64,000 nt of DNA from Armatimonadota bacterium (GCA_039811685.1 JBDHZC010000007.1:1-64000); one strand, 5' to 3'. Positions 1 through 64,000 are shown, numbered from the stretch's first letter. Notes: generated by a model not told the origin, from the letters alone. Program-made: numbers and translations.

Positions 1-719
1 ACCTGAACAGGTGTATCCCCAGAGAAGCTGGTTGTCGAAATGGCGTTCGGAGAGGAAATGATGAAACCGGAAGGCTGCACTTCGACAGCGCCCTCTGCAC
101 TTGAGTACCCAGAGGCAGTAGCAGTCAAAGTGATATTCTGCCCAATCTCCAGACCCTCAACATAGATCGTCTTTGCGCCTGTATTCGACACACCTTCAAA
201 AGTTACGCTGGCGCTGCCAGGGTCATTAGCTGTCTTGGAGAGCTTCACTTTTGAAGGGTCCGAGCTGGTTACCAGAATATCAACAGGAGATGGCGGCGAT
301 ACCTGCAGAGCTACACTGGCCGCCGTCTGAAGGTCCTTTCCGACAACAACGCCCTGGGTGATGCTAACCTTCGGCCCCGTTACAGTCGCCTCAATGCTCT
401 GAGAGTTGGAAGGCGTGGTGAAGCCAGCAACAGGCTCAATAGACACTGTTGTCTGCCCAGGAGCTACCGGTTGGAAGGATACGGTTTGGCTGTAATCGCC
501 CGCCTGCATCATAACTGGAGAGCCGATAATCGTCCCGACGCCACTATCTGAGCTCACGACACTAACCTGTGCGCTCACGCCGGGGCGAAGGACCTGAGTC
601 GCCGCATACGTCAGCGTCGAAGGGTTCAGACGAACCGGCCGAACCTGAACAGGTGTATCCCCAGAGAAGCTGGTTGTCGAAATGGCGTTCGGAGAGGAAA
701 TGATGAAACCGGAAGGCTG
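1..719. repeat. Intragenic direct repeat, 77 bp identical (1-77 = 643-719), period 642 bp = 214 codons
   Basis: acctgaacaggtgtatccccagag...ccggaaggctg occurs at 1 and at 643; the first copy is cut by the window edge. Confidence 0.95.
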
Positions 720-1670
720 GAAGGTGACAGTAATTGTGGACCCTTGACAACCGGGCGCGGTGGCGATGAGGGCGCCGGCGCCACTATCCGTCAGCGCGTG
801 GATGTAGAAGGCTGGCACACTTGTTGATCCTGCATTCACCTGAACTGTGACTGACTCCCTTCCGGCCTCCGTGCCGGAGTTGGATACCAGAAGCTTGCTG
901 CTATCAGCAGAAGTTATGCGAACCTGTAGATTTCCGGCTGGCGCTGGGCTGACCAGATGTCCACTCAGCGGCGCGATCATGTCTTTTCCGATCGCTGGAT
1001 TCGAGCCGAAGTTGATGGGCGTGCGCGGGGCAAGGTCTTCGATCGTGTAGTGCGCGTCGGAGATGGTGACGGGGACAGCGGCCGGATTCAGAACGCCTCT
1101 GGCGACGACGAAGTCTCCGTTGCAGACATCGTGTCCGGGCGCATTGACAGTCACTGGGTAGCTGCCGCCATCGTCCACGCTGAAGCTGTTCTCTGAGAGG
1201 ACATGCGCTTTCCCCCAGACCCGATAGAGATTTGTAGAAGTGGCGGGAGTATTACGTAAAATACTGTCGAGCGCAGCTTTGCTCTGGATGCCATACACAT
1301 GCGCCGTTAGGTAGCTTCTGGAGGCGTCCGAAGAAGAGTTTCCGGCCGCGTCACTGGCTACGACGTTGACCTGATGGCTCCCGATGACGCCGTCTGCAAT
1401 CACATCGCCTTCCCAGGCGCTGCCAGATGTGTTTGAAAGACTGACGCCGTTGGCTGTGACTGACGAGACACCGACATTGTCCGTCGCGCTCACTGTCACC
1501 CGGACGCTGTCGCCTTCTGCAACGAGCGTTGGCGCCACTGCGACAGAGGTAATCTGAGGAGACTCGGTGTCCTGAGCGGACACACCACTGGCAAAAACAC
1601 ACAACGCGCAAAGCGCAACCGCAAATCTTGAAACGAAGTTACCTATCCCAATCCTCCAAGCCTCAATCAC
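1..1670 (-). CDS. Large secreted/surface protein with Ig-like repeats (3' end runs off the window; absent from the ORF track)
   Basis: Manual translation is open from GTG at 1670 to the left edge. It shows a signal peptide (GNFVSRFAVALCALCVFASGVSA-Q), an Ig-like domain (DTESPQITSVAV...SATDNVGVSSV...VASDAAGN), an OB-like segment (LYRVWGK...VDDGG), then ~214-aa beta-rich repeats. Start codon uncertain. Confidence 0.85.
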   Translation of the reverse strand, partial: MIEAWRIGIGNFVSRFAVALCALCVFASGVSAQDTESPQITSVAVAPTLVAEGDSVRVTVSATDNVGVSSVTANGVSLSNTSGSAWEGDVIADGVIGSHQVNVVASDAAGNSSSDASRSYLTAHVYGIQSKAALDSILRNTPATSTNLYRVWGKAHVLSENSFSVDDGGSYPVTVNAPGHDVCNGDFVVARGVLNPAAVPVTISDAHYTIEDLAPRTPINFGSNPAIGKDMIAPLSGHLVSPAPAGNLQVRITSADSSKLLVSNSGTEAGRESVTVQVNAGSTSVPAFYIHALTDSGAGALIATAPGCQGSTITVTFQPSGFIISSPNAISTTSFSGDTPVQVRPVRLNPSTLTYAATQVLRPGVSAQVSVVSSDSGVGTIIGSPVMMQAGDYSQTVSFQPVAPGQTTVSIEPVAGFTTPSNSQSIEATVTGPKVSITQGVVVGKDLQTAASVALQVSPPSPVDILVTSSDPSKVKLSKTANDPGSASVTFEGVSNTGAKTIYVEGLEIGQNITLTATASGYSSAEGAVEVQPSGFIISSPNAISTTSFSGDTPVQ

Positions 1671-1902
1671 CGGCCAGCAGGGGGTAAGCTGTACGGACCC
1701 GTGTCGCCTCCAGAGGATCCCGGCATCCGGAGCTGGCTCTCAGCTTCCATATTTGGCACATACGATTGGAAAACTGCAATGTTCCCGGGAAAAGGGTTCT
1801 TCAAGCGCAGCCGTGAGTAAACTGAGCACAGAGAAGGTGAAGTGGAAGTGGACGTCTGGTCTTCACGAACAATGAAAGAGCCGCGGCGTGAGAGATGACC
1901 CC

Positions 1903-2442
1903 ATGAAAGAGGACAAACTGTGTCTGGTATCACCGGCGACGGAGTGGGAACAAGAATATCGCGCTATGGTAGCCGAGGCCACAACCAGCGATCCCAACTA
2001 CGCGCTAACTCCGGCCTCACTAGACTTCTCTTCGTTGCTGGAGAGCCTCGGGAAACAGGAGCGCGGCGAGGAGCTACCGCCTGGCTTTGTTCCGCAAAGC
2101 ACTTTCTGGCTTGTTCGAAGCGATGGAAGGCTCCTCGGAGAGTGTCGTTTGAGACACAGGCTGACAGAGGCGCTTCGGCGATTTGGCGGACACATTGGCT
2201 ACACAATCCGGCCTTCTGAACGGCAGAAAGGGTACGGCAAGCGCATCCTGGCGCTTGCTCTGGAGAAGGCTGGAGAGCGCGGGATTGAGAAAGTGCTTGT
2301 GACCTGCAACGAGGCCAACCTCGCATCCGCAAAGATAATTGAAGCCAACGGTGGCGTTCTGGAAGGGTATGATGAGTCCCTGCTGAGCGGGCGCAGGACC
2401 TGCCTGTACTGGATAGAGCTGTCCCGGCCGACGTCAGCGTAA
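1903..2442 (+). CDS. GNAT family N-acetyltransferase
   Basis: GGHIGYTIRPSERQKGYG acetyl-CoA loop and N.AS.KIIE.NGG motif. Confidence 0.9.
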   Translation: MKEDKLCLVSPATEWEQEYRAMVAEATTSDPNYALTPASLDFSSLLESLGKQERGEELPPGFVPQSTFWLVRSDGRLLGECRLRHRLTEALRRFGGHIGYTIRPSERQKGYGKRILALALEKAGERGIEKVLVTCNEANLASAKIIEANGGVLEGYDESLLSGRRTCLYWIELSRPTSA

Positions 2443-2471
2443 CGCAACTGAAAGGCGCAGGGGGGAATGCC

Positions 2472-4760
2472 TTATGACTGACCCGAATCGCCGCCAAGAA
2501 GCAGGCTGAGGAGGCGTAGGGCGCCAGCTTTGTCCAGCGGTGAGTTGTTGTTTCCACATTTAGGGGAGTGGATACAGGACGGGCAGCCGTTCTCACATGG
2601 ACACGAGAGCAACAGGTCCGTGGTGTCCGCCAACAGCTCCTTCAAGCGCGTGTAGCACTGGGTCGCTATACCGACCCCTCCGGGATGGGCGTCGTAAAGG
2701 AAAATTGTCGCAAGGCCTCCGGTGTCCAGATGATACTGATGCGAAATGCCGCCAACGTCCCATCGGTCGCAGGAAGCCAGCAGCGGAACAAGACTGATAG
2801 CGGCATGCTCGATAGCGTGAATTGAGCCCATCAACTCGTAGCCGTCATCCTGCTCCAAGCGGCGAACGAGTGAGTGCGGCAGCGTCCACCAGACTCCTTC
2901 GGTCTGGTACTTCAGCTCTGGCAAGTCCAGTGGATCGAACCCCGTGATGGCGTCTGTGAAAAGCTCAATGCGCCGATAGGCGACAACTCGATTGGAGACT
3001 TCTACGCGCCCAAGATAGCTTGTCGCCTGCCCCAGCGGATACGACTCATCCGTGCGCACGATCCTGAGATTGGTTTCGTCTGCTGTGCGCGTGTAATAGC
3101 CATACTCCCCTCGCTCCACCACCGCTTCCCGGGCAATGGTGTCCAGCTTCTTGACACGATAGGTCTCACCGGCGTGCAAATAGATTGCGCCTTCGTGCAC
3201 TTCTTCAAAAGCACGGGAGGCCTCTATCTGCCCGACTTCCGCGCCGTCTTCCGTGCTGATGCGGTACGTCTCGGTCGAAGAGGAGCGAATGTTCACTCGG
3301 CTGGCCGGGTACTCCTCCGGTAGCCAGTAGAACCGCCCATCCCGATAGCCCAGCATGTCCTCCGCCGCCATCTCCCACGCAAGCTGACTGGCATCTTCGC
3401 CAAATTCCGCAAGGTCTTCTGCTGGAAGAGGGAGCTCGTAGGCGGCGCAAGCGAGGTGATGGGAAAGAATGTAAGGATTTGAAGGGTTAATGAGGACGCA
3501 TTCCTGGCCTTTTCGAAAGAAGTACTCGGGATGATTCATAAGATACTGGTCGAGAGGATCCGACATTCCGACCATGAGGCTGATAGATTCGTCATCCCTG
3601 CGCCCCGCCCTCCCCGCCTGCTGCCAGGCGCTGGAAATGGTGCCTGGATAGCCTGTCAATACGGACGCGTCCAGATCGCCGATATCCACACCCAGCTCCA
3701 GCGCATCCGTCGCCACGACGCCGAGCAGCCGCCCGTCAAACAGTCGCGATTCAATGTCGCGGCGCTGGCTGGCTTTGTAACCCGCACGGTAGGACATGAT
3801 CCGGTCAACGAGCTCAGGACTGTGCGTACTCAGGTACTCGCGGGCATAGCGCAGGATCAACTCGGCGCTCTTGCGGGCTTTGGTGAAGGTGATATTGCGG
3901 ATGCCCTGCTCAACCAGATCAGAAAACAGATGCGTGGCTTCTGTGTGCGCGCTGCGCCGGACTCCGTCATTTCCGATCACAGGAGGGTTCCAGAAGACGA
4001 ACTTACGCGGACCGGAAGGCGCACCGTCATCGTCAATCACGGTGGCCTCCACTCCGCTGAGATTGCGGGCTAACTCCGAAGGGTTGGCGATTGTAGCGCT
4101 GCAGAAGATAAAGACCGGATCAGATCCATAGTGACGGCACAAACGGCGCAGGCGGCGCAGAACACAGCCGACGTTTGAGCCAAAGACTCCTCGATAGGTG
4201 TGAATCTCATCTATTACGACGTACTCGAGCCGACGCAGAAAGCGCGCCCACATCGTGTGACGCGGAAGAATTCCCCGGTGGAGCATATCAACATTGCTCA
4301 GAATGATTCGCGCTCGATTTCGTAGGTAGGCCCGGTCCTGTTGAGGGGTGTCGCCATCGTAAGTTCCACAGACGACGCGCGGCGGAAGGCCGAACATCCC
4401 AAGCTTTGAAAGCTGATCCTGCGCAAGAGCTTTCGTCGGGAACAGATATAGCGCCGTAGCGGAGTGGTTTTGCAGCATGCGCTCCAGTACCGGCAGGTTG
4501 TAGCACATTGTCTTACCGCTCGCCGTACCAGTCACAATAACCACACTCCTGCGTCGGCGTACAGCGTCAATGGCCAGAGCCTGGTGCGTGTACAGATGGT
4601 CCACCCCCATCTGCCCAAGGCGCTCTGCAAGAAAGTCATGCAGCGGCTTCTCTGGTTCGCGGCAGCGGGCGGACTTCGGCGGGATGTCCTGAACATGTAC
4701 AATCTGCCCCTTGTAATCGGGCTGCATGCGCAGGTTGTCAAGAAAGAGGAAAGGGTTCAT
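2472..4760 (-). CDS. DEAD/DEAH-box SF2 helicase with C-terminal DUF1998 (MrfA/SftH/Hrq1-like)
   Basis: TGTASGKT, DEIH, SAT and QQAGRAGR motifs; C-terminal CPCENGCPSC cluster. ATG 4760 chosen because it lies downstream of the predicted promoter. Confidence 0.92.
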   Translation of the reverse strand: MNPFLFLDNLRMQPDYKGQIVHVQDIPPKSARCREPEKPLHDFLAERLGQMGVDHLYTHQALAIDAVRRRRSVVIVTGTASGKTMCYNLPVLERMLQNHSATALYLFPTKALAQDQLSKLGMFGLPPRVVCGTYDGDTPQQDRAYLRNRARIILSNVDMLHRGILPRHTMWARFLRRLEYVVIDEIHTYRGVFGSNVGCVLRRLRRLCRHYGSDPVFIFCSATIANPSELARNLSGVEATVIDDDGAPSGPRKFVFWNPPVIGNDGVRRSAHTEATHLFSDLVEQGIRNITFTKARKSAELILRYAREYLSTHSPELVDRIMSYRAGYKASQRRDIESRLFDGRLLGVVATDALELGVDIGDLDASVLTGYPGTISSAWQQAGRAGRRDDESISLMVGMSDPLDQYLMNHPEYFFRKGQECVLINPSNPYILSHHLACAAYELPLPAEDLAEFGEDASQLAWEMAAEDMLGYRDGRFYWLPEEYPASRVNIRSSSTETYRISTEDGAEVGQIEASRAFEEVHEGAIYLHAGETYRVKKLDTIAREAVVERGEYGYYTRTADETNLRIVRTDESYPLGQATSYLGRVEVSNRVVAYRRIELFTDAITGFDPLDLPELKYQTEGVWWTLPHSLVRRLEQDDGYELMGSIHAIEHAAISLVPLLASCDRWDVGGISHQYHLDTGGLATIFLYDAHPGGVGIATQCYTRLKELLADTTDLLLSCPCENGCPSCIHSPKCGNNNSPLDKAGALRLLSLLLGGDSGQS

Positions 4761-4792
4761 AGCTGGTTGCGCTGTCGAAAGCGCTCCCAAGC

Positions 4793-4822
4793 ATTGTGAG
4801 GACGAACAGACGTTTGTGTCAA
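4793..4822 (-). promoter_or_regulatory. Sigma70-type promoter with a LexA (SOS/Cheo-type) box in the spacer
   Basis: Minus strand TTGACA (4817-4822), 18 bp, CACAAT (4793-4798); CGAAC-AGAC-GTTTG at 4803-4816. Confidence 0.75.
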
Positions 4823-4848
4823 GCGAGAAGCGCTCGCTTCAGAGTCTG

Positions 4849-5586
4849 CTACTTCTCAACCATCTTCACGAGACCGATGCTCAGGAAGTAGAGGCCAACC
4901 ATCGGGACAGCCATCATCATCATCGTCAAGGCGTCGTTTGACGGGGTGACTACAGCGGCAATGAAGGCAATGGCGACCGTCGCCTCCCGCCACAGACGCA
5001 GCATCATCCGCGAGTTGACAATTCCGACTGCGCCGAGAAACATCAGCAGGACGGGCATCTCAAACATAAGCCCGAACGCCAGATACATCTGCACTGTGAA
5101 AATGAGAGTGCGCCCGACCTCAGGCTGGAGCGTAGTCCCTGGCGGAATATACAGCGCAAACCAGGCGAACGCCCGCGGCATTCCGACATAGCACAGAAAC
5201 ACACCGAGCGCGAACAGCACTACACTCAAGGGACCAACAAACAGAACAGCCTTGCGCTCCTGTTTGTTGAGCGCGGGCAAAATGAAGAACCATAGCTCCG
5301 CGGTGACAAAGGGCGCCGCCAGAACCAGCCCGCCAACCACGCTCACCTGAACGGTCAGCGTGAATCCCTGTAGAAACGATGTCATCAGCATGCGCGTGTG
5401 GAGCTGATGCAGCACAACCATCGCGGGTTTCAGCAGGAAATCATAGAGCGGGTCAAAGTAGAAGAACGCAATGATGGCGCCAAGAGTAACGTAGAGCAGG
5501 CATCGCAGCAGGCGTGTGCGTAACTCGGCAAGATGCTCAAGAAGCTCGAGCTCCTTCTCTGAGTTCTTCCGTGCAGACTTTGCCAA
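4849..5586 (-). CDS. tatC: Twin-arginine translocase subunit TatC
   Basis: LLEHLAELRTRL, FILPAL...ER, FGLMFEMP and AAVVTP motifs; six hydrophobic segments. Confidence 0.95.
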   Translation of the reverse strand: MAKSARKNSEKELELLEHLAELRTRLLRCLLYVTLGAIIAFFYFDPLYDFLLKPAMVVLHQLHTRMLMTSFLQGFTLTVQVSVVGGLVLAAPFVTAELWFFILPALNKQERKAVLFVGPLSVVLFALGVFLCYVGMPRAFAWFALYIPPGTTLQPEVGRTLIFTVQMYLAFGLMFEMPVLLMFLGAVGIVNSRMMLRLWREATVAIAFIAAVVTPSNDALTMMMMAVPMVGLYFLSIGLVKMVEK

Positions 5587-5592
5587 AAGCGA

Positions 5593-7077
5593 TTAGCTCA
5601 GCAACCTGGCCGAAATAGAAACCCGCAGCTTGATCTTGATTCCTGCCTCCGCAGGCCCAGTAGATGATCGAGTTCTACCAAAAGCCCGGCCGAGAGCGCT
5701 CGAAAGGTCCTGCATGTACTCTTCGGGTTGCTCGTACGCTCCTGTATTGGGCTTTCCAGTGGCATTTGCCGAAGCTGCGCTCTGGTCCTGCGGGTTGGCA
5801 ATGCCAAGTCCCTGGAGCAACGAATCAAGCGAACCCGAATCCACCGTCATCTCCAGGTCAGCATTCAACTCGCGCCGGATAAGCACTCCGGAGCGGTACG
5901 CAAACCAATCAGAACCACTTCCACTGACAGACGCCGGAGCAGTTCCCTGGCTACCGCCAGCAGCGCCAAGGGAAGGGCCGCCAAGCCCTGAACCAAACAC
6001 CGGCGCAGGCCCAAAAGCGGACTCTTCGGTAGGCGTTTGACCCGTACTCTGGGCGGCAGCCGCCTGCGCATCCATCTGTTGGCGCGCACGCTCAAGAAGA
6101 CCGGCGACGCTGGCCTGCGCGGAGCCTTTGATGACCGTGTCTATCTTTGCAGTCTCCCTTCCACCTGCCCACTCCAGGCTGTCAAAAGTCAGCGTGGCAT
6201 CGACTTTGGCATCTCCCAGAGCTGGCATGGATACCTCAAGGGGCGCCGTCCACCGGTCACCCGCTCTGACAGGCGTGTGAGGCAGTGGCGTGCGGTAGTC
6301 CACTCCAAAGGTCGGGTCTGTATAGACTCCGGCAGTGCTGAACAAATCCCGTTCGCGCACCCGGCCAAAGGCGTCAACAAGCTCATAGAGCGATCCCGCT
6401 TCGAAACTTGGCAGCTTTCCCAGAGACTCGCCCAGCAGCTTGAAGCTGGTGTTTGACGGGTGATAGCGCATTACGGCCAGTCCTGGCGACTGCACATCCT
6501 CTACGCTCGCCAACCCGGTGTAGGAGACTGTCTGCAGCTCTCTGCCGCTGTCAACTTCTGCGCCTCCGACTTCGCGCAGTGTCACACCAACCCGGACTGC
6601 GTACTTGCGCGTCTGTCCCAGTGTGTAGGAGTACGTCAATGAGATTGGACTCTCGGCGGAGACGCTGGTTACTTTGTTCGCAAGCCGAACATTGACCATG
6701 GACTCACCAATGAGGTGTGATCCACCCGAGGATTCGACGACACGCGCTTTCAGCGTGTAGAGACCGTCAATGGGGCGTTTGGGTTGATCATTGGGCTGCC
6801 CAAGATTAACGGGATTGCGTGTGTCCCACACCCAGGTATAAGCCTTACGTCCACCAGAGATTGTCGAAGACACGCCGACCGCGCTCATAAAATGGTCATT
6901 CAGATAAAACGTTACATAAGCGCCGTCCGGCACGCCTCTTGCATCGATGGCGACGTTAACGCTCTCTCTGACGACAGAGCCATTCCTGGGCCACAGAAAG
7001 CTGACAGCGGCCTGCGCGCCAACACTGGAGCATAGCGCGACCGCTGCAACAAAAATGAATACGCGTGAAAACCTCAA
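5593..7077 (-). CDS. Secreted hypothetical protein with an N-terminal Ig-like domain
   Basis: Signal peptide ending AQA-A; WPRNGSVV...WVWDT...DGLYTLKARV Ig-like pattern; AAGGAG RBS; directly upstream of tatC. Confidence 0.8.
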   Translation of the reverse strand: MRFSRVFIFVAAVALCSSVGAQAAVSFLWPRNGSVVRESVNVAIDARGVPDGAYVTFYLNDHFMSAVGVSSTISGGRKAYTWVWDTRNPVNLGQPNDQPKRPIDGLYTLKARVVESSGGSHLIGESMVNVRLANKVTSVSAESPISLTYSYTLGQTRKYAVRVGVTLREVGGAEVDSGRELQTVSYTGLASVEDVQSPGLAVMRYHPSNTSFKLLGESLGKLPSFEAGSLYELVDAFGRVRERDLFSTAGVYTDPTFGVDYRTPLPHTPVRAGDRWTAPLEVSMPALGDAKVDATLTFDSLEWAGGRETAKIDTVIKGSAQASVAGLLERARQQMDAQAAAAQSTGQTPTEESAFGPAPVFGSGLGGPSLGAAGGSQGTAPASVSGSGSDWFAYRSGVLIRRELNADLEMTVDSGSLDSLLQGLGIANPQDQSAASANATGKPNTGAYEQPEEYMQDLSSALGRAFGRTRSSTGPAEAGIKIKLRVSISARLLS

Positions 7078-7237
7078 TGAAAGTCAGACTCCTTCGTGAG
7101 CGGCACGCCTGCGGCTATGGCCCACACCAATCCAGCCGAACACAATCACTAACGCCGACTCCGCAACAAACGCCGCATCCAGGCGTTTCTACTACTAGAT
7201 GAATACGCAACATTCGCCCGGGCCGGTTCATTATAGC

Positions 7238-7267
7238 TTGTCCGCGCAACGCCAAAGGGCTTACAAT
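7238..7267 (+). promoter_or_regulatory. Putative sigma70 promoter
   Basis: TTGTCC, 18 bp, TACAAT, about 50 bp before the ATG at 7317. Confidence 0.45.
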
Positions 7268-7316
7268 AGACTGTAGGCTGCCTTGCGAACGCGGCCATCA
7301 GCCTGGACTATCCGAT

Positions 7317-7952
7317 ATGTCTGTCTATACTCGAATGACAACCTGCGCCGATTGTGGAGAGCGGCTGCCGCTGCTAAGCTGGAAGTGCACGCGCTGCGCC
7401 ACGCCCACAAAGACGCCAGCAAGCTATACCACCCTCATCGCCGCAGGAGTCGTCCTGACACTGGCGACTATTCGCACGCTTGCTTTTACTCACAATCCCG
7501 GCATCTTCACCGCGGCAGGCTCCGATCTCAAAAACCGAGCCAGTACAACGCAGGTCATGCTTTCTTCCGAGCCCGTCCAGACTCCTCCTATCCCTCCGCC
7601 AGTCGCCAGCACAACGGAGTCGCCTGGCTTAGCACCGCCGCACAGCGCGATGTTTAGCGAGAGCCTGAGCCGGGTGGAAACACCCACCGTCATCGTCAGG
7701 AACAACAGTGACGATATTATGACGCTGACACTGCGTGATGAGTTCGGGCGAAACTATTCTACGCAGTGCGTTCGCGGACAGGATGGCATCCTGAGCGTTC
7801 CATCCGGTGACTATCGCGTTGAAGTGACCAGTAATGATCCCCGGGTTCTCCCCAACAGTGGCGACGCCACCTTCAGACGTTTTCGGAGGTATACGGCCAG
7901 CTTTGTTACAGTGCCTGAGTATCTGGCCGGCCCGATCCATCTCGGAGACTGA
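7317..7952 (+). CDS. Membrane-anchored hypothetical protein with N-terminal zinc ribbon
   Basis: CADC-x10-CTRC, one TM segment, Pro-rich linker, beta-rich C-terminal domain. Confidence 0.7.
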   Translation: MSVYTRMTTCADCGERLPLLSWKCTRCATPTKTPASYTTLIAAGVVLTLATIRTLAFTHNPGIFTAAGSDLKNRASTTQVMLSSEPVQTPPIPPPVASTTESPGLAPPHSAMFSESLSRVETPTVIVRNNSDDIMTLTLRDEFGRNYSTQCVRGQDGILSVPSGDYRVEVTSNDPRVLPNSGDATFRRFRRYTASFVTVPEYLAGPIHLGD

Positions 7953-7999
7953 AGACCGGCCAGACAAAACGTCCGGAGAGAATGTGTATCCGGGCCTGG

Positions 8000-9160
8000 C
8001 TAGCGGACGCCCATGAGAATCTCACCTACGATCTGATCGAGACGCTCATAGCGCAGGCCACGCTCAGACATCTCCTGCTTCGGATAGTCCGAGTTCTTGA
8101 TCTTCTCGGCTGTATCCCTGGAATAGCCGGACGCCACAGCGTTCCATGAATCGCACTTGATGTCGTTGGACTTGAGGATATCCTGCGCTTCAGCGTCCTG
8201 CTGGAACTGTCGGGATTTTTCACGAAGAATGAGATAGTTTCGCATACAGCCGCGCGCAAAATCCCACACACCCTCTTCATCCTCTGTGCGATAGGCGTGG
8301 GCATCAAACTCGAGACTGCCCTGGAAGTTGTGCGTTTCCAACATATGCACCAGCGAAAAGGCCCCGTTCAAGTCCTCACTGCCAAAGCGCAAATCCTGAT
8401 CATAACGAGCGTACTTCTGCCCGTTCAGATGGATAATGAAGAGCTTATCGGCATCCAGGCACTGTCCGACAACGTGCGCAACGTTAAGATTGGCCATCAA
8501 TTCATGCGCGACTTCTGGATTCACTCCCACCATCTCGGGATACTGAAGCGTAGCGATGAAACCGAGCATCGCGCCTGACGTGGAGAAGTAGATGTCTCCG
8601 CGCGGCTCGTTGGGCTTGGCTTCCAGGCTGAATTTTATGTTGTAACCCTGGTCTTTGACGTAGTTGCACAGGAAGTTTATGGCCTCGCGGGTGCGTTTTA
8701 CTGACTCAGCGTGATCCTTTGAGAAGTCAACTTCCGTACCTTCGCGACCTCCCCAGAAAACGAAGATTGGCGCCCCGAGCTCAGCGCCTACATCGATGGC
8801 GTTCATTACCTTTTGAATGGCGTAGCTGCGGACGCGGCCGTCGTTGGCTGTAAAAGCGCCGTCCTTGAAGACAGGGTCATAAAAAAGGTTGGTAGTGGCC
8901 ATCCCGACTGCAAGCCCGTTGTCCGCAAGAGCTTTCTTGAAGTCTGAGATGATGCGATCACGCTCTGAGGCGCTGGCGTCGATGGGAATCAGATCGTTAT
9001 CGTGCAAATTGACGCCCCAGGCGCCAATCTCAGCGAGCTTCTTGACGATATGTGTCGGAGACATAGTAGGCCGGGTGGCTTCCCCGAAGGGATCGCGCCC
9101 GCGGTTGGCGACGGTCCACAGACCAAAACTGAATTTGTCTTCTTTCCTGGGCTCGTACAT
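8000..9160 (-). CDS. xylA: Xylose isomerase (short, class I type)
   Basis: FSFGLWTV, HDNDL, FWGGREG, EAKPNEPRGDI, GVNPEVAHE, YDQDLRFG; one metal-ligand position is atypical (see findings). Confidence 0.85.
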   Translation of the reverse strand: MYEPRKEDKFSFGLWTVANRGRDPFGEATRPTMSPTHIVKKLAEIGAWGVNLHDNDLIPIDASASERDRIISDFKKALADNGLAVGMATTNLFYDPVFKDGAFTANDGRVRSYAIQKVMNAIDVGAELGAPIFVFWGGREGTEVDFSKDHAESVKRTREAINFLCNYVKDQGYNIKFSLEAKPNEPRGDIYFSTSGAMLGFIATLQYPEMVGVNPEVAHELMANLNVAHVVGQCLDADKLFIIHLNGQKYARYDQDLRFGSEDLNGAFSLVHMLETHNFQGSLEFDAHAYRTEDEEGVWDFARGCMRNYLILREKSRQFQQDAEAQDILKSNDIKCDSWNAVASGYSRDTAEKIKNSDYPKQEMSERGLRYERLDQIVGEILMGVR

Positions 9161-9355
9161 GGATGGATCCTTTGCTGGATGTTTTTAAGCGGCACGCAGG
9201 ACGGAGCGTCTGCGGCCCCCCGGCATTGTAGGAGAAAGCCCCCTGCGCGTCAACGTCCCGACCTCAGAAAACAGACTCAGAAGTGAGACTTGTGGCTCCG
9301 CGTGCGAGAGGACAAGAAGCATGCGGGAGATATCTCTTGCGAGCTCTTGGCAGAG

Positions 9356-9386
9356 AAATAAGAAAGGCCAGCCCGTAGGACTGGCC
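9356..9386 (-). terminator. Rho-independent terminator
   Basis: GGCCAGTCC-tac-GGGCTGGCC followed by TTTCTTATTT; the G-U pair forms only in the minus orientation. Confidence 0.8.
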
Positions 9387-9440
9387 ATCGACTTCGCTAT
9401 TCTCTTTTTGGAAGAAAGGAGGGTGGGAAGCTTTCTTCGA
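9356..9440 (-). ncRNA. Candidate small RNA with C-rich/anti-SD hairpin and intrinsic terminator
   Basis: Promoter directly upstream; 8-bp stem GAAGAAAG/CUUUCUUC with loop CUUCCCACCCUC; terminator at the 3' end. Confidence 0.6.
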
Positions 9441-9445
9441 TACTT

Positions 9446-9474
9446 ATGTTACCACTACACAGGACGAATCGCAA
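9446..9474 (-). promoter_or_regulatory. Putative sigma70 promoter with extended -10
   Basis: TTGCGA (9469-9474), 17 bp, TG-g-TAACAT (9446-9451). Confidence 0.6.
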
Positions 9475-9688
9475 ATCACTAATTCGGCCTATGCCGTGCC
9501 AGTACTTTAGTGCTGTAGCTCTGGTTGACACTCCGCACAAAGTAACGGTACAGCTCACCAGCCAACGCTTCTTCAAGCGCGCTGGACGCGTAAAAACTGA
9601 ATACTGACTGACGATGTTCAGACGAAACCGGCCACAGAAACGTTCCTCTGGGCGCACGGGCGTGCGTTCAGCTTCAGAAGCTCGCTCG

Positions 9689-9958
9689 CTATACCAACTG
9701 ATCTCGTGTCAGTTGTAGATTCGGATCCTTCCGGAGGATCTCTTCGGCTTGGTCCAGCGCAAGTTCACTGAGGTTGCTGGCGAGGCGCGTGCTTCCAACC
9801 AGCATCCATTCGTCTCCTGAGCGCCGGAAGTAGTCCGCCCGCTGATACGCCGCCTCATTCAGATCGTCATTTTGCTGAACAACTTGAATGCGATAAACAC
9901 TCTGCCCAAGCGTGACCTCCCGAACTTCGGAGTCCAGCTTTTGCTCTACCCTTTTCAT
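9689..9958 (-). CDS. Small hypothetical protein (89 aa)
   Basis: GAGGAG RBS, ATG start, globular composition. Confidence 0.7.
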   Translation of the reverse strand: MKRVEQKLDSEVREVTLGQSVYRIQVVQQNDDLNEAAYQRADYFRRSGDEWMLVGSTRLASNLSELALDQAEEILRKDPNLQLTRDQLV

Positions 9959-10371
9959 ATCGCGTCTCCTCTGATGCGTCCTGGTACGGGAGGTTTTTAC
10001 CCATTCGGAGCAAGCAGCACACTCCCGGAGATCGCGCCTCCGGGAGAATCAACAGACACCACCGTTGTCTAAAGCGTTCGGGTTTATCGCCGGCGACTGC
10101 GCGGATATAAAAGAAACACAGAATTGCAGCGATAAGCGTGTCTGGCGATCATCGAGGCTGTCGGACAAACATGTTCGCGTGAGAGTGAACTCAGCAGGAG
10201 TTAGCTGGAAAGATGCGATCTCACATCCAGCGGCACGCCAGGTCAGGATCAGAGCAAACGGGCGATCCAGCACTTTGTTAAATTCTGCATAAATGAGGAA
10301 CAAAACTAGCCTGCCGGACACTCTGATAGATAGTCCTGCATTGAGAGTGCAGGTAGTAGAGGAGCCATTGA

Positions 10372-10680
10372 ATGGTCAACGACAACGGAGTCGGAGGCGA
10401 GTCCACAAATCTCGTCCAGATGTTTTCGCAACGGTTCGCGGAGCTTATTGAAAGCGGCCAGAGCCTTGTTTGGTCGCTTTTTCAGATTGAGCACGAGCAG
10501 CAGGATCCCCAACTCAAGCGCATTGTCCGCAATGTACGCATGGACATTGAGCTTGGCGCGCATCTTTCCGCTGCTATGGCCAAGCACGCAGAGTTCTTCG
10601 ACGATCGCTACATCGCAGAAGTTGTGCGGGGTGAGCAAGAGGACCTGCGCACAGCCTTCCGCAAGCTGGCGAGCGTCTAG
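10372..10680 (+). CDS. Stand-alone type II secretion F (PilC/GspF-like) cytoplasmic domain protein
   Basis: LIESGQSLVWSL...IELGAHLSAAMAKH.EFFD..YI..V..GE pattern; GAGGAG RBS; no TM helix. Confidence 0.75.
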   Translation: MVNDNGVGGESTNLVQMFSQRFAELIESGQSLVWSLFQIEHEQQDPQLKRIVRNVRMDIELGAHLSAAMAKHAEFFDDRYIAEVVRGEQEDLRTAFRKLASV

Positions 10681-11048
10681 CGTTTGCGGGTATCTCCGCA
10701 CTTGTCTTAAGCCTGGATAGGCTTGCCCAGAGTCTGAGTAAAGCTCGCGCGCGGGATAGATCAACCGTTCTGGCGGATTGAAACCGTTGCTCGGTTTTTT
10801 GGAAGCAAGCGTTCGACGAGGCGCCTGTCCTGTACTGCGGATGCCACAGTCGCGCAAATAACGTGGAATGAATCGGCATAGCCCGCACTATCACAGTCAT
10901 CTCAGAGATCTGGCATAACGCCAGAGATTCAGCGACGCTCTTCAATTACAGAGCGTCTGGGACTGCGTACAACAGGGCGGTATCAGTGGTGGAGCGAAAC
11001 GGCTCAGTGTAACGGCGCCTATCCGGAGAGATTGAGAGTTTTGTTGCT

Positions 11049-12746
11049 GTGTGGCGTGCCCAAGCACAAATAGAACTGACGAAGTATCTCTGCATAGCCC
11101 TGGTGTTGTGTGTTCTGGGTGGTTCCTCAGTCAGCGCTCAACTCATAAACGGAGATTTCGAGACAGGTAATCTGCAGGGGTGGTTTCCGACTGGCTCTTT
11201 CTATGCGACTGTCAGCCAGGACAACCGGGGGATGACGGCGTGCCACGGAGACTTCTTCTGGGGCCTAAACGTTACCGGCTGGAGTAGCGATGCCAGCATC
11301 TTCCAGCGCGTATACCTCACTCCCGGTTCCTATACTGTCTCTGCCTGTGTCCAGGCAGAGACGACAGACTTTTCCAACTACCAAGCCGGCTATGTGAATC
11401 CGGACGACTACAAATCCGGACACTCTAACGCCAACATCCGCATCGACTTGAACGGCGGCATTGACTCCACTGTCTACCAGTTTTCCATAGACGAACTGAG
11501 CGACGGGTTGTTCTGGAAGCGCTATGCTTTGAACTTCACAGTGCAGCAGGCAGGTTACGTCACAATCTTTCTAACCGCACAACAGTCAGATCAGTATCTG
11601 GGGCACTGGACTGGGTTTGACGATGTCAAGCTGGAGAGACAGATTCCCGCAGTTGGACAGCCAGCCTCAACGCTGTTGAACGGTGACTTCGAGCAGGGTA
11701 TCACTGGATGGACCCAGTACGGCTCTGGAAGCGTTGAGCCGGGAGGCTTTGGCATTGTTCCCTGCAGCGGGGCTCATAACTGGCAGGCTGTAGCAAACGG
11801 TGTGGATAAGAATGGAGGGATCTTCCAGACACTATTTCTGGACAGGGGCATCTACACGGTCCGCGCCTGCACACAGGCAGCATCCAGCCGCAAGCTTTTT
11901 TTTTACTACGCTGGGGAGGACTCAAAGCCACCCAAAACGACGCTGTCGATAAGGGTTGACACAACAGGTGGCAACAATCCAAATCAGTTCAACTTTTCAA
12001 CTGGCAGCTACGAGACTGGCTTTCGATGGAGAAACGCAGAACTTACATTTGCGATCGACAATCCCGGTCCGGTGACACTGTTCCTGGACGGGCGAGGAGC
12101 CGGAGCCAGCTTCGCAGGCACGTGGATTGCGTTCGACAATGTCACTCTGACCAGAGCGGCTCACGTGTCGAAAATTGGAGAACTCAAGACAATGCCGGAA
12201 GGAACGGGCGTGATTCTGGAAGGAGCGGTAGTCACGGCCAATACTGACGAAGCCGGCGCAAATTACGTGGAGATGGTTGACAGGAGCTCTGGCATCCGCG
12301 CGGAATCGGCCGTACCGTTTCTGACCGGCAGCACCGTGACGGTACAGGGAGCGCTGTCCACGAAGCCGACTGGAGAACGCTTCCTGGCAAGTGCGGTAGT
12401 TGTGAGTGAGGAGCTGAACCTCCCCCTGCAGCCACTTACTACAAGAGTTTCCAGCCTTGGACCCAATACGGACCCGGACGTCAGCGATCACAGCTTTGGA
12501 ACAGTCGGCCTGTTGATGCGCGTGGCCGGCACTGTTCAGAGCACAGGTGATGGATTCCTCTGCCTGTCCGACGGAAGTGGCTCAGTCAAAGTGGATATGT
12601 CTTCCGCAGGAAGCATTCCGGAGCAGGGAACATTCGTGACACTCACGGGTATAGTGGAGTTAGCTATGTCGAAGCTCGATACCGTTGAAACCGTCTTGCG
12701 ACCCAGATCTCCAGCGGATGTGGAGCAGTCTCTACCCGGCCAATAA
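11049..12746 (+). CDS. Secreted protein with two carbohydrate-binding-like jelly-roll domains and a tandem OB-like C-terminal module
   Basis: Signal peptide ending VSA-Q; two repeats of L.NGDFE.G...GW...IFQ...FD.V.L; tail from ~12165 ending LRPRSPADV. Confidence 0.85.
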   Translation: MWRAQAQIELTKYLCIALVLCVLGGSSVSAQLINGDFETGNLQGWFPTGSFYATVSQDNRGMTACHGDFFWGLNVTGWSSDASIFQRVYLTPGSYTVSACVQAETTDFSNYQAGYVNPDDYKSGHSNANIRIDLNGGIDSTVYQFSIDELSDGLFWKRYALNFTVQQAGYVTIFLTAQQSDQYLGHWTGFDDVKLERQIPAVGQPASTLLNGDFEQGITGWTQYGSGSVEPGGFGIVPCSGAHNWQAVANGVDKNGGIFQTLFLDRGIYTVRACTQAASSRKLFFYYAGEDSKPPKTTLSIRVDTTGGNNPNQFNFSTGSYETGFRWRNAELTFAIDNPGPVTLFLDGRGAGASFAGTWIAFDNVTLTRAAHVSKIGELKTMPEGTGVILEGAVVTANTDEAGANYVEMVDRSSGIRAESAVPFLTGSTVTVQGALSTKPTGERFLASAVVVSEELNLPLQPLTTRVSSLGPNTDPDVSDHSFGTVGLLMRVAGTVQSTGDGFLCLSDGSGSVKVDMSSAGSIPEQGTFVTLTGIVELAMSKLDTVETVLRPRSPADVEQSLPGQ

Positions 12747-13057
12747 TCATACTGCTCGCGCTCACGTCAGGACAGAGATGTCCGCAACAGAGGAGAAGAG
12801 CGCTCATTCGGCTAAATAGTTGTTGAAGCCTGCGCCGGGCGAACATCACTTGCTCAACTCCGGACTCGAGAGATCTATCGAGTAGCCTCGCAGCCTTCAA
12901 GTCCACTCCAAACCGTGTAAACAGGAGACAACGTCATGTCACCTCACCCCGACGAAGGGAATAATCCAAGGACTGCTATTTCACTGTGCGTCGCCTCAAG
13001 GCGATGGCTGATACTGGGCTTTGCGCTGACACTGTGTGAGTTGATTGCGGGCTGAAC

Positions 13058-13789
13058 TTGCTGAAAGCGCCCACCACACAGACTCCTTCTACCGCAGATA
13101 AACCACGCGTACCGCCACAAGTGGAGTCTTCGGCTGTTGGTTACACCGTTCAGGGTCGCCCGATTGAATTGCAGACGCTTAGTCCCAGGGCAGGCCCTGT
13201 CAGGCGCTGGGTGCTTCTGCTGGGCAGTGTGCACGGGGATGAACCTGAAGGTGTCTGGCTGCTGGATAGCGCCATGAGAGAGTGGGCGGACGACTATTTG
13301 TTTCGGAGTACCGGCGTCGCGGCAGTCGTCTGCGCGAATCCGGACGGAAGGCGCGCCCGCACGCGCTGGAACGCATCCGGAGTGGACCTCAATCGTAACC
13401 TGCCGACACGGGACTGGACTGCATCCTACAGGCACAAAGGAAACAATCCGGGGCCTGCGCCATCGAGTGAGCCTGAGACACGCGCGCTGCTTGCGACCAT
13501 TGAGCGCTTTCAGCCAGCTGCAATCCTGTCCATCCACTCCATGCGGCGTTATCAGGTCAATATCAACGGCCCGGCCCTTGAGTGGGGACGGAGGCTGGCG
13601 CAGGTATGTGACTATCCCGTCACAGAAGACATCGGATACCCGTGCCCCGGGTCGCTCGGCACGTACGCGGGCGCAGAACTTCAGATTCCGACTATCACCC
13701 TGGAAGTGCAGCGTGGCCTGCGCCGCTCAGACGTTCTCAAAATTCACAGCCCTGTTGTTCAGGCGGCTGTTGCATTCTGGGACGAATGA
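13058..13789 (+). CDS. mpaA: M14 zinc carboxypeptidase, murein peptide amidase A-like (possibly 5'-frameshifted)
   Basis: HGDE, NPDG, GVDLNRN, SEPET, SIHS, GSLGTY and TLE motifs. Confidence 0.85.
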   Translation: MLKAPTTQTPSTADKPRVPPQVESSAVGYTVQGRPIELQTLSPRAGPVRRWVLLLGSVHGDEPEGVWLLDSAMREWADDYLFRSTGVAAVVCANPDGRRARTRWNASGVDLNRNLPTRDWTASYRHKGNNPGPAPSSEPETRALLATIERFQPAAILSIHSMRRYQVNINGPALEWGRRLAQVCDYPVTEDIGYPCPGSLGTYAGAELQIPTITLEVQRGLRRSDVLKIHSPVVQAAVAFWDE

Positions 13790-14103
13790 GCACAGAGAGC
13801 CCTGGTTTTTGTCTGCCTAAGAGCCGTCACCTGCCAATACTCCCTGAGAACTAGCAAAATTACTAGGTGACAGGGCCGAGGTTCGGTGGTACGCTTGCAG
13901 TGTTACGCAGGGAGAGGGGAATGGAAAGCGGACGCTGAGTCATCGGTGTCCGCTGTTTTTGTACCGGCTTCTCTTCCCAACGCCGCAACAGCGCGCTCCT
14001 GAGCTGTGATAACGCACACAACAAGGTAACCCCTCCAACCTATTCCCGTTGAGTCCTTACGCGTGTTCGCTTCCCTGAGACTCGCCCGGTTTTTTACCGA
14101 CAT

Positions 14104-15633
14104 GTGACCAGAAGGCCGAGAGCACACCTCAATCTGAAAGGCCATCACACTGCAGGGAGAAACAGGTTCTTGGGAGTCGCGCTGATTGTTGTTGGCAAGG
14201 CATCTTTGCGCCGAAGCGTGCGTGAAACCTTGGGACACACCCAAAACCCAGTGCGCTGCTTTGCCAGTCCGTCTGCTGCGCTGCGGAGATTGAGGTCTCA
14301 CAACCCAACTGCCGCCGTGATCGACGCCCAGGCGGCCTGTCCTCCTCTGTTGAACGCGTTGCAGGAGAGCAATGCGGCAGTATTCGTCTTGCATGACTCC
14401 GAGTCCTCACCCATCCCATCAGGTCTGCCGGATGGGTCTGTCAACGTGTGGAGCGATCAGCAGCAGCGCCTGGCGGATAGAGTTGCAGCGGCGCTTGACG
14501 CAGCGAATCTGGCGACTGGAGACGCTCGCGAGACAGTGGAGCGCCGACTTCTGGGACTGAGAGACAAGCAGCGCGATCTCCAGGCGGAACTGGAGGCGAA
14601 GAGCCGTTTTCTGGCAAATGTGTCGCACGAGCTGCGCACACCCCTGACAAGTATCCGCGAGTTTGCTTCACTGACGCTTGACGAAATAGCCGGCCCGGTC
14701 ACAGACGACCAGCGGGACTTCCAGCGCACGATCATATCCAATGTGGACCATCTGAGCGCGATAATTCAGGACCTGCTGCTTATGTCGGAGGCGGAGCAGG
14801 ACGGGTTGCATCTGGCGCTTGGACCTCTGGAGATGAACAGGACGATTCAAAGGGCGCTGGATCAGACACCCTGGAAGAGCGCCAATCAGGCAGACATTTC
14901 TGTCACAGTTCCCCAAGACCTGCCCCTGGCGCTTGGAGATGACACAAGGATTGTGCAAGTCCTAACCAACCTTCTCTCCAACGCTCTCAAGTTCACGCCT
15001 GCCGAAGGCCATATTCGTATCAGCGCGCAGGCGAGCAACTCAGAAATCCGGGTAAGCGTCGAGGACACCGGGCGTGGGATTGCAAAACACGATCTCTTTC
15101 GAATTTTTGACCGCTTCTATCAGGTGGCCGACCCCGACGGACCAAGCCGCAAAGGGACAGGGCTCGGACTTAACATTGTGAAATCCATTGTAGAAGCCCA
15201 CGGTGGAGCAGTGGGAGTGACCAGCGAGGCAGGAAAAGGCTCCACCTTTTGGTTCACTCTGCCGATATTCTCGTTGGGAGCGTGGCTGCAGAGCAGCGAC
15301 GCCTCTGGTAGCGCGTCTCGAGCGCCGATTGTGGTGACTGTCAGGATGCAGACCACGGCCAGGGGCCGAAGGCCACAGCGGGAAGACCTGGAGCGCACGG
15401 CAGAACTTCTGAAACGCGCGCTCAGGAAAGACGACAGGCTCGTGACGGTACCTGCTGCGGAATGCGTTTACGTGCTGGCGCAGGGACGCCGAAGCCAGGG
15501 ACTATCTCTGCGAGATCGGCTGGCGCAAGTGATACGGGACTGCACGGATGACAGTCTGCGTGAGTTTGGCTTCGAGATAACTCTTGAAGACCCAGACGGC
15601 CACGCAGGGCAGCGGCCGCGGGCTGCGGCGTAG
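14104..15633 (+). CDS. Cytoplasmic sensor histidine kinase (degenerate receiver-like N-terminus, HisKA, HATPase, C-terminal extension)
   Basis: FLANVSHELRTPL, NLLSNALKFT, DTGRGI, GTGLGL, GSTF; start uncertain. Confidence 0.9.
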   Translation: MTRRPRAHLNLKGHHTAGRNRFLGVALIVVGKASLRRSVRETLGHTQNPVRCFASPSAALRRLRSHNPTAAVIDAQAACPPLLNALQESNAAVFVLHDSESSPIPSGLPDGSVNVWSDQQQRLADRVAAALDAANLATGDARETVERRLLGLRDKQRDLQAELEAKSRFLANVSHELRTPLTSIREFASLTLDEIAGPVTDDQRDFQRTIISNVDHLSAIIQDLLLMSEAEQDGLHLALGPLEMNRTIQRALDQTPWKSANQADISVTVPQDLPLALGDDTRIVQVLTNLLSNALKFTPAEGHIRISAQASNSEIRVSVEDTGRGIAKHDLFRIFDRFYQVADPDGPSRKGTGLGLNIVKSIVEAHGGAVGVTSEAGKGSTFWFTLPIFSLGAWLQSSDASGSASRAPIVVTVRMQTTARGRRPQREDLERTAELLKRALRKDDRLVTVPAAECVYVLAQGRRSQGLSLRDRLAQVIRDCTDDSLREFGFEITLEDPDGHAGQRPRAAA

Positions 15634-15648
15634 GTTTTGGAGGCAACG

Positions 15649-16059
15649 ATGACAAAGGCAAAAGTTCTTATTGCTGACGACGACGAGGATATCCTCAAAG
15701 CGATGTCACTGCGGCTGAAAGCGGCTGGCTATGACGTGGTCTGGGCCGTGGACGCTGTGCAGGCCGTTATGCGCGCGCGACAGGAAAAACCGGATGTAGC
15801 GGTGCTGGATGTACATATGCCAGCCGGCGATGGTTTGGCTGTGATGGACAAGTTTGACAGCTCAGAAGACACCATCGGGATTCCTGTCGTACTGGTGACA
15901 GCCGACACACAGGCGTCCACCAGAGACCGCGCGCTGGCTGCGGGTGTGCGTCACTACCTCACTAAACCGTTTGAAACCAGGCATCTGATTGCGTGTGTGG
16001 AGCGCGCTCTGGCTACGCGCGCGGGCAAACAGACGATAGGATCCGAACAGCTCAGCTAA
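15649..16059 (+). CDS. Single-domain response regulator
   Basis: LIADDD, LDVHMP, VTA and YLTKPF motifs; GGAGG RBS. Confidence 0.92.
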   Translation: MTKAKVLIADDDEDILKAMSLRLKAAGYDVVWAVDAVQAVMRARQEKPDVAVLDVHMPAGDGLAVMDKFDSSEDTIGIPVVLVTADTQASTRDRALAAGVRHYLTKPFETRHLIACVERALATRAGKQTIGSEQLS

Positions 16060-16344
16060 CAGCTGCGCGTTCCGTCATTTCGGGCGACGGCTCAGCTCCG
16101 CGATAGCCAGGATCGCTTCGCGGAGTCAGTTGGCCCTGTACTCCTTGTCCTGAGCTTCTTACGCACGACAAAACCCGGCTGATTTGTCCTCATCAGCCGA
16201 TCTGCCTTTTGGATCATCCGCGCAGAATACGCCGAAGCTCGTCCAGTCTTTACAGGACGGGGAATGCTCCAGAGGAGTTGACATTCTCGCAGGCGGCAGG
16301 GTTTGCGATGTGCGAGTGCGAAGCTAAGAGCGAGGTACTCAAAG

Positions 16345-18975
16345 ATGCGTCGCTTTCAGCTTCTTTCGATCGCTTTCTGTCTGCTCGTCGCGACATTCGC
16401 CCTTTCACAATCCGCTCACTCTGCTGATCCGCCCTCACCTCTGGTTATGCCTGTTGAGCGTATCGTCACGGAACGCTGGCAGGATGACAGTATCGCCGCA
16501 GTGACACCGGAGCGCCTGGAGCTGGCGTGCCATTCCAGCGCCTCGTCAGAGTGGGACTTCAGTTTCGCCGGATTTGAGACCCGCTGGCGGGGGCCCATTA
16601 GGCTGGAAGTGAGAGGAAGTGGAGGCTACCAGGTTCAGGATATCTTCTCCATTGCCGCTATCTCGCTGGACTACGGCGTCCGGGGCCGATGGCCGGAGCG
16701 CTCGTTCTTCGGAATGGGCTTGATTCAGGGGTCACGAAATCCTCATCCTCCATCATGGGGCGCAGAAAGCAACGGGAAGTTCATCATGCGCGGCAACCTG
16801 CTGGAAGCCTCTCAAAAACCGCAGCGCCTGACAATAGATCCTCAAAAATATGCGCCCAAAGGCTGGGATGGGCGGCTGTGGATAGGGTTGGTTCTGCACA
16901 ACACAGGCAGAAACAGGTGGCTGCGCGCGCGCATCGTGAACACGAACATCGGCTCAAAGACGCAGTCCGCCGAGCTAGACATCCGGGGGCTTCGGCAGCG
17001 CATGCAGGAAAATCAGACGCAGTTTCTCGGCAACTGGCTGCAAGAGTTGAGCGAGAGGCCACAGGCCAGGCTCGCGATTCCTGTCGAACTCGCGGCTTAT
17101 TTCAGTGGCACAGAGGATGCTTCACCCAGGGTTACCAGAAAGGTGATTCAAGCGGCACTGGAGGATTCGCGAAAAGAAGCGCTGGGCGCTAAGCGCTTTC
17201 TGAGCCTTACAGGCGCGTATTTTGGCCAACCGCAGGAACGAGAGGCTGCAAAGAGCGCCGCCCAGGCGGCCAACGACCTTGTCAAAGCATGGCGCAGGGG
17301 AGGCGGTGTCGGAAAAAATCTGGGCTGCATTGTGCGGGTGGCGTCCAACATGGAAAAGGTGGGTCTGAAAGACCTGGCAGCGGGACGGGTGCTGGGTAAT
17401 GACAGACGTCCCGTGCAGATCAGCGCAGCGCGCAACGAACACGAGGCTTTTCAGATTATCCTCACCTCACTTGACGGGGCGCAGGGACGAGTGAAAGTGC
17501 GCGTGCAAGACCTGCGAGGGGCATCAGGCCGTATTCCGGCGTCAAGCTTCACGACCAACGCTGTCGGGTACGTGCGCATTTTTCGCGGCGAGGCGCATGA
17601 AGCGCTGTGGCCTGACCCTCTACTGATAGGCGATATTCCCGACCTGAAGCCAGGAGAAAACCAGCCAGTCTGGGTGTCGCTGCACGTGCCAGCGGAGACG
17701 CCTCCGGGAGTGTACCGCGGAAAGGTAGCAGTCCGGGCAGACAATGGCGGCGAGGTTTCCGTGCCACTTGAAGTCACTGTCCGCAACTTTTGCATCCCGA
17801 AGAAAATCTCCCTGCGCTCCAGCTTCTGGCTGTTCCGGGATCAGCTCAACCGGTTTTACCACAAGGATGAGATTGATCTGGATGACTATCTGAAATGGGT
17901 AGATTTTGCGCTTGACCACCGCCTGTGCCCGGTGGATGTGTATGAAGGCCAGTGTGCTCAGCTTGTGGATATCGTAACCAAAGACGCAGCCGGTCAGTAT
18001 GCGCTACCCAACCCGAATCCCGACTGGAGCAAGTGGGATCGCTACATGCAGCGCATGGTGGATGGTGGAGCGAGCACAGTGCACCTTGGAGTATCGCATC
18101 ATCACGGCGCTTTCTTCGCAGACAAGGAGAACCCGGTCTCTTCGGCCGGTCAGGTAGCACGGGTTATCCAGAGCCTCAAAACCATGGAAGAGCACTACCG
18201 TGAAAAGGGGTGGTTCGATCTTCACTATGTCCAGCTTCGCGACGAAACAAGCGCTCCCGACTCTTTGAACGTGTACAAAGCGGTGCGTGAGCAGATGCCT
18301 GAATTGAATCTACTCCTGACCGCACCGTCCACAGGCGCCCGGCCATACCTGAGAATCCCCTGCCCTTTGACTCCTTCCTTTGATGCCGGATGGCGCGACG
18401 AGATGCACAAAGAAAAAGACCAGTACTGGTGGTATGTGTGTGTCGTTCCAAAAGACCCGTACGCTAACCTTTTCATCTTCCAGAGTGTTTCACAGCACAG
18501 GGCGCTGTTCTGGCAGACGTGGAAGTATGGCGTCGACGGACTGTTGTACTGGGGACTGAACTTCTGGGCAGGCTACGAATACAAATGGCCGCAGGGCTCA
18601 ACGGGACCTCGACGGCGCGTCGCCGAGAGTGGCGATCCGAACTTCTGCCCTCTCCCTGACGCCCCCGGAGACGGCTTCTCCATGTATCCCGGACCTCAAC
18701 CCGGAACGCCAATGTCCAGCATGCGGCTGGAAGCTATGCGGGACGGAGAGGAAGATTATGAATATCTCGTTCTTCTGGACCGGCTCATTGGAGAGAACAG
18801 GCAAAATAAGGCCGCCTCACCCGCACTGAAGGAAGCGATCACTGCGCGCGAGGCGGCAGAGCGGCTGACTCGCAGCGTAACGGACCATGAAAGAAATCCC
18901 GTGGCCTACCAGAGCGTGCGTGAGCAGCTTGCGCGGGGGATTGAAGGACTTTCCCGGATTGCGGGACAGCGGTGA
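16345..18975 (+). CDS. Secreted glycoside hydrolase-like protein (GH123/DUF4091-like)
   Basis: Signal peptide; AARNEHEAFQ, WPDPL, NQPVWV, WWYVC, GLLYW, GDG...YPG and SMRLEAMRDGEEDYEY motifs. Confidence 0.85.
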   Translation: MRRFQLLSIAFCLLVATFALSQSAHSADPPSPLVMPVERIVTERWQDDSIAAVTPERLELACHSSASSEWDFSFAGFETRWRGPIRLEVRGSGGYQVQDIFSIAAISLDYGVRGRWPERSFFGMGLIQGSRNPHPPSWGAESNGKFIMRGNLLEASQKPQRLTIDPQKYAPKGWDGRLWIGLVLHNTGRNRWLRARIVNTNIGSKTQSAELDIRGLRQRMQENQTQFLGNWLQELSERPQARLAIPVELAAYFSGTEDASPRVTRKVIQAALEDSRKEALGAKRFLSLTGAYFGQPQEREAAKSAAQAANDLVKAWRRGGGVGKNLGCIVRVASNMEKVGLKDLAAGRVLGNDRRPVQISAARNEHEAFQIILTSLDGAQGRVKVRVQDLRGASGRIPASSFTTNAVGYVRIFRGEAHEALWPDPLLIGDIPDLKPGENQPVWVSLHVPAETPPGVYRGKVAVRADNGGEVSVPLEVTVRNFCIPKKISLRSSFWLFRDQLNRFYHKDEIDLDDYLKWVDFALDHRLCPVDVYEGQCAQLVDIVTKDAAGQYALPNPNPDWSKWDRYMQRMVDGGASTVHLGVSHHHGAFFADKENPVSSAGQVARVIQSLKTMEEHYREKGWFDLHYVQLRDETSAPDSLNVYKAVREQMPELNLLLTAPSTGARPYLRIPCPLTPSFDAGWRDEMHKEKDQYWWYVCVVPKDPYANLFIFQSVSQHRALFWQTWKYGVDGLLYWGLNFWAGYEYKWPQGSTGPRRRVAESGDPNFCPLPDAPGDGFSMYPGPQPGTPMSSMRLEAMRDGEEDYEYLVLLDRLIGENRQNKAASPALKEAITAREAAERLTRSVTDHERNPVAYQSVREQLARGIEGLSRIAGQR

Positions 18976-19040
18976 TGGAGAAAAAAAGAGGCAGATAGCA
19001 ACTGGCCGCTTCGGTAGAGCGGCTATTCAGTCAGGCTGCT

Positions 19041-22000
19041 TTATACGTTGCTGAGGACCAGGCCTCTGGGCGTGCTTTCAAAGCCGCTGTCACGAAGAGC
19101 CATCTCCACGCTGGAATCCATAACGGGGCGAGCGCCCCAGAAATCTACAGTGAGGCGGCGAATCGGACGAAGAGGCCACGGGCTGTCAAACAGATGTCTT
19201 AGAAGTGGAAACACGCTGAGCGCTCTGGCGTCAGACGCAAGGGGCGTAAGGCGTCTGGCGCCGGCTTCGACAAGCAATACGGCCTCTCCTGAGTCAAACA
19301 CCACCCAGTTGCCAACGCGTCTGACCCAGCCCGCCGATCCCACGAGCGCCGGATCACACGTGTGAACAAGTATCGCTTCCCTGGAATCCGGACCGGGCTG
19401 CCTGAGAGTCTGCGCTGCTTCTGGAAGCGCAAACTGAGCTCCTCCCATATCCCGGATATACCACCCTCGCTCAATCTCTCCCGAGAGTTCCATGCGCTCC
19501 AGAACCCGGTACAATGACCCCCACGGAATCTCAAAGCCGCCCGAGCGCGCGATGTCGCGCGTGAGAACTCCGTAGCGGTCCAGCAGAATCCGTGCCGCCA
19601 ACTCCAGAGTCTCCTCATCCAGTATCGCATTTCCGTTCGTCAGCTCCCAGCGCCCAAGACTCTGCGGGGTGATTTTGGGTCTGTACCGCTTGAGCTGGCG
19701 CAACCTCTGGTGTGCAGACCCGTGGCTCTTCGCGGCAGCCTCCTGTGCCGAGCCGATGGGACTGCCTGCGCGAATCGGACCAAACCCATCCTGCCGGACG
19801 TGTCCACTCCAACTGAGGTCGTAGAGCGTTTTTTCAATCCTGCGCGTGTCTTCTGAGAGCGCCAGGCCAAGATCAACAAGAAAACTCGCGCCTCTTGTTT
19901 GCAGAGCCTCCACAACTCGTCGAGCCAGTTTATCCGCCGGTGGCGAGCTTTCAGGCAGAGGGAGCGAGTGGGAGAGAGCGCGCGGAGCAAAGAAGAGATG
20001 AGATGGTCTTCCGGTGTCAGGGACTCCGCGCCATACAGTCTGCCCCCCAGCCAGAACGCCATCCAGCCACGCAGAGCTGTACATTTTCAGACGCCGCGCA
20101 AATATCTCAGCTTCCCAGACCTGTGCAGGCGCCGCGAAGCCAGTGAACATCTCGAGCAACTCCAGCAGTCCATCCTGCCCTTCCAGCCGGCAGCTTGTGG
20201 AAAGACGCTGCCACTCAAAGAGAAACTGCTGATAACGTGCCAGGCTGACAGGGTGCGCCTCCTGCCTGCGCATCGCAAGCGTGATGCGCCGCGCCGCCTC
20301 AAGCTCATCGCTGCGCAACCAGCCAAACCCGAGATTTACAGCCGCGCCAGCGCCCTCCATCTCCTGAAACGCTCTGTGACCCATCCCTGAGTCAAGGCCG
20401 TAACGCTCCGCGAAATCTTCGGGATGGCAGCCAGGCCTGTTGCGCAGATAGTCCGCCGCCTTTTCCCGCCAGAAGGGTTCGTTTTCCGCCGGAGAGCTCA
20501 ACGCCTTACGCCACTGCGACGCCTCCTCCGACAGAACCCAGCGCTTCTCTGCGCCCACGCTTATCTCCCGCAGCACTCCTCCCCGCAGCAACTCATCCAG
20601 AAGAGCTGTCGTCCCGTTTTCCGAACACTCAGCCATCTCCGCAGTCGAGAGATCGCCTGCGCTTCGCAGAACTTCAGCCAACTCCGGCGCTGTGCGAGCC
20701 TTTCCGAAAGAACCCGCGGGCGAAGCATCTTCGGAAAGCCTGCGTAGCGCTTCGGGACTGATCGCGCGCTCTGATGAGCTGATGAGAGCGGCCATGCCAA
20801 TCTCGGACGGCTCGGCTACCTCGGCTGCTCTGCCAACCGGGCGATCCCACACATACATAAACTCACTGTTGAAGCCAAACTCCAGCGCTGCGGCGAATGG
20901 CGATGGCAGGGGGGAGGAGCTGACGGCCAATTCGACGTCACCCGTCTGCACCTGACGCAGGAGTTGAGCCGTGGCATTTTCATCAAGGTAGTCCGACCGG
21001 CACTCTCGCATCGTCTCGATAACGATGGGAAAATCCGGGACACTCCGTGCCGCCTGAAGAACGTCTTTGGATTTCAGTCTTTGCAGCCACAGCGGATTGC
21101 GCTTACCTGGCCGGGCGCCGGGCAACAGCATGGCTCTGGCTGCGTTCTGCCGGAAGAGCAGCCCGAACAGCGGACTCTGGACTATACCTCGATCCAGAAG
21201 CGCTCGGAAGCGCTCAGGCGTCAATCTGCGAACCAGAGCTGCCGGGTCTGGCGCGTCCCTCGGCAGACGCACAAGCACCCCATCATCTGTGGCAAACGAC
21301 TCTGGCATTGCGGACATCTCATCGCGCACAAGCTCTGTCAGAGCAATGCGCAGCGTCTGGTGGATGCGACCGCCGAAAGGTGTAATCACGGCCAGACGGC
21401 CTTCGCCAAGCTGATCGTGAAAATGCTCGACAACGATCCTGCGGTCAGTTGGCAAAGCCCCGTGCGCCTTTTGACGTCGAATCATCTCGGCAAGGTTGTT
21501 TGCGGCAGTCTCATCGCAGGCTGTTTCTGTTGTTATGAACCTGACCAGATCAGGCGGAGCTGTTATCTGATCAACTTTGTTCAAGAATGTACCGATATCC
21601 TGTCCTAGTTCACTGTCTCGCCAGCGCATCTCACCTCGCCAGAAAGGCGTCTTTGCCGACACACCAGAAGTTGGGTGAACAAAGATGCGATCGGCTTCAA
21701 TCTTCTCAATGCGCCAGAGGCTGGTTCCAAGCCGGAAAGCCTCTCCCTCGCGCGCTTCGAAAACGAACTCTTCGTCCAGTTCGCCTATCGACAACCGTGT
21801 CCCGGACAGATAGACAGGAAACTGCCCGGTGTCTGGGATAACGCTGCCGCCTATCACAGCGCGCAGCGTCCCCGGGAGTGGTAAAAGCTGAGAGTTGACG
21901 CGATCCAGAGAGACGCGGGGAGCAAAATCTTTTCCCAGCCGGCCGGATACCATCTCAACCGTTCGCCAGAAAGCCTGCTCTGACAGGTCTGCAAAGCACG

Positions 22001-23342
22001 CGCTGCGCCGCACTGTCGCGAGCACGCGGCTGATCTCAATTGGGCCGTGGACGCACATAGCTACAATCTGCTGCGCCAGAACATCGAGCGGACAGCTTAC
22101 GGCGCGCGTCGCCTCCACTCTCCCAAAGCGCATGCTGCGCGAGATGACCGCAGACTCCAGAAGATCTGTGACAGAGGTTGCGTAAATTTTGCCGCGCGAA
22201 GTCTCCCCGTAGAGGTGACCCGCCCTCCCTACCCTTTGAAGAGCGCCGGCAACGGTTTTTGGAGACTGTATCTGGCATACCAGGTCTATCGCTCCCATAT
22301 CAATGCCGAGCTCCAGCGTGCTCGTTGCGACCACACCGCGCAGGTCTCCGTTTTTGAGCCGTTCTTCTGTCTCTTTTCGGCGGGTGGGAGAAATTGAGCC
22401 GTGATGCGGCTCCACCAGATGACTCTGCGCGCGTGAGTTCAGGTCCAGAGTCAACCGCTCCACAGTTCGGCGATTGTTGGCGAAAACGAGCGTGGAGCGA
22501 TGAGATTGGATGTCGGAGAGGATTTTCTCCTCAAGCTGCGGCCACAACTCACCAGCCTGCATCGCGTAAAGATCCGCAGTAGCCGAAGTTACGGTCAAAT
22601 CCAGCTTCTTTAGTTCGGAAGCGTCCACAATCTCAACCGGGCGCGGCTTTCCTGAGGAGTCGTATCCACCCAAAAACCTTGCCACTTCTTCCAGCGGGCG
22701 CTGTGTTGCTGACAAGCCTGTTCGCGCTGGAGAAGCGGTGACGATGCTTTCCAGGCTCTCCAGGAGTACGCTCAGGAAGGCGCCGCGCTTATTGGCGACC
22801 AGCGAATGCACTTCGTCAACGATAACCTGCCGCACACCGGCCAGTATAGACGCGGCGCGCGAGCTGAGGATGAGGTTCAGTGATTCTGGAGTCGTGATGA
22901 GAATCTGAGGAGGACGGCGCGCCATCTTCAGGCGCTCACGGGAGGGAGTGTCCCCAGTTCGAACGCCGACAGAAATGTCCGGCCCTTCCACGCCCAGCCG
23001 GCGACCTTCCGCGGACACACCCTCCAGTGGAGCGCGCAAATTGCGCTCGATGTCATAATTCAGCGCCTTCAGAGGGGAGATGTAGAGAATCTGGACGCCC
23101 TTCGTTTTCCGAGCTTCCAGATTAGCCCGAAAAAGGCTGTCAATACCTGCCAGAAAAGCCGCCAGAGTCTTGCCGGAGCCCGTCGGAGCGCAGATGAGGC
23201 ACGATCGCCCTGCGGAAATGTGCGGCCAACCCAGCTCTTGCGGCGGTGTCGGATCGCCCAGAGTCCGGCGAAACCAGCCGGATACGGCTGGGTGAAAAAG
23301 GTCGAGAGAGTTGTCTTTGGAACTCCGCTGTCGGGATGGCAT
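19041..23342 (-). CDS. lhr: Lhr-family ATP-dependent helicase (long form)
   Basis: APTGSGKT, SPLKAL, DEVH, SAT, TLELGID, QRVGRAGH; C-terminal LLDRYGVL...GGAQFA region. Confidence 0.93.
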   Translation of the reverse strand: MPSRQRSSKDNSLDLFHPAVSGWFRRTLGDPTPPQELGWPHISAGRSCLICAPTGSGKTLAAFLAGIDSLFRANLEARKTKGVQILYISPLKALNYDIERNLRAPLEGVSAEGRRLGVEGPDISVGVRTGDTPSRERLKMARRPPQILITTPESLNLILSSRAASILAGVRQVIVDEVHSLVANKRGAFLSVLLESLESIVTASPARTGLSATQRPLEEVARFLGGYDSSGKPRPVEIVDASELKKLDLTVTSATADLYAMQAGELWPQLEEKILSDIQSHRSTLVFANNRRTVERLTLDLNSRAQSHLVEPHHGSISPTRRKETEERLKNGDLRGVVATSTLELGIDMGAIDLVCQIQSPKTVAGALQRVGRAGHLYGETSRGKIYATSVTDLLESAVISRSMRFGRVEATRAVSCPLDVLAQQIVAMCVHGPIEISRVLATVRRSACFADLSEQAFWRTVEMVSGRLGKDFAPRVSLDRVNSQLLPLPGTLRAVIGGSVIPDTGQFPVYLSGTRLSIGELDEEFVFEAREGEAFRLGTSLWRIEKIEADRIFVHPTSGVSAKTPFWRGEMRWRDSELGQDIGTFLNKVDQITAPPDLVRFITTETACDETAANNLAEMIRRQKAHGALPTDRRIVVEHFHDQLGEGRLAVITPFGGRIHQTLRIALTELVRDEMSAMPESFATDDGVLVRLPRDAPDPAALVRRLTPERFRALLDRGIVQSPLFGLLFRQNAARAMLLPGARPGKRNPLWLQRLKSKDVLQAARSVPDFPIVIETMRECRSDYLDENATAQLLRQVQTGDVELAVSSSPLPSPFAAALEFGFNSEFMYVWDRPVGRAAEVAEPSEIGMAALISSSERAISPEALRRLSEDASPAGSFGKARTAPELAEVLRSAGDLSTAEMAECSENGTTALLDELLRGGVLREISVGAEKRWVLSEEASQWRKALSSPAENEPFWREKAADYLRNRPGCHPEDFAERYGLDSGMGHRAFQEMEGAGAAVNLGFGWLRSDELEAARRITLAMRRQEAHPVSLARYQQFLFEWQRLSTSCRLEGQDGLLELLEMFTGFAAPAQVWEAEIFARRLKMYSSAWLDGVLAGGQTVWRGVPDTGRPSHLFFAPRALSHSLPLPESSPPADKLARRVVEALQTRGASFLVDLGLALSEDTRRIEKTLYDLSWSGHVRQDGFGPIRAGSPIGSAQEAAAKSHGSAHQRLRQLKRYRPKITPQSLGRWELTNGNAILDEETLELAARILLDRYGVLTRDIARSGGFEIPWGSLYRVLERMELSGEIERGWYIRDMGGAQFALPEAAQTLRQPGPDSREAILVHTCDPALVGSAGWVRRVGNWVVFDSGEAVLLVEAGARRLTPLASDARALSVFPLLRHLFDSPWPLRPIRRLTVDFWGARPVMDSSVEMALRDSGFESTPRGLVLSNV

Positions 23343-23643
23343 AGGCTTGAGAGCATTATGTCACAGACACGCGTTGAACCCTGAGTATTAGCCAGGGATT
23401 GCGGCGCCCCCGGCTAAACGGAGGAGGGCTTCTGGCATCACGCGTCTGGCCGACGGGTATCCGATTGCAGATGCCGGAGTTTTTCGCGAGTCTTTGAGAG
23501 TGTCTGCGTGTGCGTGAGGCGCGTATGACAAGGGATTGCGCTTTCTTGTATAGTATTCGTGATAAGCCCTGTTTTCTGCCTGTACAGACAGGCCTTCCAC
23601 CGTCAATGTTGCGGTGTCATCCAGATTTGGAAATGTGCAACAC

Positions 23644-24585
23644 ATGAACAGATTCCTTGCCGCAACTCTCTGCATTCTGTCGGTCATCGTCGCCGGATGC
23701 TCCGGCTCAAAATCAAACGCGCCTCTGGGCTCAGCGGAGAACCCTATCAAAATGGCTCTTGTGCCGTCTCTTGAGACCGGCTCTATCATATCCTCGGCTG
23801 ACGCTCTGGCCGCAGCGATCAAGAAGCAAAATGGGCTGGTTGTAAAGGTGAGCGTGCCGACTTCTTATGTGGCTGTTGTGGAGGCGATGGCGGCGGGACG
23901 GGTGGATGTCGGGTGGTTTGGTCCTCTTGCGTATGTGCTGGCGCATCAGAAAGCGCACGCAGAGGCGCTGCTGATCACGGAGCGGGAGGGACACACCGAC
24001 TATATGGGTGTGATCCTTGCTCGAAAAGGAGGGCCTATTCACACGCTCAAAGACTTCAAAGGACGGAAGTTCGCTTTTGTTGACCCTCTCAGCACCTCCG
24101 GAACTCTGTACCCGAAAGCACTGCTCAAACAGAACGGAATTGACCCTGAAAAGGACCTGGAACCCATCTACGCAAACGGCCACGACAAGGCGATCATTGC
24201 CCTTGTCAACAAGCAGGTGGACGGGGCGGCTTGTTACGGCAACTACACCCAGGACGCGCGAGATCGCGCCGAAAAAAGCGTTCCAAACGTCAAGCAGATG
24301 ACTTTTGTCGTCGCCAGAACGGCAAAAATCCCCAACGATAACGTTGCCGTCAGCAGCCAGATGCCTGCGGACGTGCGTGAGAAGTTGAAACAGGCGCTAC
24401 TGGCTATCTCCAGCAGTCCGGACGGGCGCAAAATGCTCATGGATGTTGCCGACATCAACAGCTTGAAACCAACTACTGATTCAGACTACGACTCTGTACG
24501 TGAGATGGCCAAGGCATCCGGCCTGGATATCGAACAGGCGGTCAAGGGTGATCAACCAAAGAAGCCCGCGCCTGTGAAACCGTAA
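23644..24585 (+). CDS. phnD: Phosphate/phosphite/phosphonate ABC transporter substrate-binding lipoprotein
   Basis: Lipobox IVAG-C; FVDPLSTSG and GHD motifs; operon context. Confidence 0.88.
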   Translation: MNRFLAATLCILSVIVAGCSGSKSNAPLGSAENPIKMALVPSLETGSIISSADALAAAIKKQNGLVVKVSVPTSYVAVVEAMAAGRVDVGWFGPLAYVLAHQKAHAEALLITEREGHTDYMGVILARKGGPIHTLKDFKGRKFAFVDPLSTSGTLYPKALLKQNGIDPEKDLEPIYANGHDKAIIALVNKQVDGAACYGNYTQDARDRAEKSVPNVKQMTFVVARTAKIPNDNVAVSSQMPADVREKLKQALLAISSSPDGRKMLMDVADINSLKPTTDSDYDSVREMAKASGLDIEQAVKGDQPKKPAPVKP

Positions 24586-24600
24586 GACCAACTCCGCCCA

Positions 24601-25359
24601 ATGCTTGCGATTCACGATGTCCACAAGGTTTTTCCAGACGGCACGCGCGCGCTTAACGGCATCACTCTCGAAGTTCAGGACGGGGAGTTTGTGTCTGTTC
24701 TTGGCCTGTCCGGCGCGGGCAAAAGCACCCTGCTGCGCTGCATAAACCGCCTGGTAGAGCCGACGTCAGGGACTGTTATGGTAGATGGCGTGGATGTGAC
24801 CCGGGCGGACTCCGCACAGCTTCGCCAGATTCGAACGAAGATCGGAATGATCTTCCAGCAGTTCAATATCATCAAACGCGCCACAGTGCTGACAAACGTG
24901 CTGACCGGACGATTGGGCGTCACACCCGTGTCCTGGGCATTCGGCAACAGGTTCCGCAGCCAGGACTACGAAGACGCGATGGCGGACCTGGAGCGCGTGG
25001 GCATCGCATCCAAAGCGCACCAGCGCGCAGGAGAGCTCTCGGGCGGACAGCAACAACGCGTCGCTATCGCCAGGGCCTTGATGCAGCGGCCCCGATACAT
25101 ACTCGCGGACGAACCAGTCGCCAGCCTGGACCCCGCAACCTCCCATTCCGTACTGAAGTACCTCGAGCAAGTCAACCGCGAGGACGGAATCACCGTGCTC
25201 TGCAATCTGCACGTGCTGTCGCTGGCGCGGCGCTATGCGACGCGCGTAATCGCGCTGAAAGCTGGCGAGCTGGTGTTCGATGGGCTTCCCGACGATATCG
25301 ACGAAGCGCGTTTCAAGCAAATCTACGGACAGGATGCTGAGGAGCTGGAAATCCAGTGA
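24601..25359 (+). CDS. phnC: Phosphonate ABC transporter ATP-binding protein
   Basis: GLSGAGKST, LSGGQQQRV and ADEPVASLDP motifs. Confidence 0.92.
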   Translation: MLAIHDVHKVFPDGTRALNGITLEVQDGEFVSVLGLSGAGKSTLLRCINRLVEPTSGTVMVDGVDVTRADSAQLRQIRTKIGMIFQQFNIIKRATVLTNVLTGRLGVTPVSWAFGNRFRSQDYEDAMADLERVGIASKAHQRAGELSGGQQQRVAIARALMQRPRYILADEPVASLDPATSHSVLKYLEQVNREDGITVLCNLHVLSLARRYATRVIALKAGELVFDGLPDDIDEARFKQIYGQDAEELEIQ

Positions 25360-26390
25360 AGCAGCCCGCTGATTCGCAATCACCCCAGCGCACCTGCAAT
25401 CCCCTTGTGGCCGTCAGCGCCGCTGTCATTCCGGGTCTGGGACATCTGGCTTGCGGCAGAAGATCGCGCGCCCTCGGGTGGTTCCTGTGGATACTCGGGC
25501 AGAGCGCAATCTGTCTGGCAGCTCCTACTCTGAAGCCGTTTGTGTGGTGGGCGGGGCTTCTGTGGCTTTGGAGCATTATAGACGCCTGGTGGCTGGCTGT
25601 CGGGCGTGAGCGCACTCTCACGATTCCCATTGTTTTTGGCGTCGTTCTGAATCTGGTGATGGGCTGGACCATCACCGAAGTCGACCTGGGCGCGCTGGCG
25701 CGCGGCATGCAGAGCACAGGCACAATTCTCAGCGGCCTTCTAACTCCGGAGTTGACCTCCCAGCAGCCCAATGACATCCTCACTCAAAACGTCCGATTGC
25801 TGGCGGAGACAATCTACATGGCGCTGATTGGCACCGTCATCCCCATTCCGGTGACGCTGGCGCTCTCAGTTCTCGGCGCAAAAAACCTTATGCGCGGCAG
25901 TGTATTTGGGACGTCGGTTTACGGGATATCGCGGTCGCTGATGAATCTGCTACGCTCCATTGAAGTCATTGTCATAGCGTTTATGATGGCTACAGCCGTA
26001 GGAATCGGCCCGTTTGCAGGAGTAATGGCGCTGGCCATTCACGGCATAGGCGCGCAGGGCAAGCTCTACTCAGAAGCTATCGAAGATATCGATTCAGGAC
26101 CTGTGGAGGCCATCGCAGCCACAGGCGCCGGCTGGATACAGAGAATTGTCTATGGAGTTCTGCCACAGGTGACGCCCCAGTTCATTGCCTTCACCATGTA
26201 CCGGTGGGACATCAACGTCCGAATGGCGACGGTGATCGGTCTGGTGGGCGGTGGAGGAATCGGCGCGACTCTGTATCAATATATCGGTGTCGCCGACTGG
26301 CACAAAGCTGGAACCAGCATCTGGCTGATTGCCACGGCCGTAATACTTATGGACTGGGCAAGCGCTGCTGTGCGGGACAGATTTGCATAA
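25356..26390 (+). CDS. phnE: Phosphonate ABC transporter permease with extra N-terminal membrane domain
   Basis: GKLYSEAIE...GPVEA..ATGA and YRWDINVR.A..IG.VGGGGIG motifs; GTGA overlap with phnC. Confidence 0.88.
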   Translation: MKQPADSQSPQRTCNPLVAVSAAVIPGLGHLACGRRSRALGWFLWILGQSAICLAAPTLKPFVWWAGLLWLWSIIDAWWLAVGRERTLTIPIVFGVVLNLVMGWTITEVDLGALARGMQSTGTILSGLLTPELTSQQPNDILTQNVRLLAETIYMALIGTVIPIPVTLALSVLGAKNLMRGSVFGTSVYGISRSLMNLLRSIEVIVIAFMMATAVGIGPFAGVMALAIHGIGAQGKLYSEAIEDIDSGPVEAIAATGAGWIQRIVYGVLPQVTPQFIAFTMYRWDINVRMATVIGLVGGGGIGATLYQYIGVADWHKAGTSIWLIATAVILMDWASAAVRDRFA

Positions 26391-26421
26391 CCCGTCACCA
26401 GTCCCGGAGAAAAACTGACCT

Positions 26422-27063
26422 ATGAGCACTGAACAAAAGACGCCGGCCCCGGCTTCACCAAAAAAGAGCCTTCCACTTCCCGCAGTGATAGCTGTCCTGG
26501 TAGTTGCGGTAGTTGCGGTTCTTTATGTCTTTGTCTGGCCGATGATCTCCGGAGGCGGAGGGGATGAGATGGCGGGTATCCCTCCAGCAACGGCTCCTGT
26601 TCCAGCCACGCCTGAAGCGAACAGTCCGGCCACTCCGCCCACGGCCGCGACACCTGGAACTCCACCCAGCCCGACCGGGGCTGTAGCGCCCTCGCCTGGA
26701 ACAGTTCCACCCTCGACAACAGCTCCTGCAGCGCCAGGCGCCAAACCCGCACCTCAGCCTGGTTCGGCGATTACGCTATCACCCAAGGCGGGCGAGATCG
26801 TTGTTGAAGGTACAATCAAGAAGCTGTCGCCTTCTGACGGGGGATTTGTTATGCAGGTTACAGGCATCACTCTTCCCGGTCAGGGGCCTATCACGCTCAG
26901 CCCGCCGCGTGAAAAGACCGTCGTTCCAAACAGCCCTGCGGCGATAACTCAGGGGGGCCAGCCCGCAAAGCTCGGCGCACTCAAGACAGGAGCCAGAGTC
27001 TCGGCGGTTGGACCAAACAAAGGGAAAGGCACAACGCTGCGCGCTCGCCAGATCCAACTGTAG
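26422..27063 (+). CDS. Membrane-anchored Pro/Ala-rich protein with small C-terminal beta (OB/DUF5666-like) domain
   Basis: One TM segment, long PAT-rich linker, VEGTI...LKTGARV.AVG...LRARQI. Confidence 0.75.
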   Translation: MSTEQKTPAPASPKKSLPLPAVIAVLVVAVVAVLYVFVWPMISGGGGDEMAGIPPATAPVPATPEANSPATPPTAATPGTPPSPTGAVAPSPGTVPPSTTAPAAPGAKPAPQPGSAITLSPKAGEIVVEGTIKKLSPSDGGFVMQVTGITLPGQGPITLSPPREKTVVPNSPAAITQGGQPAKLGALKTGARVSAVGPNKGKGTTLRARQIQL

Positions 27064-27148
27064 GAATCCACGGCGGGTCTTTCAGCGCAGGAGTCATCCG
27101 GGCCGCTCGATTCCAGTAACTGAGCGAGCGGCCCGAATAGATGAGCTC

Positions 27149-28045
27149 TTAAGCGACCTCTGCCTCTGCCCACTGCTTGCGCAGAAACTTCACAGTCTTT
27201 GGAATTTCGACTTCCCGATCTCCGATGACCCCGCATTCCAGACTCATAAAGTCCTGGTAGCCAATGAGCTTCAAACCAGCGAAGCCGTTGCGAAAATCCC
27301 TGTTGTCCTGGTGTGGAAGGTTGCGCTTGATAGACGCGAGATGGACGTGATGAATGTAGTCGCGCGCTGAGATGAAAGCGCCCAGGTCATTGGGTTCTTC
27401 AATATACATATGGTACATATCGCCCATGCAACAGCACGCGGGATGGTTGACATCCCGGCAGATTGCAGCGGCATCCGCACACTGGCGGATCAGCCAGGTC
27501 TCACCCCGATTCAGCGGCTCCAGAAGCAGGCGCGTACCGGCCTTCTGCGCGTAATCAGCCAGATCCGGAAGCTGATCAACGATGACTTTTCGTGCGTCCA
27601 CGTGATTGAGCTTGGTCTGCCCGTTGAAAGCCGGCACGTAAATCAATCCGGTTGACCCGAGCTCGCCCGCTGCGCTGAGAATCTCTTTCATGGTGCGCAC
27701 ACACTTCTTGCGCTCCTGCTCATCGTCAGACGCCAGAGCTCCCTGAAAACCCGCACAGATGGCGCTCAGTTTCAGCGGAGAGTTGGCTACGGCTTTCTTG
27801 ATTTCGTCAACCCGGTCAGCCAGCCCACCGCCACCAACCTCAAAGCCGTCAAAGCCCCATTTCTCCATCTTCGCCAACTTCTCAGGCAGATCTTTGCCAG
27901 GGATAATACCCTCCTGGCTGGAGATCTTTTGCACGGCCTTTGTCTTTCTGGCTGCCGCTGAGACGCCGGGCGCATCCAGTGCGATAGCGGCGCCGGCGGC
28001 AACACCTGACAGCAGAAGCGTTCGTCTGTCCATCTTCATACTCAT
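27149..28045 (-). CDS. Tat-exported sugar phosphate isomerase/epimerase (AP endonuclease 2 TIM barrel)
   Basis: MDRRTLL Tat signal; LEPLNR.E, GD.YHM, HVHLA, R..P and LE metal motifs. Confidence 0.88.
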   Translation of the reverse strand: MSMKMDRRTLLLSGVAAGAAIALDAPGVSAAARKTKAVQKISSQEGIIPGKDLPEKLAKMEKWGFDGFEVGGGGLADRVDEIKKAVANSPLKLSAICAGFQGALASDDEQERKKCVRTMKEILSAAGELGSTGLIYVPAFNGQTKLNHVDARKVIVDQLPDLADYAQKAGTRLLLEPLNRGETWLIRQCADAAAICRDVNHPACCCMGDMYHMYIEEPNDLGAFISARDYIHHVHLASIKRNLPHQDNRDFRNGFAGLKLIGYQDFMSLECGVIGDREVEIPKTVKFLRKQWAEAEVA

Positions 28046-28066
28046 AGCTCCGTAACTAACACCCGC

Positions 28067-29404
28067 TCATATGAGCCTGGTGCGGCCTGGGATAGCAACG
28101 GGCGGAACTGGCAACGGGCCAAAGTCCAGGTTCGCTGGCATCAGGTCTTCCTTTGAATTGAGCGCCTGCTCCCAGGTCACTTCCTGCCCGGTGTAAGCAG
28201 CCATACGTCCCATGATCGCCGTAAGGACACTCTCCGCCACACTCTGCGCCTCGTTCAGCGGCTGGCCTGCGCGGATGCTCTTAACCAGATCAGTATGTTC
28301 CTGTACGTAAGGATTGTTGCCCGGGCCCTTGTATTCCCATCTCTTCTTCCCGCTCTGTATCCAGCCATTGGGATCGGAGACGCCTTTGGATCCTGCGACA
28401 AACTCGGAAACATTGTTGACGCAGCCGTCAATCTGACGGCTCATGCTGTGCACCCACTGCCCGCCCGGATACTGGAACTGGATGTCAAAATGGTCGAAGA
28501 TGTGTCCGTACTTCGGATCCGTGCGCACCTGGCGGCCACCCGATCCGAAAGCCTTTACGGGGTGAGCTTGCAACGCCCAGTTGACAACGTCAATATTGTG
28601 GACGTGCTGCTCGACGATGTGGTCTCCAGAAAGCCACGTGTAATAGAGCCAGTTGCGAATCTGGTACTCGGTATCGCTCCACTCCGGCTGCCTGTCATGT
28701 AGCCACAAACCGCCCTGATTCCAGTAGCACTGCGCCGCGACGATCTCTCCCAGTGCCCCGTCGTGAATGCGCTTCATCGTCTCGATGTACCCGTTTTGAT
28801 GACGCCTCTGAGTGCCGGCTACGAAGCCAAGCCCCTTCTGCTTCGCAATCCGCCCAGATTCCATCACGGAGCGGATACCTTTGGCATCTACGGCAACCGG
28901 TTTTTCTGCAAAAATGTGCTTGCCGGCGTCCACCGCGGCCCGGATGTGGATCGGACGAAATCCCGGAGGGGTCGCCAGAATCACCATGTCAACACCGCTG
29001 TCGAGCACTTTTTTGTACGCGTCAAAGCCGGTGAAGCAGCGCTCGGGTGTCACGGCGAGCTTTTGTGCAAATGCGGGGTTATTCTTTGACTGCTCCGCGA
29101 CCACGTTCTGGAGATTAGACAGTGAAGCGTCCAGTCTGTCCCTGAACAGATCTCCCATCGCGACAATCTGCACTCCCTCAGAGCCACTCATGCAGTCCCC
29201 GGCTGCACCCGTGCCGCGCCCTCCGCATCCGATCAGTCCGACTTTAATAATGTCTGAGCCACCTGCAGCGGCGCCCATCGCAAACTTGCCTGAAGACATC
29301 AGCGCCGCAGCCGCAGCGGAAGCCGCTGACACCTTGAGAAATTCGCGGCGCGAGAACTCGCGGCTGGAAGGCGAAGAAGAATCTTCAGTTGCTTTGTTTT
29401 TCAT
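28067..29404 (-). CDS. Tat-exported Gfo/Idh/MocA oxidoreductase
   Basis: SRREFLK Tat signal; GLIGCGGRG, AEKP and EQHVHNID motifs; AGGAGA RBS. Confidence 0.92.
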   Translation of the reverse strand: MKNKATEDSSSPSSREFSRREFLKVSAASAAAAALMSSGKFAMGAAAGGSDIIKVGLIGCGGRGTGAAGDCMSGSEGVQIVAMGDLFRDRLDASLSNLQNVVAEQSKNNPAFAQKLAVTPERCFTGFDAYKKVLDSGVDMVILATPPGFRPIHIRAAVDAGKHIFAEKPVAVDAKGIRSVMESGRIAKQKGLGFVAGTQRRHQNGYIETMKRIHDGALGEIVAAQCYWNQGGLWLHDRQPEWSDTEYQIRNWLYYTWLSGDHIVEQHVHNIDVVNWALQAHPVKAFGSGGRQVRTDPKYGHIFDHFDIQFQYPGGQWVHSMSRQIDGCVNNVSEFVAGSKGVSDPNGWIQSGKKRWEYKGPGNNPYVQEHTDLVKSIRAGQPLNEAQSVAESVLTAIMGRMAAYTGQEVTWEQALNSKEDLMPANLDFGPLPVPPVAIPGRTRLI

Positions 29405-29459
29405 TGTTTCTCCTGACACTGGCATCCCTATGGCGACAGTGGAAGTAGAGTCCTACGCT

Positions 29460-30266
29460 CTAGCGCTCCCTCACAATTCGGAAGCCGACGAACGGCGCAT
29501 CTGACAACCACCAGGTACTCTTGGGATTCTGAGGATCCGTCGTATTCCACGAGAATTGTTGCTTCGCCCGGGACGAGGGACTTATCTTGTCTGGGGCATC
29601 CTTATAGGAGCCACCGCATACCACCGGCTTACCGTCCAGTCCCATTGCCCATTCAGCGACATTTCCGAGGGTATCGTAGAGCCTCCACGCATTAGGCTTT
29701 TTCTTGCCGACCGCATGGGTCTTCTCCTCCCCGAACCACGAGACTTCGGACAACTTCTTCCCGGTCACTTCCTTCTCCCCCGCCCGGCAGGCATATTCCC
29801 ACTCGGCCTCTGTAGGCATTCGGTAGGTGTGTCCGGTTTTGGCGGACAGCCATTTACAGTACTCTTCCGCCCCTTTGTAGTGCATGTGCAGCGCCGGAAA
29901 GCCAGCGTGCCCCCACCCGTGGTCCGGCGCTCCGTACGGACGGCTTGGCCGCGAGATAGCATCCGCCGCAGAATTTGGCGTGTCATCATCGTCGTCGAGT
30001 TTATAGACGAAGATGTCGTAGGCGTCCCAGGTTACTTCAGTTGCGCTGACGTATAGCGGCTTGATCGGAATGGACTTTCCCCGAATGCTGATCTCGCCAG
30101 CGGGTATCGCTACCATCTCAAAGCTGACTGTGGTACCCGGGATTTTCTCTGTGTAGTTCTGCTGATCTGGCTCGGCCTGCACGTGAGTTGACCCCAGGCA
30201 GGCGCTCAGCCCGGCAGCGGCGAAGGCGATAACAGATATGTGGACCAGGTGCTTACGGTACTTCAA
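29460..30266 (-). CDS. Secreted formylglycine-generating-enzyme (SUMF1/GldK-like) domain protein
   Basis: Signal peptide; TEVTW..Y, RMPTEAEWEYACRAG, GNVAEW and GFRIV motifs; TTG start. Confidence 0.88.
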   Translation of the reverse strand: MKYRKHLVHISVIAFAAAGLSACLGSTHVQAEPDQQNYTEKIPGTTVSFEMVAIPAGEISIRGKSIPIKPLYVSATEVTWDAYDIFVYKLDDDDDTPNSAADAISRPSRPYGAPDHGWGHAGFPALHMHYKGAEEYCKWLSAKTGHTYRMPTEAEWEYACRAGEKEVTGKKLSEVSWFGEEKTHAVGKKKPNAWRLYDTLGNVAEWAMGLDGKPVVCGGSYKDAPDKISPSSRAKQQFSWNTTDPQNPKSTWWLSDAPFVGFRIVRER

Positions 30267-31242
30267 GATTGCTTTTCTACTTTCGGTGTGCTTTGGCTCG
30301 GCGATAGCGGCAGATTCGCACGCGCTCCAACGCTACCAGTATACTAAACTCCAGATGGGCGTTCAATCGCGGATTGTGCTCTACGCAAAGAACGAAAGTG
30401 AAGCCGTATCCGCTGCGCAGGCGGCATTTGCGCGAATTGATGCGCTGGAACAGATTATGAGCGACTATCGGCCTGACAGCGAATTGAGCCGCCTGAGTGA
30501 TTCAGCCGGTGGCCCCGCTGTGAGGGTGAGCCACGATCTTTTTGACGTCCTTATGTGCGCTCAGGGTATCGCAAAGGCCAGTCAGGGAGCTTTCGATGTT
30601 ACATCTGCGCCGCTGATTCAGCTGTGGCGCTCCGCGCGCAGAACACATAACCTTCCCGCCGCGACAGACCTGAAGAAAGCCAGGCAGCTGACGGGATGGC
30701 GCAAACTCAAGCTTGATGAGGCTGCGAGAACTGTGACACTTCAACAGAAGGGTATGCGGTTGGATCTGGGAGGAATCGGAAAGGGATACGCCTGTGATCA
30801 GGCGCTGCGAGCGCTGCGCTCTCGTAGGGTGGCAAGGGCACTGGTGGAGATGGGGGGAGATATGGCTCTCGGGGAGGCGCCGCCCGGGACTTCCGGATGG
30901 CGTGTAGAGATAGACCAGGCTGACGAAACGCACAGATGGCGCACACTCCGCAACTGCGGGGTATCGTCTTCTGGCGACACGCAGCAGTTTGTAGGAATTG
31001 GCGGAAAGCGCTATTCGCACGTCGTGGACCCACGCACAGGACTGGGCCTTACAGACCGCATCGCTGTCACAGTTATCGCCCCGAACGCAATGCTCTCAGA
31101 CGCACTTTCAACAGCGATCAGTGTTCTCGGAAGCGCCAGAGGCAGCCAGCTTGCCAGCCGCTACCGGGGCACTTCAACGTACATTCGAACGGCTTCTGAA
31201 GAGCGTCGGCCCGCTTCAGCCTCGTCTTCCCACCCCGAGTGA
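30238..31242 (+). CDS. apbE: FAD:protein FMN transferase
   Basis: MG, S.YRPDSELS, GAFDVT, DLGGIGKGYA.D, GGD, SSSG, SHVVDPRTG and SDALST motifs; signal peptide. Confidence 0.93.
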   Translation: MWTRCLRYFKIAFLLSVCFGSAIAADSHALQRYQYTKLQMGVQSRIVLYAKNESEAVSAAQAAFARIDALEQIMSDYRPDSELSRLSDSAGGPAVRVSHDLFDVLMCAQGIAKASQGAFDVTSAPLIQLWRSARRTHNLPAATDLKKARQLTGWRKLKLDEAARTVTLQQKGMRLDLGGIGKGYACDQALRALRSRRVARALVEMGGDMALGEAPPGTSGWRVEIDQADETHRWRTLRNCGVSSSGDTQQFVGIGGKRYSHVVDPRTGLGLTDRIAVTVIAPNAMLSDALSTAISVLGSARGSQLASRYRGTSTYIRTASEERRPASASSSHPE

Positions 31243-31338
31243 CTTGAACCAATGAGTGGCCGCGCCAGGCGTCGCAGGTTTTGTGAGCGTGCTGTAGAAT
31301 CCTAGAAGAGACTACTCTAGTTCAAAAGGACCTCTGTA

Positions 31339-33021
31339 ATGCAAGAACCCAATAAGCTGCGCAGCCGACTGACGACCGATGGCATAAGCCGCGCTCCCAA
31401 CCGCGGAATGTTGCGAGCAGTCGGATTCATGGATGACGACTTCACCCGGCCCATGGTCGGCGTCGCCTCTCTCTTCAGCGATATTACTCCGTGCAACGCC
31501 CACCTTGACCGGCTGGCGCGTAAGGGAGTAGAGGGCGTACGCGCAGCGGGCGGTGTGGCCCAGACCTACGGCGCCCCAACGGCATCGGACGGCATTATGA
31601 TGGGGCACCAGGGGATGCGATACAGTCTGGTCTCCCGGGAAGTGATCGCGGATTCGCTGGAGATTGTCTCCGGCGGGATGAATCACGACGGGATTCTTGC
31701 CTTTGGCGGATGCGACAAGAACATGCCTGGCTGTCTGATGGCTATGGCCAGGATGAATGTGCCGAGCATTTTCGTCTATGGTGGCAGCATTATGCCAGGC
31801 GTCGGAGAAGACGGAGGCGAGATTGACATCGTCTCCATCTTTGAAGCTGTTGGCAAAGAGCAAACGGGCACGCTCAGCGATGAAGAACTGCACTATGTCG
31901 AGGTGGAGGCGTGTCCGGGTCACGGCGCGTGCGGAGGCATGTACACAGCCAACACGATGAGCTCCGCCATAGAAGCGATGGGCATGTCGCTGCCTTACGA
32001 TGCGTCCAACCCGGCAGTCTCCGCCGCCAAAGAACGCCAGGCGTTTCTGGCTGGAAAGGCGCTGATCCGGCTCATTGAGAAGAATATCCGGCCGCGCGAC
32101 ATCATCACCCGCGAGTCCCTGGAGAACGCTTACACCTTTGTGCTGGCACTTGGAGGCTCCACCAACGCGATCTTGCACCTTATGGCTATCGCGCGTGAGG
32201 CGGATGTCGAGTGGACTCTGGACGATTTCGACCGGCTGGGCGACAAAGTGCCCTATCTGGCCGATCTGAAACCCGGTGGACGCTACGTTATGTTTGATGT
32301 CCACCGCATTGGCGGCACACCACCAATTCTCAAAGCTCTGCTCGACGAAGGTTATATCAACGGCAACTGCCTGACCGTTACCGGCAAGACTCTGGGCGAA
32401 AATCTGGAGTCTGTCCAGAGCGTGTTCAGACACAAGCAGGACGTTGTGAAACACTTCAGCATGCCTATGAGCCCCAAGGGACACCTCGTTATCCTGCGCG
32501 GAAACCTGGCGCCGGGAGGCTCCGTCGCGAAGGTGGCGGGACTCAAACAGACCAGCATCACTGGTCCTGCGCGCGTCTATGAAAGCGAAGAGCTTTGCTA
32601 CGACGCCATTCAGGACAGGAAGATTCAGGCAGGAGACGTTGTCGTCATCCGCAACGAAGGGCCGGTAGGCGGGCCAGGCATGCGGGAAATGCTGGCTATT
32701 ACGGCGGCGCTCGTTGGACAGGGACTCGGTGAGAGCTGTGGACTTATCACGGACGGGCGCTTCTCTGGCGGAACGCACGGACTGGTCGTGGGGCATGTGG
32801 CTCCGGAAGCCGCCGTGGGTGGCCCTATCGGGCTGCTGAAGGACGGGGATATGGTCACCATCAACGCGGCCAACAAAGAGCTCTCGGTGGCGCTCAGTGA
32901 CGAGGAGCTTGAGAAGCGCCGCAAGGCTCATCAGCCTCACCCTCCGAAGGCGACCAGAGGCGTGCTTGCGAAGTACGCAAAAACCGTCAGCTCGGCGTCC
33001 GAAGGAGCGATAACCGGATAA
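31339..33021 (+). CDS. ilvD: Dihydroxy-acid dehydratase
   Basis: [35 protein letters not shown] and TDGRFSGG motifs. Confidence 0.97.
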
Positions 33022-33441
33022 TCCAGGGCGCTGCAGGACTCTGTGCGACTGTTTGGGTGAATCGGGTGAGAGTCTCGCAACAGCGAGATCATTCGCGAGC
33101 GCTCTCGCCCGGACGCGTCGCTTGCTGTTTTTGCGACGGTACACAGCGTTTCACGTCAGTCCGCGTTGCCCGTGGACTGTACAAGGCGCTGGCGACATTC
33201 GCCGCTGAACTGACGGAACAACACGGGCGCGTCGCCTAGTGCACTCTCGCGCTTCAGCGGCTACAATCCTCTCCGCAGAGCTGAACACAGGAATGGACGG
33301 CGCGGGCGCAGAAGGTTGGCCGCAGAGAGCTCAGACGTGGCGGGTGCGCATGGAGGGCGTCACAGGCTTTAGCGGTGAGGGTGGCTGGAGCGCGTTCGCG
33401 GCAGCTCAAGATTTTTTCAGACTCAACTTGGGAGGAACGTA

Positions 33442-34845
33442 ATGGCAACAAAAGTGACTCTTCCCCTTCTTGGCCAGACTATGGAAGAAGGCACGATCAT
33501 CAAATGGTTCAAGAACGAGGGAGACTCTGTTGAGAAGGAAGAGCCCCTTCTTGAAGTGATGACCGACAAGGCCAACATGGAAGTTGAGTCTCCTGCAGCA
33601 GGCACACTGCTGAAGATCGTCGCCGGGCCCGACGCGACCGTCCCTGTCAAGGCTTTGATTGGCGTGATTGGTGACAAGGGCGAGGATATCAGTGGAATTC
33701 TCGCCGAAGCTGGCGCGCCATCCGGTGGTGATGAGCCAGCCGCCGCTAGCAAAACTGACGGACAGAGCAGCGCACAGCCTGCCGTCAAGGCTACACCTTC
33801 CCCCACGACCGGACCTTCGACAGACAGAATCCTTGCCAGCCCGCGAGCGCGCAAACTGGCTGAAGAGAACAACATTGACCTGGCGCTGCTTCAGGGTCAG
33901 GGATCAGGCCCCGGCGGGCGCATCATCGAAAAAGATGTCCAACGCGCCATCAGTGAAGGGCTGGGTGCGGCAGCCGCGGCGGCAGCGGCGAGCCCGCTGG
34001 CCGGGAGGATCGCTCAGGATACAGGTGTTGAGATCGCGGGAGTCACGGGTACTGGCCCTGGCGGAAAGGTTTACTCTCAGGACGTGCTTGCCGCCGCGGC
34101 TTCGGCGACGCCAGCGGCGCAGGCTCCGGCTCCAACTCTGGCTCCACGGGTCAACCTCGGCCAGGTTATCCCGTTCAGTGGACTTCGAAAAGCCGTAGCG
34201 GACAACCTGGAGAAATCAGCCCGCTCGGTCATTCCTGTCACGCTGACGATGGGTGTGGATATGTCCGAAGTAGTCCGGTTGCGGGACCAGATCAAGCCGC
34301 TGTACGCCCAGCGCTATGGTGTCAAGCTGAGCTTCACGGATATTGTTGTCAAAGCGGCTGCACGCGCGCTCGAAGACCATCCCATGCTGAACTCCTCTCT
34401 TGAGGGAAATCAGATTCGCGTACATGACGCAGTGAACGTGTCTATCGCCATTGCCGTACCGGACGGGCTTGTGGCGCCGGTAGTAGCAGACGCAAACCTG
34501 AAGCCACTGTGGGCAATTAGCTCTGAAATCAGACAGATGGCGGAGACCGCCCGGGCCGGGAAATACGGGACGCTGCAGATGGCTGGCGGAACGTTTTCTG
34601 TAACCAACCTGGGCACCTACGGCGTGGAGCAGTTTAACGCGATCATCAATCCGCCGCAGTGCGCAATTCTGGCAGTGTGCGCTATCAAAGAGCAACCGGT
34701 GGTGGTAAGCGGCCAAGTCGAAGTGCGGCCAATAATGAATCTGTGCCTGACCTTCGACCACAGAATAGTGGACGGCGCGCCAGGAGCGGCCTACCTCCAG
34801 CGCCTTAAGGAGCTATTGGAGATGCCCTATCTGATTCTAGCGTAG
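33442..34845 (+). CDS. 2-oxoacid dehydrogenase E2 (dihydrolipoamide acyltransferase)
   Basis: Lipoyl domain EVMTDKA, two peripheral-subunit-binding domains (ASP.A...G.GPGG), FDHRIVDG; GGAGG RBS. Confidence 0.95.
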   Translation: MATKVTLPLLGQTMEEGTIIKWFKNEGDSVEKEEPLLEVMTDKANMEVESPAAGTLLKIVAGPDATVPVKALIGVIGDKGEDISGILAEAGAPSGGDEPAAASKTDGQSSAQPAVKATPSPTTGPSTDRILASPRARKLAEENNIDLALLQGQGSGPGGRIIEKDVQRAISEGLGAAAAAAAASPLAGRIAQDTGVEIAGVTGTGPGGKVYSQDVLAAAASATPAAQAPAPTLAPRVNLGQVIPFSGLRKAVADNLEKSARSVIPVTLTMGVDMSEVVRLRDQIKPLYAQRYGVKLSFTDIVVKAAARALEDHPMLNSSLEGNQIRVHDAVNVSIAIAVPDGLVAPVVADANLKPLWAISSEIRQMAETARAGKYGTLQMAGGTFSVTNLGTYGVEQFNAIINPPQCAILAVCAIKEQPVVVSGQVEVRPIMNLCLTFDHRIVDGAPGAAYLQRLKELLEMPYLILA

Positions 34846-34874
34846 CCGGAACACATAATCCGGCTGATGTCGAG

Positions 34875-34908
34875 TGCCCCGAAGCCGCCTGGCTTTCGGG
34901 GCATTTTT
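34875..34908 (+). terminator. Rho-independent terminator
   Basis: TGCCCCGAAGCC-gcct-GGCTTTCGGGGCA followed by TTTTT. Confidence 0.85.
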
Positions 34909-35173
34909 GTTCCGTGTGCCGCAGCGCCGCAAGACTTTTCCCGGTCAGCCCTGTCCCAGGGCAAGGGCCGACCAGAAAACGACGGCCGCCGCGCTGCGAA
35001 CATAGCTGAAGCAATGCGGGCATGCCTTATGTTGGTCAGAACACCGCGTATCCTCAGTGCCTGCTAACCGATAACACGCGCACACAATAGCATTCTCCTA
35101 GGGTCGCACGCTTGTAAACTCGGGTAACATATTCCCAGAATACCGAACGAAAGCATCTAAAGAGGACAAGCGG

Positions 35174-35629
35174 ATGAGCGAAGACTTGGATTGGATCAGG
35201 CGGATGGGGGTAGAAATACGCTGGGCGGATGACACCATGCGCAGGATAATCGGCGACACGTTCTTCGGTGATGCTTTGTGGGTTCCACGCGTTGACATCT
35301 ATGAAACCAAGGATGCGCTGGTCGTCAAAGTATGTGCGGCCGGCGTCTCTCCGGAGAGTATTGATATTTCGCTCTCCGGCGATTCCCGCCAGTTGACGAT
35401 AAGCGGTGTGCGCGGAGAGGACGAGGACGCGCGCAGAGAAGCCCTGCGCTACTATCAGCTCGAGATCTACACTGGCCCCTTTGAACGCACTATCCAACTT
35501 CCCGCCGATATTCGCGTGGATAGAGACGCTGTAAGCGCTGTCGTCAGCAATGGCATCTTCTGCATAACGCTCCCCAAGGCCACTGCAGAGGCAGCCGGAC
35601 CCCGCGCAGTGCCGATCAGCAGCGAATAA
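35174..35629 (+). CDS. Hsp20/alpha-crystallin small heat shock protein
   Basis: WVPRVDIYET, EI..GPFER.I.LP and NGIF.I.LPK motifs; upstream of lon. Confidence 0.92.
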   Translation: MSEDLDWIRRMGVEIRWADDTMRRIIGDTFFGDALWVPRVDIYETKDALVVKVCAAGVSPESIDISLSGDSRQLTISGVRGEDEDARREALRYYQLEIYTGPFERTIQLPADIRVDRDAVSAVVSNGIFCITLPKATAEAAGPRAVPISSE

Positions 35630-35709
35630 CACATGTCCCTGCAAATTAGCGCGCAGCCTGCTACTGGCACGAGCTCAACGATTTCAAGATTCGGATTGCG
35701 AGGAGAGTT

Positions 35710-38208
35710 GTGGCAATCGACAACATAGACAAGAAAACGCAGAAACTTCGGCCCGCCACGAAGAGAACCGGGCAATCTCAGAAAGAAAAAACCGACACAT
35801 CCGCCATCACCATCCCGGACACGCTGAGTCTGCTTCCACTGACTAAGACTGTCGTCTTTCCACTGGTGGTGGCCCCATTGACGATTACCGCCGAGAGCTC
35901 CGTGCAGCTTGTAGACGACGCAGTCGTCACTGGTCAACGGGTGATCGGCCTTGCGCTGGCCCGGAACCCAGATCAGGAGAAGCCCGGCTTTGATGAGCTT
36001 CACAGCATCGGAGTTGCGGCTGTCATCCACACGATGCTCAGGATGCCGGACGGACAGAGAATGATCGTCCAGGGGCTGCAGCGCGTGCGGCTCTTGGACG
36101 TTGTGCAGACGGAGCCTTATCTGCGCGTCCAGATTGAGAAAGTCGCTGATATCGTTGACTACAACACCTCTGATACAGTTGAGGTAGAAGCGCTCAGGCG
36201 CAATCTGGCCGATCTGTTCAAGCGTATTGTGGAGATGTCTCAGAACATCCCTGATGAGCTGCTCCAGATTACTCGCATTGAGCAGCCCGGGCTTCTTGCG
36301 GATACGATCGCTGCCCATCTGCCAGTCTCAGCGGGCGAGCGGCAGTCTATCCTCGAGATCCTTGGAATTCGGGAGCGCATGACCGCTCTGCTGCGAATCC
36401 TGACGCGTGAAGTGGAAGTCCTGGAGCTCGGCAATAAAATCGCCTCAGACGTCTCCAGTGAGATGGGCAAGACGCAGCGCGAGTACTACCTCCGCGAGCA
36501 ACTTAAAGCCATCCAGCGCGAGCTCGGGATGGGCGATAAGCACACAGAAGAGGTGGATGAGCTGCGCAAAGCCGTCGAAGAGGCGCACATGCCGGAGGAA
36601 GCCGCCAAACAGGCGGAGCGTGAGCTTGAACGTCTGTCGCGAATGCCGGCCGCTGCCCCTGAGTATGGTGTCAGCCGCAATTATGTGGACTGGCTGGTGG
36701 CCATGCCCTGGGACAAAGCGACCCGGGACAACCTGGATATCAAAGAGGTGCGCAAAGTCCTGGATTCGGATCACTACGGTCTGGACAAAGTCAAAGACCG
36801 GATACTGGAGTATCTCAGCGTTCGGAAGTTCAAGCCCGAAGGGCATGCGCGCGAGCCAATCCTGTGCCTTTTCGGACCGCCGGGAGTTGGAAAAACGTCC
36901 CTGGGTATGTCCATCGCGCGGTCACTTGGCAAGAAATTTGTGCGAATATCGCTGGGCGGTGTGCACGACGAAGCCGAGCTGCGCGGGCACAGACGCACTT
37001 ACATTGGCGCGCTTCCCGGACAGATTGTACAGGGGATCCGTCGCGCTGGAACCAACAACCCGCTCTTCATGCTGGATGAAGTTGACAAGGTAGGACGCGA
37101 CTTCCGCGGAGATCCTTCCTCGGCGTTGCTGGAGATACTGGACCCGGAGCAGAACTCGACATTCCGGGATCACTATCTGGAAGTGCCCTTCGACCTTTCC
37201 CGCGTTCTGTTTGTGACTACCGCAAACCAGCTTGACACCATTGCTCCACCGCTTCGAGACCGTATGGAGATAATCGAAATTGCGGGCTATACGGAGGAAG
37301 AAAAGATTCAGATCGCGCTGACACATCTGATTCCAAAGCAGATGAAAGAGCATGGTCTGACGAAGAAGCACGTCCGGTGGAACGCACCGGCCATCAAGAA
37401 GATTATCGCAGGTTATACGCGCGAGGCCGGCGTGCGCAATCTGGAGCGCCAGATCGCCAAAGTCTGCCGCAAAATCACCCGCGCCTTTGCGGAAGGTCGC
37501 GAAGAGACTGTGACCGTTAACTCCAGGACTCTGCAGGATTATCTGGGCGCGCCGAGATTTCCAGAGCGAGAACTCGTTGAACGCACAACCGCTCCGGGAA
37601 TAGCGACCGGACTGGCTTACACTCCTGTGGGCGGTGATGTGCTGTTCATCGAGGCGACATTGATGCCGGGGTCAAAGCAGCTGGTCCTGACTGGGCAACT
37701 GGGAGATGTGATGAAGGAATCCGCTCAGGCGGCACTGTCTTACGTGCGCTCGCATGCGCGGGATCTGCGTATCGATCCGGACTTCTTCCGCAACTCAGAC
37801 ATCCACCTTCACGTGCCGGCCGGAGCCATTCCAAAAGACGGCCCGAGTGCGGGTGTCGTGATGACAACAGCTCTGGCCTCTCTGCTGACAGGACGCAAGA
37901 TAAAGCCGCGTGTGGCTATGACCGGAGAGATTACCTTGCGTGGCAAGGTGATGCCCGTTGGCGGAATCAAGGAGAAGGTGCTGGCGGCTCACCGCGCCGG
38001 AGTGAAGATGGTGATTCTGCCGGAACAAAACCGAAAGGACGTGCTGGAGGATGTCCCTGAAGACGTTCAGAAAGACATCGAGTTTGCGTACGTGAAAGAT
38101 ATATCTCAGGCGCTTGGAATTGCGCTTGAGGAGCCTCGCAACGGACACCGTGCGACAGGAAAAAGAACCGCAGTCGAGAACGAGTCTTCGACCCAGGTCA
38201 CGACCTGA
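35710..38208 (+). CDS. lon: ATP-dependent Lon protease
   Basis: GPPGVGKTS, GHRRTYIGA, PKDGPSAG (catalytic Ser) and GGIKEK motifs. Confidence 0.97.
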   Translation: MAIDNIDKKTQKLRPATKRTGQSQKEKTDTSAITIPDTLSLLPLTKTVVFPLVVAPLTITAESSVQLVDDAVVTGQRVIGLALARNPDQEKPGFDELHSIGVAAVIHTMLRMPDGQRMIVQGLQRVRLLDVVQTEPYLRVQIEKVADIVDYNTSDTVEVEALRRNLADLFKRIVEMSQNIPDELLQITRIEQPGLLADTIAAHLPVSAGERQSILEILGIRERMTALLRILTREVEVLELGNKIASDVSSEMGKTQREYYLREQLKAIQRELGMGDKHTEEVDELRKAVEEAHMPEEAAKQAERELERLSRMPAAAPEYGVSRNYVDWLVAMPWDKATRDNLDIKEVRKVLDSDHYGLDKVKDRILEYLSVRKFKPEGHAREPILCLFGPPGVGKTSLGMSIARSLGKKFVRISLGGVHDEAELRGHRRTYIGALPGQIVQGIRRAGTNNPLFMLDEVDKVGRDFRGDPSSALLEILDPEQNSTFRDHYLEVPFDLSRVLFVTTANQLDTIAPPLRDRMEIIEIAGYTEEEKIQIALTHLIPKQMKEHGLTKKHVRWNAPAIKKIIAGYTREAGVRNLERQIAKVCRKITRAFAEGREETVTVNSRTLQDYLGAPRFPERELVERTTAPGIATGLAYTPVGGDVLFIEATLMPGSKQLVLTGQLGDVMKESAQAALSYVRSHARDLRIDPDFFRNSDIHLHVPAGAIPKDGPSAGVVMTTALASLLTGRKIKPRVAMTGEITLRGKVMPVGGIKEKVLAAHRAGVKMVILPEQNRKDVLEDVPEDVQKDIEFAYVKDISQALGIALEEPRNGHRATGKRTAVENESSTQVTT

Positions 38209-38291
38209 TCCACAACAACACTGGAGCGATCACAGTGCGGGGGTCGCGGCGGTAGCTGTGGAAACCTCCGGGATGTGTCAAAATTGAAAAT

Positions 38292-40679
38292 ATGATGGTC
38301 AAAGAGCTGGAGATTCCGGTTGTCGGCCCGGATGAGGACGGGTGCGACAATTGCGCGGCGCGATTCGCCGAAAGCATGCGCTCCCTCGACGGCGTTCAGA
38401 GCGTTGAGAACACCAGCCGCAAGGTCACGTTGCGATTTGACCCTGATCAGATTCCAGTCAGCGAACTTGAGCGCCGTGCTGAAGCCGTGGGACTGGACCT
38501 CCAGCGCCGCTACGGCCATCAGACACTGTCCGTGGACGGGATGGACTGTGCGGACTGCGCGCGCAAGATTGAGACCGCAGTAAAACGCCAGCCAGGAGTG
38601 ATCTCCGCAAACGTCAACTTTGCCGCGTCTCTGCTGGCCATTGAGTACGAAACGGCCTCCGCAGACCTGCCAGCGGTCAGGCGATCGGTAGAGCGGCTCG
38701 GGTACAAAGTGCTGGCGGGGCCTCTGGCGCCAGGCGCCGCACCTCCCGCTCCTGCGCCGCTGCTGCGAAACGCTCGAGCGCTGTTGACTGGCGCTTCCGG
38801 CCTGACTCTTGTTTTGGGTCTGATTGTTGAGTTCGCGCTGCATCAGCCTGCCGCCGCCAGAGCTCTCTACGCGGCTTCCGGCGCAATGGTGGCGTGGTTT
38901 CTGATTCGCGGAGCGTGGGGAGCCCTGCTGGAGCGCACTGTCGAGACAGACCTGCTGATGGCGCTTGCGGCGGCCGGAGCTGTATATCTGGGCGACTGGC
39001 GCGAAGCTGCTGGCGTTCTTTTCCTCTATACGCTTGGTGAGACGCTTGAAAGCTTCACCGTGGCGCGGGCGCGAGGCGCAATACGGCAGCTTGTGCAGAG
39101 TTTTCCGCAGCAAGCGACTGTGCTGCAAGATGGGCTGCCGGTGACTGTCCCCACCGCCGACATTTCACCTGGTGACACCGTGCTGATCCGCCCTGGGGAG
39201 AAGTGTGCCGTTGATGGCCGCGTCATTCATGGAGACTCCGAGATGGATGAGTCTCTTGTCACAGGGGAGTCGGCGCCAAGAGCGAAATCTGCTGGAGATC
39301 GCGTCTATGCCGGCAGCCTCAATGGCAGCGGAGCGCTGGAGGTGGAATGCCAGCGTCCGGTCGCCGACAACACTGTAAATCGCATCATTCACCTGGTGGA
39401 GGAAGCGCAGGGACGCAAAGCGCCCTCACAGCGTCTGAGTGAGCGCTTCGGAGCCGTTTACACGCCGGTCGTTCTCATACTGGCCATTGTCGTAGCGGCA
39501 GCGGGGCCGCTTGCGCTCCATCACCCTTTCAGCGAGAGTTTTCGAAAAGCGCTGATCCTTCTGACTGTATCGTGCCCATGCGCTTTGATTTTGGCTGTCC
39601 CGGTGACGGTTGTCTCTGCGCTGGCGTCCGCTGCTCGAAATGGCGTACTGATAAAAGGCGGCGGCGCTCTGGAGGCGCTCGGGAATATTGAGAGGCTGTT
39701 CTTCGATAAGACTGGCACTCTGACTGTCGGGCGTCTGAGCGTGACCGACATCGAGCCGTCTGCCTCCCTTCTTTCGGAGGAATTGCTGAACCGGGCGGCG
39801 TCCATCGAAACTCGCTCCGAGCACATTATCGGGCAGGCCGTCGTGCGAAAGGCTGAAGAAGCGGGAGTTGCGCTCAGGCCAGTGACGGACTTTCAGAGCT
39901 ACCCTGGCAAAGGCGCTTCCGGGTACATTGACGGACAGCGTTATACAGTGGGCAGTGAAGCGCTGTTGCGGGCACTCGGTGTCCACGGTGGAGCTTTGAC
40001 CAAACGGGCCTCTGAGCTGGCTGGAGAAGGAAAGACCATTCTGTTTCTTGCGTCTGAGACAGAGGCGCTGGGCATTATCGCGCTGCAGGATACGCTGCGA
40101 CCGGAGGCGCCAGGCGTGATCCAGCAAATCAGAGGAATGGGAATTGAGAGTGTCACGCTCCTCACCGGCGATAGACCGGAAGCGGCCAGACGCATTGCTG
40201 AATCCGTAGGAATGACTGCCTGGGAGGCCGGATTGCTGCCGGAGGAGAAGCTGAACCGGGTTGCCGGTACCGACGGCGAAGCGCGGGGATCGGCTATGGT
40301 CGGGGACGGCATCAACGACGCTCCGGCATTGGCGCAGGCGGAAGTCGGCATTGCGATCGGCTCCGCAACCGACGCAAGCGCGGAGACAGCAGACGTGCTG
40401 TTAATGTCCGACGACCTGACTCGCCTCCCCTACAGCCTGCAGCTTGGGCGAAGAGCTACGGCGATGATACGGGCGAATCTGGCGTTTTCGGTTGCAGTGG
40501 TACTAACGCTGGTTGCTCTCACGCTGGCAGGCCGCCTCAGCCTGACGCTGGGAGTTCTGGGGCATGAAGGAAGCTCACTTCTCGTGGTCGCTAACGGCAT
40601 GCGGCTGCTGAAGATGAGGCCGGGTGTTGAATTGCAGCGCCTGCAGCCGCAGAGAGCTCACCAGCATACACACGCATAG
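38292..40679 (+). CDS. Heavy-metal translocating P1B-type ATPase with two N-terminal HMA domains
   Basis: GCDNC, MDCADC, TGES, SCPC, DKTGT, GDGIND and HEG motifs. Confidence 0.95.
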   Translation: MMVKELEIPVVGPDEDGCDNCAARFAESMRSLDGVQSVENTSRKVTLRFDPDQIPVSELERRAEAVGLDLQRRYGHQTLSVDGMDCADCARKIETAVKRQPGVISANVNFAASLLAIEYETASADLPAVRRSVERLGYKVLAGPLAPGAAPPAPAPLLRNARALLTGASGLTLVLGLIVEFALHQPAAARALYAASGAMVAWFLIRGAWGALLERTVETDLLMALAAAGAVYLGDWREAAGVLFLYTLGETLESFTVARARGAIRQLVQSFPQQATVLQDGLPVTVPTADISPGDTVLIRPGEKCAVDGRVIHGDSEMDESLVTGESAPRAKSAGDRVYAGSLNGSGALEVECQRPVADNTVNRIIHLVEEAQGRKAPSQRLSERFGAVYTPVVLILAIVVAAAGPLALHHPFSESFRKALILLTVSCPCALILAVPVTVVSALASAARNGVLIKGGGALEALGNIERLFFDKTGTLTVGRLSVTDIEPSASLLSEELLNRAASIETRSEHIIGQAVVRKAEEAGVALRPVTDFQSYPGKGASGYIDGQRYTVGSEALLRALGVHGGALTKRASELAGEGKTILFLASETEALGIIALQDTLRPEAPGVIQQIRGMGIESVTLLTGDRPEAARRIAESVGMTAWEAGLLPEEKLNRVAGTDGEARGSAMVGDGINDAPALAQAEVGIAIGSATDASAETADVLLMSDDLTRLPYSLQLGRRATAMIRANLAFSVAVVLTLVALTLAGRLSLTLGVLGHEGSSLLVVANGMRLLKMRPGVELQRLQPQRAHQHTHA

Positions 40680-40683
40680 TTGG

Positions 40684-41946
40684 GTGAAAGAGCATTTGGA
40701 ACAGACGCAGACTTCCGTCATTGAAGCAGTACACGCAGAAGTGGACGCGCTCACAGATGATGTGCGCAGTCTGCTGATGGAGATGATCGGCCTTCCAAGC
40801 CTGGCAGGAGAAGAGCTGCCGACGCAGGAACACGTGGCCAGTTGGCTGCGTTCGAAGGACATGCCCTCAGAGCAGCAGTGGCCGGACGCCGGGCTTGAGA
40901 GTGATCCGGACTATGCGCGCTACCCGGATGGCCACACACGCGCGCCCAATGTTCTCACGCACATTCCCTCGGCAAAAAACGGGCGCAGCCTGCTTCTCAA
41001 CAGCCACACTGATGTTGTCCCGGCGCAATCCCCACATTTGTTTTCAGCGGAGTTTGCCGACGGGAGGATATCCGGGCGCGGAGCGTGCGACGCCAAAGGG
41101 CAGGTCTGCACGTGGCTGCTGGCAATGGCGGCTATCAAACAGGCGGGCGTAGCGCTGCGCGGTGAGTGCGTTGGGGCGGCAGTGGTGGAGGAAGAGGTGG
41201 GAGGCAATGGCACACTGTCGCTTATCCGCCAGATTAAACAGCCGTTTGATCTGGCTGTTGTGCTGGAGCCGACCAACTTTGCCGTTCATCCCGCCAACCG
41301 CGGCGCCGTCTGGTTCAAGATAGAGGTTCAGGGTAAGCCCACCCACATGGGGCGCTGGTGGGAAGGTGAAAGCGCTTTTGAAAACTTGGAGAAGATACTT
41401 CTGAGCGTCCGGGAGTGGGACGCGGGGCTTGTGCGTGAGTCTCAGGGGACGCCTCTTTTTCCAGATAATCCGAGCCCCGTCCACGTCAATATCGGAATTG
41501 TGCAGGCAGGCGACTGGCCGGCCAAAGTCCCGGCTTCGGCGGTGGCTGAGGGCGGTGTCAGCTTCTTGCCCAACAAGACGCTGGCAAGTATCAAGGCAGA
41601 GATGAGGCGGGTGGTTGCAGAGGCGGCAAATGTGCACGGCTTACAGGCGTCTGTCAGCTTCGAACGTCTGCAGAACGAAGCGTACGCAACACCGGCGGAC
41701 CATCCAGCAATCCGTCTGTTTGAAGAGACACTCCGGCAACTGCGCAACGAGGCGGAAGTGAGTGGGTTTCTCGCGTCGTGCGACGCCCGCCTTTTGTTCC
41801 ACCGGGGAAAAATACCAACTCTGGTATTCGGACCAGGAGACCTGATGCTGGCTCACTCAGACGTGGAGAGTATCGAGCTTGCGGATATCGTCACAGCAGC
41901 GAAAGCGTTGTCAGCGTTTGTTCTTCAGTGGTGCGGTGTAGCTTGA
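40684..41946 (+). CDS. M20 family deacylase (ArgE/DapE-like)
   Basis: NSHTDVV, GRGACDAKG, EEE, EPT and FGPG...AH motifs; start 40684 or 40696. Confidence 0.9.
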   Translation: MKEHLEQTQTSVIEAVHAEVDALTDDVRSLLMEMIGLPSLAGEELPTQEHVASWLRSKDMPSEQQWPDAGLESDPDYARYPDGHTRAPNVLTHIPSAKNGRSLLLNSHTDVVPAQSPHLFSAEFADGRISGRGACDAKGQVCTWLLAMAAIKQAGVALRGECVGAAVVEEEVGGNGTLSLIRQIKQPFDLAVVLEPTNFAVHPANRGAVWFKIEVQGKPTHMGRWWEGESAFENLEKILLSVREWDAGLVRESQGTPLFPDNPSPVHVNIGIVQAGDWPAKVPASAVAEGGVSFLPNKTLASIKAEMRRVVAEAANVHGLQASVSFERLQNEAYATPADHPAIRLFEETLRQLRNEAEVSGFLASCDARLLFHRGKIPTLVFGPGDLMLAHSDVESIELADIVTAAKALSAFVLQWCGVA

Positions 41947-42115
41947 GCGCCAGCCCGGCCAATAATGATCCTCACCACCCGCTCGAACGTCAGGCTTCAG
42001 TGAGTGAGTCCTTATGTCTCCAATGACTTCTTGATTCTACAACGTCTAGCGTTCTTGTCAGACACCGTAAAGGCAGGAGACGCGGGCAGCAGTCCCGAAA
42101 TCTGAGAGGACTGCA

Positions 42116-43195
42116 ATGACTGAAAATAGAGTACGGATTGGAATTGTTGGCGCTGGAATCTTCGGCGCGATGCACCTGAAGGCGTTTTCCCAGCTTGCGC
42201 GCGACGGAAAGTGCGATCTGGTCGGGTTTGTAGCCCGGCGTAAGGAGCAGCGTGAGCAGCGTGAGGCTGAGTTTGGAGTCCCCGGATTTACTACGCTGGC
42301 TGAGATGATCGAGCGCGCAAGTCCCAATGCCATTACTGTGGTCACGCCAGACAACGCTCACAGAGAATTTGTCCTTGAGGCGGCCGCTTGCGGGATTCAT
42401 TCACTTTCTGAAAAACCTCTGGATACAACTGAGCAGGGCTGCCGGGAGATGATTGATGCCTGCGCCAGTGCAGGAGTCTTTCTGCAGGTGGACTTTCACA
42501 AGCGCTACGACCCTGACCATCAGGCAGCGCAGAAAGCTGTACGCGGGGGACGAATCGGTTCACCGCTTTACGGCAATGTCCACATGGAAGACCGCATCGA
42601 AGTGCCGACGCAATGGGTCAAAAGCTGGGCAGGCCAGACCTCTCCGGCGTGGTTTCTGGGTGTACATTTTTATGACCTCGCGCGCTGGATTCTGGGTAGT
42701 GAGCCCAAACGCGTTTACGCTACAGGATTCAAAGAGCGGCTCAAGAATGACTTTGGGCTGGACGCTTACGACTGCATTAACGCGCGAGTCGATTTTGAGA
42801 ACGGCGCGACTATATCCTTTGACACATCCTGGATACTGCCTCAGGGTTTTGAGGCGATTGTAAACCAGGGCATTCGGCTTGTCGGTACGTTGGGAATGTT
42901 TGAAGTGGACAGCCAGGATCGCGGTACCATCTCGTGCATTGATGGCGAAGGGATGCGCACTTACAACAACAACTTTTATCGCGAATATACGGACAAGGAT
43001 GGATCGGTATCTTATGCGGGGTACGGCATCGAAAGCATCCTGGATTTCGTCTACAACGTCCGATATGTGTTAGAGAATGGCGCAGGATCCGCGCCACACG
43101 GAGTGTGGGCTGGCGGATTTGACGGCTTGCAGGCTACGCGGATGGCGCTGGCTGCGCATGAGAGCATCGAGACGGGTCGTGCCGTCGATTTGTGA
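42116..43195 (+). CDS. Cytoplasmic Gfo/Idh/MocA oxidoreductase
   Basis: IGIVGAG, EKP and GVH.YD motifs. Confidence 0.9.
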   Translation: MTENRVRIGIVGAGIFGAMHLKAFSQLARDGKCDLVGFVARRKEQREQREAEFGVPGFTTLAEMIERASPNAITVVTPDNAHREFVLEAAACGIHSLSEKPLDTTEQGCREMIDACASAGVFLQVDFHKRYDPDHQAAQKAVRGGRIGSPLYGNVHMEDRIEVPTQWVKSWAGQTSPAWFLGVHFYDLARWILGSEPKRVYATGFKERLKNDFGLDAYDCINARVDFENGATISFDTSWILPQGFEAIVNQGIRLVGTLGMFEVDSQDRGTISCIDGEGMRTYNNNFYREYTDKDGSVSYAGYGIESILDFVYNVRYVLENGAGSAPHGVWAGGFDGLQATRMALAAHESIETGRAVDL

Positions 43196-43238
43196 GCAGA
43201 GTCTGAACGGCTTCGAGAGCTAAAGGAAGGGATGTGTG

Positions 43239-44765
43239 ATGTTGGACAGAGTTTTTTGCGCTGCGATGGTTTTTCTTTCTGTCTGTGCGTTGGTGGGGAC
43301 GGGTTGCGCTGCGCGAGCGGCTGACGCGCCCGAGGACATCCCCTCCCCAATGCGTGAGTTCAGAGGTGTCTGGGTGGCCTCCGTCGCCAATATCGACTGG
43401 CCATCCAGGCCGGCACTGAGCACGGAGCAGCAGAAGCTGGAACTGCTGAAAATTCTGGATACGGCAGCGGCAGACAACCTCAATGCTGTCATACTGCAGG
43501 TGCGTCCCGCTGCGGATGCGCTCTATCCATCCGATCTGGAGCCGTGGTCAGAGTACCTCACGGGGGCGATGGGTAAGGCGCCAAGCCCTGTGTGGGATCC
43601 ACTTGAGTTTGCAGTGCAGGAGGGCCACAAGCGCGGTCTGGAGATCCATGCGTGGTTCAACCCTTACCGCGCCCGTCACCCTTCCGCGAAGTCCCCTGTC
43701 TCCGCAGATCACCTCAGCAAGACCCGGCCCGAACTCGTGCGCCAATATGGCCAACACCTGTGGATGGACCCGGGCGAACCGGGCGTGCAGGAGCATTCGC
43801 TGGCGGTTATTCGCGATGTAATCCGCCGCTACGATCTCGATGGAATCCACATCGACGACTACTTCTACCCGTACAAGGAGCGCGACGCCAGCGGCAAGAT
43901 CATTGACTTTCCCGACGAGGAGTCTTACCAGCGCTACCGCGCAAGCGGAGGGACGCTCGCGAAGGACGACTGGCGCCGGCACAATGTCGATAGCTTTGTC
44001 GAGAGTCTCTACAAGATGACCAAACAGGAAAAGCCCTGGGTCAAGTTCGGAATCAGTCCGTTTGGAATCTGGCAGCCTGGCTATCCGGCAAATGTCAAAG
44101 GTTTCAACGCCTATCAGGAGCTGTATGCTGATGCTCGCAAATGGCTTAATAACGGCTGGGTGGACTACTTCACTCCGCAGATTTATTTCCGGATCGGACA
44201 AAGCGCCCAGCCATACAAAGACCTGTTGCGCTGGTGGTGCGCAGAGAACACAAAACAGCGCCACGTGTGGCCGGGCAACTACACCAGCCAGATTGGGAAC
44301 GGCGCCGGATGGACAGCTCAGGAGATTGTGGATCAGGTGAAAGCTACGCGCGCGCAACGCGGCGCAGACGGCAACATTCACTTCAGCATGAAGGCGTTTC
44401 TGACCAACAGAGGCGGCGTGGCGAAGCTGCTGGACAAGGAGGTTTACCAGAATCGAGCGCTGATCCCCGCCTCACCTTGGCTGGACAACACCGCGCCCCA
44501 AAAACCGAATGTGAACTTCGAGAAGGCAACACATGTGCTGTCCTGGAGCGGACAGGGTGAGGAAAAAGCGTTTCTGTGGGTGATCTACCAGAAGCAGAAG
44601 GGGCAGTGGAGCAACCAGATAGTCCCGGCCGAGCAAACCTCCGTTGTAGCGCCCGAGGGTGTCGAAGAATTGGCGGTTAGCGCTGTGGACAGAACCGGCA
44701 ACGAAAGCCAAAAGGCCGTCATCCAGATCACTCAGAAGCTGCGCTTTTCGCAAGTGTCGCCATAG
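43239..44765 (+). CDS. Glycoside hydrolase-like family 10 (YddW/DigH-like), secreted
   Basis: REFRGVWVASV.NIDWPS, HAWFNPYR, DGIHIDDYFYPY and FGISPFGIW motifs. Confidence 0.9.
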   Translation: MLDRVFCAAMVFLSVCALVGTGCAARAADAPEDIPSPMREFRGVWVASVANIDWPSRPALSTEQQKLELLKILDTAAADNLNAVILQVRPAADALYPSDLEPWSEYLTGAMGKAPSPVWDPLEFAVQEGHKRGLEIHAWFNPYRARHPSAKSPVSADHLSKTRPELVRQYGQHLWMDPGEPGVQEHSLAVIRDVIRRYDLDGIHIDDYFYPYKERDASGKIIDFPDEESYQRYRASGGTLAKDDWRRHNVDSFVESLYKMTKQEKPWVKFGISPFGIWQPGYPANVKGFNAYQELYADARKWLNNGWVDYFTPQIYFRIGQSAQPYKDLLRWWCAENTKQRHVWPGNYTSQIGNGAGWTAQEIVDQVKATRAQRGADGNIHFSMKAFLTNRGGVAKLLDKEVYQNRALIPASPWLDNTAPQKPNVNFEKATHVLSWSGQGEEKAFLWVIYQKQKGQWSNQIVPAEQTSVVAPEGVEELAVSAVDRTGNESQKAVIQITQKLRFSQVSP

Positions 44766-44779
44766 CTATCGACAGACGC

Positions 44780-45745
44780 TCAGCGCTTCAGTAGATGAAT
44801 AGTGTCTGGACTGGAGCGCACCACTTCCACGAGCTTGCGCGGCAGCGCGAACTTCATGTTTTCAGTGACTCTGCGCAGCGTCTCGACACTGTCTGCGCCC
44901 AGTTCTTTCAGGCGGTCGATGGTGGTTTGCACCAGAATCTCGGGCGTGGACGCGCCAGCCGTGACTCCGACACACTCTACGCCCTGTAGCCATTGAGGGT
45001 TGATCTCAGAGGCGTTGTCAATGCGATAACCGCGCGCGCCATGCGTCTCGGCTACCTCTGAGAGACGCACTGAGTTGGAGCTGTTGGCCGAACCCAGCAC
45101 CAGAATGACTTCGCACATCTCGGCCATGGCCTTCACAGCGTCCTGCCGGTTCTGCGTCGCGTAGCAGATGTCATCTTTGGGCGGTGCGGCAATCGAAGGG
45201 AAGCGCTCTTTGAGCGCAGCGACAATCTCACGGGTCTCATCGACACTCAGAGTGGTCTGGGTAAGATACACGAGCCGGTCCGGGCGCGGCGGGACAAGGC
45301 TCCGGGCTTCTTCCACGCTGCCAACCAGCATGACCCGGTCAGGCGCTTCACCCATTGTACCAATCACTTCGTCGTGCCCCTCGTGCCCTATCAGGACAAC
45401 GTCGTAGTCGTCTTTGACAAAGCGATGGACTTCAAGATGAACCTTCGTGACGAGAGGGCAGGTAGCGTCAATAATGTTGAGATTCCTCGCCTGGGCTTCT
45501 TCCCAGACGGCGGGTGACACTCCATGCGCGCTGAACACGACAACAGAAGAGACTGGAACTTCCTCGATGCTGTCCACAAAAACCACGCCGCGCCGCCGGA
45601 AATCCTCGACGACGTACTGATTATGGACGATCTCCTTGCGGACGTAGACCGGCGGGCCATAGACCTCGAGCGCGATGTCAACGATGTCGATGGCGCGCTC
45701 TACTCCAGCGCAGAAACCTCTCGGGGAAGCAAGAACAATCTTCAT
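44780..45745 (-). CDS. ispH: 4-hydroxy-3-methylbut-2-enyl diphosphate reductase
   Basis: PRGFCAGV, DATCPLV, ICYATQNRQ, SSNS and TAGASTP motifs. Confidence 0.97.
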   Translation of the reverse strand: MKIVLASPRGFCAGVERAIDIVDIALEVYGPPVYVRKEIVHNQYVVEDFRRRGVVFVDSIEEVPVSSVVVFSAHGVSPAVWEEAQARNLNIIDATCPLVTKVHLEVHRFVKDDYDVVLIGHEGHDEVIGTMGEAPDRVMLVGSVEEARSLVPPRPDRLVYLTQTTLSVDETREIVAALKERFPSIAAPPKDDICYATQNRQDAVKAMAEMCEVILVLGSANSSNSVRLSEVAETHGARGYRIDNASEINPQWLQGVECVGVTAGASTPEILVQTTIDRLKELGADSVETLRRVTENMKFALPRKLVEVVRSSPDTIHLLKR

Positions 45746-45926
45746 AAGCACAAAGAACCACGGCGCCGCTTGCAGGTGAATTGGACGTTTGCAGCAGACA
45801 CAGAATACCACATTCAAAGACGAGGGGCGAGCGGCCATCCTGCCACCCTTTAGTATGTACTGCTGAGAACAGGAAAAGCAGCGACTCTCCGGGGCCGAGA
45901 CACTCTGCCTGGAGCCCCGTCAGAGT

Positions 45927-46754
45927 TTACGGCCTCACTCGCGCCACGGCAATCATCTGGACAGCGCAGTCGTCGGCTGCCTCCCCCTCGTAATCTCCCA
46001 GCAACTCCACGAGTTCAAAGCCTTCTGCCTCCAGCAGTAGAGTCAATTCTGCAGGATGTAACCACGCGTATGTCCAGCTCTGTACATAGACTTCTGGCTG
46101 TGGCTTGCGGCCCCAGACAAGGGTAAACGCATTGACATGACTGCGCCCCTGAAAATGGTCTTCGCGACTCTCGGCGCCGTACAACAGGAGTATGCCCGAG
46201 TCCGGATCGCGGTGGGAAGTCAGGTAGGGCTCTTCTGCGCTCGGATTTGGCTTCGGGACAAAGACATCCAGCCAGAGGTGTCCGCCGACAGCGAGATTAC
46301 GCCGGATGTTGGCCAGCGCGCGGCGCTGCTCTTCCAAAGAGCCGAGATACAGAAACGTGTTGGTAGAGCACACGGCGAGGCGCGCTTTCTCAGGAAGCTC
46401 AAAGGTCTGAATCTGGGCTTCTATGGAAGTAATGGATAGACCGAGCCCTTCGCTGTTGCGCCTGAGTTGAGAGTGCATCATGGGATCGCTGTCCACAGCG
46501 AAGACGTCCAGGCCCTCCGAGGCCAGCGGAATCGTGAGGCGTCCCGTGCCGCTACCCAGATCCACAACCGGCCCACCCACTCGACGAGCCAGCGCAAGAA
46601 TCATGGGCAAGTCGTCCTCAAAATCTCCCTCCATCAGATCATAGACTTCCGGAACCCACCCGCCGTATCCCCGGCGCACATTTGCCCTGCCGGATTCAGC
46701 CAGATCGAAAAAGATATCAAAAAACTCTGCGCCACCAACGGGAAATGAATTCAC
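45927..46754 (-). CDS. Class I SAM-dependent methyltransferase
   Basis: VVDLGSGTGR motif I; GTG start chosen after a GAGGAG RBS. Confidence 0.88.
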   Translation of the reverse strand: MNSFPVGGAEFFDIFFDLAESGRANVRRGYGGWVPEVYDLMEGDFEDDLPMILALARRVGGPVVDLGSGTGRLTIPLASEGLDVFAVDSDPMMHSQLRRNSEGLGLSITSIEAQIQTFELPEKARLAVCSTNTFLYLGSLEEQRRALANIRRNLAVGGHLWLDVFVPKPNPSAEEPYLTSHRDPDSGILLLYGAESREDHFQGRSHVNAFTLVWGRKPQPEVYVQSWTYAWLHPAELTLLLEAEGFELVELLGDYEGEAADDCAVQMIAVARVRP

Positions 46755-46847
46755 TCTTCTCCTCACTTCACAACGCTCTCGCCTCGCAGTCAATGCCGAA
46801 CACTAACGGACTACACGGAGCGTTATAATAGCAGGATAATACAAGCT

Positions 46848-47963
46848 ATGGGCGACATTACCAACACATCCTTGGCGGCGGCTCCTGACGCAAGAACAGC
46901 CGGGCGGCGCCGGCAAAAACTTAGCTCACTCACCAGGCTGCCGCTGTACTACCGCGTGCTGATAATCAACCTGGCGGTTGTCGTGCTCGGCGGCGTCATC
47001 GGCAGCTTTGGCGCGTGGCTTCTGTCATACGTCCTCAGTTTCAGCACGGTGACGCACTTTATGCTGATTGGAGGAACGATCGCGATTGTCGCCGCCGTAA
47101 ACCTGGTGCTTCTACGCTACGCTTTTGCCCCGCTGAACGCTCTGAAAATCCTCGTACGCGATGTGCGTGCCGGTGACCTGCGCGCACGAGCTGATGCCAC
47201 AAGCTATCATGACCCCGATTTCGCCGAATTTGGACAGGCGCTCAACGCGATGCTTGAGGCACTGGAACAGAAGTCGGAGACTATAGAAGCCGACAAGAAT
47301 CGTATTCGCGCATTGACCGCACGCGTCATTGGGGCACAGGAGGAAGAGCGCAAACGTGTGGCACGGGAGCTGCACGACGACACCGGGCAACTGCTCACAG
47401 CGCTCATTCTTCGGATCGATCGTCTCATTCAGGAAGAGGACTGTTCCGAACACGCCTCCGGACAACTTCTTCAGCTCAAGGAACAGGCGCAGAGTACGCT
47501 TAAGGAATTGAGACGCGTGATGCTGGAATTGCGGCCGGCGGTCCTTGATGACCTGGGACTGGTTCCGGCCGTGCGATGGTACCTCAACGAGCGGGTGGAG
47601 CACGAGGGAATTCGCACTGAGCTGGACGAAGACGGTCTGGAAGAGGAGCGCCTCAGCTCTGATCTGGAGATTACAGTATTCAGGATAATTCAAGAAAGCT
47701 TAACAAATATAGTCAAACACGCGAAAGCATCACACGTGAGAGTCTCCTTGCGTAGAAATGGCGGCGTTCTGAATGTACTCATTGAAGATAACGGGTGCGG
47801 TTTTGATACGGCTCGCGTCGCGGATCGGGCAGCCGCGGAAAGCCATCTGGGGATTTTCGGGATGGAAGAACGAGCAGCACTGGTGAACGGTGAGCTGAAC
47901 ATCCGCAGCAGCAACACCGGAACGCTGGTTCAGGCGGCCATTCCTTTCCAGCAAAAAGTATGA
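46848..47963 (+). CDS. Membrane sensor histidine kinase (HAMP + HisKA_3, NarX/UhpB-like)
   Basis: Two TM segments; QEEERKRVARELHD, QE.LTNI.KHA, DNGCGF and G..GMEER motifs. Confidence 0.93.
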   Translation: MGDITNTSLAAAPDARTAGRRRQKLSSLTRLPLYYRVLIINLAVVVLGGVIGSFGAWLLSYVLSFSTVTHFMLIGGTIAIVAAVNLVLLRYAFAPLNALKILVRDVRAGDLRARADATSYHDPDFAEFGQALNAMLEALEQKSETIEADKNRIRALTARVIGAQEEERKRVARELHDDTGQLLTALILRIDRLIQEEDCSEHASGQLLQLKEQAQSTLKELRRVMLELRPAVLDDLGLVPAVRWYLNERVEHEGIRTELDEDGLEEERLSSDLEITVFRIIQESLTNIVKHAKASHVRVSLRRNGGVLNVLIEDNGCGFDTARVADRAAAESHLGIFGMEERAALVNGELNIRSSNTGTLVQAAIPFQQKV

Positions 47964-48586
47964 ACGCTCAGAGAATCCGCGTACTCATTGTTGACGATCA
48001 TACGATTGTGCGCGAGGGTATTGTGAGCCTTCTGCGCAACGAGGCCGACATCGAAGTGGCCGGTGAATCCGGAGACGGACGCGACGCCATTGCAAAGGTG
48101 GCTGCGCTCCGGCCGGACGTCGTCATTCTGGACGTGGCGCTACCAGGCCTTAACGGCCTGGAAGTGGCCGATCAGATCCGGAGAGACTTCCGCAGCGTCA
48201 GAGTTGTGATGCTCACGATGTATGAGAACGAGGAGTATCTGCGGCGGGCGGCGCGCTACGGTGTTGCAGGCTATGTGCTCAAGGAAGCGGCCGGACGAGA
48301 CCTGGTCAGGGCCATTCGGGAAGCCCACACCGAGCAAACAACCCTCCAGCTTCCGCCACACCTGCTTCAGGGAGAAACGCTGGACACGCTGACACCTCGG
48401 GAGCGGGAAGTGCTGCAGCTGGTGGCGGAAGGACACACTAACAAAGAGATTGCGGACATCCTGTTTGTCAGCGTAAAGACTATTGAGACACACCGCCTGA
48501 ACTTGATGAGCAAGCTCGACATGCACGACCGCACAGAGCTTGTGAAGTTCGCTATCCGCTCAGGGCTTGTGTCGCCCGACGCCTGA
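47960..48586 (+). CDS. NarL/LuxR-family response regulator
   Basis: VDDH receiver; LTPREREVL...G.TNKEIA HTH; ATGA overlap with the kinase. Confidence 0.95.
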   Translation: MNAQRIRVLIVDDHTIVREGIVSLLRNEADIEVAGESGDGRDAIAKVAALRPDVVILDVALPGLNGLEVADQIRRDFRSVRVVMLTMYENEEYLRRAARYGVAGYVLKEAAGRDLVRAIREAHTEQTTLQLPPHLLQGETLDTLTPREREVLQLVAEGHTNKEIADILFVSVKTIETHRLNLMSKLDMHDRTELVKFAIRSGLVSPDA

Positions 48587-48653
48587 CAAATGAAAGAATC
48601 AGCGCTGAGTGCGCAGGTGTGGATATCAGGAGTCCGCCCCTGACCGGGAAACG

Positions 48654-49184
48654 CTACTTTCCGGGTTTTTTGTACGCATCCACAGCCTTGCGAAAATCCC
48701 GCTCGATGGCTGCTGCGTCGGAGGCGTCAAACTGATCGTAAAGCGCGACGATCTTGCCACCCTTTCCAACCAGGTAGCTCACTGGAATGAACTCCAGGTC
48801 CCATCCTTTGAACAGGGTGTCTTTGTCGTCCAGCGCCACGCGCTGTGCAGGCTTCTGCTTCTTGATGAAGCTCTGAACACCGGGTTTCTTGTCCTTGACC
48901 GCAACGGCTATGAAGCTCATTTTCTGCTTCTGCCACTTCTGAGCAAGCCGTGAAACGACGGGGAACTCCTCTTGACACGGGATGCACCAGCTTGCCCAGA
49001 AATTAACAAAGACCGGACCGCTCTGCACGGCTTTGGACAGATCGAACACTTTGCCGGACAGATCCTTCACTCTGAGAGACGGAGCCCTGGCGCCGACATC
49101 TGGCGCAGCCTGCGCGGACAATCCCAAACACAGTGCGAAGAGAGCGCACGCAGAAACGACGGCGCCAGGCCAACGGCGCAACAT
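48654..49184 (-). CDS. TlpA-family thiol-disulfide oxidoreductase (WCIPC), secreted
   Basis: NFWASWCIPC, cis-Pro FIP, signal peptide. Confidence 0.9.
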   Translation of the reverse strand: MLRRWPGAVVSACALFALCLGLSAQAAPDVGARAPSLRVKDLSGKVFDLSKAVQSGPVFVNFWASWCIPCQEEFPVVSRLAQKWQKQKMSFIAVAVKDKKPGVQSFIKKQKPAQRVALDDKDTLFKGWDLEFIPVSYLVGKGGKIVALYDQFDASDAAAIERDFRKAVDAYKKPGK

Positions 49185-49721
49185 TTACTTTGTCTTTGCC
49201 TTCAGGGCGGTGTCAATCTCGGCTTTCCAGTCTTTGGCATCGCCCTCGCCGCTATATCCGACCCACGTCTTAATAACTTTGCCGTCTTTACCAATCAGGA
49301 CGTTCATCGGAATGCCTGCGCGGGGGTCGTTAGCATAGTCCTCAAAAGCTTTGCCCGCTGTCGATCCGTAGAGTACCTGCTGAGTCGCTTTGCGATCCTG
49401 CGCAAACTGCTTCACCGCTTCAGCTTTTCCCGCTTGATCTACCGAGACTGAGGCGATCTTGACACCTTTCTTCGCATAGGCGTTGTTGAGTTTGACAATT
49501 TCGGGAAACTCTGCGCGGCAGGGAGGACACCACGTCGCCCAGAAGTTGAGAAAAACCACTTTACCTTTGTAAGAGCTTAGCTTGAAAGTGCCGCCTTTGA
49601 TATCGCGAACACTGAAATCGGGCGCTTTCGAGCCCTTGGGCAATCCTTGAGCAAGCACAGCAGAGGCCACCAGACCCACGATTCCCGCTGCCAGGGCAAG
49701 CTTACGAAAAGACTTATTCAT
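49185..49721 (-). CDS. TlpA-family thiol-disulfide oxidoreductase (WCPPC), secreted
   Basis: NFWATWCPPC, GIP, signal peptide, GGAGG RBS. Confidence 0.92.
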   Translation of the reverse strand: MNKSFRKLALAAGIVGLVASAVLAQGLPKGSKAPDFSVRDIKGGTFKLSSYKGKVVFLNFWATWCPPCRAEFPEIVKLNNAYAKKGVKIASVSVDQAGKAEAVKQFAQDRKATQQVLYGSTAGKAFEDYANDPRAGIPMNVLIGKDGKVIKTWVGYSGEGDAKDWKAEIDTALKAKTK

Positions 49722-49839
49722 ATATGAATCATCCTCCAGGGGGTCAAGCCCCCGCGAAACGAGTCTTGTTTTATGACAGGTTAAAAAAGGAGCGAGGTTG
49801 CCTTACACAAGGCACTATCTCAAAAGGTAACGCCGCCTG

Positions 49840-50391
49840 TTACGTTGAACCAAGCGCCGAGCTGATGGCTTCGCGCCACTCTGCGGGTTCCTCAGGAGTA
49901 TAGCCCTCCCACTGCTGGATGATGCGGCCGTCTGGACCAATCAGGAAGTTTGCGGGAATCCCGCTAACTCCGAACTCCCGACCCACATTTTGCGCGTCAG
50001 TGCCGGACAGGACAGTATGACGGACGTCGTACTTTTGCGCAAAAGGCTTGACATCGGCCACAGAACGCTCATCGTCCACAGACACAGAGACAACCTTAAC
50101 TTTGCTGGCGTCATACTCGCCGTTCATTTTGACAAGCTCCGGCATCTCTGCGCGGCAGGGCCCGCACCAGGTTGCGAAGAAGTTCAAGAAGACGACTTTG
50201 CCTTTCTGGTCGGAGAGTTTGAACTTGTTGCCGGACAAATCCGTCAAAGAAAAGTCTGGAGCTGACGCACTCGTTGACGCGGATGACGGCACAACTCTGC
50301 TCGCAGGACCGGATCTGGAAGCGCACCCTGCAATAAGAGCTGCACTCACCAGAGCCGCGATTACCAAAAGTCCGGCAGTCGGTCTGAACAT
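49840..50391 (-). CDS. TlpA-family thiol-disulfide oxidoreductase (WCGPC), lipoprotein
   Basis: Lipobox LIAG-C; NFFATWCGPC; AAGGAG RBS before ATG 50391. Confidence 0.92.
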   Translation of the reverse strand: MFRPTAGLLVIAALVSAALIAGCASRSGPASRVVPSSASTSASAPDFSLTDLSGNKFKLSDQKGKVVFLNFFATWCGPCRAEMPELVKMNGEYDASKVKVVSVSVDDERSVADVKPFAQKYDVRHTVLSGTDAQNVGREFGVSGIPANFLIGPDGRIIQQWEGYTPEEPAEWREAISSALGST

Positions 50392-50494
50392 TTTGAAACA
50401 CTCCTTGTTAGCGCGACTCAACGGTGGTAAGATGACGACATTGTGTCCTTCGTCAGTGGCTGTGACCAGCCGAAAGCAGGACATTTCGAAACGC

Positions 50495-52522
50495 ATGATC
50501 TTGTTCCGAGCGCGCAAGGCAAAAACTACTGCGTTCTGCTTCCTGCTTGTCGCCATGGCGGGAAGCGCCGCACTCGCACAGCAGTGGGCTATTGTACTCG
50601 ATTCTCAGCCACGACGAATTGCCGCAGACGGCCGCTCCACGACACAAATCAGCGCACGGGTCTCCTCACCTGAGACAGGCCCGGCGCCCGACGGTACAGA
50701 AGTACGCTTCAACACCACTTCAGGTTCCATCGTTCCGATTGGACGCGTAACCGGCGGACGGGCCTCTACGATTTTGACGAGCGCGGCTACGCGCAATATT
50801 GCGCAGGTTACCGCTATTGTTGGCAGCTTCTCCGCAACAACAGAGGTGGAGTTTGTCTCTGGTGATTTTCAGGCTGAAGAAGTGATGCTGACGGTGGAGG
50901 GCGATCTGGCCTACAGCGCCGATCGCGGCGTGCTTATCGGTGCGGATGCCACGCTGCGCCACGGCGATCTCACGCTGTCCGGGCGCACTCTGGAATTTGA
51001 TGAACAGAAGGGGCAGGTGCGCGCTCAGGACAACGTCACCATTTCCAAGCGCGGAGTCTCAATCTCTGCAGACGCCGTTTTCTACTCACCCGAGGAAGGG
51101 AGCGGAGCCCTGCTGGTTAACGGACGCGAACCACAGGAAATTCACTTCCGCGCGGACACTCTGACGGTGCAAAGCGCACAGCCCGCTACGGACACTTCTC
51201 GCTGGACAGCCTTCACCGCTCCAGATACACGGACATGGATCACCGCTGACAAAGCTGTGGTCTGGCCGCGGGAGCGCATCCAGTTCACGCAGGCGACCGT
51301 CGCCGTCAACGGCAAACCGGTCCTGGCCCTGCCCCACTACTTCTACGACTACCGCGGCAACGGGTTCAACCCTATCTCACAGCAGTTTCGCTACACGACG
51401 TACGAAGGGATGGTTGTTGACCTGCCTTTCTACTTCCAGTTCAAGGAGCAGAGTAGCGCAGGGATCCGCTTGCGCTACGCGGGGCGTGGAACTTCCTATG
51501 GAAGCTACGCCTCACCGCGTAAAGGTTTTAGCCTGGGACTTGAACAAATATATAACGCACAAGGGGGCGGTGGGCGTCTCTTTGTCGATTCTTTTGCGTC
51601 CTCCAGTCGCCTGTTGGAATGGTCCCACAACCAGAGCCTTTCGGGGGGGCGCACACTGAACGGGTCTCTGCGCTTCCAACCACATTCCGGCTTTGCCAAA
51701 AACGCGATTTCAGGATTTGGAAGTTACGGATGGCGAATGGGCGGAATGGACATGACGCTCGCCGCGTATGGCAGCCGAAGCCAGGCTATCTCGAACCAAT
51801 ACATCCCCACTTCCGGGTCGGGAAGTCTCACCACGCGGCTGGACGCTCGAAGTCCAGGGCGTCCAATCGGAGATACGGGACTGTCGTGGAGGACAAACTT
51901 TGCACTGGTCAACGGTCCGTTGTACGCAAGTAAGACTGGCAGCAGCGTCCATGGGCTCTATCAGACATTAGGCATCGGGATATCGAACCGCCCTATCCAT
52001 CTGGCCGGCGGTACGACGCTGACGCTGGATACCGACATTGGCCGAACATTTGGGGCGCTCAATTCAAACAGCGTGCGCGGCAAGGCGGTGCTGGCGAAAT
52101 CCCTTGGCAGAACAGGGGAAATCTCGCTTACGTGGGATCAGCAGTTTGCAGGTGGTGGCACGCTGACAAGCGCCTACCGCAAGGCACTCACCGGGACGAT
52201 CTCCGCAGGAAGGGCCGACGGCCTGCACGGCTACGCTTACCTCACCTGGTTGCCGGACGAGCACACGAAGGCAATTCAGGCTACTGTAATGAAGCCCCTG
52301 TCACCGGTTATGAGACTGGAGATAAGTCACAACTTCTCGGGGGTGACTTACGACGATGGACTGGGCCAGATATTCGCCAGTGACTTCGGCTATACGCGCT
52401 TCTCTCTGGTGAGGGCGCTTGGCATTGTCGATCTGAGTCTCAACTTCAGCCCTCAGGGACGCGACTACGGTCTGAAGCGCGGGCAGAAAATCTGGTTCGA
52501 GCTGGGCTCGCGCGCATTCTAG
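50495..52522 (+). CDS. Outer-membrane protein: invasin-type Ig domain + OstA/LptA-like region + beta-barrel (LptD-like)
   Basis: Signal peptide ending ALA-Q; IAADGRST...PDGTEVRF.T..G Ig motif; QVRAQDNVTI and ITADKAVVWP...F..A...V.GKPVL.LP LptD-like segments; amphipathic strands; terminal Phe. Confidence 0.7.
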   Translation: MILFRARKAKTTAFCFLLVAMAGSAALAQQWAIVLDSQPRRIAADGRSTTQISARVSSPETGPAPDGTEVRFNTTSGSIVPIGRVTGGRASTILTSAATRNIAQVTAIVGSFSATTEVEFVSGDFQAEEVMLTVEGDLAYSADRGVLIGADATLRHGDLTLSGRTLEFDEQKGQVRAQDNVTISKRGVSISADAVFYSPEEGSGALLVNGREPQEIHFRADTLTVQSAQPATDTSRWTAFTAPDTRTWITADKAVVWPRERIQFTQATVAVNGKPVLALPHYFYDYRGNGFNPISQQFRYTTYEGMVVDLPFYFQFKEQSSAGIRLRYAGRGTSYGSYASPRKGFSLGLEQIYNAQGGGGRLFVDSFASSSRLLEWSHNQSLSGGRTLNGSLRFQPHSGFAKNAISGFGSYGWRMGGMDMTLAAYGSRSQAISNQYIPTSGSGSLTTRLDARSPGRPIGDTGLSWRTNFALVNGPLYASKTGSSVHGLYQTLGIGISNRPIHLAGGTTLTLDTDIGRTFGALNSNSVRGKAVLAKSLGRTGEISLTWDQQFAGGGTLTSAYRKALTGTISAGRADGLHGYAYLTWLPDEHTKAIQATVMKPLSPVMRLEISHNFSGVTYDDGLGQIFASDFGYTRFSLVRALGIVDLSLNFSPQGRDYGLKRGQKIWFELGSRAF

Positions 52523-52672
52523 CTGACTGATTCGTCCTTTCTTCCCTCCGGCAAGTCGTCTCCGGCGCAAATCTGGCTTGACACTTGAGCTCCAGGCGTG
52601 GAACAACCTCTTTGATGCCAATGGTCCTCCTGTCTTCGCGCACCCACAGGACGAGACTGCGGAGTGGTTCAC

Positions 52673-53824
52673 ATGCTTCAACATCTTCCTCTTGATCAGG
52701 TTGTTCCCGCCCCCGGCCAACCGCGAAAAACCTTCTACGAAGACTCCCTGGAAGAGCTGGCTCAGTCCATCAAGGAACGGGGCGTGCTTGAACCCATTGT
52801 CGTGCGCCCGATGCCCGACGGGACATATCAGATCATCATGGGTGAGCGGCGCTACCGGGCGTCCAGACTGGCAGGTCTGACTGAGATCCCCTGCATTATC
52901 CGGGAGCTCAGCGATGAAGACGCCCGCACAGATGCGTTGCTGGAGAACTTCCAGCGCGAAGATCTCAATCCGGTCGAAAGAGCACGGGCGATCGAAGAGC
53001 TTCTGCAGTACGCTCCCATGGAGAAGGTCGCGCGCACGCTGGGCGTCAAAGAAGCGACAGTGCGGCGGCACCTGGAGATACTGGAGCTTCCCAACGCCGT
53101 TCTGGAGGAGTTGGTTGGACGCGAGGGGGAGCACGCCTTTACGGAAGGCCACGCGCGAGCGCTGCGCAACCTCGACGACGATCCGATTACGCAGGTGAGG
53201 CTGGCGCGCAAAGTGAAGGCTGAGGGCCTGGCGATAGATGAACTCCAGCGTCTGATTCAGGCGATAGGCAATATTCCCGACAAGAAGGAAGCCTTTCTGC
53301 GCGTACCTCTGAGCGTGGCGGAAGAGATGATTCGCCAGACGGCGCGTGAACGTGGGATGAAGCGAACCCGCACGTTCAAGCCTCAAACGGCCCAGACACA
53401 CGCAAGCACTCTCGAAAAGCTGCTCAGCCAGTTGACTGACGCTCTGGACTCGAGAGTCATCGAGTTTCTGTCCGACGAAGAGCGCAGCACCCTGCTGGCA
53501 AGCTGCACAAGCGTTGTCAACGGGCTTCGCGATTTCACAGAGCGGCTCAGAAAAGCTATGGATGAGGTGGCGGGATTCCAGGAAGTCTATATCAACTGCG
53601 CATTGTGCGGACGGTTGGAGCTGATTGGCACGCCCCGCTGCAGCGTATGCTGGAGCCCCATGAAGCGCTGCATTGACTGCGGACACTACGACAAGACCTA
53701 TCAACAGTGTTCACTGGATGGAACGTTCATTCCGACATCGGAGGCGGAAACACCCTCCGAGACATCCCGCAGCTACAAATGCGAAAACTACACGCCCAAG
53801 TTTGACGTAAAGCGGGCGGCCTAG
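52673..53824 (+). CDS. Orphan ParB/Spo0J-family protein with C-terminal Cys-rich domain
   Basis: QPRK.F, GERRYRA, EN..REDL and HTH; CxxC-x10-CxxC-x6-CxxC-x9-C-x23-C tail. Confidence 0.9.
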   Translation: MLQHLPLDQVVPAPGQPRKTFYEDSLEELAQSIKERGVLEPIVVRPMPDGTYQIIMGERRYRASRLAGLTEIPCIIRELSDEDARTDALLENFQREDLNPVERARAIEELLQYAPMEKVARTLGVKEATVRRHLEILELPNAVLEELVGREGEHAFTEGHARALRNLDDDPITQVRLARKVKAEGLAIDELQRLIQAIGNIPDKKEAFLRVPLSVAEEMIRQTARERGMKRTRTFKPQTAQTHASTLEKLLSQLTDALDSRVIEFLSDEERSTLLASCTSVVNGLRDFTERLRKAMDEVAGFQEVYINCALCGRLELIGTPRCSVCWSPMKRCIDCGHYDKTYQQCSLDGTFIPTSEAETPSETSRSYKCENYTPKFDVKRAA

Positions 53825-53890
53825 AAATAGGTTGTCTGCTGAAGCCGTGCGATCATACGTTCTCGCAACGGGCGTTCAGGTAGTGAGAAC

Positions 53891-54769
53891 TCAGCGTCCC
53901 GCTGATTCGAAGGCGCTGTGTATCTGTTGTCTCAGATAGTGCCCAAAGGCCAGCGCATCAGGCCGCACCAGATGCCCACCGTCACTCGTCACCCAGTTAC
54001 GCTCCGGCGGTTCGGGCAGCCAGGAATACTCAGAAGCCGGAAAAGCATCTTTCAAAAGAGCCGCTATCTGCCTCTGGCGCAGACTCTCGCGTACGCTGCG
54101 CTCACCTGGAATATCGAAGAGTACGACGCGCACCCCCCTGCTTTGAAAAGTAGCAATCTCCGCTCGCAACCGCTTTGCCCCGGAGAGTATACTCTTCCGA
54201 TCTGCCTCAGACAGCCCGAGCGCCTGCTGCTTCAACACCTGTTGAATTACAGTGCGGCGTACAGGTGAGATGAGCGCAACATCGCGCTCGGAGGGAGAAG
54301 GTGGCTGCTCACGGCGAATCCGATGCTTGACCAGGCTGACCAGGACGGAGACAGGATTGTACTCTTCGCGAAGCGCAGGCACTCGACGTCGCAAGGTCCC
54401 CCACCCCCCAAACAAAGCGCGCACGAGATCCTCGTCTGTGGAACGGGCAAGCGTCTCATTGACCTCCACAAGTACTGTTTCGGGTCTTGTAGAGGCTCGA
54501 AGGGCAATCAGAAGGCCGGTCTGTGAAGAGCCACCAGACATAGCCAGATTTGTCACGTCTGGTCCGATCCACTCCGCGCGAATGTTGTTCGCCAGCGAGC
54601 TTCCCACTACCAGGATACGGCTCTCAGAGGCATTGTGGAACAAAAAGCGCTCGGCCTTGACGGTGTTGGACTGCCAGATAGTGATTCCGTCACTGGCTGG
54701 CACAAGGCCGGATGAGACCGCAGCACAGTAGGCGGCGAGGATCAACGCACACGTGAGCAGAGAGCGCAT
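53891..54769 (-). CDS. SGNH-like (AlgJ/DltD/PatB-type) acyltransferase partner
   Basis: N-terminal anchor; VVGSS, NLAMSGG and DGGH motifs; follows the MBOAT gene. Confidence 0.7.
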   Translation of the reverse strand: MRSLLTCALILAAYCAAVSSGLVPASDGITIWQSNTVKAERFLFHNASESRILVVGSSLANNIRAEWIGPDVTNLAMSGGSSQTGLLIALRASTRPETVLVEVNETLARSTDEDLVRALFGGWGTLRRRVPALREEYNPVSVLVSLVKHRIRREQPPSPSERDVALISPVRRTVIQQVLKQQALGLSEADRKSILSGAKRLRAEIATFQSRGVRVVLFDIPGERSVRESLRQRQIAALLKDAFPASEYSWLPEPPERNWVTSDGGHLVRPDALAFGHYLRQQIHSAFESAGR

Positions 54770-54797
54770 TATTGCACGTGAGGGTTTCTGAGAGCGC

Positions 54798-56288
54798 TCA
54801 GAACTGGAAGTATATGAAGGCTTTCGATGTACCACTGTTCAGCACAATCATCGCGAGCATAATTCCAACGGCGCCATCAAACGCCAGACGGCGGCCTCTG
54901 GATATCTGCGCAGCTTCGTCAGGCCGCCATAGCGGAAAGTGGAGCGCGTGATAGACAACGACAGGTAGTGAGAACAACACGACTGGTACGACCTGGTTGA
55001 TACTCGGGGCTACCCGCCAGTTGTGAGCCATTGTAGCCAGATAGTCCATCGCCTGCCCGAACTCCGGCAACTTGAAGAGCAGCCATCCGAACGTGACAAA
55101 TGTAAAGACCACCAGTGCCCGGGCGAGATCGCGTATCAGATTGAGCAGGCCTGAACCTGATGGCCGATTATCCTGGCTGGACGATCCGGCCAATCCGAGA
55201 AGGCGCTCCAGAGCAAGGCCTGCGCCGTGATACAGCCCCCAGACCGCATAACTCCACGCTGCTCCGTGCCAGAGCCCCCCGAGTCCCATGACAATCATCA
55301 GATTGAGGTAGGTGCGGCGCTTCCCCAGGCGGTTGCCTCCGAGAGGAATGTAAAGATAATCTCGAAGCCAGGTCGACAGAGAGATGTGCCAGCGTCGCCA
55401 GAACTCCGACAGCGACCGCGAAATATAGGGAAAATTGAAGTTGGGTGGCAGAGTGTATCCAAGAGCTGCGGCAAGCCCGATGGCTATAAGAGAATATCCC
55501 GCGAAATCCGCGAAGATCTGTATCGAGTAGCCAAAAAGAAGAACCAGGCACGTGACGGTTCCAAAACCCTCGTAGTACGGATAGGCGATGTAGTAGGTGT
55601 AGTCCTTGAGATTATCTGCCACGACCATCTTGAGGAAGAAGCCTGTGACGAGCGTGCGAAACACGAACTCCCACGGAATATCCCGAAAACGCTTTGGGGC
55701 AATTTGAGGGTAGAACTGACGGGCTTTCAGGATCGGGCCTGCCACCAGATGCGGGAAGAACGCCACAAAGAGCGAAGTATTCAGCGCATGCTGCGCAAAG
55801 CTCTCATTCACGTATTCGACACGTCGGGCAGCGCCCGGCTCATCGGACGATCTATGGCGCAACACGTCAACCAGCAGACTCACGCCTTCAAACGTGTAAA
55901 ACGAAATTCCGATTGGTAGCGGGAGGTTGAGAAGAAGAGAAACGAGCCCCTCCTCCGGTGAATGCCCGGCCGTGGCCATCTTGACTGCAAGGCCGGTGAG
56001 CAGCGCTCCGTATTTGAACAGACACAGAATGCCGATGTTGGCAATCACTCCGAGCGCTGCCCAGACTGGACGGGCACGGGCGCTACAGCGCGCGACGACA
56101 TAGCTGGTGGCGCTGTTGATGGCTATAGAACAGATGAGCAACAACAGCAGCCAGGGCGCGTTCCAGGCATAGAAGAAAAAGCTGGCGGCGACCAGGAGCC
56201 CCACCTGCCATCGCCGCATCATCGGCAGATAGTAAAGGCAGAAGACTATTAGAAAGAATACTGCGAAAACCGGAGTCGTGAAGAGCAT
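54798..56288 (-). CDS. MBOAT O-acyltransferase (AlgI/DltB-like)
   Basis: LPIGISFYTF, DFAGYS, NFNFPY, FWRRWHISLSTWLRDYLYIPLGG and GLWHGA motifs. Confidence 0.95.
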   Translation of the reverse strand: MLFTTPVFAVFFLIVFCLYYLPMMRRWQVGLLVAASFFFYAWNAPWLLLLLICSIAINSATSYVVARCSARARPVWAALGVIANIGILCLFKYGALLTGLAVKMATAGHSPEEGLVSLLLNLPLPIGISFYTFEGVSLLVDVLRHRSSDEPGAARRVEYVNESFAQHALNTSLFVAFFPHLVAGPILKARQFYPQIAPKRFRDIPWEFVFRTLVTGFFLKMVVADNLKDYTYYIAYPYYEGFGTVTCLVLLFGYSIQIFADFAGYSLIAIGLAAALGYTLPPNFNFPYISRSLSEFWRRWHISLSTWLRDYLYIPLGGNRLGKRRTYLNLMIVMGLGGLWHGAAWSYAVWGLYHGAGLALERLLGLAGSSSQDNRPSGSGLLNLIRDLARALVVFTFVTFGWLLFKLPEFGQAMDYLATMAHNWRVAPSINQVVPVVLFSLPVVVYHALHFPLWRPDEAAQISRGRRLAFDGAVGIMLAMIVLNSGTSKAFIYFQF

Positions 56289-56532
56289 AGCCGCAGGAGT
56301 GTGGCTTTTGGCCAGTGTCATTCTTACGAGCCAGCGCGGATTTGTCAAGCTGGAGCGTTGGGGGACTTTGCCGATCTTCTCAGTCGAAGCGCATCGGAAG
56401 AGACTTCGGACACACTCAGGCAGACAGGCGCTAAGCAGCAGGGCAGATCTGCCAAAAGCCGTGCGCATTCCGCGAATTTTGCTGTATCCTGTGTAAGGCG
56501 CGGCGCTGCTGCGGTCACGAGAGGAGAATACG

Positions 56533-56808
56533 ATGGAGTGCCTGCACGAAAACGCTGTTTACAACGTAGAGTTCAACCGCTACTCGGATGAACAGGGAAT
56601 TCCGCGCAAGTTCTCCGCAGAGCTGACCATCTACTGCCGGCACTGCGGCGCTCAGTTCAGCTTTCGAGACCCGGTAATCTCCAATGACGGCATGATCCTG
56701 AGCGCAACAATTGAGCCTGAGACGGGGATGCCGGATATGCCGCGGGAGACCATTTCTGAAAGCCTCGACCTGAGAGACCTCTTTCTCGGAAAACAGGAAG
56801 AGGAGTAG
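56533..56808 (+). CDS. Small hypothetical protein, probable zinc binder
   Basis: GAGGAG RBS; CxH near the N-terminus plus CRHC; acidic tail. Confidence 0.75.
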   Translation: MECLHENAVYNVEFNRYSDEQGIPRKFSAELTIYCRHCGAQFSFRDPVISNDGMILSATIEPETGMPDMPRETISESLDLRDLFLGKQEEE

Positions 56809-56898
56809 CCGCTGCCAGTCACACACTTCCGGCCGGCTTTGCACATAGCATGTGACCTGTACTCAAGCTGACACGTCGCGTTAGCCCAGACCGGCCAG

Positions 56899-57495
56899 CT
56901 ACACGCGACGAATCCGCGACAGCCAGCCTCGAGCGCCGCCTCCGTCTCCGGTCGCTGGAAAAGTCCGTCCACCGAAGCGCTTAGCCTGAATGCTCTCGAC
57001 CTCCCAGCCGTCTTGGAATGCGCTGCGAATTTCACTCTGTGTAACTCGGCGCGGACCTCCGTCGCGAGTCTCAAGTTCACTGAAGCACATCATATGGTAG
57101 ACGCCGCCGGGCCGCAGGACAGCAGCGAGACTGCGGACATAGCGAATCCTGTCGTTGTCGTCAAAGGAGTGAAACAGCCCACAATCCACGACCGTATCAA
57201 ACGTACGGCCGAGAGCTTTCATATCCAGCGCATCGAGATATTCGAACACTACCGGGATACCGCGCTCAGCGCTCTTCTGACGAGCGCGCTCCAGAGCTAT
57301 TCTGGCGAAGTCGATACCCCAGACCTCGTGTCCTCTACCACTCAGATACAGGGCCAACTCTCCCGTGCCGCACCCAGCATCCAAAACGCTGCCTGTAATC
57401 TGTCCAGTCTCTTCAAGCTCTACGAAGACGGCTTGAGGCTCTCCGATATCCCAGGGCGGACTACCGCGCTCATACATTTCATCAAACCTGCTCAT
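56899..57495 (-). CDS. Class I SAM-dependent methyltransferase
   Basis: PPWDIGEPQ, VLDAGCGTG and DCGLFH motifs. Confidence 0.92.
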   Translation of the reverse strand: MSRFDEMYERGSPPWDIGEPQAVFVELEETGQITGSVLDAGCGTGELALYLSGRGHEVWGIDFARIALERARQKSAERGIPVVFEYLDALDMKALGRTFDTVVDCGLFHSFDDNDRIRYVRSLAAVLRPGGVYHMMCFSELETRDGGPRRVTQSEIRSAFQDGWEVESIQAKRFGGRTFPATGDGGGARGWLSRIRRV

Positions 57496-57548
57496 ACTCC
57501 CCCTCTTATGTCAGGCGCAGTCTCAGACCTTTGAAGAAACTACACACA

Positions 57549-57584
57549 CAAGAAACAGGCCGGGATCTTGGGCTCCCGGCCTGT
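57549..57584 (-). terminator. Rho-independent terminator
   Basis: 11-bp stem ACAGGCCGGGA/TCCCGGCCTGT (57555-57584) followed by TTCTT on the minus strand. Confidence 0.8.
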
Positions 57585-57715
57585 CAGCGCCTTGTGGCTG
57601 CTGCTGCAGTTCTTTACGTCAGCTTTGAGCAAGTTGGACGCCAGATGCTTCTGGTCGCATTAGGAATTGCTCTCAAGAATGCGTTACCCGCCACGGAGCA
57701 GCTCCAAACGCAGAC
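57583..57715 (-). ncRNA. Candidate rod-shaped structured RNA
   Basis: Nested complementary blocks across ~130 nt, immediately before a terminator (see findings). Confidence 0.4.
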
Positions 57716-57717
57716 TA

Positions 57718-59040
57718 TCAACATTTCTGCTTGATCTTCGTGCGCGAAGGCTCCGGAAGCTGTTTGAGATCGCGGAGAGATCCAAGATGGCGAAGCTCCG
57801 GGAAGAGAAATGTGGCGGCGGTGACGACAATAATAGTCCCCACTCCACCAGCCACAGCAGAGAAAACCGCTCCGAAAAACCGGGCTACGACGCCCGACTC
57901 AAACTCACCAAACTGGTTAGATGTGCCGATAAACACACCATTGACGGCTGAAACTCGCCCTCGCAAAGAGTCCGGCGTACGCACCTGCACCAGTGTCTGG
58001 CGGACAACTACGCTAATGTTGTCAAATGCTCCCGTCAGGAATAGCATAACAAACGAAAGCCAGAAGTTTCTTGACAGCCCGAACACGATTGTGGCCACTC
58101 CAAAGCCAGCGACGGCAAGCAGCATGGAGCGGCCTGCGCGGCGCAGCGGCGGCCGTATCGCTATAGATACAGCCATCACACTCGCCCCAATAGCCGGGCT
58201 TGCCCGCAGCCAACCATAGTGCACGGGGCCTACATGCAGAATATCGGTTGCGAAAATCGGCAACAGAGTGGTGGCTCCCCCGAGAAGAACCGCAAACATG
58301 TCCAGGGCTATGGCTCCAAAGATTTCGCGCGTCTGCCAGACAAAGCGGAGTCCGGCGCCCAGCTCTCTCAGGGAGAAGCTGCGCTCTGCCTGCTTGACAT
58401 GTCTGGACGCAATCAGCGAGATGGAGCCGAAACACAACATTGTGGAGACCGCGTCGAGAAGGTAGACAGGCGTGGCGCGTCCTGTGAGGCCGATGACTAT
58501 ACCGGCCAGACCCGGTCCTACCGAGGAAGCCATCTGAAATCCGCCACTGCTCCAGGTGGCTGCGTTGTTGAAAGCTGTCAAAGGGAGAAGCTGCGGCAGC
58601 ATAGCACTCCGTGCTGGGGAGTAGAAAGCCTGCGCTATACCCATCAACAAGAGACAGCCGTACACGAGCGCTACGGGAGCAGCAGTATAGGATATCAAAG
58701 CCAGACCGATTGACCCGAGCGTAAGGAGAAGCTGGCAACACAGGATGATGAGGCGGCGATCCACCCTGTCGGCCAGATGTCCGGCAGGCAGAAAAAGGGC
58801 AACTACTGGAATAATCTGCACCAGGCCAACATAGGCCAGCGCCATTGCCGAATGAGTGCGTCCATACAGCTCCCAGCCCACCGCAGCCTGAAACATCTGC
58901 GTTCCAAGCGTCGTGATGACGCTACCCGCAAACCACAAACGAAAATCGCGATAGCGCATGGCCTGCAGTGGGTCGTGATGCAGAGCGCCCGGACCTTCTG
59001 ATATCTCTGACTCTACGGGGTCTTTTGTCTCTTCAGGCAC
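57718..59040 (-). CDS. MFS transporter (EntS/DHA3-like)
   Basis: About 12 TM segments; GHLADRVDRR motif A; PDSLRGRV. Confidence 0.92.
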   Translation of the reverse strand: MPEETKDPVESEISEGPGALHHDPLQAMRYRDFRLWFAGSVITTLGTQMFQAAVGWELYGRTHSAMALAYVGLVQIIPVVALFLPAGHLADRVDRRLIILCCQLLLTLGSIGLALISYTAAPVALVYGCLLLMGIAQAFYSPARSAMLPQLLPLTAFNNAATWSSGGFQMASSVGPGLAGIVIGLTGRATPVYLLDAVSTMLCFGSISLIASRHVKQAERSFSLRELGAGLRFVWQTREIFGAIALDMFAVLLGGATTLLPIFATDILHVGPVHYGWLRASPAIGASVMAVSIAIRPPLRRAGRSMLLAVAGFGVATIVFGLSRNFWLSFVMLFLTGAFDNISVVVRQTLVQVRTPDSLRGRVSAVNGVFIGTSNQFGEFESGVVARFFGAVFSAVAGGVGTIIVVTAATFLFPELRHLGSLRDLKQLPEPSRTKIKQKC

Positions 59041-59090
59041 CGGCGCCGCCCATCAGGCGCCCGTCAGGAAAACCACTCATAAACGTGAGG

Positions 59091-59891
59091 CTATGTCCAG
59101 CTTTCGCACCCGGCAAAGGACATATGCTTTGACTCTATGTAGCGCGGCCGGGCCACATAGCTGTTCACTCCGGGGACGGCCTCACCGCGCAACAGGAGCG
59201 CACACGGCCACGGCTCATCTGAGAGGATGCGGGTCGTAGTAGGAATGTAGCGAATAGTCAAGCCTGCCCTGCGCCTGGGTGAGTTGTTTGCCTCTGAGCC
59301 ATGGATGATATTGGGGTGGTGCACGGAAACATCGCCTGCGTTCAAAATGACATCTACGGCCTGGGAAGCGTCAACCAGACTCGGATCTATCTCTGAACTA
59401 AGGACGCTCTCCACCTCTGAGTTAATCTGAAGTTGCTGCAGATCCATCGTCTGCGACCCTGGAATTACCCGCATGCAGCCGTTTTCAGGCGTAGAGTCGT
59501 CCACAGCCAGCCAGAGAGTCACAACCTCCATCGGCTCCAGGGGCCAGTAACTCCCGTCCTGATGCCACAGCACTGGCTTGCCGTCAAACGGCGGCTTGGC
59601 GATGTAGTGCGATGCGAACAGGGCCATGTTTGGACCGACAAACTGCTCCGCGATATCAAGCAGCCCCGGATCGCTTATTAGGCGCACCCAGAACGGATCA
59701 TCCGCGACCAGTGTGTGGCCGAACTGCTCTGGACGCAACTCGGGATGCTGCTGCTGAAGCCACTCTACGTGATTGCGAGCTTCCTGCACAAGTTCGGGGC
59801 TGATAGCGCTTCGAAAGATGGCGTAGCCGTCGCGGTCGTACATCTCTTTTCCGGAGGCAACGCGGCTTGATGAGACTTCCGGGGTAGACAT
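59091..59891 (-). CDS. Phytanoyl-CoA dioxygenase (PhyH) family Fe(II)/2OG enzyme
   Basis: WHQD, ENGCMRVIPGS and HGSEAN.S..RR motifs. Confidence 0.92.
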   Translation of the reverse strand: MSTPEVSSSRVASGKEMYDRDGYAIFRSAISPELVQEARNHVEWLQQQHPELRPEQFGHTLVADDPFWVRLISDPGLLDIAEQFVGPNMALFASHYIAKPPFDGKPVLWHQDGSYWPLEPMEVVTLWLAVDDSTPENGCMRVIPGSQTMDLQQLQINSEVESVLSSEIDPSLVDASQAVDVILNAGDVSVHHPNIIHGSEANNSPRRRAGLTIRYIPTTTRILSDEPWPCALLLRGEAVPGVNSYVARPRYIESKHMSFAGCESWT

Positions 59892-59972
59892 AGGTCGGTT
59901 TCTCCTGAGCTAAGAGTAGAGGTCATTTAGAGTATACCACCGTCACTCAGGTCGTCCACCCGTAATCACACG

Positions 59973-60001
59973 AAAAAGGCCCCGGGGATTCCCCCGGGGC
60001 C
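59973..60001 (-). terminator. Rho-independent terminator of the PEP-CTERM gene
   Basis: 10-bp stem GGCCCCGGGG/CCCCGGGGCC followed by TTTTT on the minus strand. Confidence 0.85.
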
Positions 60002-60071
60002 GAAGATCTCTATTCACTGGGAGCCAACTACAGGTGGTCTGGCAGGACTACCAAGCTGAACCTTCCCGAGT

Positions 60072-60716
60072 TTAGCGGCGGCGGCGCAGTCCGAGCAGAC
60101 TGGTAAGCCCCAGACCTGCCAACACCATTGAGGCTGGCTCAGGCACAGGCGGCGTGCTGATGAAGGCAGACACTTTCGTAATGCCGCCAGTCGCTGTCGG
60201 ATCGAGCAGCAGCGTGCCATCCTGGAAGCCTGGGATGCCAGTCGTCAGATTCACGAGGCGATAGTTCACCGGCCCAATAGTGGTATCGGTCGGCGACGCC
60301 CACTTGATCTCAACAAAACCACTGTTAAACGCGACCGTGCCGGAGATCTTCGAAGACAGCGTTCCGGCGCCAACAGATGGAACGGTCTGATTGATCGTCA
60401 GATCAAAAGCCGACTCAATCGGTGATGTCGGAATGGTGATCGCCCCGGGGCCAACCATATTGACCGTGAACGTGCCAAGATCGGCGACGACCGGTGTGTT
60501 CAGGTTCCCAGAACCATTGTTGAAGATGAGCTGCAGAGTGTTTGTACCATCCGTGAAGCTCAGGCCGTTGACAATGGCCGTTGCGCCGGTTCCAGCCGTG
60601 AAAGCGCCGGATGTAGTGTACTGCACGTTGTCCGCAGTTGCGGGAGCAAATCCCGAAACAGCCATCAATGCGGCTGCACCCAGAGTCAAGAATGCGAGCC
60701 TATAAATCTTTGCCAT
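60072..60716 (-). CDS. PEP-CTERM sorting domain protein
   Basis: Signal peptide; Thr/Gly-rich body; VPEPAS + TM + RRRR C-terminus. Confidence 0.93.
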   Translation of the reverse strand: MAKIYRLAFLTLGAAALMAVSGFAPATADNVQYTTSGAFTAGTGATAIVNGLSFTDGTNTLQLIFNNGSGNLNTPVVADLGTFTVNMVGPGAITIPTSPIESAFDLTINQTVPSVGAGTLSSKISGTVAFNSGFVEIKWASPTDTTIGPVNYRLVNLTTGIPGFQDGTLLLDPTATGGITKVSAFISTPPVPEPASMVLAGLGLTSLLGLRRRR

Positions 60717-61020
60717 GATCCCACCTTTTTGTGAAAAATAGAGTTGCCGAATTAGATCTCGAACGTGGACCAAACCGGTAGAAATCGACAGTGATAAATC
60801 CAGTTTACACACTTAGGCGGCAAACTGCACCTAGTACTTTTACGAAATTTCAGCGAGGCTTGTTTAGTCTCGCCTGCCTGTCTTGTTTCAAGCCACGATC
60901 GGCTGACAGTTGCGAACGCTGTTGCGGATGTCAAAACGCCACACGGGGGCAACGCCACTCCCGCGCTTCGAGTGCGACAACTGTAACTACTTATTCTACC
61001 GGATTATCCGCGAAAATGCA

Positions 61021-61947
61021 ATGGCTTCTGAAATAATTCCTATTACTAACGTTGAGGCTGATACCGTTTTGTCCGCATGGCTCGGCCGCGATGCGCACTG
61101 TGACTCCGTCCAGCCACTACACGGCGGTATGATCCACAGCGTGCTGAAGCTCCGCTTCGATAGCGCACCGCACGCAGCAGTTGTCAAAATAAGCCGGCAA
61201 AAGGAAAATCCATTTGCAGCCGAAGCGATGGCACTGCGACACCTGAAAGAGCGCACTCAGCTACCTGTCCCTCACGTGTACGCCTGCTCCTCTGCGGGAA
61301 CGGTGATAGACAAGCACGTGCTGCTGATGGAGTTTCTGGAAGGTGAGACCCTCGGCACGTCTGGGCTTACAAAGGTTGAGCGCGAGCAGATTGATTGTCA
61401 ACTGGCTGAGATTCTTCTGGCGTTGCACAGCCACAGCGCCGAGTGCTTTGGTAGTCTGGACGGCACTGTGAAGAGCTCAAGCTGGCTGGACTACTTCCGC
61501 CCTCGCCTGCGAGCCAACTACGAACACAGCGCCCATCGGCTACCGAACTCAACCCGTGAACTCGTACCAGAGCTGCTGGAAGGAATGGATGCGATCTTTG
61601 CGTCCCAAAGCACGCCCACTCTCGTCCACGGAGATATCTGGGTAACGAATGTCTTGATCACCCGGACGGCAGACGGCTGGCGGATCACCGGACTCATAGA
61701 CCCGAGCTCTATCTACGCAGACGTAGAGTTCGAGCTGGCCTACATGGAAGCCTTTCAGACCGTGGGGCCAGCGTTCTTCAAGCGCTATTGCGCCGAACGT
61801 CAATTACGAGAGGGCTACGAACAACGCAGACTCTACTATTGGCTCAGCACGATGCTGCGTCACGTTGAGCTTTTTGGAGATCAGCATTTTGTCGAAAGGA
61901 CAGATAGAATTGCGCGTCAGCTGCAGATGTGGGTGGGCAGCGGTTAG
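61021..61947 (+). CDS. Fructosamine kinase / aminoglycoside phosphotransferase family protein
   Basis: LVHGDIW..N and IDP..IYADVEFELA motifs. Confidence 0.88.
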   Translation: MASEIIPITNVEADTVLSAWLGRDAHCDSVQPLHGGMIHSVLKLRFDSAPHAAVVKISRQKENPFAAEAMALRHLKERTQLPVPHVYACSSAGTVIDKHVLLMEFLEGETLGTSGLTKVEREQIDCQLAEILLALHSHSAECFGSLDGTVKSSSWLDYFRPRLRANYEHSAHRLPNSTRELVPELLEGMDAIFASQSTPTLVHGDIWVTNVLITRTADGWRITGLIDPSSIYADVEFELAYMEAFQTVGPAFFKRYCAERQLREGYEQRRLYYWLSTMLRHVELFGDQHFVERTDRIARQLQMWVGSG

Positions 61948-62246
61948 GCCTCAAAGTCGTACACCTGGATGCGCTGCCAGGCGCTTCGGTGTTTTTCAAC
62001 GAACTGCATATGGAGCGGATGCGAGGCGTACACGTCGTAACCAGCCTTGTCGTCGAAGACAACGCACAATCCGACATCGTAGGTGTTGTCGACGACATCA
62101 CGCTGCGTCATAGCCGGAGTGCCAGACCATAGGTGACGCACGGTGGCAATCTTTGTCAGCAACGATTGACAGTCTGCGGACATCTCACCGATCCTATTCT
62201 CTCGATCTTCTCCGCTGAGCCAGAAGTACACACAGTGAACGAACAA
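61944..62246 (-). CDS. Dabb family (stress-responsive alpha/beta barrel) protein
   Basis: HCVYFWL...Y..HPLH..FV...VYDF pattern; AGGAGG RBS. Confidence 0.88.
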   Translation of the reverse strand: MFVHCVYFWLSGEDRENRIGEMSADCQSLLTKIATVRHLWSGTPAMTQRDVVDNTYDVGLCVVFDDKAGYDVYASHPLHMQFVEKHRSAWQRIQVYDFEA

Positions 62247-62311
62247 CTAATTCCTCCTTCTACACGTAACAATGAGGGCGGCCCTGGCACTGGCCCGACA
62301 ACGTACCGAGG

Positions 62312-63340
62312 CTAAAAAACAAGCGTCCTTCCCTGCCGGTGAGCCTGATGCCTGGTGTAGGAAATCCCGTGAGCTTTGATCCCTGCGGGGCTCAGAAGCG
62401 TAATAGTCCCGCCAGTCGTACCGAGCCGCATGTGGCTTTCCATCTCAAATGACGCGGTCCCGCCCCCTCTTATAAGACCTGCCAGACGCTGCTGATTGCC
62501 GTGGCTGTCCTGCAGGCGCCATTCTGACAGATTCACGTCTTCAGCGCATGGGTTCAGAAGCGTAACTCTCTGTGTGTCCGCTCCTGACGGATTGACAAGC
62601 GCCGCGATAATGCGGATGTCACTTTCGGGACAGATTCGTTGCGGGCGAGCGAGGTGCGGCTCCGGCTCTGGAGGCAGGAGCGCGTGACCAGTCAATCCGT
62701 CAGTCTGCCATATCTGCGACTGAAACGCGAGAAATATCCCGACCCATTGATCTGCCCCTCTGAAATGAAAGATCAGCCCTCCGTCCTGCCATACACCGTC
62801 ATCCGCAACGTGCCGTGGATCATTCCCCTGATTCATATGCACATCGTGAACTCCACGCTCGGGCACGAAGTGAAAAAAGGCGTCTTTGCGGCCAGGCAGC
62901 GGCCCCCAGTGGGAGCCAAACGCATAAAGAATCGCCGTGGAGTCGTGTATGGCCCTCTGGACGTAATGATTCAGAAAGTCAGCCAGATCGTTGTGAGGCC
63001 CCGGAGCGAACGCGGGCGCAGGCTTCATCAGCGCAGGGTCAAACAGATTCCCACGAATATAGTCCAGACATGGCTCGCTGGAAGCGCCGAAGAGACGAGT
63101 GAATCCCTGCGGCATATCCACGAGCTGATCCTGAATGGGATGCTCAAAGTGAGAGTCAATATAGTAGAGCAGATCAAAAGGGTGTGGCCCGTCCACCTCC
63201 ACACGCGAACGGATGTTGACGGACACGCGGTAGTCGCTGCGGCCACCCTTCACACGAATTTCAAACCGCCCCGGCTCAGGCACTCCTATATGCCGGTCCA
63301 CAACGTGCCCGGTGAGAACTCCATACCTCTGTACAGACAT
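62312..63340 (-). CDS. YukJ/DUF2278 family protein with C-terminal lamin-tail-like domain
   Basis: YGVL.G, LDYIRGNLF, GVHDVHMNQGN, WQDGGL and FQSQ.W.TD motifs; IIAALVNP.G.D...VTLLN tail. Confidence 0.88.
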   Translation of the reverse strand: MSVQRYGVLTGHVVDRHIGVPEPGRFEIRVKGGRSDYRVSVNIRSRVEVDGPHPFDLLYYIDSHFEHPIQDQLVDMPQGFTRLFGASSEPCLDYIRGNLFDPALMKPAPAFAPGPHNDLADFLNHYVQRAIHDSTAILYAFGSHWGPLPGRKDAFFHFVPERGVHDVHMNQGNDPRHVADDGVWQDGGLIFHFRGADQWVGIFLAFQSQIWQTDGLTGHALLPPEPEPHLARPQRICPESDIRIIAALVNPSGADTQRVTLLNPCAEDVNLSEWRLQDSHGNQQRLAGLIRGGGTASFEMESHMRLGTTGGTITLLSPAGIKAHGISYTRHQAHRQGRTLVF

Positions 63341-63342
63341 GG

Positions 63343-63372
63343 AAAAAGGGACGAAACCAGATGGTTCGTCCC
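63343..63372 (-). terminator. Rho-independent terminator of sod
   Basis: GGGACGAA...TTCGTCCC stem followed by TTTTT on the minus strand. Confidence 0.75.
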
Positions 63373-63416
63373 CGTAATGTTAGACGCTGGTTGTCAACAC
63401 GCCTTCCGGGCGAGAC

Positions 63417-64000
63417 TCAACCCCTGGCGTTCTTGTAGTTTTCGTTCGCCTGCTCCCAGTTGACTACGTTCCACCAACTGGACACATAATCCGGCCGCCG
63501 GTTCTGATACTTCAGATAATAAGCGTGCTCCCACACATCCAGACCGAGGACCGGTGTCTTACCTTCCATCTGTGGGCAGTCCTGATTCGGAGTGCTGCTG
63601 ACCTCGAGCTTGCCGCCCGACACTGACAACCACGCCCAACCTGAGCCAAAGCGCGTCTTGGCAGCGTTTTCAAACTGCTCCTTGAACTGCTCGAACGATC
63701 CAAACTGCTGATTGATCGCCTCCGCCAGCTCGCCCGTTGGCTGTCCACCGCCGTTCGGCTTCATCAGCTTCCAGAACAGGCTGTGGTTGGCATGGCCGCC
63801 GCCATTATTGCGCACTGCGGCCGGCAACTTGTCCGCACCTTTCGCGAGAATCTCCTCAAGGCTCAGCTTCTCATATTCTGTGCCTTCAATGGCCTTGTTC
63901 AGATTGGTGACATAAGCGCCGTGATGCTTGTCGTGATGAATTTCCATCGTCTTGGCGTCAATAGTAGGCTCCAGCGCATCGTTGGCGTAAGGCAGTGGTG
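63417..64000 (-). CDS. sodA: Superoxide dismutase Mn/Fe (5' end just outside the window)
   Basis: [11 protein letters not shown]...[15 protein letters not shown] and DVWEHAYY motifs; GGG pattern typical of Mn-type enzymes. Confidence 0.93.

Follow-up and report, generated by a model that had tools for sequence, protein, structure and literature searches.

A putative FGE-fold flavin carrier encoded beside apbE and a Tat-exported Gfo/Idh/MocA dehydrogenase in an Armatimonadota bacterium

ApbE attaches FMN to the last residue of a short canonical site, D-x-x-[ST]-G-A-[ST], and we know of no experiment in which it acts on an x-P-[ST] sequence. Extracytosolic proteins flavinylated by ApbE include, in the account of Meheust et al. 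(2021, PMC8238504), the FMN_bind domains of NqrC, RnfG, NosR and PplA, and DUF2271 and DUF3570. Several traits of the systems outlined there recur in the one described here: a loop bearing a short Asp-to-Ser/Thr motif in a protein that is exported (predicted to be so in our case), apbE next to its substrate, a tie to membrane or cytochrome electron carriers, genomes with "orphan apbE" genes and no FMN_bind, and fusion of ApbE to its substrate (DUF2271 in that paper). Unlike those systems, ours involves an unrelated fold (the C-type-lectin-like fold of FGE and PvdO, PF03781) with no known substrate domain, a motif that is mostly x-[RH]-P-[ST] rather than [ST]-G-A-[ST], and a Tat-exported NAD(P)-type Gfo/Idh/MocA dehydrogenase as partner. 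FGE, sulfatase and Gfo are absent from the main texts of PMC8238504 and PMC11334425, and a literature search found no paper linking ApbE to the FGE fold and no such flavin carrier in print.

Also closely related are the periplasmic glycoside 3-dehydrogenase systems covered by Liu et al. (2021, PMC8121099), which are LacABC and ThuAB with cytochrome c and the BT2158 system of Bacteroides thetaiotaomicron. As predicted for our locus, they combine periplasmic sugar oxidation, a Tat-exported Gfo/Idh/MocA-type enzyme and clustered TIM-barrel or 3-keto-sugar enzymes, and in both cases one must ask what re-oxidises the bound cofactor. In that paper, Gfo-type enzymes are described as operating by a ping-pong mechanism with a second sugar, not with an external flavin carrier. 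The BT2156–BT2160 cluster, unlike our window, lacks an FGE-fold gene, and BT2160 encodes a regulator of the SusR type.

We analyzed a 64,000-nucleotide stretch of Armatimonadota DNA (the window). An initial annotation had described an operon for an FGE-domain protein, a Tat Gfo/Idh/MocA dehydrogenase and a Tat TIM-barrel protein, back-to-back with apbE. The open reading frames (ORFs) and Pfam families agree with this layout, and translation returned the DAISRPS motif exactly where it had been placed (Table 1). Gaps of 21 and 34 nt separate the three operon genes, of which the TIM-barrel gene is the last. apbE is divergent and head-to-head with the operon; because the longest ORFs of apbE and the FGE gene share 29 nt at their 5' ends, at least one of the two start codons is uncertain. 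Judged from comparative evidence, the operon is likely to encode a module built around a periplasmic sugar (or polyol/glycoside) dehydrogenase, with a new kind of ApbE substrate as redox partner.

Table 1. Genes of the module and the candidate flavinylation site, numbered from the first nucleotide of the window.
Feature	Coordinates	Strand	Description
TIM-barrel gene	27149-28045	-	298 aa; PF01261, 119.3 bits; xylose-isomerase-like
Gfo/Idh/MocA dehydrogenase gene	28067-29425	-	452 aa; PF01408, PF22725, TAT_signal PF10518 (26.6 bits)
FGE-fold lipoprotein gene	29460-30266	-	268 aa; PF03781 FGE-sulfatase, 80.8 bits
Motif D102-A-I-S-R-P-S108	29943-29963	-	translation checked; Ser108 codon 29943-29945
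apbE	30238-31242	+	334 aa; PF02424, 253 bits

The N terminus of the FGE-fold protein reads as a lipoprotein signal (lipobox L-S-A-C), and PF03781 is the sole Pfam family matched. Its AlphaFold2 model (pLDDT 87.8) matched PvdO and FGE in Foldseek searches (TM 0.54-0.65; human FGE, TM 0.54, E = 4e-10), and of the solved structures PorK/GldK matched it best in sequence. The protein is, like PvdO, predicted to be periplasmic and tied to an oxidation step, and the fold is common to PvdO, SUMF1 and PorK/GldK. It differs from all of these in its subfamily signatures (D-A-x-S-R-P-S-K-P-Y-G and W..DPQ.PKS.WW), in the absence of the Cys pair and in the motif loop, over which alignment to the solved FGE, PvdO and PorK relatives fails. 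It fell far below the cut-off of every NCBIfam model (GldK, 48 vs 350); assignment as PvdO, the dihydropyoverdine dehydrogenase, was rejected at 59.2 bits against the NF051459 equivalog cut-off of 500. A formylglycine-generating enzyme (SUMF1) fits in fold (PF03781) but was likewise rejected, the catalytic copper-binding Cys pair, which we take to lie in the C-terminal part after the GGS stretch, being absent: the sequence has no Cys after C217 and no Cys pair beyond the GGS stretch, and C217 itself is outside the columns conserved at ≥90%. No other member of the subfamily is encoded in the genome.

DAISRPS agrees with the canonical site in its Asp, its position-4 Ser and its final Ser, and departs from it in having R-P for G-A. 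On the alignments, conservation of the motif is far above chance. D-A-x-[SA]-[RH]-P-[ST]-[KR]-P-Y-G was conserved across 120/120 closest homologues, though D102 itself was found in 115; P107 was invariant and position 108 was Ser or Thr in all 120, and position 105 was Ala in 23. Own-phylum loci carry D-A-x-[SA]-[RHA]-P-S in 29 of 30 cases, and longer homologues D-x-x-x-[RHK]-P-[ST] in 104 of 120. The acidic run DDDDDTPNSAA, which had also been pointed out, does precede the motif but is not a conserved feature, since positions 92-101 vary among the 120 homologues. In the AlphaFold2 model, the loop that bears the motif is flexible and predicted with low confidence (residues 91-110, block means 64 and 59). 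According to the review PMC12052999, ~50% flavinylation persists when the motif is altered from G to A or from A to V, so neither of these positions is strictly fixed. As the initial annotation had noted, there is no canonical substrate nearby: D-x-x-[ST]-G-[AS]-[ST] occurs in no window ORF of at least 80 aa. Genome-wide it has 27 matches, and the sole match on contig C7 lies at 124370, outside the window.

Relatives of the protein were compared at 43 subfamily loci outside the phylum (L011-L053). The canonical motif appears at the homologous position: the alignment column of DAISRPS holds DGITGAT (L036), DGISGAT (L052) and DAIVGAT (L039), and intermediate G-P-T forms are found at L022, L035, L045, L046, L048, L049 and L053. 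Homologues of the L036 protein carry D-x-x-[ST]-G-A-T in 112/117 cases and G-P-T in 5/117; these are the members matching the search pattern among the 120 closest homologues, 72-100% identical and all with four CxxCH, and as one lineage they count as one evolutionary observation. The canonical-motif members have no adjacent ApbE, in genomes that contain another. A single 730-aa protein, known from one metagenome gene call (P0204), fuses ApbE (42-312) to an FGE domain (427-670) with DAITRPT at 501.

The ApbE of the window has a signal-peptide-like N terminus by reading of its sequence and aligns with the solved FMN transferases 7esa and 5mgy, keeping GIGKG, SSSGD, YSHVVDPRTG and SDALSTA, which presumably represent the conserved stretches for FAD, Mg and catalysis. 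It is not of the E. coli type (equivalog NF007774, 144.7 bits vs cut-off 498). In a quickly searched, midpoint-rooted tree whose branches are long, it belongs to a clade (SH-aLRT 96) with 23/24 other FGE-adjacent ApbEs (7/7 from its own phylum and 16/17 from others). Both other ApbEs of the genome fall outside the clade, as do 7 non-adjacent ApbEs from Bacteroidales; the adjacent ApbE of Pedobacter (L015) groups with ordinary Bacteroidota ApbEs. We propose that the window ApbE is a dedicated flavinylating enzyme for the FGE protein. The canonical motif in the same column, the ApbE clade and the fusion lend comparative support to the idea, put forward at the outset, that DxxSRP[S/T] may be a non-canonical flavinylation site.

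An exact canonical D-G-I-[ST]-G-A-T in relatives is not what would be expected of a loop serving as a structural, metal-binding or docking element, with ApbE either supplying non-covalent FMN (flavin trafficking or FAD pyrophosphatase activity) or modifying another protein, and we regard this alternative as unlikely. The loop's terminal Ser/Thr is kept in 45/46 rows of the cross-phylum alignment, and an ApbE-FGE fusion exists. The R-P of the window motif at the place of G-A would suit a non-flavinylated loop, as would the ApbE relatives with FAD pyrophosphatase activity described in PMC4767422 and the 25/43 subfamily loci outside the phylum at which, within the flanks covered, ApbE was not found (L012, L023, L033, L047, L050 and L051 among those with full 8-kb flanks). 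As for another target of ApbE, Ser and Thr columns all stay below 90% conservation across 109 homologues of the Gfo partner, and the host genome (97% complete) yielded no further known substrate family: it has three ApbE genes and no match to FMN_bind, NqrB/RnfD or DUF2271; a DUF3570 search also gave no match but, its control likewise matching nowhere, carries no weight.

The dehydrogenase comprises a Rossmann N-domain, a GFO C-domain and a twin-arginine signal, whose arginines R26 and R27 are kept in ≥90% of the 109 homologues. A BT2158-type glycoside 3-dehydrogenase was rejected (NF058561, 38.5 bits vs cut-off 750). Co-folding of residues 48-452 with residues 31-268 of the FGE protein gave ipSAE 0.36 (runs 0.36, 0.35 and 0.52), compared with 0.00 for the best of three controls; the co-fold mark was reached by 116/157 solved complexes and 2/215 mismatched pairs, with only 18/157 solved complexes, plus both mismatches that passed, at ≤0.60. 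The runs share ≥90% of contacts, with partner pLDDT ≥87, and the model weakly supports contact between the two proteins. The TIM barrel, with a twin-arginine leader (RRTLLL) by reading of its sequence, is predicted to be an exported sugar epimerase/isomerase; its best NCBIfam matches, 5-keto-L-gluconate epimerase IolO (98.9 bits, cut-off 300) and psicose 3-epimerase, are both far below cut-off. It is an optional member of the module, TIM-barrel genes being found in only some related loci (L013, L020 and L045 by Pfam; L045 and L046 at 45-47% identity).

A Gfo orthologue (31-60% identity) is adjacent at 29/43 subfamily loci and at 0/36 loci of other FGE-domain proteins. A Pfam scan of 15 loci found Gfo directly downstream in 13 and upstream in a fourteenth (L021), and confirmed ApbE in 10. 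At L035, L036, L039, L045, L046, L048, L049, L052 and L053, the FGE domain is fused to NapC/NirT (PF03264, four CxxCH); L016, L018, L021, L025 and L042 have PSCyt1 (planctomycete cytochrome c) or a single CxxCH. The fusions and the near-constant adjacent Gfo orthologue fit an electron-relay role, and they favor the earlier proposal that the FGE protein may be an FMN carrier serving the exported dehydrogenase. Three findings point to electron transfer and speak against a non-redox lipoprotein that would tether or chaperone the exported dehydrogenase, anchoring or maturing it, or act as an enzyme on the sugar product: relatives are repeatedly fused to c-type cytochrome domains, which are of two unrelated types; the L045 operon includes a ResB/CcsA haem-attachment gene; and the subfamily is linked to ApbE. 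We consider such a role improbable, even though the fold includes non-redox scaffolds such as PorK/GldK, the protein reads as a lipoprotein and the co-fold suggests nothing beyond contact; the lack of Cys at the presumed position of the FGE catalytic pair also speaks against it.

ApbE is adjacent at 18/43 subfamily loci compared with 0/36 loci of other FGE-domain proteins (Fisher p = 4e-6), the subfamily loci in this count coming from Planctomycetota, Bacteroidota, Acidobacteriota, Gemmatimonadota, Verrucomicrobiota and Actinomycetota. Gene order and orientation differ from locus to locus. The location of apbE beside its presumed substrate is not universal, and the link between motif conservation and apbE synteny, suggested as a check by the initial annotation, is borne out. 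Of 201 own-phylum genomes, 91 contain the subfamily and 133 contain ApbE; ApbE occurs in 91/91 subfamily-positive and 42/110 subfamily-negative genomes, counts that come from related genomes and overstate significance. apbE lies within 6 kb on the same contig in at least 74/91 subfamily-positive genomes (within 500 bp in 67), a lower bound resting on 150 of 250 ApbE matches listed. FMN_bind was found in 10/201 genomes and in 0/91 subfamily-positive ones. Given adjacency in several gene orders and these phyletic counts, a coincidental apbE neighbor with a chance motif resemblance, for which nothing speaks besides the non-canonical motif, is very improbable.

Under the flavin-carrier reading, the Gfo/Idh/MocA enzyme would fold with NAD(P) in the cytoplasm before Tat export, and the FGE-fold lipoprotein would be exported unfolded, displaying the motif on a flexible, strongly conserved loop. 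ApbE would then flavinylate the FGE protein, and we infer Ser108 to be the attachment site of a covalent FMN. This residue probably carries the flavin and relays electrons from dehydrogenase-bound NAD(P)H: a hydride would pass to the tethered flavin, and electrons would move on to carriers of the haem or quinone type. Many relatives would have the acceptor built in, as the fused NapC/NirT tetrahaem quinol-dehydrogenase or planctomycete cytochrome c domain. Here the FGE protein carries no haem domain and the window is free of cytochrome genes (CxxCH); in this organism the acceptor would be a separate protein. The exported TIM barrel probably acts on the resulting keto-sugar.

More broadly, we lean towards the view that the FGE domains of this subfamily represent a fourth, widespread class of ApbE substrates, spanning at least seven phyla and mostly bearing an [RH]-P-[ST] site served by its own ApbE clade. 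Paired with an adjacent Gfo/Idh/MocA enzyme exported by Tat, and in many cases with NapC/NirT or a c-type cytochrome fused to them, these domains may form an undescribed respiratory entry point at which tethered FMN re-oxidises NAD(P)H and feeds haems and quinones. If so, this would explain how exported dehydrogenases with a locked-in cofactor can turn over when no second sugar serves as substrate.

The initial annotation described the genes for an FGE-domain protein, a Tat-exported Gfo/Idh/MocA dehydrogenase (Gfo) and a TIM-barrel protein as an operon lying back-to-back with apbE, and our gene calls and family assignments agree. Gaps of 21 and 34 nt separate the three co-directional minus-strand genes. 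When the longest ORFs are taken, the 5' ends of apbE and the FGE-like gene share 29 nt (30238-30266), so one of the two starts may be miscalled. Only one promoter-like match was seen for the operon (30366-30338, minus strand), and it falls within the apbE frame; a promoter and terminator scan of 26900-31500 gave counts no higher than in shuffles. The GIGKG, SSSGD, YSHVVDPRTG and SDALSTA segments of the window ApbE align with solved FMN transferases. The dehydrogenase scored best against the inositol 2-dehydrogenase and glycoside 3-dehydrogenase families, in each case far under cut-off.

Genes of the FGE-Gfo-TIM barrel operon and the divergent apbE
Feature	Position (nt)	Strand	Remarks
Xylose-isomerase-like TIM barrel, exported	27149-28045	-	IolO or psicose-epimerase-like, below cut-off
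Gfo/Idh/MocA dehydrogenase	28067-29425	-	Pfam TAT_signal
FGE-sulfatase-domain protein, 268 aa	29460-30266	-	Lipoprotein signal L-S-A-C, by sequence reading
ApbE, secreted	30238-31242	+	PF02424, 253 bits; divergent from operon

The FGE protein has the fold of PvdO and FGE (Foldseek TM 0.54-0.65); no NCBIfam model came near its own cut-off against it. Minus-strand translation of nt 29943-29963 gives DAISRPS (residues 102-108), as first read, with Ser108 as the proposed FMN site. The acidic linker described together with this motif is present ahead of it but is not conserved among homologues. The motif itself, taken in the initial annotation for a non-canonical flavinylation site, proved strongly conserved in the 120 closest homologues (48-76% identical, many source-named Armatimonadota or Fimbriimonadales). 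P107 never varies, the residue at 108 is S in 111 and T in 9, and D102 and A103 are kept in 115/120 and 117/120, respectively. Position 106 is R in 94/120 and H in 25/120, while position 105 is occupied by S, T or A. P-Y-G follows C-terminal of the motif, and a second family signature, W..DPQ.PKS.WW, lies close to the C terminus. The AlphaFold2 model (pLDDT 87.8 overall) is confident outside the motif loop, with block means falling to 64 and 59 over residues 91-110; the loop gave no alignment to the solved relatives PorK, PvdO and FGE. Such strong conservation, in a loop whose predicted structure is flexible, is the pattern expected of a site of modification or recognition.

The ApbE review PMC12052999 gives the flavinylation motif as D-x-x-[ST]-G-A-[ST], with about 50% flavinylation left after a G-to-A or A-to-V change. 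We collected 79 loci of relatives from named genomes: 43 loci (L011-L053) from other phyla encoding FGE-sulfatase-fold (PF03781) proteins akin to the window lipoprotein, here called the subfamily, and 36 control loci of other FGE-domain proteins. In an alignment of 46 subfamily proteins from L011-L053 with the window protein, the D-A-I-S-R-P-S column reads D-G-I-T-G-A-T in L036, D-G-I-S-G-A-T in L052 and D-A-I-V-G-A-T in L039. All three are Bacteroidales-type, and the motifs of L036 and L052 are perfect canonical ApbE sites. Seven subfamily members have x-G-P-T at this column, and the majority have x-[RHKQ]-P-[ST]; the final position is S or T in 45/46 rows, the lone exception being a frameshifted fragment. 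Among the 120 closest homologues of the L036 protein (a single lineage, 72-100% identity, all with four CxxCH), 117 fit the search pattern, 112 of these as D-x-x-[ST]-G-A-T and 5 as G-P-T. Since canonical, G-P-T and x-P-[ST] forms share one alignment column, the subfamily forms, by sequence, a continuum at a single homologous position in the loop, with the textbook flavinylation site at one end and the variant of the window at the other.

By tblastn of locus DNA and flanks, an ApbE gene was found near 18/43 subfamily loci, whereas none was found near the 36 control loci, whose FGE-domain proteins are more distant (Fisher p = 4e-6). The ApbE-linked loci come from Planctomycetota, Bacteroidota, Acidobacteriota, Gemmatimonadota, Verrucomicrobiota and Actinomycetota. 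A Pfam scan of 15 loci confirmed ApbE in 10; at 25/43 subfamily loci, some with full flanks, no ApbE was found in the locus DNA. Depending on the lineage, apbE lies divergently upstream, directly downstream or behind the Gfo gene, which argues for selection on the FGE-apbE linkage and not for one inherited layout. Split by motif, adjacency is 0/3 for G-A, 2/7 for G-P and 16/32 for other x-P forms (x not G), all small numbers. For canonical-motif members without an adjacent apbE a housekeeping ApbE may be enough; an ApbE gene is present elsewhere in the genome in 5/5 cytochrome-fused cases checked. In the Phycisphaerales locus L011 (4670-8206, minus strand), the FGE-adjacent ApbE occupies one 1178-aa frame together with PF06439 3-keto-disaccharide hydrolase and alpha-L-fucosidase domains; this may be a true fusion or a longest-ORF artefact in G+C-rich DNA.

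We also surveyed 201 genomes of the window's own phylum, calling the subfamily at E <= 1e-30; it was found in 91 and ApbE in 133. ApbE is present in 91/91 subfamily-positive versus 42/110 subfamily-negative genomes, a clean pattern, although its significance is overstated by the kinship of the genomes. In at least 74 of the 91, an ApbE gene lies on the same contig at a distance of 6 kb or less, a lower bound counted on 150 of 250 ApbE matches; within these pairs, at least 67 lie at 500 bp or less and 66/74 are divergent. The synteny with apbE on which the initial annotation had drawn hence recurs both within and outside the phylum. FMN_bind occurs in 10/201 genomes and in 0/91 of the subfamily-positive ones. 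Both the subfamily and FMN_bind are missing from 33/133 ApbE-positive genomes, and further ApbE substrates in the phylum are therefore likely.

Three ApbE genes are present in the window's genome (97% complete), in which searches for FMN_bind, NqrB/RnfD and DUF2271 found nothing. A DUF3570 search was blank as well, as was its control in every genome. Its six-frame ORFs contain 27 matches to the canonical motif. When these were considered as other canonical substrates, the sole convincing exported match was an apbE-unlinked 316-aa protein (C1:713385-714335, minus strand) with a C-terminal Gly-rich membrane anchor and a perfect V-V-D-A-A-T-G-A-T-V-S; its DAATGAT may be a chance occurrence or mark another ApbE substrate. 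The second ApbE, which is signal-less, belongs to another sugar-redox operon (G000:C1:328021-332540; minus strand of locus L004, 6021-10540) with the order ThuA (N-terminal membrane or signal segment), ApbE, Tat Gfo/Idh/MocA and DUF6807. No canonical ApbE motif was seen in the proteins of this operon; ThuA has F-V-G-I-H-G-A-T. The cytoplasmic ApbE might modify the neighbouring Tat substrate ahead of export. The third ApbE, also signal-less (G000:C9:71202-73521; locus L005, 8202-10521), is followed by a 444-aa secreted protein without a Pfam family.

In one metagenomic homologue, P0204, ApbE (residues 42-312) and an FGE domain (427-670, with DAITRPT at 501) form a single chain. A quick maximum-likelihood tree, built from 34 ApbE sequences after removal of 14 near-redundant own-phylum rows, placed the window's ApbE in one clade (SH-aLRT 96) with 7/7 own-phylum and 16/17 other-phylum adjacent ApbEs. 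Outside it fall both signal-less ApbEs of the window's genome, along with seven Bacteroidales ApbEs that are not FGE-adjacent and the adjacent one from Pedobacter (L015). With its long branches and midpoint rooting, the tree is no more than suggestive of a distinct clade of FGE-adjacent ApbEs.

Several subfamily proteins are fused to cytochromes. Nine (L035, L036, L039, L045, L046, L048, L049, L052 and L053) carry an N-terminal membrane-anchored NapC/NirT tetrahaem domain (PF03264, four CxxCH), and Verrucomicrobiota and Bryobacteraceae members (L018, L021, L025 and L042) are fused to PSCyt1, a planctomycete cytochrome c. The L016 FGE-like protein has one CxxCH, as do, with one or two, 41/120 longer homologues; one checked case matches cytochrome c'. 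A ResB/CcsA haem-attachment gene is next in the operon of L045. The window lipoprotein is a haem-less form, and no window ORF of at least 80 aa contains CxxCH. Outside the window, two distant NapC-like ORFs of the genome (C2:629409-629888 and C6:169003-169452; E about 3e-5) were considered as haem partners and are not evidence of partnership.

Planctomycetota, Verrucomicrobiota, Bacteroidota and their relatives are rich in Tat-exported Gfo/Idh/MocA dehydrogenases. A dehydrogenase orthologue (31-60% identity) is adjacent at 29/43 subfamily loci versus 0/36 control loci, directly downstream in 13/15 Pfam-scanned loci and upstream in a fourteenth. At least 90% of 109 dehydrogenase homologues have the twin-arginine pair; no Ser/Thr column is conserved at 90% or more among them, so the dehydrogenase is an unlikely ApbE target. 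Co-folding of the dehydrogenase with the FGE protein gave an ipSAE of 0.36 (runs 0.36, 0.35 and 0.52; best of three controls 0.00), on a scale where the mark is reached by 116/157 solved complexes and 2/215 mismatches and, at 0.60 or below, by 18/157 solved complexes and both passing mismatches. The runs share at least 90% of contacts, with partner pLDDT of at least 87, and the models hint at a contact between the two proteins. The long Gfo homologues checked were rejected as Gfo-FGE fusions: P0244, P0256 and P0362, close homologues of the window Gfo, have a C-terminal caspase-like Peptidase_C14 domain, and the N terminus of P0329 has no assignment. Further neighbours of subfamily genes include glycoside hydrolases, SusD/TonB receptors, TIM barrels (in some loci only) and, in L011, a 3-keto-disaccharide-hydrolase domain. 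The neighbourhood of the module is a carbohydrate context.

In the mechanism that we propose, the dehydrogenase would be exported already folded with NAD(P) bound, and the adjacent ApbE would flavinylate Ser108 of the lipoprotein in the periplasm. The tethered FMN would then re-oxidise bound NAD(P)H, with electrons passing to haems and quinone; the final carrier would be part of the same chain in the cytochrome fusions and a separate protein in this organism. The TIM barrel plausibly acts on the keto-sugar product. Both the direction of electron flow and the substrate of the module are what we infer. On comparative grounds, ApbE-dependent flavinylation of the motif loop, with a role in redox relay, is probable. 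Most of the remaining probability goes to a structural or docking loop that is not flavinylated, with ApbE supplying flavin. The reading of the FGE protein as an FMN carrier with a non-canonical site is thus supported to the limit of comparative genomics.

Meheust et al. (2021, PMC8238504) define three kinds of ApbE substrate domain (FMN_bind, DUF2271 and DUF3570) and report orphan apbE, with no known substrate, in about 4% of the genomes surveyed. FGE, sulfatase and Gfo are absent from the main text of that paper and of PMC11334425, and supplementary files of PMC8238504 other than its gene-cluster table, which may list the family, contain neither PF03781 nor PF01408. In openly available full text, we found no paper tying ApbE or flavinylation to the FGE fold or to Gfo/Idh/MocA enzymes. 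The Bacteroides thetaiotaomicron BT2156-BT2160 cluster (PMC8121099 and bioRxiv 626366) has a Tat Gfo-type dehydrogenase as in the window but lacks an FGE-fold gene; BT2160, considered as a cytochrome/FGE protein, is given there as a SusR-type regulator.

If flavinylation of the subfamily is correct, it would account for orphan apbE genes across a whole phylum, in which 91/133 ApbE-positive genomes carry the subfamily, none of them with FMN_bind. The accepted ApbE recognition motif would be widened to x-P-[ST], which bears on ApbE-based protein tagging, and the FGE fold would gain a new role as flavin carrier. It would also offer a testable answer to how the periplasmic re-oxidation of Tat-exported Gfo/Idh/MocA dehydrogenases, and their link to respiration, are achieved.
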